Shown: in pieces, positions 1 through 37,911 of the stretch
How the letters are laid out: each line of letters begins with the position of its first letter
Numbering within the stretch: position 1 is the first letter of the stretch
From: a virus
Taxonomy: Duplodnaviria > Heunggongvirae > Uroviricota > Caudoviricetes
Reading direction: 5' to 3' (one strand)
IMG/VR virus record: IMGVR_UViG_2740892042_000001
Location: 1-37,911 of that record
Length of the DNA stretch: 37,911 nt
Made by a program: the position numbers and the translations under genes
The notes under the pieces: model-generated
Told to the model about the DNA's origin: nothing
What the model saw: only the letters and a program-made list of their open reading frames with translations
Databases searched by the model: none

Positions 1-1305
1 CTATGCTTGTTTAATTACATCTGATCCCACAGCGTGGGGCATGGATGGGGCAAACTCACTCAATTTCTGGTTTAAAATGGATACCTGATCCTGATTGTTT
101 TCTGCCATCCACGATCCGTAAACGCGATAAACCATCTGAGCATCCGAGTGTCCCATTTGCTTCGCGATGAAGTTAGGGTTAGCGCCAGCGGTCAAAGACC
201 AACATGCATAAGTGTGCCTGGACTGATATGCTTTGCGGTAGCGAATCCCGGCGCGTCGCATTGCAGTTTCCCATGACTGATTAATCGACCCAACTGCATA
301 ATGGTACCCGGCAAGGCCATTACGCGTAACGATTTGCGGATTGAAAACAAAAGTGCACGGATGCATTTCAGTTCGACCATACTCACGAAGTTTCACTTCA
401 ACCTGATACTGCTTACCAAGCCGTGTCATTTCAGCCTGATTCTTAAGCACTTCTATTGCTGGTTGAATTAGGTTGATAACACGGTTTGTTCCCGCTTCGG
501 TTTTAGGAAGAGTGAACTCTTTCGTTAATGTGTGGTTTCTTCTGATCGTCATTGTCCCAGCCTTCAGGTCTATATCTTCCCATGCCAGAGAAACCAACTC
601 TCCGTGGCGAACTCCCGTATAAACAGCCAGTGACCACATATTTTTTAATTGCTGATGCTTAAATGCGTTAATCAACCTGACAAACTCATCACGGGTTAAC
701 GGATCAGGTTCCGTTCGTGATCTCTTCAGTTGCGAAATGGCTGCGAACGGATTTTCTTTGATGTATCCGCTGTCGGCTGCGAACTGAAACATCCCCGCCA
801 TGGTGTTCATGTAGTTATTAACTGTTGGCACGGAGCGTCCCTTAATGGGTGTTTTTTGCCCTCGTTTCAGAACATGATATCCGGTCAGCAAATCCTTTCG
901 TATGAACAGCAGTTCTTCCTGAGTCACTGCAGATGCAAGTCTGTTGCCTCCGATTCGGGGAACCATATTTCTTACAATGGAGCTGTAACGCCCCATCGCA
1001 TTGGTACTGATTTCCAGCTTTTTCAGATCCAGCCATTTCTCAGCCAGGTCTGCGACGGTAATTTCCTTACTTTCCGCACCAAATTTTCTCAGGTTGGGAG
1101 AGTCCGGAAACTGAGCGGCATAGTCGAAATTACCCGTCTTAATGGAAAAACAAACAGATGCTCGTAGCTCGCCAGCTATTTTCCTGTTTTTTGGTGTATC
1201 CGGCACACCGAGACTTTCCCGCACTCGTGTGCCTTTATACATGAACCATATGCGGAGTGATCCGCCATGGTTCTCAACGCCTGTTGGGTATGCTGTCTTA
1301 GCCAT
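1..1305 (-). CDS. int: Phage integrase, tyrosine recombinase family
   Basis: 434-aa minus-strand ORF ending at window position 1; C-terminal catalytic region with conserved R/H/Y context (..GVRHGEL.., ..SRHTYACW..); adjacent to xis at the prophage edge. Confidence 0.9.
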   Translation of the reverse strand: MAKTAYPTGVENHGGSLRIWFMYKGTRVRESLGVPDTPKNRKIAGELRASVCFSIKTGNFDYAAQFPDSPNLRKFGAESKEITVADLAEKWLDLKKLEISTNAMGRYSSIVRNMVPRIGGNRLASAVTQEELLFIRKDLLTGYHVLKRGQKTPIKGRSVPTVNNYMNTMAGMFQFAADSGYIKENPFAAISQLKRSRTEPDPLTRDEFVRLINAFKHQQLKNMWSLAVYTGVRHGELVSLAWEDIDLKAGTMTIRRNHTLTKEFTLPKTEAGTNRVINLIQPAIEVLKNQAEMTRLGKQYQVEVKLREYGRTEMHPCTFVFNPQIVTRNGLAGYHYAVGSINQSWETAMRRAGIRYRKAYQSRHTYACWSLTAGANPNFIAKQMGHSDAQMVYRVYGSWMAENNQDQVSILNQKLSEFAPSMPHAVGSDVIKQA

Positions 1306-1350
1306 TGTTCCCTCCTGACGCCCAAGAGCGCATTAAGCATAAACGGTTCT

Positions 1351-1596
1351 TCATCGACGCGCACCAGGCTGTTTTTTTGACATACTCTCAACCCACTGGT
1401 CGATAGCCTTGCGGTTATACATGCATTCGCTGTTTTCTTTTGGAATACCGTCCGGTGCAACATGGAGATATTCACGACCAACAAGCCAGGATTGTTTACG
1501 TGCTCTCTCTATGGTTCCTGGGCGTAAACCTGTAATTTCGATCAGTTTTTGCTCTGTCACCCAGTCGTTGGGCACAATTAAGTTAACTTCGCTCAT
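1351..1596 (-). CDS. xis: Excisionase-like small DNA-binding protein
   Basis: Small ORF directly upstream of int on the same strand; start placed at MSEVNL (ATG 1596) behind a GGAGA Shine-Dalgarno. Size and position fit a lambdoid Xis; the longer 96-aa ORF start has no RBS. Confidence 0.6.
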   Translation of the reverse strand: MSEVNLIVPNDWVTEQKLIEITGLRPGTIERARKQSWLVGREYLHVAPDGIPKENSECMYNRKAIDQWVESMSKKQPGARR

Positions 1597-1668
1597 TGTT
1601 TTCTCCGGTGCTGGAATGAAAGGGGGGTTAACATGCCTCATTGGGGTTGAGGCTGTGTGATTCCATGG

Positions 1669-2013
1669 TTAGTCCTTGCGTAGTTCGCTAATTCTTCTGT
1701 AAGTCTCTGGTGCTTTGTTCCCGTACGTCTTCATTTCAGACTTCAACAGAGCAACGAGTGAATCCCATTCGTTGAGGATTCCTTTGAATGCCGGAACGCG
1801 CTTTGCAACCTTGTCGAATGAATCTCTGATTTCTGGAATCTGCTCAACAAGTGCAACGCATCGTCTGAAATCGGCTGCGTCATGGGGAGCGCCGAAGTGA
1901 TGACCATAGATATTCTTTTTCAGGCCACATGCGATTGAGGCAAGAGTTGCGCTACTGATGCCGACATCGCCAGTCGATTGCCATTTCAAAACCTTCATAG
2001 CCAAATCTGACAT
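1669..2013 (-). CDS. Hypothetical early-left protein (114 aa)
   Basis: Clean minus-strand ORF; RBS TGGAGATAAG before ATG 2013; lies in the int-proximal accessory block. Confidence 0.55.
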   Translation of the reverse strand: MSDLAMKVLKWQSTGDVGISSATLASIACGLKKNIYGHHFGAPHDAADFRRCVALVEQIPEIRDSFDKVAKRVPAFKGILNEWDSLVALLKSEMKTYGNKAPETYRRISELRKD

Positions 2014-2026
2014 TTCTTATCTCCAA

Positions 2027-2048
2027 TAAAAAAACCTCCATCAGGAGG
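2027..2048 (-). terminator. Hairpin plus T-run (candidate intrinsic terminator)
   Basis: Minus-strand read: CCTCC-TGAT-GGAGG stem-loop followed by 7 T; overlaps the stop of the 55-aa ORF. Confidence 0.4.
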
Positions 2049-2208
2049 CTTTGTGTTCTTTCAGTTCTTCAATTCGAATATTGGTTACGTCTGCATGTGC
2101 TATCTGCGCCCATATCATCCAGTGGTTATAGCAGTCGTTGATGTCCTCTGCTTCGATAACTCTGTTGAATGGTTCTCCATTCCATTCACCTGTAACTCGG
2201 AAGTGCAT
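2041..2208 (-). CDS. Small hypothetical protein (55 aa, MHFRVTGEWNGEPF...)
   Basis: Below the 60-aa track cutoff; own translation from the minus strand; GGAGATGATAA RBS before ATG 2208; bracketed by two hairpin/T-run structures. Confidence 0.4.
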   Translation of the reverse strand: MHFRVTGEWNGEPFNRVIEAEDINDCYNHWMIWAQIAHADVTNIRIEELKEHKAS

Positions 2209-2221
2209 TTATCATCTCCAT

Positions 2222-2245
2222 AAAACAAAACTCGCCGTAGCGAGT
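2222..2245 (-). terminator. Hairpin plus T-rich tract (candidate intrinsic terminator)
   Basis: Minus-strand read: ACTCGC-TACG-GCGAGT stem-loop followed by TTTTGTTTT. Confidence 0.4.
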
Positions 2246-2296
2246 TCAGATAAAAGAAATCCCCGCGAGTGCGAGGATAGTTACTTGTTCATATTA

Positions 2297-2578
2297 TTAA
2301 TCGTCAATGTATTTTGAGCATTGTGGGCAATCATCAATCCCACAATACGATTCATATGCATCCTTTATTGCGTCGCGGGCTTCAGTAAGAGTATTGAATA
2401 AGTTGCAGCTATTATCTTTTTGATATAGGTAAGTTCCTAATTTATAAGCAGAAGAAGCATCATTTCCGCTGTCTAAAATTACATCGTTATGGATTCTGCA
2501 CCTTGCAAGAACTCCTGATCCCATAAGGGTCTGCATAGCCCATTGCTCTTGATCTTCACACAAATCATGAATGCTCAT
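2297..2578 (-). CDS. Hypothetical Cys-rich protein (93 aa)
   Basis: Track ORF 2297..2596 begins at a GTG; internal ATG at 2578 has a GAGGTG RBS. Contains C-x2-C near the C-terminus (CGIDDCPQC); AT-rich upstream region 2600-2690. Confidence 0.5.
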   Translation of the reverse strand: MSIHDLCEDQEQWAMQTLMGSGVLARCRIHNDVILDSGNDASSAYKLGTYLYQKDNSCNLFNTLTEARDAIKDAYESYCGIDDCPQCSKYIDD

Positions 2579-2692
2579 TTCAACACCTCTCTTCACGTTT
2601 CACACACGTTAAGATTAACAGTGTTTTTACATGCTTTGGAAGATTTATTTTATAAAAACTCTTTTAATACAAATAGATATAATAGTTCACTA

Positions 2693-3256
2693 TTATAGCT
2701 CCTTTAATCGAGGCGGTTCTGGTAGTGGCATCCAGTGTGACGGCTCACATACCCCCTCAACACCATTCATGTAAAAGAATTGAAATAACCCTTTACCTTT
2801 GTGAAACCCTACCATCTGCTCTTTTGTGTCTGAGCAATAAACCAAAACATCTTCTTCGTTCGGCATTAGCTCACTACAGCTTATCCAACCATCCGGAGTT
2901 ACCGGAGAGTTGCCATTTACATCGAAGTTTGGCTCTGCGTCCTGAACCAGGAGGATGTAACCATTCTTGGCTGTATCAAGTTCTAACGCCTCGGTGACGG
3001 TGCCGAAATAGCGATTACCTAAATCAGCATCACAAGTGCTTACATCAATGGAAACTTCCATGCCTTCGATTAATTCTGGCAAGTTGTAAGTTTGGCTTAC
3101 AGGTTCTGCACTATCGGCTTCGCGCCGCTTCTGTAGCTCTGCTGCCATCGCTCTCACGACTTCAACTGGTGCCCTTGCAGCAAACTCTATGTTGGTGATC
3201 AGCTCATTAAGATATTGCTCGCTGGGATACTGTTTCTTATCGGTTAAAGGGGTCAT
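2693..3256 (-). CDS. DUF551-like phage protein
   Basis: C-terminal region (..GWISCSELMPNEEDVLVY..GFHKGKGLFQFF..HWMPLPEPP) matches my recollection of the DUF551 domain. Start set at MTPLTDKK (ATG 3256), 1 nt after the upstream gene's stop. Confidence 0.65.
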   Translation of the reverse strand: MTPLTDKKQYPSEQYLNELITNIEFAARAPVEVVRAMAAELQKRREADSAEPVSQTYNLPELIEGMEVSIDVSTCDADLGNRYFGTVTEALELDTAKNGYILLVQDAEPNFDVNGNSPVTPDGWISCSELMPNEEDVLVYCSDTKEQMVGFHKGKGLFQFFYMNGVEGVCEPSHWMPLPEPPRLKEL

Positions 3257-3257
3257 A

Positions 3258-3956
3258 TCACTCTCCTTTGATGCGAATGCCTGCGGCGCGTGGCACATTA
3301 ACTTCCACGATGCGCACTGTTGGTTTGTACATCTCAATCGCTGTCAGCCAGTCAGCTCCTGTCATGCGCTTTTCCGCATCGCCATTAGTCCACTGAACCG
3401 GTACACCAATAGCCTTCATAGCGATTTCTATTTCCCCGGCAATGGCGCTTTTTCCGCAACCAGTAAAACCAGATACAACGACCAGAACTTCACCTTTGGC
3501 TGGTTTTATTTCCCGCGCTTCCAGTTCAGCAATGCGCTTACTCCCATCCGAGATAACACCTTCGTAATATTCACGCTGTTCGTTGAGTTTTGATTTTGCT
3601 TCCTCAAGCTCAACACGCAGCTTCCCTACCGTTAGCGCAATATCCTCGTTCTCCTGGTCGCGGCGTTTGATGTATTGCTGGTTCCTTTCCCGTTCATCCA
3701 GTAGTGCCAGCACGGTAGCTGGACTGGCTGCGGCGATGAATTCAGCATTGGCCTGCTGTTCCATTTGGAAATCTTCATCGAAACCGCTTTCTGGATGCGC
3801 TCCTTCAATTCTGCAAATAGGAATATATCCAGCAGCCTCGCGATGAATTAGCGCATCATCACCATCAAATCGGCTCTCTCCATATTCGAGCGACCACTCA
3901 CCACACGTTGCTTTCTCTGCCTTTTCACGCAATGCCTGATAGTCAATCTTGTTCAC
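3258..3956 (-). CDS. Ea22-like early protein with coiled-coil centre and C-terminal P-loop-like motif
   Basis: Minus-strand ORF; start proposed at GTG 3956 with GGGAGA RBS (NKIDYQALREKAEK.. N-terminus typical of Ea22-like proteins); charged central coiled-coil; C-terminal GFTGCGKS resembles a Walker A motif. Confidence 0.55.
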   Translation of the reverse strand: MNKIDYQALREKAEKATCGEWSLEYGESRFDGDDALIHREAAGYIPICRIEGAHPESGFDEDFQMEQQANAEFIAAASPATVLALLDERERNQQYIKRRDQENEDIALTVGKLRVELEEAKSKLNEQREYYEGVISDGSKRIAELEAREIKPAKGEVLVVVSGFTGCGKSAIAGEIEIAMKAIGVPVQWTNGDAEKRMTGADWLTAIEMYKPTVRIVEVNVPRAAGIRIKGE

Positions 3957-4248
3957 TGGTTGTCTCCCTTGCAGGGCTTTCGAATGTATCAAACTCAAAC
4001 AACTTAACCACGTCATCAAACAGGACATAATCGCCATCAGAATCTTCAGTCATGTCAGCGCCACAATCCTGACCGAACGAGTCACAACCATCCATATCAA
4101 GCTCGTATCGCTTGAGTTTTGCGACATTTGATAAACTCAGCGCCAGTACAGCAAGGTCATAAACCTCATCAGCGGTATACCCGGCACCATGCCCATACAT
4201 TTCAATACGCGATATGATTTCTTCTACCCGTTGTTTTGTGATTGTCAT
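3943..4248 (-). CDS. Hypothetical acidic early protein (101 aa)
   Basis: Clean ORF, overlaps neighbours by a few nt (operon-like packing). Confidence 0.5.
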   Translation of the reverse strand: MTITKQRVEEIISRIEMYGHGAGYTADEVYDLAVLALSLSNVAKLKRYELDMDGCDSFGQDCGADMTEDSDGDYVLFDDVVKLFEFDTFESPARETTSEQD

Positions 4249-4748
4249 TTTTGCTCACCTCCTTTTCGAAGCTGGGCGGCGAAGCATCTTGCCGCTCTGG
4301 CTGTCTCTTTCAAGACTTCTGTGTACTCGTCATCGAATGGGTCTATACTTTTGATATTGAATTCGGCGAAGTCTTCCAGTGCCTTAGCGCCGCCCTGCGC
4401 ACGTACTTCAGCCAGGAAAGCGTCGGTGGCTGGGGTGTCTGATTGCAGAGACTTTGCGCGATAGTCATTCCACCCTCTTGCATACATGGGATTAACTTGC
4501 ACTCCATCTTTTACGCAATATGCCTGCCCTCCACGGTTGATAACCTTGATTTCGTCCATAGCGCCAGACTTCAGCCCCGCATTCTCCGCTGCCAGCGCCG
4601 CGTACTTGGCCTCCGCTTCAGCAAATTTACGCACCAGATATTCAGCGTTTGTTTCGTTAACCTTTAAATCACTTGGGATGCATTTACCTTTCAGAAATCC
4701 ATCCATCTCAATTAGTGACATTTGTTTCATTTCTTCCCACTCCGCCAC
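4245..4748 (-). CDS. Hypothetical early protein (167 aa)
   Basis: Clean ORF; ATGA-type overlap with the downstream gene. Confidence 0.55.
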
Positions 4749-4924
4749 ATCGCATTCAGATATTTGTTGTCATTAACAGAACCGAAACTCTTTCTCTTAA
4801 GCAATTCCTCTCTCGATGGCATTGGCTTTACGCGTTGGCGAATAATCATTTCTGCCGGAAGAATGCCGGGATTGTATGCAAGTCCTCTCATGGTAAATTC
4901 CTCAGTCATTACTGATAGCGCCAT
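4727..4924 (-). CDS. Hypothetical small protein (start uncertain)
   Basis: Track ORF 4727..5044 overlaps the upstream gene heavily; internal starts at 4924 or 4909 are more plausible; no strong RBS. Confidence 0.3.
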
Positions 4925-5198
4925 AGCGTGAGCGGTAATTACGCAGGCGCGGGTCGATATATTCAGGGAAGTGGGTATATGTGGCTTTGCGGAATGGTCG
5001 GATTGATGTCTGGTAAATTCGCTCGCGCTCTTCTTTCTCTGCAAGCCATATACAGTGGCGAAATTCCTTTTCCTCTTTCGTTTCCTGCGGTAGCGACATT
5101 ATCAGGTCGTAGTTTTTTCTGAATTTATCCAGCACCTCCGATACGGAATTGCCGGAACAGCGGCGCGGGTCATCCGCACCATACTGAGGCGCTGGCAT
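4902..5198 (-). CDS. Hypothetical early protein (98 aa)
   Basis: ORF with AGGAG RBS before ATG 5198; immediately downstream of ssb. Confidence 0.5.
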
Positions 5199-5211
5199 GA
5201 TTTTCTCCTGA

Positions 5212-5718
5212 TTAAATTGCGTGAATAGCGTGACGAGGGAAGGGGAGAGTTACTGGTGCAAAGGGTATATCGTCGTCAAAATCCATCGGAGGTTCGTTGT
5301 GTTGTGCTGGTGATGATTGCTGCTGTGGCTTCTGTGATTGCCTGCTGGCTGCTTGTTGTTTGCTGTCGCCAATGCCGCCAAGCATCTGCATCACGCCATT
5401 AATTCCGACATGAACCTCGGTTGTGTAACGGTCTTGCCCTGACTGGTCTTTCCACTTTCTGGTTCTCAGCATTCCCTCGAAATAAATCTGATCACCTTTT
5501 TTCACATACTGCCCCACGACCTCAGCCAGTTTCCCGGATACAGCAACACGATGCCATTCAGTCAATTCCTTTTGCTCGCCAGTATTTTTATCTCGCCATT
5601 GTTCTGACGTGGCTATTGTCAGGTTAGCGAACGCTGTTCCTGATGGTGAGTATCGAACTTCCGGGTCTTGTCCTACCCGACCAAGGATAATCACCTTATT
5701 TACGCCTCTGCTTGCCAT
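5212..5718 (-). CDS. ssb: Single-stranded DNA-binding protein (SSB) with C-terminal extension
   Basis: N-terminal OB-fold region near-identical in pattern to E. coli SSB ([41 protein letters not shown]..); Q-rich linker; canonical ..[12 protein letters not shown] tail present but followed in frame by 15 more codons. Confidence 0.9.
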
Positions 5719-6426
5719 TTATGCCGCCTGTTTTAGTTCGTTAACTCTGATGTTCATTACCTGAACGCATTTAGCCTGCGCTTCCTCGTTGCCAGCCATT
5801 AATTGCCAGTCACGCTGATAACGCTCGATGAGTTTTTTCTTGTCAGTTTCTGTTGACGCATAATCGCTGAAGTCTTTCAGGATTTGTTCGCAGTCAACCG
5901 ATGGAGATTTCTGGTTGGTATTTTCTGGTGATGGTTTGTTATCTGATGCTGGGATTGCCCATCCCGGAAGCGATGGAGGGAGCCAGTAAAATCCTGTTCC
6001 ATCCTTCAGTTTTGCCCTGTGCCACCCCTGCTTTTTATCGAGAGATGTTTGTGCGAAACCTTCCTCAAGGTTATACAGATACCGACCGATTCCCCACTGA
6101 ACGGCAGCGCGCTTCATTGCACCGGAACGACCACCTTTGACGGCTTCTACCTGCGTGTTTTCAGCAGCATCCCATTTGGTTACCCATTCGGAATCAATCT
6201 TTATTGATATGCCGCATTCAACGCCGCCGTTGTTGGGAATATCGCGGTATTCATTGCGCCATCCTGCTTTGCCGCAAACATCGTCCAGGCGTTTCATGAT
6301 TGCCCGGTTCGTGACATAAGCCAGCACCATAGCCCACACCTTGCCATCGCGTGTTTTACCGCTTTGCTGTATTCGCCATTCGATATCTTCAGGGCTGAAT
6401 GGCTCATCGAATTTGTTCAAATCCAT
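5719..6426 (-). CDS. Rad52/Rad22-family single-strand annealing recombinase
   Basis: Motifs ..GGVECGISIK..KGGRSGAMKRAAVQWGIGRYLYNLEEGF.. characteristic of phage Rad52-like SSAPs; sits directly upstream of ssb (SSAP+SSB module). Confidence 0.8.
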   Translation of the reverse strand: MDLNKFDEPFSPEDIEWRIQQSGKTRDGKVWAMVLAYVTNRAIMKRLDDVCGKAGWRNEYRDIPNNGGVECGISIKIDSEWVTKWDAAENTQVEAVKGGRSGAMKRAAVQWGIGRYLYNLEEGFAQTSLDKKQGWHRAKLKDGTGFYWLPPSLPGWAIPASDNKPSPENTNQKSPSVDCEQILKDFSDYASTETDKKKLIERYQRDWQLMAGNEEAQAKCVQVMNIRVNELKQAA

Positions 6427-6434
6427 AATTCACC

Positions 6435-6605
6435 TCAGAATGGACAAGGCCCAAGGAAATAACGCTGATTTAATACTTCGACTCGGGACAAATTAAGGCA
6501 TACCCGCATTCCTTCGCGGTCACCATTATGGCGATACCAGAGAGCTTTCTGCGTGTACATGCGTCTCTGTAACTTGCTCTCCTTCACTGTGGTTGCAAGT
6601 GACAT
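6435..6605 (-). CDS. Small hypothetical ORF (56 aa)
   Basis: Own translation; strong AAGGAG RBS 6 nt before ATG 6605; overlaps an alternative 52-aa ORF in another frame. Confidence 0.3.
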   Translation of the reverse strand: MSLATTVKESKLQRRMYTQKALWYRHNGDREGMRVCLNLSRVEVLNQRYFLGPCPF

Positions 6606-6684
6606 GAATATCTCCTTCGTTACCGATTAATTCTTTCATCTGACGAATGAATTCTTCGTCTGACCAGTTATCTGTAAAACTCAT
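6526..6684 (-). CDS. Small hypothetical ORF (52 aa), translationally coupled to kil-like ORF
   Basis: ATG 6684 overlaps the TGA of the upstream ORF (ATGA); frame conflicts with the 56-aa ORF, so only one is likely real. Confidence 0.25.
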   Translation of the reverse strand: MSFTDNWSDEEFIRQMKELIGNEGDIHVTCNHSEGEQVTETHVHAESSLVSP

Positions 6685-6833
6685 TTCCTGCGATACCACG
6701 GAAGGTTGATAGCTGATTTCATCGCTTTATTTGCTTCAAGCCACATTTTTGAATCACCAATAAATCTGGCTATTACTGCTTTGTTTTGTGCAGCACGAAG
6801 CATCTGGTGATTGATGGCTATTTCATTGCGCAT
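6681..6833 (-). CDS. kil: Kil-like small protein (50 aa)
   Basis: Own translation MRNEIAINHQMLRAAQNKAVIARFIGDSKMWLEANKAM..; the FIGDxKM(F/W)xEA segment matches my recollection of lambda Kil; GGAGG RBS; position between cIII-like ORF and the recombinase as in lambda. Confidence 0.45.
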   Translation of the reverse strand: MRNEIAINHQMLRAAQNKAVIARFIGDSKMWLEANKAMKSAINLPWYRRK

Positions 6834-6952
6834 AACGCCTCCAGTTGTTTCTTTGCTGCTCTGATTAATTGTTTAACTCGGCGTGATAATTCAGATTCGT
6901 GCGGGTAGAAAGCGGACATGACGCCGCTACCCGCGAGCTGAAAGTGCATCAT
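6818..6952 (-). CDS. cIII: CIII-like protein (44 aa)
   Basis: Own translation MMHFQLAGSGVMSAFYPHESELSRRVKQLIRAAKKQL..; pattern AG..ES.L.RR.K.L....K.L resembles lambda CIII central helix; AAGGAG RBS; position downstream of N. Confidence 0.5.
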   Translation of the reverse strand: MMHFQLAGSGVMSAFYPHESELSRRVKQLIRAAKKQLEALCAMK

Positions 6953-7027
6953 GGGTAACTCCTTATATTTGATTGCATAACGAAAACGCCTCGAGTGAAG
7001 CGTTATTGGTATGCGGTAAAGCCGCGC

Positions 7028-7396
7028 TCAGGCGGCCTTGATAGCCATATCATCTGAATCAAATATTCCTGATGTATCGATATCGGTAATTCTTATTCCT
7101 TCGCTACCATCCATTGGAGGCCATCCTTCCTGACCATTTCCATCATTCCAGTCGAACTCACACACAACACCATATGCATTTAAGTCGCTTGAAATTGCTA
7201 TAAGCAGAGCATGTTGCGCCAGCATGATTAATACAGCATTTAATACAGAGCCGTGTTTATTGAGTCGGTATTCAGAGTCTGACCAGAAATTATTAATCTG
7301 GTGAAGTTTTTCCTCTGTCATTACGTCATGGTCGATTTCAATTTCTATTGATGCTTTCCAGTCGTAATCAATGATGTATTTTTTGATGTTTGACAT
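7028..7396 (-). CDS. Hypothetical strongly acidic protein (122 aa)
   Basis: Clean ORF with GAGGA RBS; about 27 Asp/Glu versus 8 Lys/Arg; lies in the N-cIII delayed-early accessory slot. Confidence 0.6.
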   Translation of the reverse strand: MSNIKKYIIDYDWKASIEIEIDHDVMTEEKLHQINNFWSDSEYRLNKHGSVLNAVLIMLAQHALLIAISSDLNAYGVVCEFDWNDGNGQEGWPPMDGSEGIRITDIDTSGIFDSDDMAIKAA

Positions 7397-7416
7397 CTGT
7401 TCATATCCTCACAGAT

Positions 7417-7442
7417 AAAAAATCGCCCTCACATTGGAGGGC
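7417..7442 (-). terminator. Hairpin plus T-run (candidate tL-type terminator)
   Basis: Minus-strand read: GCCCTC-CAATGT-GAGGGC followed by GATTTTTTA, just upstream of the acidic gene. Confidence 0.45.
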
Positions 7443-7561
7443 AAAGAAGATTTCCAATAATCAGAACAAGTCGGCTCCTGTTTAGTTACGAGCGACATTG
7501 CTCCGTGTATTCACTCATTGGAATGAATACACAGTGCAGTGTTTATTCTGTTGTTTATGCC

Positions 7562-7590
7562 AAAAATAAAGGCTACCATCAGGCAGCCTT
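7562..7590 (-). terminator. Hairpin plus T-run overlapping the end of the Ral-like ORF
   Basis: Minus-strand read: AAGGCTGCC-TGAT-GGTAGCCTT (one mismatch) followed by TATTTTTGG. Confidence 0.35.
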
Positions 7591-7779
7591 GTTATTATGT
7601 TTACCAAGTTCTCTGGCAATCATTGCCGTCGTTCGTATTGCCCATTTATCGACATATTTCCCATCTTCCATTACAGGAAACATTTCTTCAGGCTTAACCA
7701 TGCATTCCGATTGCAGCTTGCATCCATTGCATCGTTTGAATTGTCCACACCATTGATTCTTATCAATAGTCGTAGTCAT
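7579..7779 (-). CDS. ral: Ral-like restriction alleviation protein (66 aa)
   Basis: 66-aa ORF immediately downstream of N, matching lambda ral in size and position; sequence matches my recollection of lambda Ral; not database-verified. Confidence 0.55.
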   Translation of the reverse strand: MTTTIDKNQWCGQFKRCNGCKLQSECMVKPEEMFPVMEDGKYVDKWAIRTTAMIARELGKHNNKAA

Positions 7780-7849
7780 ACGGATAGTCCTGGTATTGTT
7801 CCATCACATCCTGCGGATGCTCTTCGAACTCTTCAAATTCTTCTTCCAT
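7763..7849 (-). CDS. Tiny acidic ORF (28 aa, MEEEFEEFEEHPQD...)
   Basis: GAGGTG RBS 4 nt before ATG 7849; overlaps the Ral-like start in another frame; may be translated or only a leader. Confidence 0.2.
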   Translation of the reverse strand: MEEEFEEFEEHPQDVMEQYQDYPYDYDY

Positions 7850-7857
7850 ATATCACC

Positions 7858-8184
7858 TCAAATAAGTGGTTTGCTGCCTAATTTCATTTTCTGGCGACCA
7901 ACACAAGTCACCCCCATTTCACTGCGTGGCTTGCTGTACCATGTGCGCTGATTCTTGCGCTCAATACGTTGCAGGTTGCTTTCAATCTGTTCGTGGTATT
8001 CAGCCAGCACCGTAAGGTCTATCGGATTCAGTGCGCTTTCTACTCGTGATTTCGGTTTGCGATTCAGCGAGAGAATAGGGCGGTTAACTGGTTTTGCGCT
8101 TACCCCAACCAACAGGGGATTTGCTGCTTTCCATTGAGCCTGTTTCTCTGCGCGACGTTCGCGGCGGCGTGTTTGTGCATCCAT
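7858..8184 (-). CDS. N: Antitermination protein N
   Basis: From M31 of the track ORF: MDAQTRRRERRAEKQAQWKAANPLLVGVSAKPV.. is the lambda N arginine-rich motif and body; nutL lies immediately upstream. Confidence 0.9.
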   Translation of the reverse strand: MDAQTRRRERRAEKQAQWKAANPLLVGVSAKPVNRPILSLNRKPKSRVESALNPIDLTVLAEYHEQIESNLQRIERKNQRTWYSKPRSEMGVTCVGRQKMKLGSKPLI

Positions 8185-8294
8185 CTGGATTCTCCTGTCA
8201 GTTAGCTTTGAGTAACGCGCCGTGATGCTTATCTCCACGGTTGCTGTCTTGCAGCTGCATTTCGCGCTACTCAAAGCTTTCTGCTTTGAATGCT

Positions 8295-8325
8295 GCCCTT
8301 CTTCAGGGCTTAATTTTTAAGAGCG
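8295..8325 (-). promoter_or_regulatory. nutL: nutL (boxA CGCTCTTA, boxB GCCCTGAAGAAGGGC)
   Basis: Minus-strand read CGCTCTTAAAAATTAAGCCCTGAAGAAGGGC is the canonical lambda nutL. Confidence 0.85.
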
Positions 8326-8369
8326 TCACCTTCATGGTGGTTAGTGCGTCCTGCTGATGGCTTAAAATT

Positions 8370-8437
8370 ACAAGAAAGATTGTATGTTGTAAACAAGAAA
8401 TATTGTAAATGGAGGTGCAAAAAACAAACTCCATTGT
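8370..8437 (-). promoter_or_regulatory. OL operator cluster (three 434-type 14-bp sites) with pL
   Basis: ACAAGAAAGATTGT (8370-8383), ACAAGAAATATTGT (8393-8406), ACAAACTCCATTGT (8424-8437); all ACAA-N6-TTGT; promoter hexamers not precisely mapped. Confidence 0.7.
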
Positions 8438-8487
8438 TTTTAAACGGAAAATAGTTTGTTTTTGGGTTACTGAGATTGAGGTGGGGA

Positions 8488-9840
<1,353 letters not shown>

Positions 9841-9848
9841 GACATTCC

Positions 9849-9880
9849 CGCTCTTACACATCCCAGCCCTGAAAAAGGGC
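9849..9880 (+). promoter_or_regulatory. nutR: nutR (boxA CGCTCTTA, boxB GCCCTGAAAAAGGGC)
   Basis: Exact lambda-type boxA and boxB hairpin between cro and cII. Confidence 0.85.
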
Positions 9881-9956
9881 ATTACCAGAAACAAATCTCT
9901 ATGGTTTTGCGTTTCTTTGCGAAGCCAACTCTATCTAATCATTAAGGAAATTATCT

Positions 9957-10238
9957 ATGGGTACTATTGCAACTAAAAGCAAGAAAGCGGCTCGCATCGA
10001 GTCAGCCTTGCTGAACAAACTGGCACTGATGGGGCAGAAGACATTCGCTCGAGCAATGGGGGTTCCTGAATATCAGGTAAGCCGATGGAAGAATGGTTTC
10101 TTCTCGCAGGTAAGCATGATGCTGGCTGTTCTGGAATACGGAATCGAAGACGATGAAATGGCTGAGCTGACTAAGCGGCTTGCCAATTACCTGACAAAAG
10201 AAAAAGCCCCGAAGAACGGCGAATTCTTCGAGGCCTGA
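9957..10238 (+). CDS. cII: CII transcriptional activator
   Basis: ..[42 protein letters not shown].. parallels lambda CII; position after cro/nutR. Confidence 0.9.
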
Positions 10239-10272
10239 TGTAGAAAGACTGGATCAATCCACAGGAGTCATT

Positions 10273-10419
10273 ATGACAAAACAACTCAGTCCTTACCAGG
10301 ACAAAATTCACAAACACATACTACGTGATCGCTTCCTGTCCAGCTTCAAGCAGCCTGGTCGATTCCGGGCTGAGTTGGAAAAAGTGAAGCTGATGCAGAA
10401 GGAGAAAGGTCATGAGTAA
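10273..10419 (+). CDS. Small basic hypothetical ORF (48 aa)
   Basis: AGGAG RBS 5 nt before ATG 10273; overlaps the O-like start by 8 nt. Confidence 0.35.
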
Positions 10420-11272
10420 TCTTGCAACCGTAACACATTTAAGGCCTTCACAACGGCCTGTGGAGCGTCGTGTGGCAGAAGTTGAAGATGGTTATACCCG
10501 TCTTGCAAATGCCCTGTATGAAGAGCTTATCGGCGCAGATTTAACGAAAAATCAGAGCAAGGTTGCCCACGCCATATGCCGTAAAACATACGGCTACGGT
10601 AAAAAGATGGATCGCATCTCTGATAGTCAGTTAGCTCAAATTACCAGGCTGCCAAGACAGAAGGTAAACAAGGCCAAGAATGAGCTTATCGCGATGAAGG
10701 TTATCCTTCGCGAAGGCCAGCAAATCGGTCCTAACAAGAACATCGAAGAATGGCAAATCGAAGGGTGTCACTACTCTGGTGATAATGTCACTACATTGGT
10801 GACAAAAAGTGTCACCAAAACGGTGACAGCGCTGTCACCAAAACAGGGACACACAAAAGAAACTATTACAAAAGAAAAAAGAAATAATAAAAACACTATG
10901 TCCGAAAGTGTTCGGACGGAGTGTGAAAAATCACCTGACCGTCACGAAGAAATCGACAAGGCATTCGAGGAAATATTCTGGTGTGCAGGCATGCGGAAAG
11001 CCGGGAAGAAAAACGCAGCTTCGGCATTCAGAACACAGTTCAGGGAATGGCGTAAAACTACCAGGGGTACGGCAAGCGAGTTTGCCACGATGCTGGCAGA
11101 AGACATCGCATGCAGGAATGGTAAGCAGTTCGGATTCGACAGGTTGTTACCATCGAGCTACCTGAACGGTCAACGCTGGAACGACGAGAAGCCAGAAACT
11201 ATTCAACCACAATCCAAACCATCATCCGCAATCACCGTATCGAAAACTGGCTACGTGTTTTTCGACAGGTGA
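10412..11272 (+). CDS. O: Replication initiator, lambda O-like N-terminal domain
   Basis: N-terminal region (..[54 protein letters not shown]..) resembles lambda O N-domain; iterons inside the gene; C-terminal half differs from lambda O. Confidence 0.85.
10766..10851 (+). repeat. ori: Origin iterons (four ~19-bp TGTCAC-N-GGTGACA-like repeats) followed by an A-rich tract
   Basis: TGTCACTACTCTGGTGAT, TGTCACTACATTGGTGACA, TGTCACCAAAACGGTGACA, TGTCACCAAAACAGGGACA at 20-24 bp spacing; A-rich run 10853-10900; inside the O-like gene as in lambda ori. Confidence 0.7.
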
Positions 11273-11379
11273 ACCATGAAATCAAAAATCAAATCGCTAC
11301 TGGTCGCTGGTTATAACCACGGCTGGTTAAGTATTTCTTTTGTCGATTTCTGGTTTAAAAATCTCAATCTGAGGGAATC

Positions 11380-13260
11380 ATGACGCCAAGTGAACTTAGC
11401 GACCTGCTTTGGGCGCAGGTTGACAGGGTGGCTCCGCACCTGTTGCCAAACGGCAAGAAAGAGGGGCATGAGTGGGTTGCCGGTAACGTCAACGGCGACA
11501 AGGGAAACAGCCTTAAGGTCAACCTTAGCGGCAAGAAAAAATGGGCTGATTTCGCCGAGGGAGACGGCGGTGACATGCTTGATTTGTGGATGGCATGTCG
11601 TGGAATTAACCTGCATCAGGCTATGCAGGAAGCGAAAGCATTTCTCGGTATCAAGGATGACGATCACCATTTCGATGCCAAACGTGAGAAAAAATTCTCC
11701 AGACCTGATCGCAAGAAAATCGCCCGCTACGTTACCAGAACAGAATCCCATCTTGAGTACCTGCAATCGCGTGGCATATCGCCAGAAATCGTAAAGCGCT
11801 ACGAGGTTGTCAGCGGCAAGGTGTGGAATGGAGAGCGGGAACTGGATGCTCTGGTGATTCCGTACAAACGCGATGGTGAGTTGTTGCAGGTCAAGCGAAT
11901 CAGCACTGAGCGACCGGACGGGAAGAAAGTCATTATGGCAGAAGGTGATTGCGAACCTTGTCTGTTCGGATGGCAGGCTCTGGACGCTGGCGTGAGGGCG
12001 GTTGTACTTTGCGAAGGCGAAATTGATTGTATGAGCTATGCGCAATACGGCATCTCGGCGTTATCCGTGCCGTTTGGTGGCGGGAAAGGCGCTAAGCAAC
12101 AGTGGATTGAGTTTGAGTATCACAACCTCGACAGGTTTGAGGAAATATTCATCTCGATGGATGTTGATGATGTTGGTCGTGAAGCCGCAAGGGAAATCGC
12201 AAGCCGACTCGGTGAACATCGTTGCCGTCTTGTTACTCTGCCGTACAAAGACATCAACGAATGCCTGATGAACGGTGTTACCGAGGATGAAATCTGGCAG
12301 TACATCGGCACGGCATCCTACTTCGATCCTGAAGAACTCTACAGTGCGCGAGAGTTTTACCAGGACACTATCAACGCTTTCTACGGCAAGCAGCAGTATC
12401 TGTTTAATCCACCGTGGGAATCTCTGGCAGATAAATTCCAGTTCCGTGAGGCAGAGTTGACGCTGGTCAATGGTGTGAACGGTCACGGAAAAACGGAGGT
12501 TGTCGGGCATATGGCACTTGAGGCAATGCGTCAGGGTGTAAAGACGTGCATCGCGTCACTTGAGCTGAAGCCTGGTATTCTCCTTAAGCGCCTTACCCGT
12601 CAGGCAACGTGCTGCAAGATGCCGCCAGTGCTGGAAATTGACTCTGCATTTAAATTTTATGACGAAAGACTTTGGGTGTTTGGCCTGACCGGAACGGCGA
12701 AAGCCGACAGGCTGATCGAAATATTCGACTACGCTCGCCGCCGATACGGGATCCAGTTATTCATCATCGACAGCCTGATGAAATGTGGCATAGGCGACGA
12801 TGACTATAACGGGCAGAAGGCGTTTGTTGACTCGATTTGCGACTTCAAAAACAAAACAAACTCCCACGTCATTCTCGTTACTCACTCGCGAAAAGGAGAC
12901 AGCGAAGAAAAACCAACCGGGAAAATGGACGTAAAAGGCTCTGGAGCGATAACAGACCTGACAGACAACCTTTTCATCATCTGGCGTAACAAGGCTCGCG
13001 AGAGAGCGTTACAGAGAGTTCAGAGTGGTGAAAAGATGTCAGAGAAGGACGAACAGCTACTGGCATCTCCGGCATCTGTTTTGATGCTTGAAAAACAACG
13101 TAACGGCGAAGGTTGGGAAGGTGGTGTCCCGTTGTTCCTTGACGAGCAATCGCACCAGTTCCTGCAACTTGAATCAGGATCGCCATATAGCTACATCGCC
13201 AATATGCCGAAATCGGAATATGACGAGGCGTGGCGACAGGAAAACGTGACGGAGTATTAA
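11380..13260 (+). CDS. Bifunctional primase-helicase (Toprim domain plus DnaB-like helicase)
   Basis: Toprim acidic motifs (..MAEGDCEP.., ..LCEGEIDCMSYAQ.., ..SMDVDDVGREAA..); helicase Walker A LVNGVNGHGKTE and Walker B-like LFIIDSLMK. Confidence 0.85.
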   Translation: MTPSELSDLLWAQVDRVAPHLLPNGKKEGHEWVAGNVNGDKGNSLKVNLSGKKKWADFAEGDGGDMLDLWMACRGINLHQAMQEAKAFLGIKDDDHHFDAKREKKFSRPDRKKIARYVTRTESHLEYLQSRGISPEIVKRYEVVSGKVWNGERELDALVIPYKRDGELLQVKRISTERPDGKKVIMAEGDCEPCLFGWQALDAGVRAVVLCEGEIDCMSYAQYGISALSVPFGGGKGAKQQWIEFEYHNLDRFEEIFISMDVDDVGREAAREIASRLGEHRCRLVTLPYKDINECLMNGVTEDEIWQYIGTASYFDPEELYSAREFYQDTINAFYGKQQYLFNPPWESLADKFQFREAELTLVNGVNGHGKTEVVGHMALEAMRQGVKTCIASLELKPGILLKRLTRQATCCKMPPVLEIDSAFKFYDERLWVFGLTGTAKADRLIEIFDYARRRYGIQLFIIDSLMKCGIGDDDYNGQKAFVDSICDFKNKTNSHVILVTHSRKGDSEEKPTGKMDVKGSGAITDLTDNLFIIWRNKARERALQRVQSGEKMSEKDEQLLASPASVLMLEKQRNGEGWEGGVPLFLDEQSHQFLQLESGSPYSYIANMPKSEYDEAWRQENVTEY

Positions 13261-13336
13261 ATGACCATCTACATCACTGAGCTAATAACAGGCCTGCTGG
13301 TAATCGCAGGCCTTTTTATTTGGGGGAGGGTAAATC

Positions 13337-13543
13337 GTGGTTGAGTTGATTTTTTCTGCATTGAGGATTCTCGGTGCTATGTGGATGGTGGCGACGTTCA
13401 TTGTGGTTGCCAGCAGTTTTGTCCGGTTGGTAGGCGAAGGTAAAGACCTCGTGGGTGTGCTTTTCGGTAGCATTTTCCTGTGGGTGATTATCGGTGTTGC
13501 GCCTGTCGCTGTAGCAAAAATGGCGTGGCGTTTTGTGAGTTGA
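13337..13543 (+). CDS. Small two-helix membrane protein (68 aa)
   Basis: GTG start with GGGGGAGGG RBS; two hydrophobic segments separated by a charged turn. Confidence 0.4.
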   Translation: MVELIFSALRILGAMWMVATFIVVASSFVRLVGEGKDLVGVLFGSIFLWVIIGVAPVAVAKMAWRFVS

Positions 13544-13560
13544 ACTGAGGGTAAGTATCG

Positions 13561-13866
13561 ATGGACGAATCAAGAAAGCAGTTTGAGGAATACGTTGCCA
13601 AAAAATTGAGATTACCATTCGAGATGATAACCGAGGCAAGAAATGGTGATAGGTACTTCGCATTTTCAAGCATGGATATTCGTCACTCCTTAAATGAGTG
13701 GTGGACTTTATGGCAGGCATCGCGAGCAGATATTGAAATAACCGCGCCAAAGTTTATCGACAGCAGAGAAGCATTAGCCAAAGGGTTTACTGTTGATTAT
13801 TCCAATGGCTTTGGTGATGCAATGGATGCTTATGAGGAAAACATCCGCTCTGCTGAGTCAAAGTGA
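13561..13866 (+). CDS. Hypothetical protein (101 aa)
   Basis: Clean ORF between the replication and nin modules. Confidence 0.5.
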   Translation: MDESRKQFEEYVAKKLRLPFEMITEARNGDRYFAFSSMDIRHSLNEWWTLWQASRADIEITAPKFIDSREALAKGFTVDYSNGFGDAMDAYEENIRSAESK

Positions 13867-13876
13867 AGGAGTAACG

Positions 13877-14287
13877 ATGAAGCAAACAATCTTCCTCCGA
13901 AGTAAGCAACAACAGCAAGCCGCAATCAACGCCATCCTCGAAACTCCTCTCGATAAAGACAAGCCAGTCACCATCCGCATTACTGACTACAAGCGCAACC
14001 TTGACCAGAACGCAAAATTTCACGCGATGCTGGCGGATATCGCTCGTCAGGTTCAATGGTGCGGCAAATGGTTAAAACCGGAACAATGGAAGGTTTTGTT
14101 GATCAGCGGTCATTCAGTGGCAACAAAGCAGGAAGCTGATGTTTTGCCCGGCCTTGAAGGCGAATACGTCAACATTAGGGAGAGCAGCGCACAGATGAGC
14201 GTGAAGCGTATGGCAAGTCTGATCGAGTACACAACAGCATGGGCTATTGGTCAGGGTGTCAGATTTACCGACAGGAGGTACGAATGA
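13877..14287 (+). CDS. ninB: NinB (Orf-family recombination mediator)
   Basis: Start at MKQTIFL (AAGGAG RBS); ..[31 protein letters not shown].. resembles lambda NinB. Confidence 0.85.
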
Positions 14288-14460
14288 GACGACAGCGACG
14301 AAGTATCACCGACATCATCTGCGAAAACTGCAAATACCTTCCAACGAAACGCTCCAGAAATAAACGCAAGCCAATCCCAAAAGAATCTGACGTAAAAACC
14401 TTCAACTACACGGCTCACCTGTGGGATATCCGGTGGCTAAGACATCGTGCGAGGAAATGA
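14284..14460 (+). CDS. NinD-like small zinc-ribbon-type protein (58 aa)
   Basis: AGGAGG RBS before ATG 14284; C-x2-C motif; size and position as lambda NinD. Confidence 0.45.
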
Positions 14461-14462
14461 CA

Positions 14463-14822
14463 ATGGATTATTCACAGTTAAGTGATTTTGAAATTAACAA
14501 GCGAGTGGCAATTTTCTGTGGATTTGCTCCCGAAGATTGCGAAATCGCAAAGTTGGGAACATCAATCGTTGGTGTTGAGTGGGATGACGAAACTGGTTAT
14601 GCAATAAAAACGGTTGATTACTGTAAAAGCCCATCAGACGCAGAGCCGATTATCGTAGAGAACAGAATTGGCATTATTCCAGCGCCAGAAAATGGATTAT
14701 GGAAGGCAGCGCATAGAAAAGTTGGCAGTGATAGTACCCCATATCATATGACTCAAGATGAAAACCCTCTCCGCGCCGCCATGATTGTCTTCCTCATGAT
14801 GCAGGACGTCAATAATGCTTAG
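14463..14822 (+). CDS. Hypothetical nin-region protein (119 aa)
   Basis: Clean ORF; start at MDYSQLS.. after GAGGAA. Confidence 0.5.
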   Translation: MDYSQLSDFEINKRVAIFCGFAPEDCEIAKLGTSIVGVEWDDETGYAIKTVDYCKSPSDAEPIIVENRIGIIPAPENGLWKAAHRKVGSDSTPYHMTQDENPLRAAMIVFLMMQDVNNA

Positions 14823-14991
14823 CCCATCCCAATCCCTTCAATACCAGAAAGAAAGCGTCGAGCGGGCTTTAACGTGCGCTAACTGCGGTCAGAAGCTGCA
14901 TGTGCTGGAAGTTCACGTGTGCTCCGATTGCTGCGCAGAACTGATGAGCGATCCGAATAGCTCAATGTACGAGGAAGAAGACGATGGCTAA
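14815..14991 (+). CDS. NinF-like small Cys-rich protein (58 aa)
   Basis: Own translation [44 protein letters not shown]..; overlaps neighbours on both sides. Confidence 0.45.
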
Positions 14992-15595
14992 ACCAGCGCG
15001 AAGACGATGTAAAAACAATGAATGTCGGGAATGGTTTCACCCTGCATTCGCTAATCAGTGGTGGTGCTCTCCAGAGTGTGGAACAAAGATAGCACTCGAA
15101 CGACGAAGCAAAGAACGCGAAAAAGCGGAAAAAGCAGCAGAGAAGAAACGACGACGAGAGGAGCAGAAACAGAAAGATAAACTTAAGATTCGAAAACTCG
15201 CCTTAAAACCCCGCAGTTACTGGATTAAACAAGCCCAACAAGCCGTAAACGCCTTCATCAGAGAAAGAGACCGCGACTTACCATGTATCTCGTGCGGAAC
15301 GCTCACGTCTGCTCAGTGGGATGCCGGACATTACCGGACAACTGCTGCGGCACCTCAACTCCGATTTGATGAACGCAATATTCACAAGCAATGCGTGGTG
15401 TGCAACCAGCATAAAAGCGGAAATCTCGTTCCGTATCGCGTCGAACTGATTAACCGAATCGGGCAGGAAGCAGTAGACGAAATCGAATCAAACCATAACC
15501 GCCATCGCTGGACTGTCGAAGAGTGCAAGGCGATCAAGGCAGAGTACCAACAGAAACTCAAAGACCTGCGAAATAGCAGAAGTGAGGCCGCATGA
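14984..15595 (+). CDS. ninG: NinG/Rap recombination endonuclease
   Basis: [47 protein letters not shown].. matches lambda NinG N-terminus. Confidence 0.9.
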
Positions 15596-15798
15596 CGTTC
15601 TCAGTAAAAACCATTCCAGACATGCTCGTTGAAGCATACGGAAACCAGACAGAAGTGGCACGCAGACTGAAATGTAGTCGCGGCACGGTAAGAAAATACG
15701 TTGATGATAAAGACGGGAAAATGCACGCCATCGTCAACGACGTTCTTATGGTTCATCGCGGATGGAGTGAAAGAGATGCGCTATTACGAAAGAATTGA
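15592..15798 (+). CDS. ninH: NinH
   Basis: 68-aa [39 protein letters not shown].. matches lambda NinH. Confidence 0.85.
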
Positions 15799-16441
15799 TG
15801 GCAGCAAATACCGAAATATTTGGGTAGTTGGCGATCTGCACGGATGCTACACGAACCTGATGAAAAAACTGGAGACGATAGGATTCGACACCAAAAAAGA
15901 CCTGCTTATCTCGGTTGGCGATTTGGTCGATCGCGGTACAGAGAACGTCGAATGTCTGGAATTAATCACATTCCCCTGGTTCCGAGCTGTACGTGGAAAC
16001 CATGAGCAAATGATGATTGATGGCTTATCAGAGCGTGGAAACGTTAATCACTGGCTGCTTAATGGCGGTGGCTGGTTCTTCAATCTCGATTACGACAAAG
16101 AAATTCTGGCTAAAGCTCTTGCCCATAAAGCAGATGAACTTCCGTTAATCATTGAACTGGTGAGCAAAGGTAAAAAATATGTCATCTGCCACGCCGATTA
16201 TCCTTGTGACGAATACGAGTTCGGAAAGCCAGTTGATCATCAGCAGGTAATCTGGAACCGCGAACGAATCAGCAACTCACAAGACGGGATCGTGAAAGAA
16301 ATCAAAGGAGCGGACACGTTCATCTTTGGTCATACGCCAGCAGTGAAACCACTCAAGTTTGCCAACCAGATGTATATCGATACCGGCGCAGTGTTCTGCG
16401 GAAACCTCACATTGATTCAGGTACAGGGAGAAGGCGCATGA
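15776..16441 (+). CDS. ninI: Ser/Thr protein phosphatase (lambda NinI-type metallophosphoesterase)
   Basis: From [29 protein letters not shown]..: GDLHG, GDLVDRG and GNHE metallophosphatase motifs. Confidence 0.9.
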
Positions 16442-17061
16442 GACTCGAAAGCGTGGCTAAATTTCATTCGCCAAAAAGCCCGATGATGAGTGACTCACCA
16501 CGGGCCACGGCTTCTGACTCTCTTTCCGGTACTGATGTGATGGCTGCTATGGGGATGGCGCAATCACAAGCCGGATTCGGAATGGCTGCATTCTGCGGTA
16601 AGCATGAACTCAGCCAGAACGACAAACAAAAGGCTATCAACTATCTGATGCAATTTGCACACAAGGTATCGGGGAAATACCGTGGTGTGGCAAAGCTTGA
16701 AGGAAATACTAAGGCAAAGGTACTGCAAGTGCTCGCAACATTCGCTTATGCGGATTATTGCCGTAGTGCCGCGACGCCGGGCGCAAGATGCAGAGATTGT
16801 CACGGTACAGGCCGTGCGGTTGATATAGCCAAAACAGAGCAGTGGGGGAGAGTTGTTGAGAAAGAGTGCGGAAGATGCAAAGGTGTCGGCTATTCAAGAA
16901 TGCCAGCAAGCGCCGCATATCGCGCTGTAACGATGCTAATCCCAAACCTTACTCAACCCACCTGGTCACGCACTGTTAAGCCGCTGTATGACGCTCTGGT
17001 GGTGCAATGCCACAAAGAAGAGTCAATCGCAGACAACATTTTGAATGCGGTCACACGTTAA
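16438..17061 (+). CDS. Q: Late antiterminator Q
   Basis: 207 aa [28 protein letters not shown].. with zinc motif ..[18 protein letters not shown]..; matches lambda Q. Confidence 0.95.
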
Positions 17062-17103
17062 CAGCATGATTGCCACGGATGGCAACATATTAACGGCATA
17101 ATA

Positions 17104-17132
17104 TTGACTTTTTGAATAAAGTTGGGTAAATT
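17104..17132 (+). promoter_or_regulatory. Late promoter pR' (-35 TTGACT, -10 TAAATT, 17-nt spacer) with qut
   Basis: Hexamers read directly; same arrangement as lambda pR' downstream of Q. Confidence 0.75.
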
Positions 17133-17138
17133 TGACCC

Positions 17139-17331
17139 AACGATGGGTTAATTCGCTCGTTGTGGTAGTGAGATGAAAAGAGGCGGCGCTTACTACCGAT
17201 TCCGCCTAGTTGGTCACTTCGACGTATCGTCTGGAACTCCAACCATCGCAGGCTGAGAGGTCTGCAAAATGCAATCCCGAAACAGTTCGCAGGTAATAGT
17301 TAGAGCCTGCATAACGGTTTCGGGATTTTTT
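17139..17331 (+). ncRNA. 6S-type short late leader transcript (pR' to tR')
   Basis: About 190 nt from the predicted pR' start to the tR' hairpin; ends approximate. Confidence 0.55.
17274..17331 (+). terminator. tR' intrinsic terminator
   Basis: ATCCCGAAAC ... GTTTCGGGAT 10-bp stem followed by TTTTTT. Confidence 0.75.
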
Positions 17332-17729
17332 ATATCTGTGCAACAGGTAAGAGCATTCTCCTTTATGGGGCTTGGTTTAAATGCATTGAGTGCTCTTTCC
17401 GTTGTGCTGAATTAAGCGAGTGCCGGAAGCAGAACCGGATCACCAAATGCGTACAGGCGTCATCGCCGCCCAGCAAAAGCACAACCCAAACTGAGCCGTA
17501 GCCACTGGCTGTCCTGAACTCATCAGTGATAGTTATGCTGCGGCCTTCTACACATGACCTTCGTGAAAGCGGGTGGCAAGAGGCTGCGCTAACAACCTCC
17601 TGCCGTTTTGCCCGTGCATATCGGTCACGAACAAATCTGATTACTAAACACAGTAGCCTGGATTTGTTCTATCAGTAATCGACCTTATTCCTAATTAAAT
17701 AGAGCAAATCCCCTTATTGGGGGTAAGAC

Positions 17730-18053
17730 ATGAAGATGCCAGAAAAACATGACCTGTTAGCCGCCATTCTCGCGGCAAAGGAACAAGGCATCGGGGCAAT
17801 CCTTGCGTTTGCAATGGCGTACCTTCGCGGCAGATATAATGGCGGTGCGTTTACAAAAACAGTAATCGACGCAACGATGTGCGCCATTATCGCCTGGTTC
17901 ATTCGTGACCTTCTCGACTTCGCCGGACTAAGTAGCAATCTCGCTTATATAACGAGCGTGTTCATCGGCTACATCGGTACTGACTCGATTGGTTCGCTTA
18001 TCAAACGCTTCGCTGCTAAAAAAGCCGGAGTAGAAGATGGTGGAAATCAATAA
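17730..18053 (+). CDS. S: Holin S (class I, dual-start motif MKMPEK)
   Basis: 107-aa protein with three TM segments; matches lambda S. Confidence 0.95.
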
Positions 18054-18513
18054 TCAACGTAAGGCGTTCCTCGATATGCTGGCGTGGTCAGAGGGAACTG
18101 ATAACGGACGTCAGAAAACCAGAAATCATGGTTATGACGTCATTGTAGGTGGAGAACTATTCACTGATTACTCCGATCACCCTCGCAAACTTGTCACGCT
18201 AAACCCCAGACTCAAATCAACAGCAGCCGGACGTTACCAGCTTCTTTCCCGTTGGTGGGATGCTTACCGTAAGCAGCTTGGCCTGAAAGACTTCTCTCCA
18301 AAAAGCCAGGACGCAGTGGCATTGCAGCAGATTAAAGAGCGTGGCGCTTTACCGATGATTGATCGCGGTGATATTCGTCAGGCAATCGACCGTTGCAGCA
18401 ATATCTGGGCTTCACTGCCGGGCGCTGGTTATGGCCAGTTCGAGCATAAGGCTGACAGCCTGATTGCAAAATTCAAAGAGGCTGGCGGAACGGTCAGAGA
18501 GATTGAGGTATGA
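18037..18513 (+). CDS. R: Endolysin R (lytic transglycosylase)
   Basis: [39 protein letters not shown].. matches lambda R. Confidence 0.95.
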
Positions 18514-18968
18514 GCAGAGTAACCGCGATTATCTCCGCTCTGGTTATCTGCATCATCGTCTGCCTGTTATGGGCTGTTAATCATTACCGTGATAACGCCA
18601 TCGCCTACAAAGAGCAGCGCGATAACAAGGCCAGTGAACTGGAGAAGGCGAACGCCACCATCGCTGACATGCGGAAGCGTCAACGTGATGTAGCAGAACT
18701 CGACGCAAGATACACAAAGGAGCTTGCTGATGCTAACGCGACTATCGAAAGTCTCCGTGCTGATGTTTCTGCTGGGCGTAAGCGCCTGCAAGTCGCCGCC
18801 ACCTGTGCAAAGTCAACGACCGGAGCCAGCAGCATGGGCGATGGAGAAAGCCCAAGACTTACAGCAGATGCTGAACTCAATTATTACCGTCTCCGAAGTG
18901 GAATCGACAAGATAACCGCGCAGGTTAACTACCTGCAGGAATACATCAGGACGCAATGCCTGAAATGA
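18510..18968 (+). CDS. Rz: Spanin inner-membrane subunit Rz
   Basis: N-terminal TM segment then coiled-coil; lambda-like N-terminus with divergent C-terminal half. Confidence 0.85.
18724..18915 (+). CDS. Rz1: Spanin outer-membrane lipoprotein subunit Rz1 (embedded in Rz, +1 frame)
   Basis: Signal peptide with lipobox VSAC, proline-rich mature part; fully nested in Rz. Confidence 0.7.
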
Positions 18969-19003
18969 TCGGGCGATGAAAACCAAAAAAACAGGAGCAA
19001 TAC

Positions 19004-19279
19004 ATGACTAAGTTTTATCACCGCATCTCAGCTTTTCTCTCTGGGTGCTGGGCGTTTATCACGTCTATTTCGTTCGCCATCTTTAGTTTCGGTAGCACAG
19101 CATGCTCGCTTAGTCGGGGTCTGTGGCGTGCTATTTCAGCACTAGCGCCGAAATTTTTACCTGAAAAGGTTGTTTGGCGAATTGTAGAGCGAATGTGTAG
19201 TGAGAGCGTTCGCGAGAAGATTAACGTATTTGGACGTCATCCTCGAAATACAGGCGCATTGTGCAGTTCGTTACTGTAG
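19004..19279 (+). CDS. Hypothetical protein with hydrophobic N-terminal segment (91 aa)
   Basis: AGGAG RBS before ATG 19004; between lysis cassette and terminase. Confidence 0.45.
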   Translation: MTKFYHRISAFLSGCWAFITSISFAIFSFGSTACSLSRGLWRAISALAPKFLPEKVVWRIVERMCSESVREKINVFGRHPRNTGALCSSLL

Positions 19280-19397
19280 TCATTACAAAGCCCATCTTTG
19301 GGTTTGGTTTGTAATTTCGCTGCTGCAATAATCACCAGAAATATGGCATTGTTATTGGTGGTCATATGTCATACCCATCAATTACAAAGGAGCAGAC

Positions 19398-19649
19398 ATG
19401 TCATCTACAAAATTAGTTAAAACTATCCTTTTCCATGGAGATAATAAATATGAAGTTTATGCAACCTCCGAGTACGCTGACGTAGATAGAATCATTCATT
19501 ACAAGTTACGCTCATGTAAAAACACAGATGGTTCAGATGGCAAGTCTGAATCTATATGGGTTGTATATAATCCTGCTGTTCAACTACCGGATGATCTGAA
19601 CTACAAAAAAGTTAGCAACATAGCTCCTTATCTTGAAAAGTTACAATAA
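19398..19649 (+). CDS. Hypothetical AT-rich moron protein (83 aa)
   Basis: AAGGAG RBS; markedly lower GC than flanks; followed by a terminator; flanked by 15-bp near-direct repeats. Confidence 0.55.
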   Translation: MSSTKLVKTILFHGDNKYEVYATSEYADVDRIIHYKLRSCKNTDGSDGKSESIWVVYNPAVQLPDDLNYKKVSNIAPYLEKLQ

Positions 19650-19671
19650 ACTTCCTTTTCCACATGCTAAA

Positions 19672-19696
19672 AGCCTCGTATTCGCGGGGCTTTTTA
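19672..19696 (+). terminator. Intrinsic terminator after the moron ORF
   Basis: GCCTCG-TATTCG-CGGGGC stem (one G-U) followed by TTTTT. Confidence 0.5.
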
Positions 19697-19802
19697 TTGT
19701 CATTACAAAAGCCACTCCCTACAGAGTGGCTTTGATAATGGCTTATACCCTACACGGGATAACTTAACTGATATCCCTTTTAACGGATAAACGGAGCCAA
19801 CA

Positions 19803-20045
19803 ATGGCAGAGATTATTCCCATGACTGAAGAACAGAAATTCCAGTTAGAGATTTACAAGCTGGTCATGAACCAGAACGCAGCTGCAGAGGAAGCATTTCA
19901 GTTCATTGGCACTGACGAACTGAAGCTTGAGCTATTCAAAATTCACTTCCAGTCAGGCGGCGCTAATTCGGATATCACGACCCGCACTATCGAAGCGGTG
20001 CGTAAATCGAAGGAAGCGTTAGACCTGTTCACTACCGGAGCATAA
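19803..20045 (+). CDS. Hypothetical protein (80 aa) upstream of terS
   Basis: Clean ORF with GGAG RBS; ends 2 nt before terS. Confidence 0.5.
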   Translation: MAEIIPMTEEQKFQLEIYKLVMNQNAAAEEAFQFIGTDELKLELFKIHFQSGGANSDITTRTIEAVRKSKEALDLFTTGA

Positions 20046-20047
20046 AC

Positions 20048-20488
20048 ATGGCGCGCCCAACAAAGTATCAAGAGGCGTATGCCGAACAGGCACGCAAACT
20101 GTGCTTGCTGGGCTACACCGATGCAGAACTTGCTGATTTCTTTGAAGTCAGTGAGTCAACTATTAACAAGTGGAAGCTTGATTATCCTAAGTTTTCGGAG
20201 TCCATAAAAAAGGGTAAGGCCGTCGCTGATGCAGAAGTTAGTGACCGTCTTTATCAACGCGCTATGGGCTTCGTGGCTCCAGACATCGATATTCGTGTTA
20301 TTGAAAACAGAATTGTCGAAACTCCGCTTGAGAAGTATTACCCGCCTGATACAACCGCTGCCATCTTCTGGCTTAAGAATCGACAGAAGGATAAATGGCG
20401 CGACAAGGTTGATCACGAGCTAACAGGCAAAGACGGCGGCGCAATCCAGATTGAAACATCACCGATGAGCACTCTATTCGGAAAATGA
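20048..20488 (+). CDS. terS: Terminase small subunit
   Basis: N-terminal HTH-like segment (..GYTDAELADFFEVSESTINKWK..); overlaps the start of the large subunit gene. Confidence 0.7.
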   Translation: MARPTKYQEAYAEQARKLCLLGYTDAELADFFEVSESTINKWKLDYPKFSESIKKGKAVADAEVSDRLYQRAMGFVAPDIDIRVIENRIVETPLEKYYPPDTTAAIFWLKNRQKDKWRDKVDHELTGKDGGAIQIETSPMSTLFGK

Positions 20489-21900
20489 CCTCGATTAATC
20501 CTATCTTTGAACCGTTCATTGAGGCGCATCGCTACAAAGTTGCCAAAGGCGGTCGAGGTAGCGGTAAGTCATGGGCAATTGCTAGGCTGCTTGTTGAAGC
20601 GGCGCGTCGGCAGCCTGTGCGTATTCTCTGCGCTCGTGAACTGCAAAACAGTATCAGCGATTCGGTAATCCGGTTGCTTGAAGACACCATAGAGCGGGAA
20701 GGGTATTCGGCCGAGTTTGAAATTCAGCGTTCCATGATTCGTCATCTCGGAACGAATGCTGAATTCATGTTCTACGGCATCAAAAACAACCCGACGAAGA
20801 TTAAATCGCTCGAAGGCATTGATATCTGCTGGGTGGAAGAAGCGGAAGCGGTAACGAAGGAATCGTGGGATATCCTGATACCAACCATCCGTAAGCCGTT
20901 CTCTGAAATATGGGTAAGCTTCAACCCGAAAAACATACTCGACGATACCTATCAGCGGTTCGTCGTAAATCCTCCTGATGATATTTGCCTGCTGACGGTG
21001 AACTACACCGACAACCCGCACTTTCCTGAAGTTCTCCGTCTGGAGATGGAAGAGTGCAAACGCAGAAATCCGACACTGTATCGTCACATCTGGCTTGGTG
21101 AGCCAGTAAGCGCAAGTGATATGGCAATCATCAAACGTGAATGGCTTGAAGCTGCAACCGATGCGCACAAGAAACTCGGATGGAAAGCGAAAGGCGCTGT
21201 TGTCTCTGCGCATGACCCATCAGATACAGGGCCAGATGCTAAAGGTTATGCATCGCGTCACGGTTCGGTAGTTAAGCGCATTGCCGAAGGTCTTCTGATG
21301 GACATCAACGAGGGTGCTGACTGGGCTACTTCGCTGGCGATTGAAGACGGCGCTGACCATTACCTGTGGGATAGTGATGGCGTCGGTGCGGGGCTACGCA
21401 GACAGACAACGGAAGCGTTCTCCGGCAAGAAAATCACCGCCACGATGTTCAAGGGCAGCGAATCGCCATTCGATGAAGATGCACCGTATCAGGCCGGAGC
21501 ATGGGCTGATGAAGTCGTACAGGGTGACAACGTTCGCACTATTGGCGATGTGTTCCGCAATAAGCGAGCGCAATTCTATTACGCACTGGCTGACAGGCTG
21601 TATCTGACATATCGGGCGGTTGTCCATGGGGAGTATGCAGATCCTGACGACATGCTGAGTTTCGACAAAGAAGCGATAGGCGAGAAGATGCTGGAGAAGC
21701 TGTTTGCAGAACTGACGCAGATTCAGCGCAAATTCAATAACAACGGGAAGCTGGAGCTTATGACTAAGGTCGAAATGAAGCAGAAGCTCGGTATTCCATC
21801 TCCTAACCTGGCTGATGCGCTGATGATGTGTATGCATTGCCCGGATTCGGCTGCGCAAACCGACTATTCCAGTTACTCAATTCCTTGTGGTGTAGGTTGA
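20485..21900 (+). CDS. terL: Terminase large subunit (ATPase plus nuclease)
   Basis: Walker A KGGRGSGKS, Walker B-like IDICWVEEAE, C-terminal nuclease-type acidic residues. Confidence 0.9.
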   Translation: MTSINPIFEPFIEAHRYKVAKGGRGSGKSWAIARLLVEAARRQPVRILCARELQNSISDSVIRLLEDTIEREGYSAEFEIQRSMIRHLGTNAEFMFYGIKNNPTKIKSLEGIDICWVEEAEAVTKESWDILIPTIRKPFSEIWVSFNPKNILDDTYQRFVVNPPDDICLLTVNYTDNPHFPEVLRLEMEECKRRNPTLYRHIWLGEPVSASDMAIIKREWLEAATDAHKKLGWKAKGAVVSAHDPSDTGPDAKGYASRHGSVVKRIAEGLLMDINEGADWATSLAIEDGADHYLWDSDGVGAGLRRQTTEAFSGKKITATMFKGSESPFDEDAPYQAGAWADEVVQGDNVRTIGDVFRNKRAQFYYALADRLYLTYRAVVHGEYADPDDMLSFDKEAIGEKMLEKLFAELTQIQRKFNNNGKLELMTKVEMKQKLGIPSPNLADALMMCMHCPDSAAQTDYSSYSIPCGVG

Positions 21901-21901
21901 T

Positions 21902-24100
21902 ATGGCAGAAAAAAAGATGACTGACTGGCATCGCAAGGTGCTGTGCAACTTTGATAATGCTTGGTCAGCAACGCAGGATATGCGTGAGCAGATTATTGAG
22001 GCTCAACGTTTCGTACGGGTGTCCGGCGCACAGTGGGAAGGCAGCACAAACGCTGGTTACTCATTTGATGAGGGCAGGTTTGAGCATTACCCGCGCTTTG
22101 AGCTGAATAAGATCGCCCGTGAATGTGATCGCATCATTGGTGAGTATCGACAGAATCGCATCAGCGTTAAATTCAGGCCGAAGGACGACAAGGCATCGGA
22201 AGCGTTAGCCGAAAAGATGAACGGCAAATTCCGCGCTGACTATCAGGAAACATCCGGTGGCGAAGCGTGTGATAACGCATTTGATGATGCCGTAACTGGC
22301 GGATTCGGTTGTTTCCGCATGTGTGCCGATTACGAAGATGAAATGGATCCGAGTAACGAACAGCGCCGTATAAGCCTTCTCCCGGTTTACGACCCAGCGA
22401 CATGCGTCTTCTTCGATCAGGACAGCAAGCAATATGACCGCTCTGATGCTATGTGGGCTATGGAAATGTTCTCCATGACACCTAAAGCGTTCGAGGCTGA
22501 ATACCCTGATTCCATCGCGGCAAGCCTTTCTCGTGATGACACTGGCACTCAATATGACTGGTCAACGCCTGATGCCATCTATGTTGGACGCTACTACGAA
22601 GTTCGCATAGAGAAGGTGAAGCTCTCAGCATGGCGCAACCCTGTTAGCGGAGAAACGGCAATCTATGATGAAGATCAAATCAAAGATATTGTCGACGAGC
22701 TAACCGATGGTTCATTCGAACTGATCGGTGAGCGGACAGTGAAGAAACGCCGCGTTTATTGCGGTCTTCTGTCTGGCGCTGAATGGCTGGAAGAACCGAA
22801 GCGTATTCCGGGCGAACATATTCCACTCATCCCGGTATATGGGCGTCGCTCATTTGTTGATAATCAGGAGCGAATCGAAGGCCACGCAGCAAAAGCGATG
22901 GATGCACAGCGTCTTGAGAACCTGATGGTTTCCATGATTGCAGATAACGCTACTCAGGCTGGCGGTGATGGAATTCCTGTAGTTGATGTTGACATGATTC
23001 CTGGTCCTCTCGCCACTCATTGGGCGGAGCGCAACAAAAAGCGCCCGGCGTTCCTGCCGATGGTAAGTCTGAAAAACAAAAACGGAGATATTACTGCGCA
23101 GGCTCAGGTCAGCAGTTATACACCTCCGACACAAATGCCTCCTGCTCTTGCCGGGCTATTGCAGTACACCGGAACGGCTATTCAGCAAATTACAGGCGCG
23201 TCGCAGCTTGAGAACATGCCGAGCAACGTTGCTACCGATACCGTTGATAGCATCTTTAACCGGATGGATACGCAGTCCTATATCTACATGGACAACATGG
23301 CTAAATCCATGCGTCGCGCTGGCGTTGTGTGGCTTTCTATGGCTCGTGAAGTCTATGGCAGCGATACGCCGATGCGTATCGTTAATGAGGACGGCAGCGA
23401 TGACGTGGCGCTGATGACTGGTGAAGTGGTTGACCGTCAGACAGGGCAGGTTATCGCGCTTAACGACCTTTCGCAGGGTAACTATGAAGTGACTGTCGAT
23501 GTCGGTCAGTCGTTCGCTACTCGCCGTGATGCAACGGTTAAGTCGTTACTTTCCATGCTGGCACTTATCCCACCAGGAACGCCGAAGCACGACCTTGTAT
23601 CGTCGATGATTCTCGACAATATGGACGGCGAAGGGATGGATGACCTTAAAGAATACAACCGCAATCAGTTGCTTCTGTCTGGAGTTATCAAGCCGAGAAC
23701 GCCAGAAGAGCAGCAGATGGTTGAGCAGGCGAAACAACAACAGGCCAGTCAGCCAGATCCGGCTATGGTTGCAGCGCAAGGTCAGCTTCTTGCTGGTCAG
23801 GCTGAATTGCAGAAAGCGCAGAACGAACAGGCAGCCATTCAGGTTAAAGCATTCCAGGCACAGACTGATGCTCAGGTTGCTGCGGCAAATGTTGTGAAAA
23901 TCCTCGCATCTGCCGATAGTCAGCAGAAATCTGATATCCGCGAGGCTCTGAAACTGCTCGGACAGTTCCAGCAACAGCAAGGAGACAATGCCCGTGCTGA
24001 TGCAGAGCTTGTCCTGAAAAGTCAGGCACAGGGTCATGCGCAGCGCATGGACATCAGCAGCATCCTACAAAAATCAACTCAGCAACAACCACAGCAGTAA
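21902..24100 (+). CDS. Portal protein (P22 gp1-like, Q-rich C-terminal barrel)
   Basis: 732 aa directly after terL; long C-terminal Gln/Ala-rich helical tail as in P22-like portals. Confidence 0.85.
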   Translation: MAEKKMTDWHRKVLCNFDNAWSATQDMREQIIEAQRFVRVSGAQWEGSTNAGYSFDEGRFEHYPRFELNKIARECDRIIGEYRQNRISVKFRPKDDKASEALAEKMNGKFRADYQETSGGEACDNAFDDAVTGGFGCFRMCADYEDEMDPSNEQRRISLLPVYDPATCVFFDQDSKQYDRSDAMWAMEMFSMTPKAFEAEYPDSIAASLSRDDTGTQYDWSTPDAIYVGRYYEVRIEKVKLSAWRNPVSGETAIYDEDQIKDIVDELTDGSFELIGERTVKKRRVYCGLLSGAEWLEEPKRIPGEHIPLIPVYGRRSFVDNQERIEGHAAKAMDAQRLENLMVSMIADNATQAGGDGIPVVDVDMIPGPLATHWAERNKKRPAFLPMVSLKNKNGDITAQAQVSSYTPPTQMPPALAGLLQYTGTAIQQITGASQLENMPSNVATDTVDSIFNRMDTQSYIYMDNMAKSMRRAGVVWLSMAREVYGSDTPMRIVNEDGSDDVALMTGEVVDRQTGQVIALNDLSQGNYEVTVDVGQSFATRRDATVKSLLSMLALIPPGTPKHDLVSSMILDNMDGEGMDDLKEYNRNQLLLSGVIKPRTPEEQQMVEQAKQQQASQPDPAMVAAQGQLLAGQAELQKAQNEQAAIQVKAFQAQTDAQVAAANVVKILASADSQQKSDIREALKLLGQFQQQQGDNARADAELVLKSQAQGHAQRMDISSILQKSTQQQPQQ

Positions 24101-24190
24101 TTAACCCATAACGTGCAATGGCTGTCTTTATGAGGCCTGGCACCCTATTGCCTTCCGATGGGCTGAACATCGAGTAAACAGGGGTAACAA

Positions 24191-25084
24191 ATGGACCAGA
24201 TGGCAGAAAACACACCAGAAGTTGAAATAGAAACCGATGCGTCAGAGCAGATTCCTGATGATGTCGAACTGGCTGAAGAAGTCGAAACAGAAGATGGCAG
24301 TGAGTCCTCCGGCAATGATGCAGAGGAAGCTACTGAAACTGATGACGGCGAATCAGAACAGGAATTCTACTTTGGTGACGAAAAGCTGGATTCGCCAACC
24401 AGCGAAGATGGCGCAGAGCATGGACTGGTAAAACACTTGCGCAAGACGATTAAAGAGAAAGACCGTGAGCTGAAAGAGCTGATGCGTCAGTCTCAGAAAC
24501 CCGTCGAGCAGCAGCCGGTAATCACTCAACCACCGCGAATGCCAAAACTGGATGATGAGGACATCGGTTTCGATGAAGAAATCTACCAGCAACGCATGGC
24601 TAAGTGGGCAGAGGATAACGGCAAGTACCAGCAACAGGAGATGGCTCGCAAGCAGAAGGAGCAGGAACTTCAGGCTGCCTATCAAGAGCGATTATCCAAA
24701 TATCAGCAACGTGTTAAGGCTCTCAAAGTTCCTGGCTATCAGGAAGCTGAGCAGGCCGTACTCGAGGAAATTCCCATCGAGACACAAAACGCGATCCTGT
24801 TTGAGTCAGAGAAGCCGGAAATCGTTGTTCTGGCGCTCGGTCGCAACGCTGAACTGCGCAAGCAACTGGCAGAAGCTACCAACCCCGTAGCAATTGGTCG
24901 TCTGCTGGAACGTATCGAATCGAAGGCCAGAATCATGCCAAAAGCAAAAACCACGGCAGCCACAACCCCGACAGTTAAGGGGAGCAACGGCGCAGTAATC
25001 AACAACCTCGACAAATTGAAAGCCAGGGCGCTGGAAACTGGTGACTGGACGCCGTATTTCGCCGCTAAAAAGGCAAAAAAATAA
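24191..25084 (+). CDS. Scaffolding protein
   Basis: Acidic N-terminus, charged helical body, basic C-terminal end; position between portal and coat. Confidence 0.7.
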   Translation: MDQMAENTPEVEIETDASEQIPDDVELAEEVETEDGSESSGNDAEEATETDDGESEQEFYFGDEKLDSPTSEDGAEHGLVKHLRKTIKEKDRELKELMRQSQKPVEQQPVITQPPRMPKLDDEDIGFDEEIYQQRMAKWAEDNGKYQQQEMARKQKEQELQAAYQERLSKYQQRVKALKVPGYQEAEQAVLEEIPIETQNAILFESEKPEIVVLALGRNAELRKQLAEATNPVAIGRLLERIESKARIMPKAKTTAATTPTVKGSNGAVINNLDKLKARALETGDWTPYFAAKKAKK

Positions 25085-25102
25085 CCTATCGGAGCATTAA
25101 GC

Positions 25103-26356
25103 ATGGCTAACCAATTAGCAAAAGACCTTGAAATCATGTTCGAAAACTACGTTGAAGGCTTTGAGGCCGCCTGCGTAGTTTCCCGTAACGCTAAAAAATT
25201 CCGTCCCGGTGATACAGCAATGCAGCGAGCAGGTGATGTTCTGTATCGTCCGCAGCATTACCACATGAACATTGAGGAAGGCCTCGATCTCAGCAGCAAA
25301 ACGCCTACAGCACTGGTTCAGCGCCTTGTTCCTTCTGTGTTCAAGGAGCCGAAAAACATTCTGTACACTCTGGATGCGCGTGAAATGCGTGACCCTGAGC
25401 ATAAAACTGAAGCTGGTCGCGCCGCAGGTATGCGCCTTGCTGCACAGATTGACTCTGACCTGATTTCCATGGTTACGCAGCGTGCTACTAACGTGATCAC
25501 AATGTCTGACTCAACCACAGGTACACAGGGCCGTGATTTGTGGAACTGTGCGGCAGGTATTGATGCCACCATGACGGCGATTGGTGTACCGCAGGGTATC
25601 AACCGTCGCTCTTTCTGGAACCCCTTCAACTACAAAGACCTTGCTGGCGAGCTTGGTCACCGTGCCTACGCTCAGGGCGCAACCCTGACAGCATACGAAA
25701 AAGCGCAGATCCCTCCGGTTGCTTCCTTTGATAGCTACAAGACCGATATTTCTGGTCGATTACCGAAAGGAAGCGCTGAATCCTTGACAGTATCAGGCCA
25801 ACCTGAACACAAGGTTGAAGCGAAAGATTCAAATGGTATGCCAGTTGATAACCGACAGGGGACTATTACGGTATCTGCATCTGGCTTGCAGGTTGGTGAT
25901 GCGTTCACCATTGCCGGTGTGAATTCCGTACACCAGATCACAAAAGATACCACCGGGCAACCGCAGGTATTCCGTGTTCTGGCTGTTAGCGGAACTACCG
26001 TAACAATCTCTCCAAAGATTCTCCCTGTTGAAAATACCGATGTTGCGAGTCGTCCATATGCAAACGTCGATGCCAAACCGGCAGAATCAGCAGCAATCAC
26101 CATTCTCAACAAGAACGCAGCACCTGCTAACCTGTTCTGGGCTGATGGTTCTGTTGAGCTGATGTACGGCAAACTAGCGTTCCCGACTGGTCAGGGTCCA
26201 CAGGTAATGACAGCAACCACCGAGCAGGGCGCTACGCTGATCATGTCTTACGCCTTCGACCACATCAAAGGCGTAACCACTGCTCGTTTCACCACTCTGT
26301 ACGGTTGCTCTGTACTTGTTCCTGAATATACGGGCATCGTTATAGCTGGGCAGTAA
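25103..26356 (+). CDS. Major capsid (coat) protein, P22-like
   Basis: 417 aa after scaffold; C-terminal pattern (..NLFWADGSVELMYG..) parallels P22 coat. Confidence 0.8.
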   Translation: MANQLAKDLEIMFENYVEGFEAACVVSRNAKKFRPGDTAMQRAGDVLYRPQHYHMNIEEGLDLSSKTPTALVQRLVPSVFKEPKNILYTLDAREMRDPEHKTEAGRAAGMRLAAQIDSDLISMVTQRATNVITMSDSTTGTQGRDLWNCAAGIDATMTAIGVPQGINRRSFWNPFNYKDLAGELGHRAYAQGATLTAYEKAQIPPVASFDSYKTDISGRLPKGSAESLTVSGQPEHKVEAKDSNGMPVDNRQGTITVSASGLQVGDAFTIAGVNSVHQITKDTTGQPQVFRVLAVSGTTVTISPKILPVENTDVASRPYANVDAKPAESAAITILNKNAAPANLFWADGSVELMYGKLAFPTGQGPQVMTATTEQGATLIMSYAFDHIKGVTTARFTTLYGCSVLVPEYTGIVIAGQ

Positions 26357-26397
26357 TTTTGGTGGGGCTTCGGCCCCATTTTTATTGGGAGAAGACA

Positions 26398-26586
26398 ATG
26401 GCACGAACAATGCTCTATAAGCCGGGCAACATGATCACCTGTGGTCAGTTTGCTGTCGATTACATCATTGTTGATGACGAAGAAGTTAAATCTCACCTGA
26501 AAAAAGGCTGGGTAAAAACTCCTGAAGAAACCGCAACGAAGCAAAAAGTGGCTAAGGCGGAAGAAGATGGCGAAAACGAAGGGTGA
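26398..26586 (+). CDS. Small hypothetical protein (62 aa)
   Basis: GGGAGAAGA RBS before ATG 26398; between coat and gp4-like gene. Confidence 0.4.
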   Translation: MARTMLYKPGNMITCGQFAVDYIIVDDEEVKSHLKKGWVKTPEETATKQKVAKAEEDGENEG

Positions 26587-27028
26587 TCTCGTTCTTAAGG
26601 CTTTACGAAAAGCCGGGCTGTATTCCAATGCCACGTTGACAGATGCCGACCCTCAGGAAATTGAAGATGCCATTAATGACCTCGAAGACATGATGGCAGC
26701 ATGGCAGGCGAAAGGTATCGAGCTTGGATATCAGTTTGCGGATACAGAAAACGGCATCATGCCGTTACCTGACGATGATTCAGGTATCCCTGCATGGGCA
26801 AATGATGGCGTCGCTTTGAAACTCGCTGTGCAAGTGTGCATGGATAACGTCATTCAGCCGTCAGATGCTCTCCTTACCGCTGCTGACAGCGCATACCAGA
26901 CAATCTGTATCGCTTTAACCAAAATACCACCACTTGAGCGGCGAAATGACATGCCTCGCGGTAGTGGTAACAAAAGCGCGTTTACGTGGAATCGGTTTTA
27001 CATCGAGAAAGATGATCCGAGTACGTGA
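26567..27028 (+). CDS. Head completion / tail accessory factor (P22 gp4-like)
   Basis: ..KTKGDLV..ALRK.G..S.ATLTD..PQ...DA..DLE.MMA.W.. parallels P22 gp4. Confidence 0.7.
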   Translation: MAKTKGDLVLKALRKAGLYSNATLTDADPQEIEDAINDLEDMMAAWQAKGIELGYQFADTENGIMPLPDDDSGIPAWANDGVALKLAVQVCMDNVIQPSDALLTAADSAYQTICIALTKIPPLERRNDMPRGSGNKSAFTWNRFYIEKDDPST

Positions 27029-27037
27029 GGTGAATAA

Positions 27038-28456
27038 ATGCCGATTCAGCAACTTCCGCTTATGAAAGGTGTCGGCAAAGACTTTAGAAACGCCGACTAT
27101 ATCGACTATCTGCCAGTGAATATGCTGGCTACACCCAAAGAAATCCTGAACAGCAGCGGATATCTTCGCTCATTCCCGGGCATTGCCAAACGTTCTGATG
27201 TGAATGGTGTATCGCGCGGTGTCGAGTACAACATGGCGCAGAGTGCTGTTTATCGTGTGTGTGGTGGCAAGTTGTATAAGGGCGAAAGCGAAGTCGGTGA
27301 CGTCGCCGGAAGTGGTCGCGTATCAATGGCGCATGGTCGAACATCTCAGGCTGTAGGAGTTAATGGTCAACTGGTCGAGTATCGTTATGATGGCACGGTT
27401 AAAACCGTCTCAAACTGGCCTACAGACAGCGGATTCACGCAGTATGAGTTAGGCTCAGTCCGCGATATTACGCGCTTACGTGGGCGTTATGCGTGGTCAA
27501 AAGACGGTACTGATTCATGGTTCATCACTGACCTTGAAGACGAATCACATCCTGACCGATACAGCGCACAATATCGTGCCGAGTCTCAGCCTGACGGCAT
27601 CATCGGCATCGGAACATGGCGAGACTTCATCGTCTGCTTTGGTTCATCGACGATTGAATATTTCTCCCTGACTGGTGCAACCACCGTTGGTGCTGCTTTG
27701 TATGTCGCACAGCCATCACTGATGGTGCAGAAAGGCATTGCCGGGACTTACTGCAAAACGCCGTTTGCTGATTCCTATGCGTTCATCAGCAATCCGGCAA
27801 CAGGTGCGCCGTCTGTGTATATCATCGGCTCCGGTCAGGTGTCACCAATCGCCAGCGCGAGCATTGAGAAAATCCTCCGCTCCTACACTGCTGATGAACT
27901 GGCTGATGGTGTGATGGAATCGCTGCGGTTTGATGCTCATGAGTTGCTGATTATTCACCTGCCGCGCCATGTTCTTGTTTACGACGCATCTTCAAGTGCC
28001 AATGGTCCGCAATGGTGTGTGCTGAAAACAGGCCTGTATGACGATGTGTACCGCGCTATCGACTTCATTTACGAAGGCAATCAGATAACGTGCGGCGATA
28101 AGCTAGAGTCCGTGACCGGGAAATTGCAGTTCGATATCAGCAGCCAGTACGACAAGCAGCAGGAACACCTGCTGTTTACTCCACTGTTCAAAGCGGATAA
28201 CGCCAGATGCTTCGATCTGGAGGTGGAATCATCCACTGGCGTAGCTCAGTACGCTGACCGCCTGTTCCTCTCTGCAACCACTGACGGCATAAATTACGGT
28301 CGTGAGCAGATGATTGAGCAGAATGAACCGTTCGTTTACGACAAACGCGTTTTGTGGAAGAAAGTAGGGCGCATCAGGAAAAACATTGGCTTCAAATTGC
28401 GCGTTATCACTAAGTCACCTGTCACTCTGTCTGGCTGCCAGATAAGGATTGAGTAA
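27038..28456 (+). CDS. Tail accessory factor (P22 gp10-like)
   Basis: 472 aa, same length and position as P22 gp10. Confidence 0.7.
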
Positions 28457-29157
28457 TGGCGGATTCATCACTGAATAATCCTGTCGCGGTTCAGGCTACG
28501 CGCCTTGATGCTTCAATTTTGCCACGCAATATATTCAGCCAGTCTTACCTGCTGTATGTCATAAATCAGGGTGCTGATGTTGGCGCAATTGCCGGGAAGG
28601 CAAATCAGGCTGGTCAGGGCGCCTATGATGCCCAGGTAAAAAACGATGAGCAGGATGTCGAACTGGCTGACCACGATGCAAGAATCTCCGCAAACACAAA
28701 AGCGATAAATCTCCTTGAGGTCAGGTTAACAACTGCCGAAGGGAAGATAGTCGTACTGCGTAGCGATGTTGATTACTTGCTGGATGAGGTTATCGATATT
28801 CAGGCGCATCTGGTCACTGTTGACCAAAGACTGGATGGCGTAGAAAGCGATGTATCTGACATTAAGAGTGATTACGTATCGAAAACCGTAACCAAATTGC
28901 AGTCTCTTGCGTCACCGCTGGATGTAAAAACATCATATTCAGTTGATGGAATTCAGGTTGTTGGAGCAAGAAATACCGGATGGACTGCAGCCACAGGTAC
29001 GCCACTTCTTGGCTCATTCAACGCTAACCAGTCATACACGGTCGGCACTACGTACACACAATCCGAAGTCGCAGCTCTCGCTACAGGTTTGCAGCAGGCG
29101 CGGCAGCGTATTCTGGCGCTTGAAACAGCACTTAGATTACATGGGCTGATTGACTGA
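28456..29157 (+). CDS. Tail needle protein (P22 gp26-like trimeric coiled coil)
   Basis: N-terminus [36 protein letters not shown].. matches P22 gp26; heptad-repeat body; C-terminus ..[13 protein letters not shown]. Confidence 0.8.
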
Positions 29158-29612
29158 TGATTACATTCAAACCAACGCGAAACATCGACCTGATCGAAGC
29201 AGTCGGAAATCACCCTGACATTATCGCTGGTAGCAACAACGGTGATGGATACGACTACAAGCCTGAATGCCGTTACTTTGAGGTGAACGTGCACGGGCAG
29301 TTCGGCGGCATTGTTTACTATCAGGAGATTCAGCCGCTGACATTCGATTGCCACGCCATGTACCTGCCAGAGGTTCGTGGATTCAGCAAGGAAATCGGGC
29401 TGGCGTTCTGGCGATACATTCTGACTAACACCACCGTTCAGTGCGTCACATCGTTCGCTGCACGCAAATTCCGCCACGGGCAGATGTACTGCGCAATGAT
29501 TGGCCTTAAGCGTGTAGGAACCATCAAGAAATACTTCAAAGGCGTGGATGACGTGACGTTTTACAGCGCCACACGCGAAGAACTAATCGACTTCCTGAAT
29601 CACGGGAGATAG
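29157..29612 (+). CDS. Head assembly protein (P22 gp14-like)
   Basis: Position and size after tail needle; ATGA overlap with upstream gene. Confidence 0.55.
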   Translation: MITFKPTRNIDLIEAVGNHPDIIAGSNNGDGYDYKPECRYFEVNVHGQFGGIVYYQEIQPLTFDCHAMYLPEVRGFSKEIGLAFWRYILTNTTVQCVTSFAARKFRHGQMYCAMIGLKRVGTIKKYFKGVDDVTFYSATREELIDFLNHGR

Positions 29613-29614
29613 CC

Positions 29615-30307
29615 ATGTTATATGCATTTAAGCTGGGCAGAAAACTGCGCGGCGAGGAACCTTATTGCCCTGAAAAAGGCGGAAAAGGTGGCAGCTCTGA
29701 TAAAAGCGCAAAGTATGCCGCAGAAGCTCAGAAGTATGCAGCAGACCTGCAAAATCAGCAGTTCAACACCATCATGAACAACCTGAAACCGTTTACTCCT
29801 CTGGCTGGGAAGTATGTCGGCAGCCTTGAGAACTTATCGTCTCTGGAGGGGCAAGGTCAGGCACTTAACCAGTATTACAACTCTCAGCAGTACAAAGACC
29901 TTGCAAGTCAGGCTCGCTATCAGAGTCTGGCGGCAGCGGAAGCAACAGGTGGATTGGGTTCCACTGCAACCGGTAATCAGTTAGCAACAATCGCACCAAC
30001 GCTTGGTCAGCAATGGCTATCTGGTCAGATGAACAACTACCAGAATCTGGCAAATATTGGTCTTGGCGCACTGCAAGGTCAGGCAAACGCCGGGCAGACA
30101 TATGCCAACAACATGAGTCAGATTTCGCAGCAAAGTGCGGCTCTTGCAGCGGCAAATGCCAACAGACCATCAGCAATGCAATCTGCTATTGGCGGAGGTG
30201 CGTCTGGTGCTATTGCTGGGGCTGGACTTGCGAAATTAATCGGTTCATCAACTCCGTGGGGGGCTGCGATCGGCGGCGGTCTTGGTCTGCTTGGCTCGTT
30301 GTTTTAA
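29615..30307 (+). CDS. Ejection protein (P22 gp7-like)
   Basis: 230 aa, Gln/Ala/Gly-rich with C-terminal hydrophobic glycine zipper; position. Confidence 0.65.
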   Translation: MLYAFKLGRKLRGEEPYCPEKGGKGGSSDKSAKYAAEAQKYAADLQNQQFNTIMNNLKPFTPLAGKYVGSLENLSSLEGQGQALNQYYNSQQYKDLASQARYQSLAAAEATGGLGSTATGNQLATIAPTLGQQWLSGQMNNYQNLANIGLGALQGQANAGQTYANNMSQISQQSAALAAANANRPSAMQSAIGGGASGAIAGAGLAKLIGSSTPWGAAIGGGLGLLGSLF

Positions 30308-30316
30308 GGGGTAATC

Positions 30317-31732
30317 ATGGCTACGTGGCAACAGGGTATTAATTCTGGTGGTTTTCTGGCTGGCATCGGTACGCAAAACGAGAATGCGCCAAAGGCAAGC
30401 GACATTAACGCAACGCTTGGTCTGATCCGCGAAAACAATGAACTGGCTCGCTCAGGTGCAAATAACGTTGGCCTGACCGCCTTACGTGGTCTGGCTGGAG
30501 TTGCTGATATTTACAATCAGGAACAGCAACAGAAAGCTATTAGTGCGTTCAATAAGGTTCACGCTGATGCATGGGCTTCTGGTGATCCATCGGGACTATT
30601 TAAGTTTGCCCAGGAAAACCCAGCGTTTGTTGCGCAGGCACAACAGGCGTTTTCCGGTCTTAATGAGCAGCAACGCAACGATATGGGCGATTTAGCCATG
30701 AAGGCTAACGTCGCTCTTTCTCAGGGACCGGAAGCCTACAGTAAATTCATTACTGATAACAAGGACAGGTTAAATCGCGTGGGGGCGAATGCTGACTGGA
30801 TGATTCAGACAGGTATTCAGAATCCAGAGCAGCTATCACACATGCTGACTACTATGTCTCTCGGTGCACTTGGGCCAGAAAAGGCGTTTGCTGTTCAGGA
30901 CAAGATGGCTGGTCGTGAGATTGACCGAGGCAGGCTGGCAGAGACAATCCGCAGCAATCAGGCTGGAGAAGCACTTCAGGCGAGAGGGCAAAACCTTTCC
31001 TATCAGTCAGCAATGACTGGACACAATATCGCAGCACAACGCTTGGCTCTGGATCAGCAAGAGTTCGGGTTTAAGATGCAGCAAGCACAGGAAAAGGCTC
31101 AGCAGTTGATTAGCGAAGCACCTAAGCTATCAGTAAACATGGAAAAAGGCATCGAGACGGCTGTAAACAATGCTACAGCATCATCAAACTCAGCCAATTC
31201 TATGAGTGCGCTTGCTCAACAGTTCAGAGCAGAAAAACCAACGACAGGTTTGTTCGGTAACGCACAGAACATGTTCGCAAAACTTACCGGAAGCGATACA
31301 ACATTGCGTGATTTGCGCATCCGCCAAAATGCCCTTGTTAACAGTCAGGTTCTTAAATTCCTACCTCCCGGCCCCGCAACGGATAAAGACGTTGAGATCG
31401 TTCGGCAGGGTGCACCAACTGACATGGATAACCCTGAGACGGTCGCAAGATGGCTTGATGCGATGGCAAACCTTGAGCGACGAAACGCGCAGTTTAATGA
31501 GTTTAAAGCCGAGTGGATGAGCGCGAATGGCAATCCAGGACAATCGCGTAATGGCGGTCAGATATTGGGGTTGGATGTTAAAAAAGGTGAATCATTGGGG
31601 AGTGCCGTTAAGCGGTATATGTCAATGAATACTGACGCAGCGCCAGCACAAGATTCGACACCTTCAGGAGAACCACGGAATCAGGTTGGATCATATACCT
31701 CAAAATCAGGCATTCAATTTACGGTGGAATGA
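30317..31732 (+). CDS. Ejection protein (P22 gp20-like)
   Basis: 471 aa; size and synteny. Confidence 0.65.
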
Positions 31733-33570
31733 TGAAAGTAACTGCAAACGGTAAGACATTTACCTTTCCTGATGGTACGAGCACCGAAGATATTGGCACC
31801 GCCATTGATGAGTATTTTGCTGGTCAGGCTGTTCAGCAACAAACAGTTAATCAGGCCAATAATGCACCAACACGTGAAGAACCATCATTAATGCAACAAG
31901 CTGGCGATTGGCTCACTGGTGGTCAAAGTGCAGGGCAAATTGCAGAACAGGCTGGTCGTGGTCTGGTAAACATACCATTTGACGTATTGCAGGGTGGCGC
32001 AAGTCTGATTAATGCAATCAGTCAGGGGCTTGGTGGGCCAAAAGTATTGGATGATGTCTATCGTCCAGTCGATCGACCGACAGACCCTTATGCGCAAGCT
32101 GGAGAAACAATTGGCGGGTATTTAGTTCCAGGAGTTGGAACGGCAGGAAGCATGGCTATTGGATCACTGGCAGAGGCCGCAAATCAGAAAGGCGATTTCG
32201 CACAAAATGCAGCTAAAAATGCCGGAGTTAACCTTGCCGCTCAGGGTGTTCTTTCCGCAGCAGCAAAGGGAATAGGGCGTGGAATAACGGCTATAAAAGG
32301 TGATATTGCGCCAGAAGTGGCGAAGAAAATTGCCACATCAGAATCGATGGGCGTGACACCAATGACATCTGATGTTATCCCGCCGAAAAATGCTTTCACT
32401 CGCGGACTTACTCAGGATGCTGAGGGGGCTTTGCTCGGGACAGGCTCAAAGCGAGCGGAGCAATATGCAACGCGTAGTAAGCTGGTAAGCAATTATTTTG
32501 ACCGTTTTGGTGAGTACAACCCTGATGATGTGGTGAAATCTCTTACCACCACGTTAAGGGGGCGGAAGGATGCCGCTGGCGCTGTTATCAATGACGTCAC
32601 CAATAAAATGGGTAATGCCGCAGTTGATACCACAAATACCATGAATGCTCTGAATACAGCGATCGCAAGACAGGAACGGCTTGGGACGTCTGCCAATCAA
32701 AGCCTGCTTACATCCTTGCGTAACCTACGTGAAGAATTAGCAAACCCTGCAACTGATTTGGATGTTACGTTTGATCTCTTGCGTCAGCACAGAACAGCAT
32801 TTAGATCCAATGTTCAGGGAGATGCTATGGTCTTCCCCAACCAGGCAAAAGCAGCTACCAATATGGTAGAGAATGCAATGTCAAAAGATCTTCGTAACGC
32901 AGTTGCAAAAAACCTCGGTGCATCAGACGCAGCAAAATACCTTAAAGCAAACTCCGATTATGCAAACGTTTATAATAAGGTGCTTAATAAAAACATTGCT
33001 AACAAGCTCAACAAGGCAAGCAGTGAAGCCAGTCCTGAACTTATAAATACCGTTGTATTAAGCAGAAAACCATCTGACGTGAAACGAATCTGGAGCGCAT
33101 TGGATGATAAAGGGAAAGATGCTATGCGTGCAGCTTACGTCAGCAAAATAGCGGAAAAATCCGGTGACTCTCCAGCCAAGTTCATCACTGAAGTTAATAA
33201 GCTGAAATCTCAGTCAGGCGGTGAAATTTACAACACTATTTTTTCTGGAAAGCACATGAAAGAGCTTGATGCTCTTCATGAAGTTCTACAGCAAACAGCA
33301 AGGTCAGACACCGCAAATGTAGTAACTCAGACGGGGCAATCGCAAGCCAACAGGATAAGGACGATTGGCGCAACTGCGACTCTTGGCGTATCAATGGGGC
33401 TTGAGGCTGGTTTCGGTGCAATGATGCGCTTGTATGAGTCCAAAGCAGCAAGGAATGCGCTCTTACGTCTGGCAAACACCAAAGCAGGAACACCAGCCTA
33501 TGAAAGAGCGTTGAGTAACGCTGCAAATGCCATCAGGCCGCTGCTTGCTACTGAGGCAACACAGCAGTAA
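31729..33570 (+). CDS. Ejection protein (P22 gp16-like)
   Basis: 613 aa; size and synteny; overlaps upstream gene. Confidence 0.65.
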
Positions 33571-33594
33571 CGTATGGGGAATTGGATTCAATCG

Positions 33595-33984
33595 TTAACA
33601 TTTTCTTTTTACTTTTCCAACAAAAGCTTTGGTTGAATCCATATTCCCATAACCAGAAATGGTTTTTGACATTAAAACTGTTCCAGTAGGATGTATTACC
33701 CATGAGTCGATAACGCGTTGAGTTTCGCCATTCGCGCCGATTCCTATGATGGAGTTTTTAGACAATGCTTTGTAAGCCATGCCGCCTGCATCTGTCCCAG
33801 AATATGTGATGCTGGCATCTTCACCGTTTGTCTTAATGATGAATGTTCCACTAAAACCATCTTCTTCCGGATGGAAATTATTTCGTTCTGAATAGCTTAT
33901 TCCGCGCATATCTCCAACGACCCAGCACTCTGCTGTAGCCCCAAAAGATATGAATAAGAACATAGCAGTAAGAAATTGCTTCAC
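33595..33984 (-). CDS. Secreted protein with signal peptide, paralog of the cI-linked gene
   Basis: MKQFLTAMFLFISFGATA-ECW..; shares ECW start of mature chain, internal NG(D/E) and C-terminal STK(A/S)FVG..C with 8488..8892. Confidence 0.6.
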   Translation of the reverse strand: MKQFLTAMFLFISFGATAECWVVGDMRGISYSERNNFHPEEDGFSGTFIIKTNGEDASITYSGTDAGGMAYKALSKNSIIGIGANGETQRVIDSWVIHPTGTVLMSKTISGYGNMDSTKAFVGKVKRKC

Positions 33985-34101
33985 ACCAACCTCCTTAGTT
34001 TTGAGCAGGATACCATGAAAAAAGTAAACATCTTTTGCCTACTTCACATTTGAATGGTTTGTCATTAGGATGTTTCCGGTTTTTTAAATATGGAAATTGA
34101 T

Positions 34102-34521
34102 ATGAAGAGGATTATTGGCGTCGTTGCTGGCGCTATGATGTTATCTGGGTGCGCAACTATTGTTGGTGATGAAACGCAACTTGTGCAAGTGAACAGCAAT
34201 CCTTCCGGTGCGAGCTTTAAGGTAAAAGACGAATCAGGCGTGATTGTTGCGCAAGGTAAGACCCCGCAAGGAGTAACTCTTGCCAAGTCAGATGGTAGTT
34301 ATTTTGGCAAAAAGAGCTACCAGATCACTATGGAGAAGGATGGGTACGAACCAGTTACCCTGCCAATAAAAGCCAATGCTAATGGTTGGTATATTGGTGG
34401 AAACCTTGTGTTTGGTGGGTTAATTGGTTGGCTTGCTGTAGATCCATTTAATGGTGGGATGTATACCTTGAAGCCTAAAGAGGCAAATGCATCCCTTATA
34501 CCGTCCACAAAGCAAGACTAA
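34102..34521 (+). CDS. Lipoprotein (lipobox LSGC)
   Basis: MKRIIGVVAGAMMLSGC.. signal with lipobox; glycine-zipper-like C-terminal segment; start could also be ATG 34090. Confidence 0.6.
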   Translation: MKRIIGVVAGAMMLSGCATIVGDETQLVQVNSNPSGASFKVKDESGVIVAQGKTPQGVTLAKSDGSYFGKKSYQITMEKDGYEPVTLPIKANANGWYIGGNLVFGGLIGWLAVDPFNGGMYTLKPKEANASLIPSTKQD

Positions 34522-34537
34522 TAAATGGAACCCACCA

Positions 34538-34789
34538 TCAGGTGGGTTTTTTGTACAAATCCTTCAGCGTATCAAACACCATCTTCTTAACAAGTTCAGA
34601 CTGCTCATCAGCGATGCGTTCCGCATCGTCTCGATAGCCTGAAATTTTGGATGGCTTTGATACAGCATCAGTAACTATCTGAACTAATTCTGAATTAAGA
34701 GAGCGGCCATTGGATTTGGCTCGCTGTTTTAGTTTTTCCTTTAATTCGTAAGGTAGCCGCAGATTAAATTGCGGGTCATCTCTTCCCAT
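34538..34789 (-). CDS. mnt: Mnt-type ribbon-helix-helix repressor
   Basis: 83 aa MGRDDPQFNLRLPYELKEKLKQRAKSNGRSLNSELVQIV..SELVKKMVFDTLKDLYKK parallels P22 Mnt. Confidence 0.85.
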   Translation of the reverse strand: MGRDDPQFNLRLPYELKEKLKQRAKSNGRSLNSELVQIVTDAVSKPSKISGYRDDAERIADEQSELVKKMVFDTLKDLYKKPT

Positions 34790-34852
34790 TCTTGATGCCT
34801 CGCTTTTGTGAGTGGATCGGCATCTTATTATCTGCTGGTTGCATCCTCAATA

Positions 34853-34867
34853 AGACCACAGTGGTCT
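34853..34867. promoter_or_regulatory. Perfect 15-bp palindrome AGACCACAGTGGTCT (candidate Mnt operator)
   Basis: Inverted repeat in the mnt-tailspike intergenic region, 64 bp upstream of mnt. Confidence 0.5.
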
Positions 34868-34935
34868 CTTTGTTCGATTAATAATGCATCACTGTGGCAA
34901 TGCTGCGGCGATTCCTTGTATCTGGAGCAAATTAA

Positions 34936-37587
34936 ATGACAGACATTACAGCCAATGTTGTAGTCAGCATGCCTTCGCAACTCTTCACTATGGCTCGTTC
35001 TTTTAAAGCCGTAGCTAATGGAAAGATTTATATCGGTAAAATTGACACTGACCCAGTAAATCCTGAAAACCAGATTCAGGTTTATGTGGAGAATGAAGAC
35101 GGTTCTCACGTTCCTGTTTCGCAACCAATAATCATTAACGCTGCTGGATATCCGGTATATAACGGACAGATTGCCAAATTCGTTACCGTGCAAGGCCATT
35201 CTATGGCTGTTTATGATGCGTATGGTTCGCAGCAGTTCTATTTTCCAAACATTCTGAAATATGATCCTGATCAGTTTAAACAAGAACTAGAGAATAAGTT
35301 TAACAATGGTTCAACTCCATCAATTATAAATTATAAGTACGGTCTTCCAGAAGAAGTAGACGGAGCAACACAAAGGACGCTACAGGATAAACTTGATGAC
35401 CATGTAAATGTTCGCGATTTTGGTGCAAAAGGGGATGGCATTACTGACGATACAGACGCAATAACAAATGCCATCATTTACTGCGCATCTAACGGAAAAC
35501 GCCTGAAGTGGGATTCTGGTGTGTATTTGATTAGCCGCATAAAATGCGGCGGGGATAATTATAACTATGACTGGGTAGCTGATGGCAAGGTTGTCTTAAA
35601 GTCAACCGCAAAAGAGCCTCTTGGCCCAAACTGGATTGATGATTATTTCATAAGACTCGAAGGTGGAGATGCCACGCCAATTGACTATAATTCAACAATA
35701 AATCCTGGTGACACATCAATATCAATTAACTCAGCATATTCTGTTGATGCAGGCGATATAATTATGATTCATGGCAATCGCTTAATTCAGACAGATAATA
35801 GAGGACAGGCTTGTGAAGGTGAAATGCATGTTGTTACTGCTTTTGATAATGCAACAAAAAAAGCGGAGATATCAGGTGCATTTTATTTTTTCTACTCTGC
35901 GAGCAATGATTACTCAACGACCGTAACAGCATCTGTATCCGGAGGTGAATTCTCATTTGGTAATGATGCAACATTAACAAAACAATACAATCAGGTAAAA
36001 GTAACAGGTGTCACCGGAGCTAACGCCGGAATATCAAGATACATAACTCATTGGGATTACGACACTAAAACAGCAAAATTTGAATATGCTCAGGGACCAT
36101 TCCCGTTTAAACCATCTGTTGGAGACGTGTTTAAAATCACAAGAAAGGCAAATATATATAAAAGAAAACCATGCTACGGCAGAATTGTCGGTGATTTCAA
36201 TTTTGAAAGACCTGTCACGCAGAACGCATCTCCTGGTGATTTGGGGTTCCGTGGTCTTGTGATAGATGGCGCTGTTGATATGCATATAGAAGGAATAAAA
36301 CTAATCGGCTTTTCAGAAACTGGAATTTTTCTTGAGTCATGCTACAGAACGAAAATAATAGAACCATATATTGAATACTCAAACCGTGCATATGATTTAA
36401 CAAATGGCACTGGTTATGGTGTTGAAATATACAATAGCAGCTATTGCACAGTCGTGGATATGATAGCATTTGCTTGCAGGAGGGGGCTTGATGTAAGCGG
36501 GACTCAAATGGTATCACTGTATAATAACATTATAAATCCAACGATGATGGGGGGTGGAACTGCATATGATGGAGTTAAATTTTTCCCTGATGGCGATACA
36601 AGAAATTCATGTTGCGGTGGACACGGCCCATCATACGAAACAACTTTTACAGGCGGCAATTCAGTCAATTTGTATTATGCTGGTGTAATACGCGGATTAA
36701 ATGAAGTGTATGATGGAATGAACGCCAGGGGATTTAGCGGCCCGGCTCCTTTTTTTGTAAGATATAGTGGTGGTGGGTTCACGATTCAGAACTGTAATTA
36801 TATTGATGGTTTTACTGAGATGTCTTTGCCATACAACTTGAGGTACAAACCTGTGAATGCAACTCAACGTAATCACAGACCTCTTGTTTTTATTGAAACA
36901 ACTCTGGCACAGACAGACAGAAACTCTTACTATAAAGAACTTCCTGTTGTTATTAAGAATAATACCGCAAGGACTGTTCTCAAGGGCTTTTTACGTTTTG
37001 AGGTTAATGATGGCCTCACCCCTCTAATCCAAAATATTTATTTTGGTGGTAATTTATGCATGGCGAACCCAGAAACATCAGACTCTGTATCAGGGCAAAC
37101 AGAGGCAGTAATGGTTTATTCATCTGTTCCTGGTGCAATAATTGTTCGAAATTTCCATGATCTTGGCGGTAACAGAATTGTTCCTGTTGGAGCAGGATAC
37201 AGATACTGCGGTATGTTCAACACGCCAGATGGAATAGCAGGAACAATAGTTCAACCAGACGGAAAATATCTAATAACACTTGAAGCCAACAAATCTACAA
37301 GTATCCTTGTTGGTGGATACGTCCCATGTGTTCGCCTTGATATGCACGACATACTTGATATTCATGGGGTAATTGCAGTTGGTGTTCTTATTCATCGTGG
37401 TGAGGCAATTGATTTTTCTCCTTTAAAAGAAATTAATAAGCAAAATGTTGTATTGAAAACCGGAGTTCTTTCAGATAATGATGGTGATGAAAATAACTTA
37501 AATATTTCGTTTGACTTTGCAACCATATATTTAAGCAACAAGATGCCAAATAAGATTCAACTATCTATTGAAGTATCAGGAGTGTAA
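34936..37587 (+). CDS. Tailspike protein (P22-type head-binding N-domain, beta-helix receptor-binding body)
   Basis: N-terminal ~115 aa [46 protein letters not shown].. matches the P22/Sf6/HK620 head-binding domain; the remaining ~770 aa are AT-rich and Asn/Gly/Tyr-rich. Confidence 0.9.
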
Positions 37588-37623
37588 TTGTATCAATTTG
37601 CTAAATTAAAAAAGGATAAAAAT

Positions 37624-37911
37624 ATGGATACAACACCAATAACACATGCAGTATGCGCGGTTATTGCGCAGATACTGGTTGGCCTTTCTACCGGAAACTT
37701 GGCTTACGGTGCGATAGCCGGTTGTACGTTCTTCATTGCGCGTGAACACACCCAGGCAGAATATCGCTGGATAGAAAAGTTTGGGAAAGGGAAACGTATC
37801 AACCTGCCATGGTGGGGAGGTTTTGATCCACGCGTGTGGGATGTTGGAAGTCTGTTGGATTTTTCTTTCCCAATTATCGGATGCTTATTGGTATGGATTC
37901 TTGCATCGTAG
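37624..37911 (+). CDS. Hypothetical membrane protein (95 aa) downstream of tailspike
   Basis: ATG 37624 with AAGGAT RBS; two hydrophobic segments; stop codon is the last 3 bases of the window. Confidence 0.5.
   Translation: MDTTPITHAVCAVIAQILVGLSTGNLAYGAIAGCTFFIAREHTQAEYRWIEKFGKGKRINLPWWGGFDPRVWDVGSLLDFSFPIIGCLLVWILAS

What the first reader, a model, noticed from the sequence alone, without database searches (positions are those of the whole stretch)
5212..5262. SSB whose DDDIPF tail is internal: 15 extra codons before the stop
Bacterial and phage SSBs end in an acidic tip (..DDDIPF) whose free C-terminal Phe binds partner proteins. Here the reading frame continues past ..MDFDDDIPF through [15 protein letters not shown] before a TAA. 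If real, the tip is masked, which would alter host-partner interactions. It could also be a stop-codon loss or an assembly error.
Basis: partly seen in the sequence, partly recalled or inferred. Interest (0 to 1): 0.55.

Follow-up and report, generated by a model that had tools for sequence, protein, structure and literature searches.

The report
Phage SSB with a capped acidic tip
This prophage's single-stranded-DNA-binding protein really does carry 15 extra, evolutionarily conserved residues after the normally terminal DDDIPF tip; the same kind of cap is widespread but apparently undescribed in phage and plasmid SSBs, and probably changes which proteins they recruit.

Summary
The minus-strand ssb gene (5212-5718) encodes 168 aa ending ...[26 protein letters not shown].

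It is not an error or a recent stop-codon loss:
- The exact protein is phage HK75 gp31 and occurs on at least 1000 public contigs.
- 297 of 5426 complete E. coli genomes carry the tip-plus-extension DNA.
- 48 distinct DNA versions keep the peptide under purifying selection.

The same 15-residue tail occurs on at least two non-homologous ssDNA-binding scaffolds, beside three recombinase families, and on IncN conjugative plasmids. Other host clades have their own caps: Pseudomonas APLHHLAGA, Rhizobiales APEWR. About 30% of sampled viral FDDDIPF proteins are capped.

AlphaFold2 places the tail in a disordered region. No solved structure contains it, and I found no paper describing it.

In Sf6-type phages an HNH homing endonuclease gene sits exactly between tip and extension. 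That yields a canonical SSB and an endonuclease carrying the orphaned tail.

Function is inferred, not shown. The cap removes the free carboxylate that canonical host partners need and adds a clade-specific docking peptide, which amounts to a specificity switch for mobile-element SSBs.

The parts
5212..5718 (-). ssb gene, 168 aa plus stop, of the 'SSB-1' type found in HK75-type lambdoid recombination modules
   Evidence: ORF list. Pfam PF00436 E=1.6e-36 and PHROG 44. 100% identical to HK75 gp31 ADO67658.1 and RefSeq WP_000168274.1.
5380..5718 (-). OB-fold ssDNA-binding core (about residues 1-113)
   Evidence: In the AlphaFold2 model, 10-residue block mean pLDDT is 73-87 over residues 11-100, with strands E9-114 and helix 63-71. 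It aligns to E. coli SSB structures 1eyg and 1sru over residues 1-115.
5293..5379 (-). Intrinsically disordered Q/P-rich linker (about residues 114-142)
   Evidence: pLDDT about 30-44. Sequence and length vary among homologues.
5260..5292 (-). Canonical acidic tip [11 protein letters not shown] (residues 143-153), here internal
   Evidence: Identical to the last residues of E. coli SSB. pN 0.057 across 48 unique DNA tails, with DDDIPF invariant.
5215..5259 (-). 15-residue C-terminal cap [15 protein letters not shown] (residues 154-168), the feature in question
   Evidence: Read directly from the sequence. Conserved as [AS]P[VI][TG]L[PQM][FY]P[RS]H.I[HY].[ILV]. pLDDT about 32, so disordered.
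5212..5214 (-). TAA stop codon of ssb
5199..5211 (-). 13-nt spacer TCAGGAGAAAATC holding the ribosome-binding site of abc2. The same stop-plus-spacer follows the orphaned tail in Sf6 and Huey.
4902..5198 (-). abc2, anti-RecBCD protein 2 (98 aa), the downstream gene of the module
   Evidence: Pfam PF11043 E=3.5e-62 and PHROG 656.
5719..6426 (-). Rad52/Rad22-family single-strand annealing protein (235 aa). Its stop abuts the ssb start.
   Evidence: Pfam PF04098 E=5e-26 and PHROG 1097 'Erf-like'. Its C-terminal ~60-aa module ending ELKQAA is shared with ERF-core annealases.

Best explanation
The gene is an intact, functional allele of a large class of mobile-element SSBs. In this class the canonical acidic tip is followed by a short, selected, disordered peptide cap.

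Shown:
- The cap is real and ancient.
- It is under purifying selection.
- It is portable between unrelated ssDNA-binding scaffolds.
- It is specific to the host clade.
- Within E. coli it is confined to accessory elements.

Inferred:
- The cap puts Phe153 in a peptide bond. That removes the free alpha-carboxylate which canonical SSB-interacting proteins (ExoI, RecQ, PriA, chi, RecO, RecG and others) anchor with a basic lip. ssDNA coated by the phage SSB should therefore recruit those host enzymes poorly.
- The tip itself is still strongly conserved. It probably still serves contacts that do not need the carboxylate, such as the annealase C-terminal domain or the SSB's own OB fold.
- The conserved cap supplies a second docking peptide for a partner not yet identified.
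- The same cap sits beside Rad52/22, ERF and Sak4-type recombinases and on IncN plasmids, which share no obvious partner gene. The partner is therefore more likely host-encoded.

The net effect would be a specificity switch. It marks mobile-element ssDNA as different from host ssDNA and channels it into the element's own recombination or replication pathway.
For: Real and common:
- Identical in HK75, mEpX2 and mEp235 whether the downstream gene is abc2 or an inserted exonuclease.
- Seen on at least 1000 contigs.
- The tip-plus-extension DNA is intact in 297 of 5426 complete E. coli genomes, at 1-4 places in each genome that has any. It therefore belongs to accessory elements, not to the housekeeping ssb.

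Selected:
- Extension positions 6-15 give pS 0.64 and pN 0.25; the tip gives pN 0.057.

Disordered linear motif:
- pLDDT is about 30 for residues 114-168.

Portable:
- The same tail occurs on PF00436 scaffolds only 25% identical to each other, and on PHROG 743 proteins with no Pfam hit.
- Upstream recombinases belong to Rad52_Rad22, ERF or AAA_24.
- The IncN conjugative plasmid pTR4 SSB ends [22 protein letters not shown].

Clade-specific:
- 12 Enterobacterales loci are type A, 26 Pseudomonadaceae loci are APLHHLAGA-like or APISRLLLNII, and 9 Rhizobiales loci are APEWR-like.

Frequency:
- 36 of 120 sampled viral FDDDIPF proteins are extended.

Carboxylate requirement:
- PMC10164576 describes the basic lip that anchors the alpha-carboxyl group as one of the most important contacts.
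Against: - No binding, genetic or structural test was possible here, and the partner is unidentified.
- Clade specificity could reflect shared ancestry of mobile-element gene pools rather than co-evolution with a host protein.
- Near-identical Rad52/22 annealases pair with capped and uncapped SSBs, so the cap is not needed for that pairing.
- Sf6-type phages are viable with an uncapped SSB, so the cap is modulatory, not essential.
- If the only role were to block the carboxylate, any extension would do. The strong sequence conservation would then be unexplained.
- AlphaFold2 gave no hint of intramolecular docking.
Confidence: 0.5

Rival explanations
1. Sequencing or assembly error, or a recent stop-codon loss in this genome. 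The extension would then be meaningless read-through.
For: A 15-codon run to the next stop is about what chance gives after a lost stop. That is arithmetic, not a tool result.
Against: The identical protein is in independently sequenced phages and on at least 1000 contigs. 48 distinct DNA versions encode the same peptide with excess synonymous change. It is present across genera and on plasmids.
Confidence: 0.01
2. Neutral scar. The ancestral arrangement was ssb ending DIPF* followed by an HNH endonuclease gene. Deleting that gene fused ssb in frame to the last 15 codons of the endonuclease.
For: In Sf6, Huey and L004-L006 the HNH ORF ends ...PDE[EA][14 protein letters not shown]. The tail DNA and following spacer match the window exactly in Sf6 and Huey and differ at a few synonymous positions in L006. 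In Huey the spacer after the ssb stop resembles the spacer after the tail.
Against: Homologues of this HNH family elsewhere align only to residues 1-137 and lack the tail. The cap occurs in SSBs of many genera, on other scaffolds and on IncN plasmids with no HNH gene nearby. It is under purifying selection in the SSB context. HNH-bearing alleles have altered tip codons (NFDDSDIPF, NFDDEIPF), as expected for a homing endonuclease gene (HEG) inserted into, and made immune to, a capped target.
Confidence: 0.04
3. Turnover tag. The cap is a C-terminal degron with an adaptor site, comparable in length to the 11-residue ssrA tag. It would keep mobile-element SSB, and the HNH nuclease that inherited it, short-lived so that they do not compete with host SSB after the early phase.
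For: The tail is disordered and C-terminal. Type A caps end in non-polar residues preceded by a basic residue or His (...PRHAIHAI), loosely like the MuA ClpX signal ...RRKKAI; that comparison is from memory. A 588-member Salmonella cluster lacks one HAI unit yet still ends ...RHAI. Fusion of the tail to a potentially toxic HNH nuclease is tolerated.
Against: Caps of other clades end in R, G, E or GA (APEWR, APLHHLAGE, APLHHLAGA), unlike known ClpXP or Lon C-terminal signals. A degron explains neither the near-universal Ala-Pro straight after Phe nor the very strong retention of the tip.
Confidence: 0.12
4. Pro-tail. The cap is removed by a protease cutting Phe153|Ala154, exposing a canonical tip only at the right time or place.
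For: The tip stays as conserved as in housekeeping SSB. 'AP' follows Phe in 22 of 36 extended viral tails across alpha-, beta- and gamma-proteobacterial hosts, as a shared cleavage context might. In IncN plasmids the neighbour of ssb is a SprT-family metalloprotease.
Against: No protease with this specificity is known to me. Phage loci have no conserved protease neighbour. 14 of 36 extended tails lack AP.
Confidence: 0.08
5. A specific version of the docking idea. Residues P-V-T-L-P-F would act as a beta-clamp-binding hexapeptide (compare Hda QLSLPL and Pol IV QLVLGL), tethering or blocking the host sliding clamp on phage ssDNA.
For: The pattern x-[VI]-[TG]-L-[PQM]-[FY], with L invariant and F/Y in 45 of 48, fits Q-L-x-L-x-[LF] at positions 2, 4 and 6. 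The motifs are recalled from memory. Type D caps AP[AV][WR]LI resemble C-terminal pentapeptide motifs.
Against: The otherwise typical Gln is an invariant Pro. The clamp cleft is conserved across proteobacteria, yet Pseudomonas and Rhizobiales caps (APLHHLAGA, APEWR) do not fit the motif. This was not testable here.
Confidence: 0.07

Closest known systems
E. coli housekeeping SSB (PDB 1eqq, 4mz9)
   Same: It has the same PF00436 OB-fold core. phmmer aligns query residues 1-153 to the whole E. coli chain with E=6.6e-58. It also has a disordered linker, and its last 13 residues [13 protein letters not shown] are identical to the phage tip.
   Different: In E. coli SSB, Phe is the last residue and its free carboxylate is a key contact for partners (PMC10164576). 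Here 15 more residues follow. No solved SSB chain has such a tail.
'SSB-1' of lambdoid Rec modules, HK75 type (Abc2 + SSB + annealase), as classified in Genome Res 2025, PMC12315714
   Same: The window protein is 100% identical to HK75 gp31 and sits in the same gene order: annealase, ssb, abc2.
   Different: That paper says these SSBs have not been studied experimentally. In the passages I retrieved it does not mention the C-terminal cap.
Sf6 gp27 (SSB) plus gp26 (HNH endonuclease)
   Same: It has the same module and a homologous SSB. The last 14 residues of gp26 equal the window's cap, and the DNA is identical through the abc2 start. The GenBank note on gp26 already records 14 residues shared with an 'E. 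coli SSB'.
   Different: In Sf6 the SSB ends at ...NFDDSDIPF* and the cap is on the endonuclease. The window has the uninterrupted allele.
HK620 SSB (HhaK, 'SSB-2') and its annealase Sak4 (PMC5928155)
   Same: It is a phage SSB in a Rec module. Its C-terminal six residues are needed to stimulate the cognate annealase. Proteins of a Sak4-associated scaffold (PHROG 743, possibly the HK620 type; homology to HK620 SSB not tested) carry the window's tip plus cap in Citrobacter phage Omnitron and IMG/VR contigs.
   Different: HK620's tail ends at the tip-like motif NDYPPF, with no cap. Its fold is not PF00436.
Conjugative-plasmid SSBs
   Same: These are also mobile-element copies of SSB. The IncN pTR4 SSB carries the same cap.
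   Different: Most sampled plasmid SSB hits, largely 60-200 kb E. coli and Salmonella plasmids, align only as far as the terminal Phe.
Bas52_0087, a phage SSB-like trigger of DRT10 (bioRxiv 10.64898/2026.04.29.721553)
   Same: It is a phage ssDNA-binding protein bearing an FDDDIPF motif. The authors propose that it perturbs the host SbcB/SSB interplay.
   Different: It has a two-OB-fold architecture. The preprint does not discuss residues after the motif.

Membership tests
Bacterial/phage homotetrameric SSB (Pfam PF00436) | N-terminal OB-fold ssDNA-binding domain | tested here: met
   PF00436 E=1.6e-36 over residues 6-104. The AlphaFold2 OB fold has 10-residue block mean pLDDT 73-87 over residues 11-100. 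phmmer gives E=6.6e-58 to E. coli SSB 1eqq.
Bacterial/phage homotetrameric SSB (Pfam PF00436) | Disordered Gly/Gln/Pro-rich linker | tested here: met
   Residues 114-142 have pLDDT about 30-44. The region varies among homologues.
Bacterial/phage homotetrameric SSB (Pfam PF00436) | Acidic tip motif D-D-D-I-P-F | tested here: met
   [11 protein letters not shown] occupies residues 143-153 and is identical to the E. coli tip.
Bacterial/phage homotetrameric SSB (Pfam PF00436) | Tip Phe is the last residue, with a free alpha-carboxylate for partner docking | tested here: not met
   15 residues follow Phe153. The requirement is described in PMC10164576.
Bacterial/phage homotetrameric SSB (Pfam PF00436) | Tetramer formation and ssDNA binding | not testable with these tools
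   This needs biochemistry. Only a monomer model could be made.
HK75-type lambdoid recombination module (anti-RecBCD + SSB + annealase) | Contiguous annealase, ssb and abc2 genes on one strand in the early-left operon | tested here: met
   Rad52_Rad22 is at 5719-6426, ssb at 5212-5718 and Anti-RecBCD_p2 at 4902-5198, all on the minus strand. The order is the same as in HK75. The class is defined in PMC12315714.
Homing-endonuclease-split ssb (Sf6/Huey type) | HNH endonuclease gene inserted between the tip codon and the cap codons | tested here: not met
   The window reads straight from TTT (Phe) into GCA CCA with no insert. Sf6, Huey and L004-L006 have the insert.
Beta-clamp-binding motif (QLxLx[LF] or QL[SD]LF) | Gln at position 1 and hydrophobic residues at positions 2, 4 and 6 | tested here: inconclusive
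   PVTLPF fits positions 2, 4 and 6, but position 1 is an invariant Pro. Caps of other clades do not fit. Binding could not be tested.
ClpX-type C-terminal degron | Non-polar last residues with a free carboxylate that confer protease-dependent turnover | not testable with these tools
   Type A caps end [HY]A[ILV], but other clades end in R, G or E. Turnover has to be measured.

The most novel reading that the evidence does not exclude
A quarter to a third of tip-bearing phage SSBs, and some plasmid SSBs, form an unrecognised class of 'capped-tip' SSBs. In this reading the clade-specific cap is a second short linear motif. It hijacks or excludes a particular host genome-maintenance hub, so that mobile-element ssDNA is biochemically distinguished from host ssDNA. 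The strong pull of HNH homing endonucleases to the tip-coding DNA would be a by-product of that conservation.
Probability: 0.3. Interest if true: 0.8.

Novelty: new variant of a known kind. Interest (0 to 1): 0.62.

Why it matters
The textbook rule for bacterial-type SSBs is that the last residue, Phe, with its free carboxylate, is the docking handle for more than a dozen replication, repair and recombination enzymes. Here that handle is internal, yet both it and the added peptide are kept by selection. The same pattern recurs across phages of at least three proteobacterial clades and on IncN plasmids.

If the cap rewires partner choice, several things follow:
- It would explain how mobile elements keep host nucleases and helicases off their ssDNA intermediates, or recruit one chosen host factor.
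- It would matter for recombineering design, where compatibility between the SSB tail and the annealase is used as a selection criterion.
- It would bear on defence systems that sense phage SSBs.
- It would give peptides of known sequence for direct binding screens.

It also means that annotation pipelines labelling these proteins simply 'ssb' hide a functional distinction.

Tried and rejected
- Assembly error or stop loss: rejected.
- Junction artefact with the downstream gene: rejected. ssb is 507 nt whether abc2 (HK75) or an exonuclease (mEpX2) follows.
- Overlapping RNA or regulatory element: there are no Rfam hits in the window, no promoter-like site, and only one weak terminator-like site outside the feature. 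Synonymous sites are not conserved.
- The cap as the docking site for the adjacent annealase: not supported. A 92%-identical Rad52/22 protein pairs with an uncapped SSB. The shared annealase C-terminal module occurs with 46 capped and 10 uncapped SSBs, 7 of the latter without any HNH split.
- A conserved phage neighbour as partner: upstream and downstream genes are diverse, with 35 and 53 clusters.
- The cap folding back on the OB fold: AlphaFold2 leaves residues 114-168 at pLDDT about 30.
- The cap motif in non-SSB proteins: in 3.0 Mb of fetched loci the only cases are the HNH ORFs of L004-L006.
- Literature: seven full-text searches (and one for the string IPFAP) found no description of the extension.
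- Solved structures: none contains it.

Full report
**What is there**

The minus strand of 5212-5718 holds a 168-codon ssb gene. Pfam PF00436 matches residues 6-104 (E=1.6e-36) and PHROG 44 matches the whole protein.

The protein ends ...[30 protein letters not shown]. The Phe codon is at 5260-5262, the 15 extra codons are at 5215-5259 and TAA is at 5212-5214. The 13 residues before the extension are identical to the C-terminus of E. coli SSB.

The gene lies between a Rad52/Rad22-family annealase (5719-6426) and abc2 (4902-5198). This is the 'HK75-type' lambdoid recombination module described in PMC12315714. That paper notes these SSBs have not been studied experimentally.

**Not an artefact**

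- The protein is 100% identical to gp31 of phage HK75 and to RefSeq WP_000168274.1 in an E. coli chromosome.
- The exact sequence was recorded on at least 1000 contigs.
- The ssb ORF is 507 nt both in HK75, where abc2 follows, and in mEpX2, where a 3'-5' exonuclease gene follows. The extension is therefore not produced by a particular junction.
- A 96-nt query spanning tip and extension is intact in 297 of 5426 complete E. coli genomes. Genomes that have any copy hold it at 1-4 places. It therefore belongs to accessory elements and not to the housekeeping ssb.

**More than chance**

A 15-codon run to the next stop is unremarkable in itself. The signal is conservation.

- Most of the 120 best database homologues have a 15-residue tail of the form [AS]P[VI][TG]L[PQM][FY]P[RS]H.I[HY].[ILV]. 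They come from Escherichia, Salmonella, Klebsiella, Citrobacter, Enterobacter, Kluyvera, Pluralibacter and Phytobacter. The Q-rich linker in front of the tail differs freely.
- From 75 loci I obtained 48 distinct DNA versions. Extension positions 6-15, which my search pattern did not constrain, give pS 0.64 and pN 0.25. The tip region gives pS 0.94 and pN 0.057 (an earlier estimate is).
- Synonymous sites are close to saturation, so conservation is at the protein level. It is not due to a DNA or RNA element. Rfam, promoter and terminator scans also found nothing at the site.

**Anatomy**

AlphaFold2, run with a 49-sequence alignment, gives a confident OB fold. Residues 114-168 have pLDDT about 30. 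The cap is therefore part of the disordered tail, that is, a short linear motif. No solved SSB chain extends past the tip.

**Breadth**

I scanned IMG/VR for DDDIPF followed by [AS]P. The scan hit its 120-locus limit, and the hits fall into families:

| Family | Cap | Loci |
|---|---|---|
| Type A | AP[VI][TG]L..., 15 aa | 58 |
| Type B | AP[LMV]H[HY]L[AN]G[A...] | 37 |
| Type C | APEWR(G) | 6 |
| Type D | AP[AV][WR]LI | 5 |
| Others | various | 13 |

- An unbiased scan for FDDDIPF returned 120 loci. Of these, 84 stop at Phe and 36 continue; 22 of the 36 continue with [AS]P. The sample is arbitrary and redundant, so 'about 30%' is rough.
- In one-genome-per-species contigs the cap type partitions cleanly by host. 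All 12 Enterobacterales are type A-like. All 26 Pseudomonadaceae are type B or APISRLLLNII. All 9 Rhizobiales are APE[WVTL]R(G). One MAG labelled Pseudolabrys carried a type B cap.
- Type A relatives with a conserved first half (APIGLQ[YH]P) extend to Rheinheimera, Idiomarina, Colwellia, Pseudoalteromonas and Oceanisphaera.

**Portability**

- The type A tail sits on the window-type PF00436 scaffold and on a PF00436 subfamily only 25% identical to it. It also sits on 243-aa PHROG 743 proteins with no Pfam hit, for example in Citrobacter phage Omnitron.
- Other cap types sit on PHROG 9002 and on Gp2.5-like PHROG 112 proteins.
- Upstream recombinases of type A loci belong to Rad52_Rad22 (23 loci), ERF (7) and AAA_24/Sak4 (6). 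Downstream genes are diverse.
- The IncN conjugative plasmid pTR4 encodes an SSB ending [22 protein letters not shown]. Most other sampled plasmid SSB hits align only as far as the terminal Phe.

**A natural 'uncapping'**

The only places where the cap motif is not preceded by a tip are ORFs downstream of short SSBs.

- In Sf6, Huey and loci L004-L006, ssb ends ...NFDD(S/E)(D)IPF*. An HNH endonuclease gene follows, and that ORF ends ...PIYPDE[EA][14 protein letters not shown].
- In Sf6 and Huey the tail DNA and the spacer to abc2 are identical to the window; L006 differs at a few synonymous positions and is followed by a different gene.
- The GenBank note on Sf6 gp26 already remarks on 14 residues shared with an 'E. 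coli SSB'.
- Homologues of this HNH family in 559 phage records mostly align only to residues 1-137, including intron-encoded I-KsaII. Several lie next to ssb genes.
- In Vibrio phage D182 the SSB ends DFDDDRS* just before such an HNH gene.

I conclude that this homing-endonuclease family targets the conserved tip-coding DNA. The Sf6-type short SSB is derived from a capped allele like the window's, and the window has the uninterrupted allele. This disposes of the opposite idea, that the cap is a scar left by loss of an endonuclease gene. It also shows that phages can live with an uncapped SSB.

**What it probably does**

Published work states that SSB-interacting proteins bury the terminal Phe, bind the Asp residues on a basic ridge, and anchor the alpha-carboxyl group on a basic lip. 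The last is described as one of the most important contacts (PMC10164576). A peptide bond after Phe153 removes that carboxylate.

My best reading is a specificity switch:

- Canonical host partners are recruited poorly.
- The still-conserved tip keeps contacts that do not need the carboxylate.
- The cap adds a docking peptide for a further partner.
- The same cap serves phages with three recombinase families and also IncN plasmids, so a host partner is more likely than a phage one.

All of these steps are inference. I could not run complex predictions or any assay.

Against a link to the neighbouring annealase:

- A 92%-identical Rad52/22 protein pairs with an uncapped SSB.
- The annealase C-terminal module, shared by Rad52/22-core and ERF-core proteins, occurs with both capped and uncapped SSBs.

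The rivals I keep open are a turnover tag, a cleavable pro-tail, and a clamp-binding-like hexapeptide. Each has the specific weaknesses listed under the rival explanations.

**Known or new**

Seven literature searches and several papers read in part did not turn up any description of residues following the tip. The papers were PMC5928155, PMC12315714, PMC10164576, PMC13490951 and two bioRxiv preprints.

The library lacks most subscription journals, so absence is not proof. I rate this a new variant of a known kind: a bona fide SSB whose defining C-terminal rule is broken in a conserved, widespread way.

**Verdict**

The error explanation is refuted. The 'masked tip' idea is plausible but unproven and, on its own, incomplete.

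The window's gene is an ordinary member of a common class, so it is not unique. The class itself appears to be unrecognised and is directly testable.

Noticed in passing
L354 (Sf6) 383-1345; L352 (Huey) 383-1327; L006 1880-2826: An HNH endonuclease gene lies exactly between the SSB tip codon and the cap codons, so the endonuclease ORF ends with the SSB cap [14 protein letters not shown]. Tip codons in these alleles differ (NFDDSDIPF, NFDDEIPF), as expected for immunity of the homing site.
   Followed up: yes
L355 (Vibrio phage D182) 1101-2155: The SSB ends ...DFDDDRS*, so the tip is broken after DDD. A homologue of the same HNH family follows 84 nt later. Several other phages also annotate this endonuclease next to ssb. 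This suggests repeated homing into tip-coding DNA.
   Followed up: partly
window 5719-5900 (C-terminal ~60 aa of the annealase); L046, L021 and L103 upstream genes: Rad52/22-core and ERF-core annealases share a homologous C-terminal module (IL.EF.DYA...W..L.G....KC..V...R..ELKQAA). A domain has evidently been shuffled between unrelated annealase cores. It occurs with both capped and uncapped SSBs.
   Followed up: partly
L010 (Citrobacter phage Omnitron) 1853-2584: A 243-aa PHROG 743 ssDNA-binding protein with no Pfam hit sits after a Sak4-like ATPase and ends ...[27 protein letters not shown]. This is the same tip plus cap on a different scaffold.
   Followed up: partly
L351 (IncN plasmid pTR4) 2005-3353: The plasmid SSB carries the type A cap. 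Its convergent neighbour is a SprT-family zinc metalloprotease, near anti-restriction genes. Whether the protease acts on the SSB tail is unknown.
   Followed up: no
P0001 (Salmonella, 588-member cluster): The cap is 12 residues ([12 protein letters not shown]), one HAI unit shorter than [15 protein letters not shown]. This is consistent with slippage between the tandem CACGCnATT repeats. The C-terminus is still ...HAI.
   Followed up: no
L231-L350 (genome contigs): Other host clades have their own caps after DDDIPF: Pseudomonas APLHHLAGA and APISRLLLNII, Rhizobiales APEWR, Psychrobacter APHFDGQF, Paenalcaligenes APLLARCEYVI, Gallionella AP.GK.GAGVSW.AM. Many end in an aromatic residue followed by one to three residues.
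   Followed up: partly
L082 and L107 (IMG/VR): T7 Gp2.5-like proteins (PHROG 112) end ...[13 protein letters not shown] family whose own C-terminal Phe is considered critical thus also occurs in capped form.
   Followed up: no
L003 (E. coli EC23HZZ201, 100% identical over the 701-bp ssb query, window 5100-5800) 2556-3182: RefSeq marks the ead/Ea22-like gene downstream of abc2 as an N-terminally incomplete pseudogene in this prophage. The matching window stretch lies roughly between 4110 and 4740 on the minus strand, spanning the GTG-start ORF at 4245-4748.
   Followed up: no

Follow-up and report, generated by a model that had tools for sequence, protein, structure and literature searches.

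A small AT-rich gene lies between the lysis genes and the packaging genes in a stretch of 37,911 nt from a virus of the Caudoviricetes (IMG/VR record IMGVR_UViG_2740892042_000001, positions 1 to 37,911; this whole stretch is called the window here), and a short, near-identical repeat stands on either side of it. Was this gene, ORF83, inserted as a unit, with the repeats as the traces of its insertion, or does it belong to the mosaic exchange that is usual in lambdoid phages, and how would a gene in such a place be expressed? The features on which the argument rests are as follows.

17104-17132: pR', upstream of ORF83
19004-19279, plus strand: ORF91, small gene that precedes ORF83 in the exchanged block (PHROG 34701, E=9.5e-54)
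19279-19292: left repeat, GTCATTACAAAGCC, 14 nt
19279-19318, plus strand: stem-loop type A, degenerate copy, with the left repeat as 5' arm and a 3' arm that carries mutations when compared with the intact copies of cM8a and HK140
19304-19309, plus strand: weak -35, TTGGTT, with a 17-nt spacer to the candidate extended -10
19324-19332, plus strand: candidate extended -10, TGcAATAAT (TGCAATAAT), from a motif match
19343-19403, plus strand: ORF83 leader, from minimum-free-energy folds
19387-19392, plus strand: Shine-Dalgarno (SD) sequence AAGGAG, 5 nt ahead of the ORF83 ATG
19398-19649, plus strand: ORF83, 83 aa, a small cytoplasmic protein (PHROG 16949, WP_000099430.1)
19669-19699, plus strand: predicted strong intrinsic terminator, AAAAGCCTCG-TATT-CGCGGGGCTTTT followed by TATTG
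19699-19713: right repeat, GTCATTACAAAAGCC
19699-19742, plus strand: stem-loop type B, intact; the right repeat is its 5' arm, and it forms the upstream edge of the DUF2560/packaging module
19743-19812, plus strand: leader/linker common to P22-like, HK97-like (E. coli 042) and lambda-like (Nu1-type) prophages
19803-20045, plus strand: DUF2560 gene (hkbM/P22 orf80; PF10834, E=1.1e-43), first gene of the downstream conserved module

ORF83 and the slot that it occupies

The initial annotation described an 83-aa open reading frame with its own AAGGAG ribosome binding site and a GC content well below that of its flanks, and both are found: ORF83 has 34.1% GC and the block as a whole 36.8%, compared to 50.7% in R-Rz and 49.6% in DUF2560-TerL, which places the block among the lowest 1% of 435-nt windows by GC. 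The terminator that it assigned to ORF83 is likewise predicted, with a hairpin at 19669-19694 and a T-run after it; it ranks near the top of the plus-strand terminator matches of the first 20 kb, and is kept after every ORF83 homologue. These homologues (35-100% identity) form a tiny protein family, with a single member, in Atlantibacter, in a scan of species-representative genomes. Two long proteins from an exhaustive search (P0011 and P0013) are tandem-repeat translations, not relatives of ORF83.

The window is a prophage of P22-like type, and comparison with related phages agrees with the earlier view of an accessory block in the lysis-packaging junction. In CUS-3, Sf6 and HK140 the flanks are 91-98% identical to those of the window and ORF83 is absent, the sequences diverging from 18969 (CUS-3, Sf6) or 19303 (HK140) to 19699/19724. 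HK140 is homologous from 18400 to 19303, and ORF91, the N-terminal half of which is hydrophobic, is gp68 of that phage; the first base of the left repeat also belongs to the ORF91 stop codon, TAG. The slot is always filled, be it with Rha, KilA-N, gp66-like or ORF91/ORF83 genes. The block itself is found in other contexts: among 5426 complete E. coli genomes 17 have the whole of it, and ~194 more have its terminator and right repeat; E. coli 042 carries it in identical form. In the cM8a type the cassette (19281-19695, 92.8% identity) lies between BRO-N and KilA-N genes, and in all other E. coli-type copies of the block the homology stops at 19812, in an HNH/P27-TerS context. The joint between the block and the P22-like packaging module of the window thus lies within the shared linker (19743-19812), the likely substrate for the homologous recombination that brought the two together. 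Since the gene has near-identical copies in three or more gene contexts and is missing from relatives, ORF83 is, on these comparisons, a mobile, moron-like cassette of horizontally exchanged accessory DNA. No transposase or recombinase is encoded in it. A literature search on boundary sequences and DUF2560 returned nothing specific to the lysis-packaging junction.

The predicted fold of the ORF83 protein is a four-strand antiparallel sheet followed by a C-terminal helix and, as modelled, it is a small soluble beta-sheet protein. Homology and structure searches, which had been proposed with the initial annotation, gave a match to PHROG 16949, a family without assigned function. Pfam, NCBIfam and PADLOC returned no match, the best E-value in a PDB profile search was 0.52, and the predicted fold matches nothing known, with no match below E = 0.001 in BFVD; a literature search with the protein accession found nothing. 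If we had to guess, binding of a partner protein would be its most likely role, in a function of the accessory, lysogenic-conversion or anti-defence type.

The repeats as arms of an RNA stem-loop

The two repeats, which can be written as GTCATTACAAA[A]GCC, are present on both sides of the ORF83 block as first described, except that the left one had been extended one base too far, to 19293. They have 11 exact bases in common and then GCC after a 1-nt indel. A wide occurrence of the repeats elsewhere in the genome, which had been considered at the outset as evidence against recombination scars, is not found: these two are the only copies in the window. Taken alone, the repeat is only modestly significant in statistical terms (~0.33 copies at up to two mismatches are expected by chance, and at least two copies turned up in 3 of 100 shuffles).

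Each repeat is part of a longer structure. The type A copy on the left has decayed: its fold has -17.2 kcal/mol (z -2.0), compared to -24.6 and -25.1 for the intact copies of cM8a and HK140, and our covariance model of the family (R1) gives it 20.5 bits (E=0.027). On the right, the hairpin at 19701-19740 has 17-nt arms with 88% complementarity, and R1 scores stem-loop B at 56.2 bits on the plus strand and 20.8 on the minus strand. The consensus of the family is YAUURCA-stem-loop-stem-GAYAAUG. The complete sequences of P22, HK620 and the window have one or two copies each, all of them between Rz and terminase. A search with R1 gave 133 matches, representing 47 distinct sequences; in these, 95.0% of pair cells are paired compared to 32-48% in slid controls, compensatory changes are seen at 10 of 17 pairs, and the covariation score is 0.467 vs 0.242 in shuffles, with 0 of 500 reaching the observed value, all on an alignment that was fitted to the model and so favours structure, although an independent MAFFT alignment gave a similar result.

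The structure also appears to be specific to one strand. G·U pairs make up 115 of 798 pair cells (14%), each of which would be an A·C mismatch on the minus strand, and this pattern indicates that the family would act as plus-strand RNA; reverse-strand scores with R1 are ~21 bits, compared to 56-66. By the same pattern, selection for a terminator of the opposite strand, as the second hairpin had been read in the initial annotation, is improbable for stem-loop B: in the window it is indeed followed by TTTTGTAATGA on the minus strand, but a U-tract is absent from both strands of the B' allele. The highest-scoring Rfam family for 18900-20100 reached 24.5 bits where the gathering score is 50, all E-values were 0.25 or above, and three further loci (L003, L004, L007) gave no Rfam matches. 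The stem-loop is a modestly new RNA element, strongly covarying, strand-specific and without an Rfam entry. A site for IHF in the stem-loop foot was considered and dropped, there being by eye no match to what we take to be the IHF consensus.

The surroundings of the stem-loops are as variable as the stem-loops are conserved. The exact type A 30-mer occurs in more than 120 IMG/VR contigs with at least 10 unrelated sequences directly 5' of it, several of which end in stop codons; in 52 of 80 contigs a B or B' copy follows 194-664 nt 3' of type A, and at least six different contents are enclosed. One of the segments bracketed by stem-loops in other phages has no open reading frame.

These observations bear directly on the initial proposal that ORF83 was inserted as a unit and that the direct repeats of 14-15 bp are target-site duplications or recombination scars, a proposal suggested by the two near-identical repeats around a low-GC block, the window having no others. 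We now regard it as very unlikely. Both copies are present without ORF83 in HK140, Sf6 and HK620, where they flank unrelated DNA just as they do in the contigs above; in two lambda-like prophages (L005, L006) they lie 47 nt apart around the terminator alone; and in the cM8a-type lineage, a relative of the kind that the initial annotation had foreseen as counter-evidence, ORF83 is present and the right copy is missing directly after the terminator. In locus L017, R1 found no stem-loop of the family across 6.2 kb. That the repeats are arms of a covarying stem-loop, and that the cassette encodes no enzyme for its own movement, argue in the same direction. A different kind of site-specific event, the exchange of cassettes at folded, attC-like sites, would account for imperfect palindromes whose ends are conserved and whose centre varies, for a structure kept on one strand and for the small cassettes between them. 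We give it hardly any credence: no integron-type integrase is present, the breakpoints vary within the element (loop, 5' arm or 3' foot), there are one or two copies per genome, and the feet do not match what we take to be the attC core consensus.

Transcription of ORF83 and the predicted restraint of its translation

A standard, stricter promoter scan found no canonical sigma-70 promoter for ORF83 and does not list 19324-19332; the promoter prediction that had been called for thus fails for the canonical type and yields a candidate of the extended -10 type. The two strands of the window together have 12 extended -10 motifs, of which 19324-19332 alone falls between 17 and 21 kb; transcription from it is predicted to start near 19339-19341. 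In four diverged lineages a -10-like hexamer lies exactly 10 nt 5' of the leader motif ATGGCAT. From these motifs, a promoter of its own is plausible for ORF83. An altered form of the candidate -10 TGCAATAAT, TCCAGTAAG, has been put forward for comparison.

In the predicted fold of the leader, the 5' motif UGGCAU (19344-19349) is base-paired to AUGUCA (19398-19403), the region of the start codon, and inner helices form between 19350-19352 and 19384-19386 and between 19354-19361 and 19375-19382, which places the SD sequence (19387-19392) in an 11-nt internal loop. The predicted probability of pairing for the AUG and the three following bases is 0.90 in the window, and for the start-codon region it is 0.6-0.95 in all 12 leaders. 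The leader is conserved in most ORF83 lineages, and three loci (L035-L037) differ in sequence and keep the start-codon pairing; in most lineages the leader pairs with the SD sequence as well as the start codon, whereas the lineage of the window leaves the SD open. Across leaders, 86.6% of pair cells are paired vs 35-50% in slid controls, and the central pair of the start-codon helix varies by lineage (G·G, G·U, G-C or C-G). The covariation comes from ~7 lineages, with shuffles reaching its score in 8 of 500 cases and the count of cells changed on both sides in 11 of 500, and in the lineage of the window the structure as such is weak (z = -0.07). An RNA thermometer was rejected, as the pairing predicted for all 11 leaders hardly changes between 20 and 50 C; so was translational coupling to a conserved upstream reading frame from ATGGCAT, which has 25 codons in the window, is in another frame in L017 and L018, has two codons in L027 and is absent in L020.

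How much of this is needed to express ORF83? The gene could be a plain late-operon gene, transcribed from pR' under Q antitermination, with a standard post-lysis terminator and a leader that tunes translation in the polycistronic late mRNA. ORF83 points the same way as the late operon, with pR' upstream of it, its terminator belongs with those that the HK75 and Emek annotations place immediately after Rz, the canonical promoter is lacking in the scan, and the flanking stem-loops are conserved on the strand of the late mRNA. We consider this a real but somewhat doubtful possibility. It leaves aside the extended -10, a motif with few copies in the window, and the fixed distance of the -10-like hexamer from the leader motif; the terminator moves with ORF83 into a different context in cM8a, and low GC together with a private terminator fit the definition of a moron (PMC3594210).

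The stem-loops might instead themselves be composite terminator/promoter cassettes, similar to the PeSLs of T4-type phages, which would terminate the unit before them, initiate the following one from GAYAAT and supply homology for shuffling. The likeness is considerable: as with PeSLs (PMC2839356, PMC4122927), the stem-loops are short and intergenic, lie at the borders of replaced genes directly 5' of transcription units and are plausible substrates for exchange, and the 3' foot GATAAT agrees with the -10 consensus at 5 of 6 positions, with a -35-like 5' foot, ATTACA. We nonetheless find this reading unlikely. The two boxes are 21-22 bp apart without a TG extension, so that unlike PeSLs these stem-loops have no sigma-70 consensus promoter at a functional spacing, only the GAYAAT box, and the promoter scan is empty here; they occur at one junction in one or two copies per genome, not in ~50 (PMC2839356); and their covariation and G·U asymmetry point to a function at the RNA level, with terminator activity made doubtful by the B' allele, which lacks a U-tract.

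Probable exchange in the slot and its closest parallels

Taking these points together, we suggest as the probable explanation that 18969-19724 is the present occupant of a hypervariable accessory slot that in lambdoid phages extends from Rz to DUF2560-TerS-TerL, that its contents are exchanged by homology-driven recombination, and that ORF83 is a self-contained unit within it. The slot would be bounded by the 3' end of Rz on the left and by stem-loop B with the ~70-nt leader on the right, and punctuated by one or two conserved RNA stem-loops, the decayed A after ORF91 and the intact B before DUF2560, of which the repeats are the 5' arms. The positions of the breakpoints and published work on lambdoid phages suggest that cassettes are swapped within such shared sequences without target duplication; the breakpoints in part reflect the divergence of alleles (B vs B') and not true crossover points. 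Lambdoid mosaics are formed by homology-driven recombination, and Rad52-like recombinases allow relaxed homologous recombination (PMC3945230). The ORF83 unit would read, in order, stem-loop, -10-like box, structured leader, gene and intrinsic terminator. In lytic growth ORF83 would be read within the Q-antiterminated late operon, and in the lysogen it may also be weakly read from its extended -10 promoter; its translation would be held down by the leader, which pairs with the start codon and, for most lineages, also with the SD. On the comparisons available, the lysis-packaging junction of the window is ordinary mosaicism.

Morons of lambdoid phages, such as HK97 gene 15 and lambda bor, were reportedly described by Juhala et al. 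in 2000. ORF83 resembles them as extra DNA relative to related phages, with deviant GC and a private terminator, inside the late operon between conserved modules, and bor occupies the same region downstream of Rz. It differs from them in that its promoter is a candidate, in that the slot is always occupied, which makes for replacement and not addition, and in that its translation would be restrained by a conserved leader. Boundary or linker sequences at the mosaic joints of lambdoid phages are said to have been noted by Susskind and Botstein, and by Clark et al. in 2001 for HK620; the stem-loop and linker are like these in being short segments common to unrelated modules at transitions of homology, and unlike them in that the conserved segment appears to be a structured element under selection. 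The Sf6 record has annotated 'bsq' features, of which only bsq7, inside Rz, falls in this stretch, and not the stem-loops.

Intercistronic stem-loops of the R1.1 type in phage T7 are processed by RNase III, and we mention them as a lead only. They share with the stem-loop here a lower stem, an internal loop, an upper stem and a loop within ~40 nt, an intercistronic position and the lack of a U-tract; the sequences are unrelated, and the likeness is one of fold and location alone. Going further, we can tentatively speculate, with less conviction than for the slot itself, that the late operon has a plus-strand RNA element dedicated to it, the YAUURCA...GAYAAUG stem-loop, which marks the boundary between lysis and packaging and doubles as homology for swaps, and that ORF83 is a throttled, possibly toxic or defence protein with a new fold. 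If so, the stem-loop might process the transcript (RNase III-type) or stabilise it, separating lysis from structural mRNA, and translation from upstream might open it and make accessible, in its 3' arm, the SD-like GAGUGG together with the invariant AUG; such a boundary role would span P22-like, HK97-like and lambda-like phages.

The RNA stem-loop family and ORF83 with its leader are both worth keeping in view, and neither overturns current views of phage mosaicism. ORF83 and its leader combine a rare orphan protein family with a conserved leader that would restrain translation; the locus as a whole would be a clean and well-delimited case of the trade in small genes among lambdoid phages, with a fixed slot whose edges are kept across three unrelated packaging systems.

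Gene map of the junction and composition of the block

The prophage is an almost complete P22-like one (Lederbergvirus, CUS-3/Sf6-type), and its gene map bears out the initial annotation in placing the AT-rich block (19279-19713) at the lysis-to-packaging junction of the late operon.

Genes and sites around the block
16438-17061, Q
17104-17132, pR'
17730-18053, holin S
18037-18513, endolysin R
18510-18968, Rz (with Rz1)
19004-19279, plus strand, ORF91, a small gene with a good RBS (ACAGGAG), its product hydrophobic in the N-terminal half
19398-19649, ORF83, the 83-aa gene of the block
19803-20045, DUF2560 gene (hkbM/P22 orf80)
20048-20488, TerS
20485-21900, TerL
21902-24100, portal

All the sequence features that had been listed are found in the window. 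GC content is 36.8% in the block and 34.1% in ORF83, compared to 50.7% and 49.6% in the flanks, and the block is among the lowest 1% of 435-nt windows. The terminator at 19669-19694, with its T-run, ranks among the best plus-strand terminator matches; a second hairpin (19701-19740) has arms of 17 nt. Both repeats are present, but the left one is 14 nt long (19279-19292), so that its end had been set one base too far; the right one lies at 19699-19713. No further match occurs in the window, where 0.33 would be expected by chance, and two or more occurred in 3 of 100 shuffles.

ORF91 equals HK140 gp68 and PHROG 34701; it is uncalled in the RefSeq annotation of E. coli 042, where the DNA is 99.7% identical. 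Two other regions of low GC were seen. One, on the minus strand beside int/xis (~2240-2600, ~35-37% GC), holds a 99-aa ORF (2297-2596) followed by minus-strand terminator-like hairpins (2278-2259 and 2247-2228), and is a candidate for another accessory unit. The window's lowest GC (down to 33.6%) is found at ~35700-37400, in the 3' part of an 883-aa ORF (34936-37587) and just past it; judged by position, this is presumably the tailspike, and a GC content this low would then be in keeping with exchange of its receptor-binding domain.

The repeats as arms of a stem-loop conserved in plus-strand RNA

Both repeats are 5' arms of stem-loops. The one on the right is part of hairpin B, which is intact (GUCAUUA-CA-AAAGCCACUC-loop-GAGUGGCUUU-GA-UAAUGGC); the one on the left belongs to hairpin A, whose 3' arm has decayed in the window and which is intact in HK140, Sf6 and strain cM8a (CAUUACAAAGCCCAucuacgggUGGGCUUGAUAAUG). 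The feet YAUURC...GAYAAUG are common to alleles A, B and B', while the stems differ by compensatory changes. R1, a covariance model built from 13 variants, recovers 133 copies in 85 sources. Pair cells are paired in 96.8% of cases in the MAFFT alignment of the 13 variants (slid controls 34-54%) and in 95.0% in the alignment of 47 distinct sequences fitted to R1, a fit that favours structure (32-48%); 7 and 10 of the 17 pairs, respectively, show changes on both sides. The covariation score is 0.427 against a shuffled mean of 0.249 with MAFFT and 0.467 against 0.242 with R1, in each case reached by 0 of 500 shuffles, and the independent MAFFT alignment thus gives a picture similar to that of the fitted one.

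In the R1 alignment, G·U occupies 115 of 798 pair cells, pair 17-28 being U·G in 43 of the 47 sequences. On the opposite strand these pairs become A·C mismatches, and R1 scores there are ~21 bits compared to 56-66; we thus conclude from the sequences that the structure is conserved in plus-strand RNA, that is, in the late mRNA. Hairpin B had been read as a terminator of the minus strand, a reading that this plus-strand conservation speaks against, as does B', which has no U-tract on either strand. A covariance-model search gave no Rfam family match. Since the 3' arm carries an invariant SD-like stretch (G-G/A-G-U/G-G-G) and an invariant AUG, translational gating is one possible role; mRNA processing or stabilisation, as at T7 RNase III sites, and a pure insulator are others. 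The annotated P22 orf25 (40329-40406) starts at an ATG in the loop and reads through the 3' arm, and the covariation speaks for an RNA element here and against coding sequence.

Contents and exchange of the slot

Searched in full, the P22, HK620 and window sequences each have one or two copies of the stem-loop, all of them between Rz and terminase: at 40309-40349 in P22, at 18880-18919 and 19133-19173 in HK620, and at 19699-19742 in the window, with a relic at 19279-19318 (20.5 bits). The R1 search found no copy in lambda 44000-48502. The exact type A 30-mer is present in more than 120 IMG/VR contigs among the matches listed, with at least 10 unrelated sequences upstream, several ending in stop codons, and mainly two contexts downstream. 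A B or B' copy follows type A at 194-664 nt in 52 of 80 contigs, and the enclosed DNA falls into at least six classes: an ORF-less segment of 160 nt (36 of the 52), an Sf6 gp66-like gene (8), a 216-nt segment (4), and genes encoding 61, 80 and 72 aa. Comparison with P22 40150-40308 identifies the ORF-less segment as the 3' flank conserved in rha-type cassettes, and by this homology it is probably the remnant of a deleted rha-type gene; an example is HK140 1700-1853, homologous to P22 40180-40308. The HK140 A-to-B' stretch as a whole folds strongly (z = -6.7). Two lambda-like prophages carry the motif GTCATTACAAA in two copies, which lie 47 nt apart and enclose the terminator alone.

The region is thus a slot for cassettes, its edges conserved and its present contents ORF91 and ORF83. 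The idea that the repeats are insertion scars is not borne out: the same stem-loops enclose other contents in other phages, which makes the repeats standing features of the slot and not a product of ORF83's arrival. Nor do the repeats behave as target-site duplications. They resemble T4-type PeSLs in lying at swap borders (PMC2839356, PMC4122927), but differ from them in promoter and copy number. In P22, an unannotated minus-strand ORF of ~85 codons (~40440-40710; AAGGAG RBS, start near 40705) lies between the stem-loop and orf80, with a bidirectional-looking terminator at ~40406-40430; it resembles a further moron of this slot.

Relatives were compared by blastn against fetched sequences and by multiple alignment. 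CUS-3 and Sf6 are homologous up to 18969, the Rz stop, and again from 19724 and 19699, respectively; the HK97-like siphovirus HK140 is homologous up to 19303, sharing ORF91 (gp68) and the left repeat, and again from 19724. CUS-3 carries 1036 bp with a 203-aa ORF at the place of 755 bp in the window, and relative to it the cassette is a replacement, not a simple insertion. In E. coli 042 the entire block is 100% identical, followed by HNH and P27-type TerS genes. The block is present in 17 of 5426 complete E. coli genomes, and the terminator with the right repeat (19672-19713) alone in ~194 more. Homology to the window stops at 19812, in 042-type context, in each of the 16 near-identical copies from genomes and in every IMG/VR and metagenome copy. 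This makes the window a recombinant, with its joint to the P22-like packaging module at some point within the common segment 19699-19812. In cM8a, a copy 92.8% identical (19281-19695) is flanked by a BRO-N gene pair on one side and a KilA-N gene on the other; the cassette is thus mobile among at least three contexts. Exchange would proceed by homology-driven recombination in the common edges, consistent with the window's unique joint inside the 19699-19812 linker and with experiments in which Rad52-like recombinases generated lambdoid mosaics (PMC3945230).

The ~70 nt 3' of stem-loop B (19743-19812, plus strand) reach 10 nt into the DUF2560 ORF and are nearly unchanged in prophages whose packaging modules are P22-like, HK97-like (HNH/P27 TerS) or lambda-like (DUF1441); homology in the lambda-like loci ends at 19791, short of that ORF. 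The segment holds a small hairpin (GGGATA..TATCCC, then TTTT) and a 9-codon ORF starting at the AUG in the stem-loop foot.

ORF83 and its leader

ORF83 is PHROG 16949, of unknown function there, with no match in Pfam, NCBIfam or PADLOC. Its family is very small: 5.8 billion proteins yield 5 clusters at 90% identity, and 1.84 billion yield ~7 genuine clusters at 50%. We argue that it is a real protein from its conserved length, start context and confident predicted fold; that it works through partner binding is a guess. Relatives at 40-100% identity were found at 19 viral-contig loci, 1 genome locus (Atlantibacter) and 11 metagenome loci, and those inspected have the spanin genes on one side and an HNH or terminase gene on the other. 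In Atlantibacter, a 75-aa ORF two genes 5' of the homologue (2402-2629 of that locus), followed by terminators of its own, is a distant paralogue (hhalign probability 87.5%, E = 3.6e-6).

ORF83 has its own predicted terminator and a predicted structured leader. Directly 3' of every homologue lies a strong terminator of the type GCCYCG...CGGGGCUUUUU, of the same family as the annotated post-Rz terminators of HK75 and Emek. The leader is conserved in most lineages, loci L035-L037 differing in sequence. In minimum-free-energy folds its 5' motif [AG]UG[GC]CAU pairs with the start codon and second codon, and in L017, L018, L027, the L020 group and L037 the SD is paired as well, with a pyrimidine run. 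At the centre of the start-codon helix, the pair is G·G in L017, L018 and L027, G·U in the window, G-C in L035, and C-G in the L020 group and L036. A three-helix model pairs 86.6% of cells in a MAFFT alignment compared to 35-50% when slid; the covariation score of 0.250 against 0.205, reached by 8 of 500 shuffles, is supportive for the few lineages compared. The start-codon region is predicted to be paired (probability 0.6-0.95) in 12 of 12 leaders. The window's own leader folds weakly (-12.3 kcal/mol, z = -0.07), its SD open in an internal loop (pairing probability 0.05); sister copies have a T/A polymorphism at 19353 by which a U·U mismatch is closed, and their fold is more stable, at -16.2 kcal/mol. 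An RNA thermometer was considered and rejected, as the predicted pairing is insensitive to temperature from 20 to 50°C.

A consensus scan upstream of ORF83 found no promoter. An extended -10 element, TGcAATAAT, does occur at 19324-19332, separated by a 17-nt spacer from a poor -35 (TTGGTT); it is the sole one of the 12 such motifs on both strands of the window to lie within 17-21 kb. In four diverged lineages a -10-like hexamer (AATAAT, AAATAT, GATAAT, GATAAT) stands exactly 10 nt 5' of the leader motif. Such spacing would start the transcript 3-4 nt ahead of the 5' strand of the start-codon helix and make that helix 5'-terminal. In L018 and L027 the hexamer is the 3' foot of a stem-loop, and R1 finds family stem-loops upstream of the homologues in L007/L015, L018, L019 and the L020 group, so that the linkage of stem-loop and ORF83 is old.

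We suggest that ORF83 would be read with the Q-antiterminated late transcript, and possibly also from a weak private promoter in the lysogen, its translation being throttled by the leader. Morons are recognised by composition, absence in relatives, own terminator, own promoter and expression (PMC3594210); the ORF83 cassette shows the first two and has a predicted terminator. The case is one of ordinary lambdoid mosaicism, correctly observed in the initial annotation and in part wrongly interpreted. Modestly new are an uncatalogued RNA stem-loop family with strong covariation, and an orphan protein family whose conserved leader is predicted to occlude the start codon.

Follow-up and report, generated by a model that had tools for sequence, protein, structure and literature searches.

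In the 37,911-nt stretch of viral DNA analysed here (the window), the expression cassette that belongs to sieA in phage P22 is occupied by another gene, a diverged paralog of hex of phage 434, here called hex-like. Our preferred reading, to which we give a probability of about 45%, is that the gene is functional and that its product, a Sec-exported periplasmic barrel of the Hex family made by the lysogen, protects against other phages. By analogy with the reported phenotype of Hex, and given the sieA address, exclusion seems the most likely role for this gene. To our knowledge, very few exclusion systems of short-tailed-phage prophages are understood mechanistically, and a soluble periplasmic protein swapped exactly into the sieA cassette is a candidate second way to block DNA delivery or shield the envelope. 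Assays for such exclusion exist: the gene can be expressed in single copy, efflux of K+ measured, and escape mutants sought in gp7, gp20 and gp16.

The sieA cassette and its occupant

The window represents a prophage or phage of the P22-like (Lederbergvirus) type with the immunity region of phage 434. It carries P22-type ejection-protein, Mnt and tailspike genes, together with a cI gene 99% identical to that of phage 434 and, downstream of cI, Ral- and N-like genes (Table 1). The immI region of the window (34790..34935) retains mnt and lacks arc and ant, with 146 bp from mnt to the tailspike gene; Mnt is thus left without an antirepressor gene to control in this prophage.

Table 1. Features of the window discussed in the text (positions in nucleotides of the window)
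Feature	Position	Strand	Remarks
cI repressor gene, phage-434-type	8889..9521	-	Heads the PRM operon, which includes hex
cI-linked paralog (phage 434 hex gene)	8488..8892	-	134 aa from M25; longer reading, 8488..8964, gives 158 aa
Gene-16-type DNA ejection protein gene	31729..33570	+	Convergent with the hex-like gene, 24-bp gap
hex-like gene, 129 aa	33595..33984	-	GTG start 33984..33982, stop 33595..33597
Leader of the hex-like gene, 47 nt	33985..34031	-	Matches the P22 sieA leader (45/47)
Lipoprotein moron gene (predicted)	34102..34521	+	Lipobox LSG before C; weak PEGA-like domain; phrog_6823; divergent from the hex-like gene
GC-rich hairpin, lipoprotein gene/mnt interval	34529..34548		T-run follows on the + strand
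mnt, Arc/Mnt-family repressor gene	34538..34789	-	Same strand as the hex-like gene

In the P22 reference, a gap of 22 bp separates the end of gene 16 from sieA on the other strand, and PsieA is annotated 31-61 nt upstream of the sieA GTG. The hex-like gene has the same orientation at nearly the same distance from gene 16, and the 47 nt before its GTG differ at only two positions from the 47 nt before the GTG of P22 sieA. Within this leader are the RBS (AAGGAGG at 33990..33996, 5 nt upstream of the GTG), a TGGTATCCT element and, of the annotated PsieA, the proximal part; in the window the -35 part of PsieA has given way to the adjacent lipoprotein module.

The arrangement recurs in the comparison set, the 80 best IMG/VR prophage loci carrying the gene at 88-100% identity, where it is co-oriented with mnt in 80/80 and convergent with gene 16 wherever the contig reaches that gene. 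The length of P22 sieA upstream sequence varies among them. At least 120 nt, with the whole of PsieA and P22-like spacing to mnt, are kept in 14 of the 80, in which the sieA ORF has been swapped for a hex-like ORF; about 50 nt are kept in 20 (the window type), 30-37 nt in 28 and 19 nt in four, and none is kept in the other 14, 13 of which have an ATG start in a tight mnt-rap1a-gene operon. All leader variants preserve the RBS, the start codon and the extended -10-like element TGnTATCCT. SieA of the P22 sequence type is absent from the window and from the 80 loci (tblastn, E up to 1). The hex-like gene thus occupies the P22 sieA expression cassette.

In P22, sieA with 85 bp of upstream sequence suffices for function in single copy, and SieA blocks injection through gp16 and gp20; the gene is carried by only 22 of 66 P22-like phages (Leavitt et al., PMC10883804). 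The two genes share slot, orientation, leader, RBS and GTG start, and in 14 of the 80 relatives PsieA as well; their products, as predicted for the hex-like one, are prophage-encoded envelope proteins adjoining ejection genes whose products SieA targets. The proteins themselves differ, having no sequence similarity (tblastn): SieA is a 164-aa polytopic inner-membrane protein, whereas the hex-like product is a predicted soluble exported barrel with a cleavable signal peptide.

Family, export signals and predicted fold

A sequence-only reading of this DNA had proposed that the ORF is a diverged paralog of the cI-linked gene, and full-length homology bears this out. The pairwise alignment it suggested as a check gives 29% identity from end to end at E 1e-12 (BLASTP; 27-29% overall), both copies match phrog_2651, a group of unknown function (E 2.9e-61 and 7.7e-59), and profiles of the two clades align with 99.6% probability at E 1.3e-24 (hhalign). 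Since all three comparisons are significant, the paralogy is real and far beyond chance. The motifs that the same reading quoted are all present (ECWVV/ECWIV, TNGED/INGDK and the C-terminal motif); as a correction, the cI-linked copy sits in the immunity/early-left region and not in the late region.

In a profile search of 1.84 billion representative proteins, the family comprises no fewer than 189 clusters (50% identity; E up to 1e-3), 96 of them at E up to 1e-10. Its members are, with few exceptions, single-domain proteins of 120-140 aa. No Pfam, NCBIfam or PADLOC family matches either copy, none of 36 aligned members matches Pfam at E up to 10, and a profile search of PDB sequences returned a single, chance-level match (E 0.76). 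What emerges is a family common among prophages of enterobacteria and as yet unannotated, having no entry in Pfam or NCBIfam. By tblastn in phage genomes, the cI-linked copy is found in 434, lambda imm434, Sf6 (gene 38), HK446, HK633, Sf101 and others. The hex-like gene itself is already known to databases, as orf129 of phage Emek, whose annotation notes a similarity to Sf6 gene 38; the literature searched mentioned neither a link to Hex, nor the replacement of sieA in its cassette, nor the family-wide export signature.

The search for further members and their contexts, also suggested by the earlier reading, resolves the clades by address. The Hex clade lies downstream of a 434-type cI in 80/80 of its best IMG/VR loci, the hex-like clade lies between gene 16 and mnt, and a third clade, in Aeromonas and Edwardsiella, consists of stand-alone genes at island edges with no adjacent repressor. 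A scan of genome contigs for the family gave three loci, a number too small for statistics on contexts beyond phages. Some members lie outside recognisable prophages, in the Aeromonas and Edwardsiella islands and as a disrupted copy in Cellvibrio. The latter, in a Cellvibrio MAG (L019, 5929..6330), looks truncated or frameshifted, an 80-aa ORF spanning the N-terminal half of the tblastn match.

The earlier reading had also ascribed a signal peptide to both copies, and in both it is predicted to be of the classical Sec type. In the hex-like protein it would comprise codons 1-18 (33931..33984), MKQFLTAMFLFISFGATA followed by ECW, with a lysine in the n-region, a hydrophobic core and a cleavage motif of ATA before E; Hex, read from M25, likewise opens with a Sec signal peptide before ECW. 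These features hold family-wide. The N-terminus is hydrophobic in 128 of 132 full-length representatives, the n-region contains K/R in 114 of 120, the residue at -1 is small in 88% of the 120 (Ala in 68%), that at -3 is small or aliphatic in 88%, and AXA-type cleavage sites stand one residue before a conserved Cys throughout the family. A lipoprotein reading of the hex-like protein was rejected: it has no lipobox, and a lipobox-like motif occurs in only 6 of 132 representatives. The signal segment is the only long hydrophobic stretch, the rest being modelled as a soluble barrel, and a periplasmic location is predicted from these export signals for both the hex-like protein and Hex.

The mature hex-like protein would have 111 residues, with Cys at mature positions 2 and 111. 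One Cys near each mature end, as the earlier reading described, is a conserved property: C20 and C129 are invariant or nearly so in the 36 aligned members, W21 is conserved, and an N-proximal C[WFY] occurs together with a C-terminal Cys in 115 of 132 full-length representatives. Structure prediction, another of the suggested checks, gives confident AF2 models from the family alignment for the hex-like protein (pLDDT 88.3, pTM 0.77) and for Hex (pLDDT 86.1, pTM 0.76), both with the same order of strands after the signal helix and both forming an 8-stranded meander barrel. A closed meander barrel has its first strand paired with its last, which would bring C20 close to C129, and a C20-C129 disulfide probably ties these strands.

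No close structural relative was found by Foldseek, whose best matches are weak (TM 0.3-0.46, E at least 5e-3), the match to PhiA being no better than those to avidins, lipocalins or outer-membrane barrels. MliC/PliC/PhiA, avidins, calycins and neisserial lipoprotein C-domains resemble the hex-like protein in size and, going by its predicted fold and export, may also share the 8-stranded meander barrel and the periplasmic location; disulfides are common among them; PF09864 (MliC/PliC) matches neither the hex-like protein nor the family (Pfam, 36 members, E up to 10).

Published Hex and the candidate exclusion role

In its 158-aa reading, the cI-linked ORF of the window has 96% identity with the phage 434 ORF for Hex, whose product is labelled 'repressor protection protein' in record OL657227. 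The true start of Hex is probably M25 of the 158-aa ORF, placing the published start 24 codons too early. The ATG of M25 (8892..8890) overlaps the cI stop codon as ATGA, gene callers pick the equivalent start for most database members, and distant homologs in Klebsiella and Enterobacter prophages have an equivalent start with a 4-bp overlap with a gene for a 210-aa S24 repressor.

Hex takes its name from 'heterologous exclusion', and the gene is on the PRM transcript of phage 434 (Shkilnyj, Colon and Koudelka 2013, PMC3564112). That paper cites Susskind and Botstein (1980) for the finding that Salmonella lysogens of lambda imm434 exclude P22, an effect lost if the prophage is hex-. The same study (PMC3564112) found that spontaneous phage release rises 30-fold in hex- cells, only if recA+, that this phenotype is partly complemented by a fragment, sHex (E43..N103), and that sHex acts in vitro as an inhibitor of the cleavage that RecA stimulates in the 434 and P22 repressors. 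Full-length Hex was toxic when over-expressed, and sHex was purified with GuHCl and used at micromolar excess (PMC3564112). A search of the literature on Hex or Sf6 gp38 found nothing beyond this paper.

The N-terminus of sHex, E43, coincides with the predicted signal-peptidase site between ANS and ECW (158-aa numbering), and the fragment covers mature residues 1-61, roughly the first four or five strands, or about half, of the modelled barrel. Because sHex is a signal-less partial barrel, the activity published for it in vitro may not be that of native, exported Hex. This bears on a conflict in the literature, in which Hex is assigned a cytoplasmic target, yet Hex and about 190 relative clusters bear export signals. 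A wider proposal, which we offer tentatively and hold to be rather doubtful, is that the Hex family is a widespread, uncurated class of soluble periplasmic superinfection-exclusion proteins, disulfide-stapled mini-barrels that intercept the trans-periplasmic DNA conduit of incoming phages, cytoplasmic repressor protection being an artefact of the half-barrel. If true, prophages would place such proteins, with differing specificities, at either of two sites expressed in the lysogen, one following cI and the other being the sieA/mnt slot.

On our preferred reading, the hex-like gene product would be a soluble periplasmic protein of about 12 kDa with an 8-stranded up-and-down beta-barrel fold. 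It would most likely be made by the lysogen, as sieA is made, since the gene sits in the sieA cassette beside gene 16. Operon linkage to repressors that lysogens express, to mnt in 13 of the 80 loci and to cI in the Hex clade, points the same way. Acting from the periplasm, it would shield the lysogen from other phages, and its target would most plausibly be a periplasm-exposed part of the incoming DNA-delivery apparatus or a host factor on which that apparatus depends. Compared with cI-linked Hex, it would have a different range of targets, given the low identity of the two proteins and mature pI values of about 8.0 for the hex-like protein and about 5.0 for Hex.

The known systems to which the pair can be compared bear on this in different ways. 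Phage 434 Hex and Sf6 gene 38 share with the hex-like gene full-length homology, a signal peptide, the Cys pair, predicted barrel topology and membership of phrog_2651, and 434 hex, too, lies downstream of a lysogen-expressed repressor gene. The two differ in sequence and pI, as above, and in address: hex adjoins cI on the PRM transcript, and the hex-like gene is instead linked to gene 16 and mnt. With lambda RexAB, 933W Stk and other products of PRM genes, cI-linked Hex has in common the rex-like position and reported heterologous exclusion; it differs in being a single small exported protein of unrelated sequence, with no abortive-infection machinery.

Hex is the only family member with a phenotype in the literature, and that phenotype is phage exclusion (PMC3564112); the main rival reading looks to another kind of enemy. 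The protein might be a periplasmic immunity or inhibitor protein that makes the lysogen more competitive under non-phage attack, for instance by a T6SS peptidoglycan-hydrolase effector, a bacteriocin or lysozyme. This would suit the 13 of 80 loci in which the hex-like gene stands directly downstream of a Rap1a-family gene in an mnt-driven operon, as it would the members in non-phage islands. Rap1a is only one of many unrelated cargos of the slot, however, and with exclusion as the sole known phenotype, no MliC/PliC, Pfam, NCBIfam or PADLOC match even at E up to 10 and nothing distinctive in the match to PhiA, we hold this reading to be unlikely. Less likely still is a calycin- or avidin-like barrel that binds a small ligand or host factor, a fitness factor of lysogenic conversion unrelated to defence that might sequester a metabolite, lipid or signal. 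Its structural matches are weak, as is usual for 8-stranded meander barrels in general, it has no ligand-binding motif in common with the matched proteins, and the two gene addresses, rex-like after cI and in the sieA slot, are classic positions of exclusion genes.

That the hex-like product is a cytoplasmic 'repressor protection protein', binding the prophage repressor, damping its RecA-stimulated autocleavage and so stabilising lysogeny, would be in keeping with the findings of Shkilnyj et al. on release from hex- lysogens, complementation by sHex and inhibition of cleavage (PMC3564112), and the window does have a 434-type cI. Against it, cleavable-looking Sec signal peptides and the terminal Cys pair lead one to expect Hex-family proteins outside the cytoplasm, and sHex, from the signal-peptidase site to N103, is about half a barrel. 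Toxicity on over-production is typical of an exported protein. The hex-like clade, moreover, never adjoins cI, the Aeromonas and Edwardsiella members have no repressor beside them, and the hex-like protein is only distantly similar to Hex. With its export signals and no linkage to cI, we consider the role very improbable for this copy. Scarcely credible, finally, is an unexpressed remnant whose coding sequence is intact and whose promoter was cut off by insertion of the lipoprotein moron. It is true that 47 nt of sieA leader are left, with the -35 replaced, that minus-strand scans of the region before the gene gave no sigma-70 promoter above threshold, and that a hairpin stands between mnt and the gene. 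Yet the same lipoprotein-type junction occurs, always with an intact ORF, in about 20 of the 80 IMG/VR loci and in 45 of 5426 complete E. coli genomes, the leader elements are kept in every variant, and the T-tract of the hairpin is poor on the minus strand. The mature part is also under purifying selection: window-type and Rap1a-type alleles differ there by 9 synonymous and 5 non-synonymous changes (dN/dS about 0.14).

Returning to protection by a lysogen-made periplasmic protein, the case that the gene is expressed in the window rests, the promoter scans being negative, on the conserved sieA leader and on comparative evidence, and we consider transcription in the window prophage likely. On the plus strand, the lipoprotein gene has a good terminator in the hairpin at 34529..34548, whose poor minus-strand T-tract makes read-through from Pmnt towards the hex-like gene possible. 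Another terminator-like hairpin, at 33857..33874 inside the hex-like ORF, was taken as chance. The description of a 'diversifying accessory family' given by the sequence-only reading stands as regards an accessory, non-structural gene; 'diversifying' does not, in view of the low dN/dS, the fixed addresses and the internal conservation of the clades.

Mosaic assembly and the neighbouring cargo slot

Judged from sequence, the hex-like and Hex copies are old paralogs from clades with separate fixed addresses, and the pair was built by mosaic recombination; it did not arise through local duplication or diversification. A single copy is the rule among relatives, and no record among 50,697 phage records has both. 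Both are carried by a prophage of E. coli CEA601S, and three IMG/VR contigs appear in both best-80 lists (L050/L102, L099/L110 and L044/L111). Recent duplication in situ was rejected on the low identity of the copies, their separate clades, each with its own address, and the single-copy state of most relatives; with fixed addresses and rare co-occurrence, modular exchange accounts for the pair in the window. Exchange has also reached into the gene itself. The recombination joint between two allele types lies inside the signal-peptide codons, MKQFLTAMFLFISFGATA against MKLIIAMAFFVFSFSVSA (window 33935..33984 against L015 5001..5050), so that the signal peptide is inherited with whatever lies upstream and the mature part with the downstream module.

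Between mnt and the hex-like gene lies a cargo slot that is hypervariable, its length running from 360 to about 3000 bp (IMG/VR loci L022..L101). Its cargos include Rap1a, the PEGA-like lipoprotein, a SocA/Panacea pair (as in phage Emek), PIN-domain, ClpP-like and P63C-domain proteins, antirepressor-like proteins of the Bro-N/ORF6N/P22_AR_C kinds and an extra S24 repressor, and the slot has the look of a hotspot where P22-like prophages accumulate defence genes or morons. The adjoining gene-16 allele ranges from 55 to 100% identity across loci; with both slot cargo and gene-16 allele varying, the hex-like gene is the constant element beside gene 16.

In the window the slot holds a self-contained moron (34043..34548, + strand), an insertion separating mnt from what is left of the sieA leader. 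It consists of a promoter-like site at 34043..34071, a gene for a predicted lipoprotein that has a hydrophobic segment at its C-terminus, and a strong terminator. The moron is shared with epsilon34, vB_EcoP-720R6 and Gally, and its product is another candidate for an envelope or exclusion factor.

The Rap1a family confers immunity to T6SS amidase effectors, an anti-bacterial and not an anti-phage function. In the mnt-rap1a-hex-like operon, found in the 13 loci noted above (for example L089-L101) and also in L015..L018 (4399..5390), the mnt stop overlaps the rap1a start, and the Rap1a protein matches PF18602 (E 9.7e-15) and has a signal peptide. Prophage rap1a would be an orphan T6SS immunity gene expressed from the prophage maintenance promoter.

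The ejection protein adjoining the hex-like gene is itself mosaic. In the E. coli CEA601S prophage (L004, 17826..20171), the gene-16 homolog encodes 781 aa with an annotated lytic transglycosylase domain, compared with 613 aa in the window.

Follow-up and report, generated by a model that had tools for sequence, protein, structure and literature searches.

The window (the whole stretch of DNA that was analysed, 37,911 nucleotides) is a P22-like (Lederbergvirus-type) prophage of E. coli, and several complete E. coli genomes hold copies that are 98% identical to it; E. coli CEA601S and E1 are among the strains with the locus at this identity. Two genes, referred to here as ORF A and ORF B, lie between the ejection-protein genes, which end at 33570, and the mnt repressor gene. 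The features of this interval and its flanks are listed below.

31729..33570, plus strand: gp16-type DNA ejection protein gene, the left border of the moron; a 613-aa ORF that follows gp7 and gp20
33595..33984, minus strand: ORF A, predicted secreted Hex-family protein; 129-aa precursor, about 111 aa when mature; phrog_2651, E 2.9e-61
33931..33984, minus strand: predicted signal peptide of ORF A, residues 1–18, with predicted cleavage between ATA and EC; read from the sequence, the leader and Cys-aromatic being family-wide
33985..34089: conserved divergent intergenic region, 105 bp
33990..33996, minus strand: ribosome-binding site AAGGAGG
34007..34015, minus strand: candidate extended −10 element, TGGTATCCT, read from the sequence; retained in phage Emek
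34043..34071, plus strand: sigma-70-like site TTCACA-17-TAGGAT, from a consensus scan
34090..34521, plus strand: ORF B, predicted outer-membrane lipoprotein; 143 aa; phrog_6823, E 8.8e-86
34141..34152, plus strand: lipobox LSGC of ORF B, with Ala at +2
34529..34548: bidirectional hairpin terminator at the ORF B/mnt junction, from a terminator scan; T-run good on the plus strand and poor on the minus strand
34538..34789, minus strand: mnt repressor gene, the right border of the moron; Pfam Arc 2.8e-22, Repressor_Mnt 2.2e-18
34936..37587: tailspike gene, starting 146 bp beyond mnt

A first-pass annotation of this DNA had placed the two genes between ejection genes and mnt, and the domain matches agree with it: gp7 (PF25688) and gp20 (PF16928) are encoded upstream of gp16 on one side, and the Arc and Repressor_Mnt matches identify the gene on the other. 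The gp16 homologue itself had no match in our local copy of Pfam; its RefSeq name is P22-gp16 family ejection protein, and PF26808 is on record for a protein of equal length that is encoded beside the ORF A homologue in prophages of Salmonella. Neither arc nor ant follows mnt in the window. The equivalent in epsilon34 of the hairpin at the ORF B/mnt junction is annotated as a rho-independent terminator. An Rfam search over 33000..35500 returned no RNA family, indicating that no sar-type RNA is encoded here.

In P22 the sieA gene is located between genes 16 and 9 (PMC10883804; PMC2629481), an interval that was named the "ant moron" by Villafane et al. 2008 and shown to be the most fluid part of the late region of P22-like phages (PMC2629481). 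SieA blocks DNA injection, mutations that escape it fall in the C-terminal portions of gp16 and gp20, and only 22 of 66 P22-like phages carry the gene (Leavitt et al. 2024, PMC10883804). ORF A and ORF B lie in this same hypervariable interval, between homologues of gene 16 and gene 9 in a P22-like prophage, so the comparison with the position of sieA made in the first-pass annotation is correct. The hallmarks of SieA itself (3–4 TM helices and the motif FxRYPxEAxxFNK) are absent from both products, each of which has one leader or lipobox at the N-terminus and lacks the RYP motif. The further claim that neither protein resembles a virion component was also sustained, as both fall into PHROGs of unknown function and gave no structural Pfam match. 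No family among the PADLOC-DB models matched either protein at E-values up to 1, and fold searches with both returned only generic small barrels and Ig-like sandwiches.

ORF A and the Hex family

Translation of ORF A begins at a GTG codon 5 nt downstream of the Shine-Dalgarno sequence AAGGAGG, and the N-terminus of the product, MKQFLTAMFLFISFGATA followed by ECW, is typical of a Sec leader. A hydrophobic leader followed by Cys-aromatic was found in 147 of 150 family members, with the von Heijne residues A/S/V at −3 and A/S/G at −1. Hence the minus-strand secreted protein of the first-pass annotation was confirmed, with a leader that is conserved among its relatives. An even number of cysteines is conserved in the approximately 150 members, 131 of which have a Cys within the last 6 residues. 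In an alignment that includes Hex, Cys20, right after the leader, is invariant, Trp95 and Cys129 are nearly so, and the position of Cys129 is the last or nearly the last residue. The AF2 model (pLDDT 89.7) is an all-beta barrel, and a dN/dS of about 0.29 points to purifying selection. The family-wide leader, the Cys pair and the confident beta-barrel model indicate that the ORF A product is envelope-targeted and periplasmic. An integral outer-membrane barrel is an unlikely interpretation of the model, as the C-terminal residue is Cys rather than an aromatic residue, the mature protein has only about 111 residues and the Cys pair is conserved. ORF A had no match in Pfam, NCBIfam or PADLOC. Sequence searches of the PDB with single proteins and with profiles gave no significant match, and a structure search of BFVD gave none at E < 1e-3.

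When phage genomes were searched by tblastn (2.3 Gb), ORF A matched genes of 434, lambda imm434, Sf6 (gene 38), HK446, HK633 and Sf101 over 100% of its length, with E-values of 2e-5 to 5e-4. These genes sit directly downstream of the repressor gene, and in 434 that gene is Hex. ORF A is 27% identical to 434 Hex over the full length (BLASTP E 3e-12), and hhalign aligned it with the Hex subfamily across all 129 columns (99.6%, E 1.5e-23). An exhaustive search of 1.84 billion representatives gave a family of 89 clusters. By these homology measures, ORF A is a divergent paralog of phage 434 Hex and Sf6 gp38, with which it shares a PHROG (phrog_2651). Since identity is only 27–29%, the specificity of ORF A may differ from that of Hex.

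A second member of the family is encoded elsewhere in the window, immediately downstream of the repressor gene.

8488..8892, minus strand: canonical Hex paralog; 96% identical to 434 Hex; phrog_2651, E 7.7e-59
8889..9521, minus strand: 434-type cI, with HTH_3 and Peptidase_S24

The canonical Hex of the window is 29% identical to ORF A (BLASTP E 1e-12). Judged by sequence homology, the window prophage carries two Hex paralogs, one in the immunity region and one in the sieA slot, and the two types were found together in three or more IMG/VR viral contigs. In 434, Sf6 and Klebsiella prophages Hex comes after cI, as it does at 8488..8892; ORF A does not occupy a cI-adjacent position co-transcribed from PRM, adjoining gene 16 about 24 kb from cI. 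Adjacency to cI is a feature of the locus and not of the protein family.

According to the account given in PMC3564112, which cites Susskind and Botstein 1980, Salmonella lysogens of lambda imm434 exclude P22 and hex− prophages do not, and this "heterologous exclusion" of P22 gave Hex its name. Shkilnyj et al. 2013 proposed that Hex shields the 434 repressor against the cleavage that RecA stimulates; hex− lysogens had 30-fold higher spontaneous induction, and a Hex fragment inhibited repressor cleavage in vitro (PMC3564112). Hex was modelled in that study as a 158-aa cytoplasmic protein starting inside cI, with no mention of a signal peptide, the periplasm or membranes; overexpression of the full-length construct was lethal, and the fragment, sHex, was purified with GuHCl (PMC3564112). 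In the 158-aa ORF, the first residue of the sHex "active fragment" is Glu43, precisely where signal peptidase is predicted to cut, between TSANS and ECW; the fragment ends at Asn103, so that it covers only about half of the barrel. The lethality of full-length Hex on overexpression might fit a protein with an internal export signal. For the whole Hex family, a periplasmic site of action is more likely than a cytoplasmic one. In the one biochemical study of Hex, the role given to the protein is cytoplasmic (PMC3564112), which fits poorly with the family-wide export signals; a periplasmic location, for its part, leaves the genetic effect of Hex on induction unexplained. Our search of the literature found no relevant later work on Hex.

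ORF B and its relatives

The probable start of ORF B is at 34102, the second Met and the one used by homologues, which gives a protein of 139 aa with the N-terminus MKRIIGVVAGAMMLSGC followed by A. The first-pass annotation had described a plus-strand lipoprotein with the lipobox LSGC, and this reading is well supported by the family: a lipobox was found in 108 of 114 members, with Ala at +2 in 106 of these. The lipobox conforms to [LVI][ASTVI][GAS]C with no Asp at +2, as expected of an outer-membrane lipoprotein; lipidation is predicted, and under the +2 rule the Ala at this position predicts sorting to the outer membrane. ORF B is under strong purifying selection (dN 0.14–0.27, with dS saturated). 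In the AF2 model, residues 25–93 form a beta-sandwich with pLDDT > 90, followed by an almost invariant, poorly predicted Gly-rich hydrophobic motif, NGWYIGGN.VFGGLIGW..VDPFNGGMY, and a terminal hairpin.

The family was represented by 597 homologues. ORF B is 98% identical to gene 15 of epsilon34 and to GALLYPH_14, and in 2008 it had been noted only for its matches to many bacterial genes, without a function being known (PMC2629481). The homologues that were looked up all lay in prophages and not in the core chromosome. In lambdoid/HK97-like prophages of E. coli ED1a and Proteus, the ORF B relative is found between tail chaperone T and the tape-measure gene, and in Pseudescherichia, again in a lambdoid siphovirus prophage, it is found between genes I and J. 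ORF B is a widely travelling lipoprotein moron, the family of which is already catalogued and is uncharacterised.

Several more specific assignments were considered. The PEGA domain (PF08308) scored 17.5 bits against ORF B, below the Pfam cut-off of 20.8, and some RefSeq copies are named 'peptidase associated/transthyretin-like domain-containing protein'. Foldseek comparison of the model with the PDB returned only Ig-like and transthyretin-like sandwiches with E > 0.01. We rejected LEPBI_I2678, a weak partial match of 22.8 bits against a cut-off of 240, and also Cor (NF047972/phrog_1119), which scored 12.5 bits against a cut-off of 31 and aligned with residues 5–33, the signal peptide only. 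The JGI label 'YceK', carried by some homologues, was not supported by any Pfam match. A literature search for lipoproteins of this type (PEGA lipoprotein, prophage) found nothing relevant.

Exchange and expression of the two cassettes

Relatives were collected by single-protein scans, and the comparison covered 80 viral contigs with close relatives of ORF A and 80 with relatives of ORF B. ORF A was arranged tail-to-tail with gp16 in all 80 of its contigs, and mnt lay upstream on the same strand at a distance of 300 to 3000 bp, with variable cargo in between. In about 20 of the 80 loci this cargo was ORF B, and in 13 it was a T6SS immunity protein of the Rap1a family (PF18602, 55 bits); the remainder had various other genes. 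Of the ORF B contigs, 74 of 80 were P22-like. The slot of ORF A was filled by ORF A itself in 20 of the 80, by a Gally-type lipoprotein in 17 and by a protein of the epsilon34 gene 14 type (N-terminal TM plus coiled coil) in 12, with small 2-TM proteins or other genes in the others. The two genes had been presented in the first-pass annotation as a pair. This part of the annotation was not supported; they assort independently, and we conclude that ORF A and ORF B are neighbouring cassettes rather than a functional pair.

The alternative occupants of exactly the ORF A slot are all envelope proteins, namely a lipoprotein, a protein that combines a TM segment with a coiled coil, and two small proteins with 2 TM segments, and their genes have the upstream region, RBS and start codon in common. 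The 105-bp region is nearly identical in epsilon34 and in two IMG/VR prophages, and on its left each of them has an unrelated minus-strand ORF. A DNA alignment of these four contexts placed the point of change at the start codon: the 105-bp region, the RBS and the GTG start are the same, and the coding sequence then changes completely. From this combination of a fixed upstream region, RBS and GTG with a swapped coding sequence we conclude that the slot exchanges envelope proteins behind fixed expression signals. Slot-gene types and types of gp16 C-terminus tend to go together, as expected of adjacent DNA. Most P22-like phages lack ORF A and ORF B, which are intact across more than 80 loci each. 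The patchy distribution among otherwise syntenic relatives and the swapping of cassettes, together with the terminator after ORF B and the promoter-like site before it, give the pattern of a moron, the promoters being consensus-level predictions.

A strong sigma-70 consensus promoter for ORF A was not found in the window, where there is a candidate extended −10 element without a −35. ORF B is preceded by a sigma-70-like site, which is a consensus-level prediction only, and followed by a T-run hairpin. Between ORF A and mnt lie the terminator and ORF B, which has the opposite orientation; because of this inserted gene, co-transcription of ORF A with mnt is unlikely in the window. In Salmonella relatives the order is mnt, a Rap1a-like gene and the ORF A homologue, all on one strand and with a 15-bp gap before the latter, which suggests that the Salmonella homologue is co-transcribed with mnt, a repressor that is expressed from the prophage. 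Expression of ORF A in the window is uncertain, and we infer that ORF A and ORF B are expressed in the lysogen.

Interpretation and comparison with known systems

We give an even chance to the explanation that the gene 16–mnt interval consists of two moron cassettes that add proteins to the envelope, ORF A being a periplasmic block to DNA delivery and ORF B an outer-membrane modifier. ORF A would be exported by Sec and its leader cut, probably after Ala18; once mature, the protein would have about 111 residues and form a small beta-barrel of eight or nine strands in which Cys20, in the first strand, and Cys129, in the last, are probably joined by a disulfide. It would act in the periplasm and block the DNA-delivery step of superinfecting phages, most plausibly P22-like ones. 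Its target would be the trans-envelope conduit built from the ejection proteins, whose genes adjoin ORF A, making it a putative periplasmic counterpart of the inner-membrane SieA that holds the same slot in P22. ORF B would be lipidated at Cys17, sorted to the outer membrane via Ala +2 and present a PEGA-like beta-sandwich together with its invariant Gly-rich hydrophobic C-terminal motif. Most likely it would modify or mask an outer-membrane component needed for adsorption or DNA ejection, in the manner of Cor or Llp and unrelated to both.

The components of this explanation differ in strength. The analysis shows the gene structure, the targeting signals, the relationship of ORF A to Hex, the fold, the behaviour as morons and the purifying selection. 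We infer exclusion as the phenotype of ORF A, with support from the Hex homology, and also its periplasmic site of action; analogy with SieA would suggest the ejection-protein conduit as the target. It is by analogy only that ORF B may be an outer-membrane exclusion or surface-modifying lipoprotein. The first-pass annotation had proposed both genes as candidates for superinfection exclusion or lysogenic conversion. This proposal gained ground for ORF A, a homologue of the 434 gene that was named for exclusion of P22, and for ORF B it did not advance beyond analogy. That the two products are blockers of rival phages is plausible.

ORF A might instead be a cytoplasmic factor of the kind published for Hex, which would bind the 434-type repressor, prevent its RecA-stimulated autocleavage and so stabilise lysogeny. 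The homology of ORF A with Hex is solid, the repressor in the window is of the 434 type, and both the 30-fold rise in induction of hex− lysogens and the inhibition of cleavage in vitro (PMC3564112) have to be accommodated. However, the leader and Cys pair found throughout the family, along with the barrel fold, argue for export, a signal peptide was never considered in PMC3564112, and the fragment that gave the in vitro result begins exactly at the predicted signal-peptidase site, Glu43, represents no more than about half the barrel and had been purified with GuHCl. Moreover, this prophage already has a cI-linked Hex, whereas some 24 kb separate ORF A from cI, and its slot is otherwise used only for envelope proteins. 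We therefore regard a cytoplasmic role as improbable. A better case can be made that one of the proteins, or both, serve the fitness of the host (lysogenic conversion) and have nothing to do with phage exclusion, ORF A for example as a periplasmic inhibitor or immunity protein acting against peptidoglycan hydrolases or T6SS effectors, and ORF B as a lipoprotein like Bor or Lom with a part in serum resistance, adhesion or envelope stress. Immunity to peptidoglycan-targeting effectors is suggested by the Rap1a cassette in the neighbourhood. Neither protein has a sequence match or a specific structural match to known inhibitor, immunity or virulence families, however, and among the relatives of ORF A the only characterised one is a gene for exclusion; we consider a host-fitness role unlikely.

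The adjacency of the two genes, their divergence around the common 105-bp region and the recurrence of the combination at about 98% identity in at least nine complete E. coli genomes could be taken to mean that they make up a single two-component system, dependent on the products of both. The distribution data largely refute this idea, making it very improbable: each gene accompanies the other in only about a quarter of its loci (about 20/80 for ORF A, 20/80 for ORF B), each has several other partners, and ORF B is also found alone in siphovirus tail clusters. Least credible, with hardly any probability in our judgement, is that the genes encode virion or assembly components or are decaying non-functional ORFs. 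Their position in the late-operon region beside the ejection and tailspike genes speaks for such an interpretation, but ORF A lies on the strand opposite to the late operon, both products have secretion or lipoprotein signals and no structural PHROG or Pfam match, most P22-like phages lack both genes, and both are under purifying selection, with ORFs intact in more than 80 loci each.

Having preferred the explanation of two envelope-protein cassettes, we tentatively put forward a wider extension of it, which taken as a whole is less likely to be true than not. Hex-family proteins, including ORF A and 434 Hex, would be periplasmic gatekeepers that bind a component of the ejection conduit or tail tip of the incoming phage and stop DNA delivery, the cytoplasmic anti-RecA activity published for a Hex fragment being secondary or an artefact. 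The slot after gene 16 would serve specifically for expression, P22-like phages exchanging one envelope exclusion protein for another there behind a fixed promoter, RBS and start codon, and ORF B would represent a new class of exclusion lipoprotein in the outer membrane, common to podovirus and siphovirus prophages.

These findings connect Hex, which is among the oldest genetically defined exclusion functions, with a gene that had no annotation and is found repeatedly in P22-like prophages of E. coli and Salmonella, and they indicate that one prophage can hold two diverged Hex paralogs, in the immunity region and in the sieA slot. The export signals found across the family conflict with the published mechanism of Hex, and if Hex is periplasmic and exclusion by it depends on export, the accepted mechanism could need revision. 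The slot with fixed expression signals, and the lipoprotein moron common to short- and long-tailed prophages, are candidates for new mechanisms of envelope-level superinfection exclusion, and are relevant to prophage-mediated phage resistance in E. coli and Salmonella.

Among known systems, 434 Hex, which is of one type with the Sf6 gene 38 protein, is the closest to ORF A. The two have the same length, a leader followed by Glu-Cys-Trp, a C-terminal Cys and full-length homology (27–29%), and both are encoded by accessory genes of lambdoid and P22-like prophages. Their sequences are nevertheless highly diverged, and 434 Hex lies in the PRM operon after cI, whereas ORF A is in the ant moron by gene 16 with its own upstream region. 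SieA resembles ORF A in occupying the slot between genes 16 and 9 and in being an envelope-located prophage accessory protein, and its block of the gp16/gp20 DNA-delivery conduit is the model for how ORF A may act. There is no sequence relationship, however: SieA is a protein of the inner membrane with 3–4 TM segments and the motif FxRYPxEAxxFNK, in contrast to the predicted soluble secreted barrel of ORF A and the lipoprotein ORF B. The HXS periplasmic effector is reported to block phage DNA entry (Nat Commun 2026, PMC13128918) and is a precedent for a secreted periplasmic protein with this action; it is an rSAM-matured His-x-Ser repeat effector and belongs to an unrelated system. For ORF B, the comparison is with Cor of phi80, N15 and HK022 and with Llp of T5, which are likewise small outer-membrane lipoproteins encoded by morons near tail genes, and whose blocking of receptors or of entry is a plausible functional analogy. 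The placement of ORF B relatives among tail and ejection genes also brings Cor to mind. ORF B is about twice as long and has the beta-sandwich and Gly-rich motif; what resembles Cor is the lipoprotein signal peptide only, and ORF B is not a Cor relative. The epsilon34 and GALLYPH_14 genes have the same position as ORF B, upstream of mnt in the P22-like 'ant moron', and in these phages the slot that ORF A fills in the window is taken by gene 14, an hkcB homologue, in epsilon34 and by a lipoprotein gene in Gally.

The slot and its exchangeable cargo

The region at 33985..34089 is a fixed expression slot whose cargo is exchangeable. Its conserved elements were located at the following positions among the loci compared:

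window, 33985..34089: conserved intergenic region, RBS and GTG start
locus L001, about 3001..3121: the same elements
loci L105 and L109, about 5884..6000: the same elements

Across the window, L001, L105 and L109, the minus-strand ORF is swapped for unrelated envelope proteins exactly at the start codon, with the upstream signals being kept. In the window this ORF is ORF A, the gene for the secreted Hex-family protein that adjoins the ejection-protein gene gp16. Comparison of the C-terminal 200 aa of gp16 across loci L024-L183 showed that the gp16 C-terminus was of the window type (84-100% identity) in 73 of the 80 loci with ORF A relatives. The epsilon34 gp14-type and Gally-type lipoprotein slot genes go with other gp16 C-terminal types, and small 2-TM slot genes were also found with window-type gp16.

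Other cargo of the ant moron and homologues of ORF B

The stretch that separates mnt from the ORF A homologue holds further recurrent cargo ORFs (e.g. of 125, 149, 164 and 353 aa), each in 8-14 of loci L024-L103. One Salmonella P22-like prophage carries the following arrangement:

locus L019, 4399..5390, one strand: mnt, a Rap1a-family T6SS immunity protein gene (PF18602) and an ORF A homologue, head-to-tail

A T6SS immunity-like gene as phage-moron cargo is noteworthy on its own.

Homologues of ORF B, the predicted outer-membrane lipoprotein gene, were found inserted in siphovirus tail-gene clusters (68-80% identity; L006-L012, L022-L023 and L178-L183), where they separate either T from the tape-measure gene or I from J. 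A porin moron was also observed in E. coli between tail genes M and L, a few kb from ORF B homologues.

Two Hex paralogs and the Hex leader

window, 8488..9521, minus strand: 434-type immunity region, with canonical Hex coming after cI (210 aa)
phage 434 (L004), 2429..2905: 158-aa Hex ORF, with its counterpart at 8488..8964 of the window

The canonical Hex of the window is 96% identical to 434 Hex and 29% identical to the ORF A product. One genome therefore contains two Hex paralogs; both types also occur together in at least three IMG/VR contigs.

The N-terminus of the Hex fragment sHex (Shkilnyj et al. 2013, PMC3564112) corresponds to Glu43 of the 158-aa ORF, which is the exact predicted signal-peptidase cleavage site (TSANS|ECW). 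Export of Hex was nowhere considered in that study, and the cytoplasmic mechanism published for Hex may need to be re-examined.

The right end of the window

window, 37588..37911, plus strand: hydrophobic-protein ORF directly after the tailspike gene

This ORF runs up to the window's final base, 37911, and may be cut off there. Its product is hydrophobic, had no Pfam match and is probably a membrane protein, and the ORF could be an additional lysogenic-conversion gene. On the other side of the tailspike gene, whose start lies 146 bp beyond mnt, the interval 34538..34935 holds mnt without arc, ant and sar. Phage Gally likewise has an orphan mnt.

Follow-up and report, generated by a model that had tools for sequence, protein, structure and literature searches.

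The window analysed here, a stretch of DNA of 37,911 nucleotides, is a P22-like (Lederbergvirus-type) temperate phage genome or prophage. It carries an integrase gene at 1-1305 on the minus strand, a gene for a C2-like cleavable repressor at 8889-9521 and a gene for a gene 16-like injection protein at 31729-33570, with the late genes lying between the latter two. The first open reading frame after gene 16 belongs to phrog_2651 (33595-33984, minus strand) and is followed by a lipoprotein-like open reading frame (34090-34521, plus strand), the repressor gene mnt (34538-34789, minus strand, 83 aa), a spacer of 146 nt (34790-34935) and the tailspike gene (34936-37587, plus strand). A terminator scan placed a bidirectional intrinsic terminator at 34529-34548, common to the lipoprotein-like gene and mnt; its hairpin has folding energies of -15.0 (plus strand) and -14.0 kcal/mol (minus strand), and a U-run is present on the former. 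The tailspike has 883 aa and consists of a P22-type head-binding domain (Pfam Head_binding, E 1.1e-66) and then a pectate-lyase-like receptor domain. The last 4.3 kb (33600-37911) are poorer in GC, at 0.35–0.44 compared with about 0.48 in the late genes.

An earlier note on this DNA had described an 83-aa Mnt-like gene and a divergent tailspike gene, and both descriptions hold. By its domain content, the product of 34538-34789 is a true Mnt. A ribbon-helix-helix (Arc-like) domain was found at residues 3–50 (Pfam Arc PF03869, E 2.8e-22), and a C-terminal coiled-coil tetramerisation domain at residues 53–80 (Pfam Repressor_Mnt PF11423, E 2.2e-18). The solved domains of P22 Mnt matched with E 2.8e-34 (PDB 1MNT) and E 3.1e-12 (1QEY), and the identity to P22 Mnt was 75.9% across all 83 residues. 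The N-terminal ribbon reads GRDDPQFNLRL and is thus of the Gln6 type. Its residues QFNLR are identical to those of P22 Arc.

The perfect 15-bp palindrome reported in the same note was recovered as AGACCACAGTGGTCT at 34853-34867. It is the sole copy in the window, even if up to 3 mismatches are allowed. The dyad alone is only modestly unlikely: a perfect dyad with arms of ≥7 occurred in 516 of 20000 shuffles of the spacer (p ~0.026), and about 10 such dyads are present in the window. It was accepted as real because its position is homologous to that of the P22 operator and because it is conserved, and not because of the palindrome alone. The annotated P22 operator, AGGTCCACGGTGGACCT, comes after CTCAATA, and so does the dyad of the window; in P22, the -35 of the mnt promoter lies in the complement of this element. 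The palindrome is therefore regarded as the probable Mnt operator (O_mnt), with 17 bp at 34852-34868 (AAGACCAC-A-GTGGTCTC) and conserved core arms at 34854-34859 and 34861-34866. The census of the window also returned the perfect dyads TATAATAGTTCACTATTATA (2678-2697), GGTGACAGCGCTGTCACC (10822-10839) and AACGGCATCATGCCGTT (26750-26766). The second of these lies inside an O-like replication gene and is possibly origin-related.

The predicted promoter of mnt (Pmnt) lies on the minus strand between the dyad and the gene. Its -35 hexamer, TTGAGG (34845-34850), was assigned by positional homology to the annotated Pmnt of P22 (TTGAGA) and is conserved in relatives. The -10 hexamer, TAAGAT (34822-34827), follows after 17 nt and was aligned to the hexamers of P22 (TATCAT) and of the L/ST160 type (TATGAT). 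With 8 of 12 hexamer matches overall, this promoter stays under the threshold of the promoter scan. The dyad abuts the -35 hexamer, in the same geometry as in the annotated Omnt/Pmnt of P22. Its centre is located ~45 nt upstream of the predicted Pmnt start, which is not a classical repression position. On the plus strand, alignment to P22 and to an ant-carrying Gln6-type module identified a decayed relic of the ant promoter (Pant), comprising TCGGCA at 34817-34822, 17 nt and TGCATC at 34840-34845. The relic has 6 of 12 hexamer matches; the same place reads TTGACA-17-TATATT in P22, and the -10 position reads TATATC in phage L. The promoter scan was negative at the Pant position, meaning that no functional Pant overlapped by O_mnt was detected.

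Directly right of the operator lies a variable junction (34869-34888), where P22 has arc-sar-ant and where relatives show indels of 11–13 nt. It is followed on the plus strand by the tailspike leader (34889-34935), which by alignment is homologous to the gene 9 leader of P22 (4157-4204 of our P22 locus, L004) and to that of phage L, and which contains a ribosome binding site, GGAG, at 34924-34927. Homology to P22 breaks immediately right of the operator and resumes ~47 nt before the tailspike ATG. In P22 itself, two direct copies of AAAATTCACCGTAGCCA(C/T)GCT are found between the ant terminator and gene 9 (L004 4043-4063 and 4153-4173), and mnt-only phages have one copy-like segment of it at the junction. 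This element may mark a module-exchange boundary.

The statement of the earlier note that arc and ant are missing was upheld for the entire window, remnants included. A tblastn search of the whole window with P22 Arc found mnt itself only, and the best match with P22 Ant had an E of 0.34. Neither SieA nor orf59a of P22 gave a match to the whole window beyond mnt itself, and a PHROGs scan of ~40 open reading frames of the window found no antirepressor. PADLOC and NCBIfam returned nothing useful for mnt, for accessory open reading frames elsewhere (4 in PADLOC, 3 in NCBIfam) or for the open reading frame after the tailspike. A 43-aa open reading frame within the spacer (34808-34939) had no Pfam match and is considered non-coding because it crosses the stretch that carries 11–13-nt indels in relatives. 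The orphan state of mnt could have been called into question by an intact antirepressor elsewhere under the same operator; none was found in the window, where the operator is single-copy. For some relatives, a spacer of ~424 nt had suggested an extra gene under the operator. This was an offset artefact of tblastn caused by divergent tailspike N-termini, and the true length is 135–147 nt.

In P22, the divergent promoters Pant and Pmnt overlap and are the targets of Arc and Mnt (PMC2724298). The immI region of P22 (mnt - Pmnt/Pant - Oarc/Omnt - arc - sar - ant) and the window share the orientation of mnt, the geometry of Pmnt, the position of the 17-bp dyad and the gene 9 leader. The window, however, lacks arc, sar and ant as well as the Arc operator, and its Pant hexamers are decayed. 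The operator half-site is AAGACCAC in the window and AGGTCCAC in P22, while the ribbons are PQFNLRLP and PHFNFRMP, respectively. Moreover, other genes stand in the place of sieA and orf59a of P22.

The annotations of phage L, ST160 and Gally show the same mnt-spacer-tailspike layout, and a collinear match was obtained for ST64T, ST104, SE1, SPN9CC and vB_EcoP-720R6. At a coverage of ≥80%, the layout is present in 108 of 5426 complete Escherichia coli genomes. The gene order of L, ST64T, ST104, ST160 and SE1 is gene 16, unrelated small gene(s), mnt on the minus strand, a spacer of 135–147 nt and the tailspike gene. The ribbon (MGRDDPQFNLRLPY), the dyad arms and the place of Pmnt in the L/ST160 type are as in the window. 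The Mnt proteins of these five phages are 70–92% identical to that of the window, with phage L diverging in the C-terminal half. They differ from the window in the centre base of the dyad (C or T instead of A), in a 13-column gap right of the operator (spacer 11 nt shorter), in the hexamers of Pmnt (TTGTGG/TATGAT) and in the accessory genes between gene 16 and mnt. Another close counterpart is Gally, an Escherichia phage that is a prophage of LF82. Its GALLYPH_15, annotated as 'Mnt repressor', is 100% identical to Mnt of the window, the region of mnt, spacer and tailspike start is 96.9% identical, and the neighbours are the same (a lipoprotein-like gene and a phrog_2651 gene). The Gally tailspike has 799 aa compared with 883 aa in the window and differs in the receptor-binding part; the early regions are mosaic.

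A region of this kind was named 'ant moron' by Villafane et al. (2008; PMC2629481), and its mnt-only form has been described in the literature (PMC2629481; Zaworski 2020, PMC8022706). In the window, mnt likewise lies between gene 16 and the tailspike gene, is divergent from and directly upstream of the latter, and is accompanied by neither arc, ant nor sieA. What the window shows is the mnt-only 'ant moron' in its standard, published form for P22-like phages, a widespread, ordinary and already known configuration that is also documented in many prophages of E. coli and Salmonella. The earlier note had presented the orphan layout as unusual. This view was not sustained, as the same layout occurs in L, ST64T, ST104, ST160, SE1 and Gally and in 68 of 68 Gln6-type loci collected. 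A second, unrelated mnt-only type also adjoins the tailspike gene in Sf101 (L086), VSe13 (L087) and IME10. It has the ribbon QFHLRL and, in the same place, an imperfect dyad, GTACC-N5-GGTAT, after CAAT. Its existence indicates that loss of arc and ant with retention of mnt happened more than once. Genome papers on ST64T, ST104, epsilon34 and phage L had already brought the mnt-only arrangement into the literature. The value of the present analysis is modest and concerns a question left by those papers, i.e. whether a lone mnt is functional or decaying.

The 68 loci with the ribbon of the window comprised 63 IMG/VR contigs (from 80), phage L, ST160, Gally, an E. coli chromosome and the window. 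Each of them had a spacer of 135–147 nt to the tailspike gene and neither arc nor ant. Diversity per site was computed over the 34 distinct spacers of these loci. The twelve core arm positions of the dyad showed the lowest value in the spacer (0.024 differences per site), and the centre base, at which A, G, C and T all occur, showed the highest (0.742). Intermediate values were found for Pmnt and the 5' UTR (0.06–0.11) and for the stretch directly right of the right arm (34869-34905, with indels; 0.32). No difference separated the E. coli type from the Salmonella type at the twelve core arm positions. This contrast of arms and centre is the signature expected of a dyad that is read by a protein not contacting the centre.

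For mnt, the median dN/dS was 0.09 over 184 pairs of mnt-only loci; comparing the window with ST160 gave a dS of 0.44 and a dN of 0.048. Judged from these substitution rates, mnt is under strong purifying selection. Pant, in contrast, has decayed.

All 68 loci with the ribbon GRDDPQFNLRL carried AAGACCAC-N-GTGGTC or, in six loci, a single-base variant of it. Arc and ant were present at all loci with the P22 ribbon MARDDPHFNFRM, and the His6 loci whose spacer was unbroken all carried AGGTCCAC-N-GTGGACC or differed from it by one base. These pairings point to a second specificity class of Mnt, in which a Gln6 ribbon would go with AAGACCAC-N-GTGGTC, as opposed to His6 with AGGTCCAC-N-GTGGACC in P22. 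Residue 6 of Mnt reportedly governs specificity, a view that goes back to Youderian in 1983 and to Knight and Sauer in 1989. A simple code in which residue 6 sets the operator was ruled out by the ribbon ARNDPQFNVRM, which also has Gln6 and is paired with AGTAGTAC-G-GTACTAT.

The combination of ribbon and operator seen in the window was found together with arc and ant in seven ES18-like or Erwinia-phage-like siphovirus contigs (L090, L210-212, L290, L291 and L293). Their Mnt arm and ribbon match (ARDDPQFNLRM), and their operator is AAGACCACGGTGGTCTC, which is preceded by CAATA and differs from that of the window at the centre base only. The operator overlaps the start of a consensus Pant (TTGACA-17-CATTAT) or lies just downstream of it, and arc and ant follow. 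These modules, which retain arc, ant and the consensus Pant, are located among siphovirus tail genes with no tailspike gene beside them. As the Gln6 ribbon and its operator occur here with an intact Pant-arc-ant, the pair appears to be a working immI specificity elsewhere. In L290, L291 and L293, the C-terminal domain of Mnt is different and longer (110–127 aa when counted from ARDDPQ), so that domains may have been shuffled in the Mnt family.

Other searches for such modules were less productive. Scanning viral contigs for the bare operator pattern yielded L090, but the matches were mostly due to chance, with 91 of the 120 loci lacking Mnt. A pattern scan of genome contigs for Mnt gave 600 matches, none of which was confirmed. 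A Gln6-type module with ant was also sought by blastn in the 5426 complete E. coli genomes, and the two modules inspected were of the His6/P22 type. The Salmonella ES18-like phages SPN3UB and Oslo were considered as matching ant-carrying phages and rejected, since they have other specificities. The class of Gln6 with AAGACCAC is directly testable.

Taken together, the most likely reading, to which we assign a probability of roughly 0.55, is that in this mnt-only form of immI, with arc-sar-ant missing, Mnt and its operator would be a live feedback cassette, possibly conferring immunity in trans. A tetramer of Mnt would bind the dyad at 34852-34868, which also lies over the Pant relic. In cis, bound Mnt would exert feedback of either sign on Pmnt and would block residual rightward transcription across the spacer and the Pant relic. 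There is no antirepressor to be controlled in cis, so the selective value would probably lie in trans: Pant of incoming phages with the same operator would be shut off, and the C2-type repressor of the prophage would thereby be protected from incoming Ant. A purely trans role would not preserve a site in cis, and hence binding of Mnt should matter locally as well.

Autoregulation of mnt is plausible on this evidence because the operator abuts the -35 hexamer of Pmnt as in P22 and is conserved. Immunity against ant-carrying phages of the same operator would plausibly be conferred in trans, with the matching ant-carrying modules known from contigs alone. Three findings argue that selection maintains the lone mnt: the pattern in which the operator is conserved, its pairing with the ribbon and the dN/dS of ~0.09. 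If immunity in trans is true, the locus would be a further case in which prophages retain, for defence, a mobile regulatory module reduced to its repressor half.

Published expression data of Gally bear on the alternatives. In LB-grown lysogens, Gally mnt was at background, with a log2(fpkm+5) of 3.6–3.9 (PMC9928086, Misson 2023). In macrophage samples, it reached 8.3–9.1, a 40-fold induction (log2 fold change 5.31, q 2.5e-17; PMC9928086). The tailspike gene rose together with mnt and three neighbouring genes (log2 fold change of the tailspike gene 4.42), the injection gene just upstream stayed at 3.6–4.2, and deletion of mnt left macrophage survival unchanged (PMC9928086). GALLYPH_14, the homologue of the lipoprotein-like open reading frame at 34090-34521, was the top-expressed gene of the region in the LF82 non-LB samples, macrophages included (PMC9928086, supplementary tables). 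The joint induction of mnt and tailspike argues against Mnt simply repressing a tailspike promoter. The five co-induced genes correspond to the low-GC right end of the window (33600-37911). With the injection gene staying flat, their induction indicates that this end of the prophage does not rely on the late operon for its transcription, so that a further regulatory role is conceivable.

The earlier note had suggested that Mnt may autoregulate or may instead control the tailspike or accessory genes; on the latter reading, Mnt would have been re-targeted to repress a promoter of the tailspike gene or of neighbouring accessory genes. The operator is situated 68 nt upstream of the tailspike ATG, and P22 transcripts from Pant run toward gene 9, for which Villafane et al. 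speculate that Mnt and Arc affect tailspike levels (PMC2629481). The tailspike transcripts of the Gally prophage state, with injection genes at background, likewise require some transcription independent of the late operon. The local sequence does not favour such a target, however. No sigma-70-like site, and hence no rightward promoter of this type, was detected in 34400-35100, where 1.8 sites are expected by chance. Pant is decayed in both its -10 (TGCATC) and its -35 (TCGGCA), and conservation within the spacer is lowest between operator and leader, where indels also occur. The operator is unique in the window, so that no other gene has one. Finally, a simple repressor and its target should respond reciprocally, whereas mnt (5.3) and tailspike (4.4) of Gally rise jointly with three neighbours. 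We consider control of the tailspike or accessory genes unlikely, and the proposal could not be supported in this form.

A rather doubtful extension is that Mnt and its operator are no leftover but form a prophage-state switch at a divergent control region, which would gate expression of the tailspike and the flanking low-GC accessory genes, independently of the late operon, by host environment, for which the co-induction in macrophages seen in Gally is an example, or that P22-like prophages would retain them as a dedicated 'anti-antirepressor' defence against superinfecting phages that carry ant and belong to the same operator class.

The locus could also be a non-functional remnant, left by an immI that degrades after deletion of arc and ant, with an inert Mnt and an inert palindrome. 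This possibility was raised for phage L by Zaworski et al., and classical genetics did not find a functional immI in that phage (PMC8022706). The background level of Gally mnt in LB and the deletion without a macrophage phenotype (PMC9928086) agree with it. Moreover, Mnt is truncated at 52 aa in two loci (L064 and L069), and single-base changes in the operator arms are present in six (L014, L027, L036, L043, L055 and L064), which indicates that some copies are decaying. An inert locus should nevertheless not show a dN/dS of ~0.09 at a dS of up to 0.44, nor operator arms that the E. coli and Salmonella lineages share unchanged next to a centre and a right flank that vary freely. None of the 68 loci has lost the layout, which is also intact in at least 108 E. 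coli genomes, and the independent type of Sf101, IME10 and VSe13 likewise keeps a dyad at the same place. Decay of the locus as a whole is therefore improbable.

It is very improbable that the palindrome is an RNA hairpin or a weak intrinsic terminator modulating read-through of the late operon into the tailspike gene and not a protein site: 34853-34867 (plus strand) came up in the terminator scan, the fold has -8.7 kcal/mol (z -2.6) and some relatives have a T-run after the dyad (GTGGTCGTATTTTTTT), but the stem, with 6 bp of which 3 are G-C pairs, is weak, a T-run is lacking in the window and in the L/ST160 type, variation is one-sided and breaks the pairing with compensatory changes never seen, the exact sequence is kept beyond mere pairing, the same sequence lies at the Pant transcription start of ant-carrying modules like the P22 operator, and there was no credible Rfam match over 33500-35200.

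Some minor observations concern the accessory genes of the window. An open reading frame of 144 aa at 13316-13750 (minus strand), antisense to the nin region, was without a match in PHROGs and PADLOC and may be a moron, or may be no gene at all. The lipoprotein-like open reading frame at 34090-34521 was assigned to phrog_6823 and had a weak PEGA match. The phrog_2651 open reading frame after gene 16 has a diverged paralogue at 8488-8964 (minus strand; 29% identical, E 2e-12). Both have signal-peptide-like N-termini and no PADLOC or NCBIfam match. Their locations, right downstream of the gene for the C2-like repressor (8488-8964) and right after gene 16 (33595-33984), are those of sieB and sieA in P22; the two paralogues may be exclusion or moron genes.
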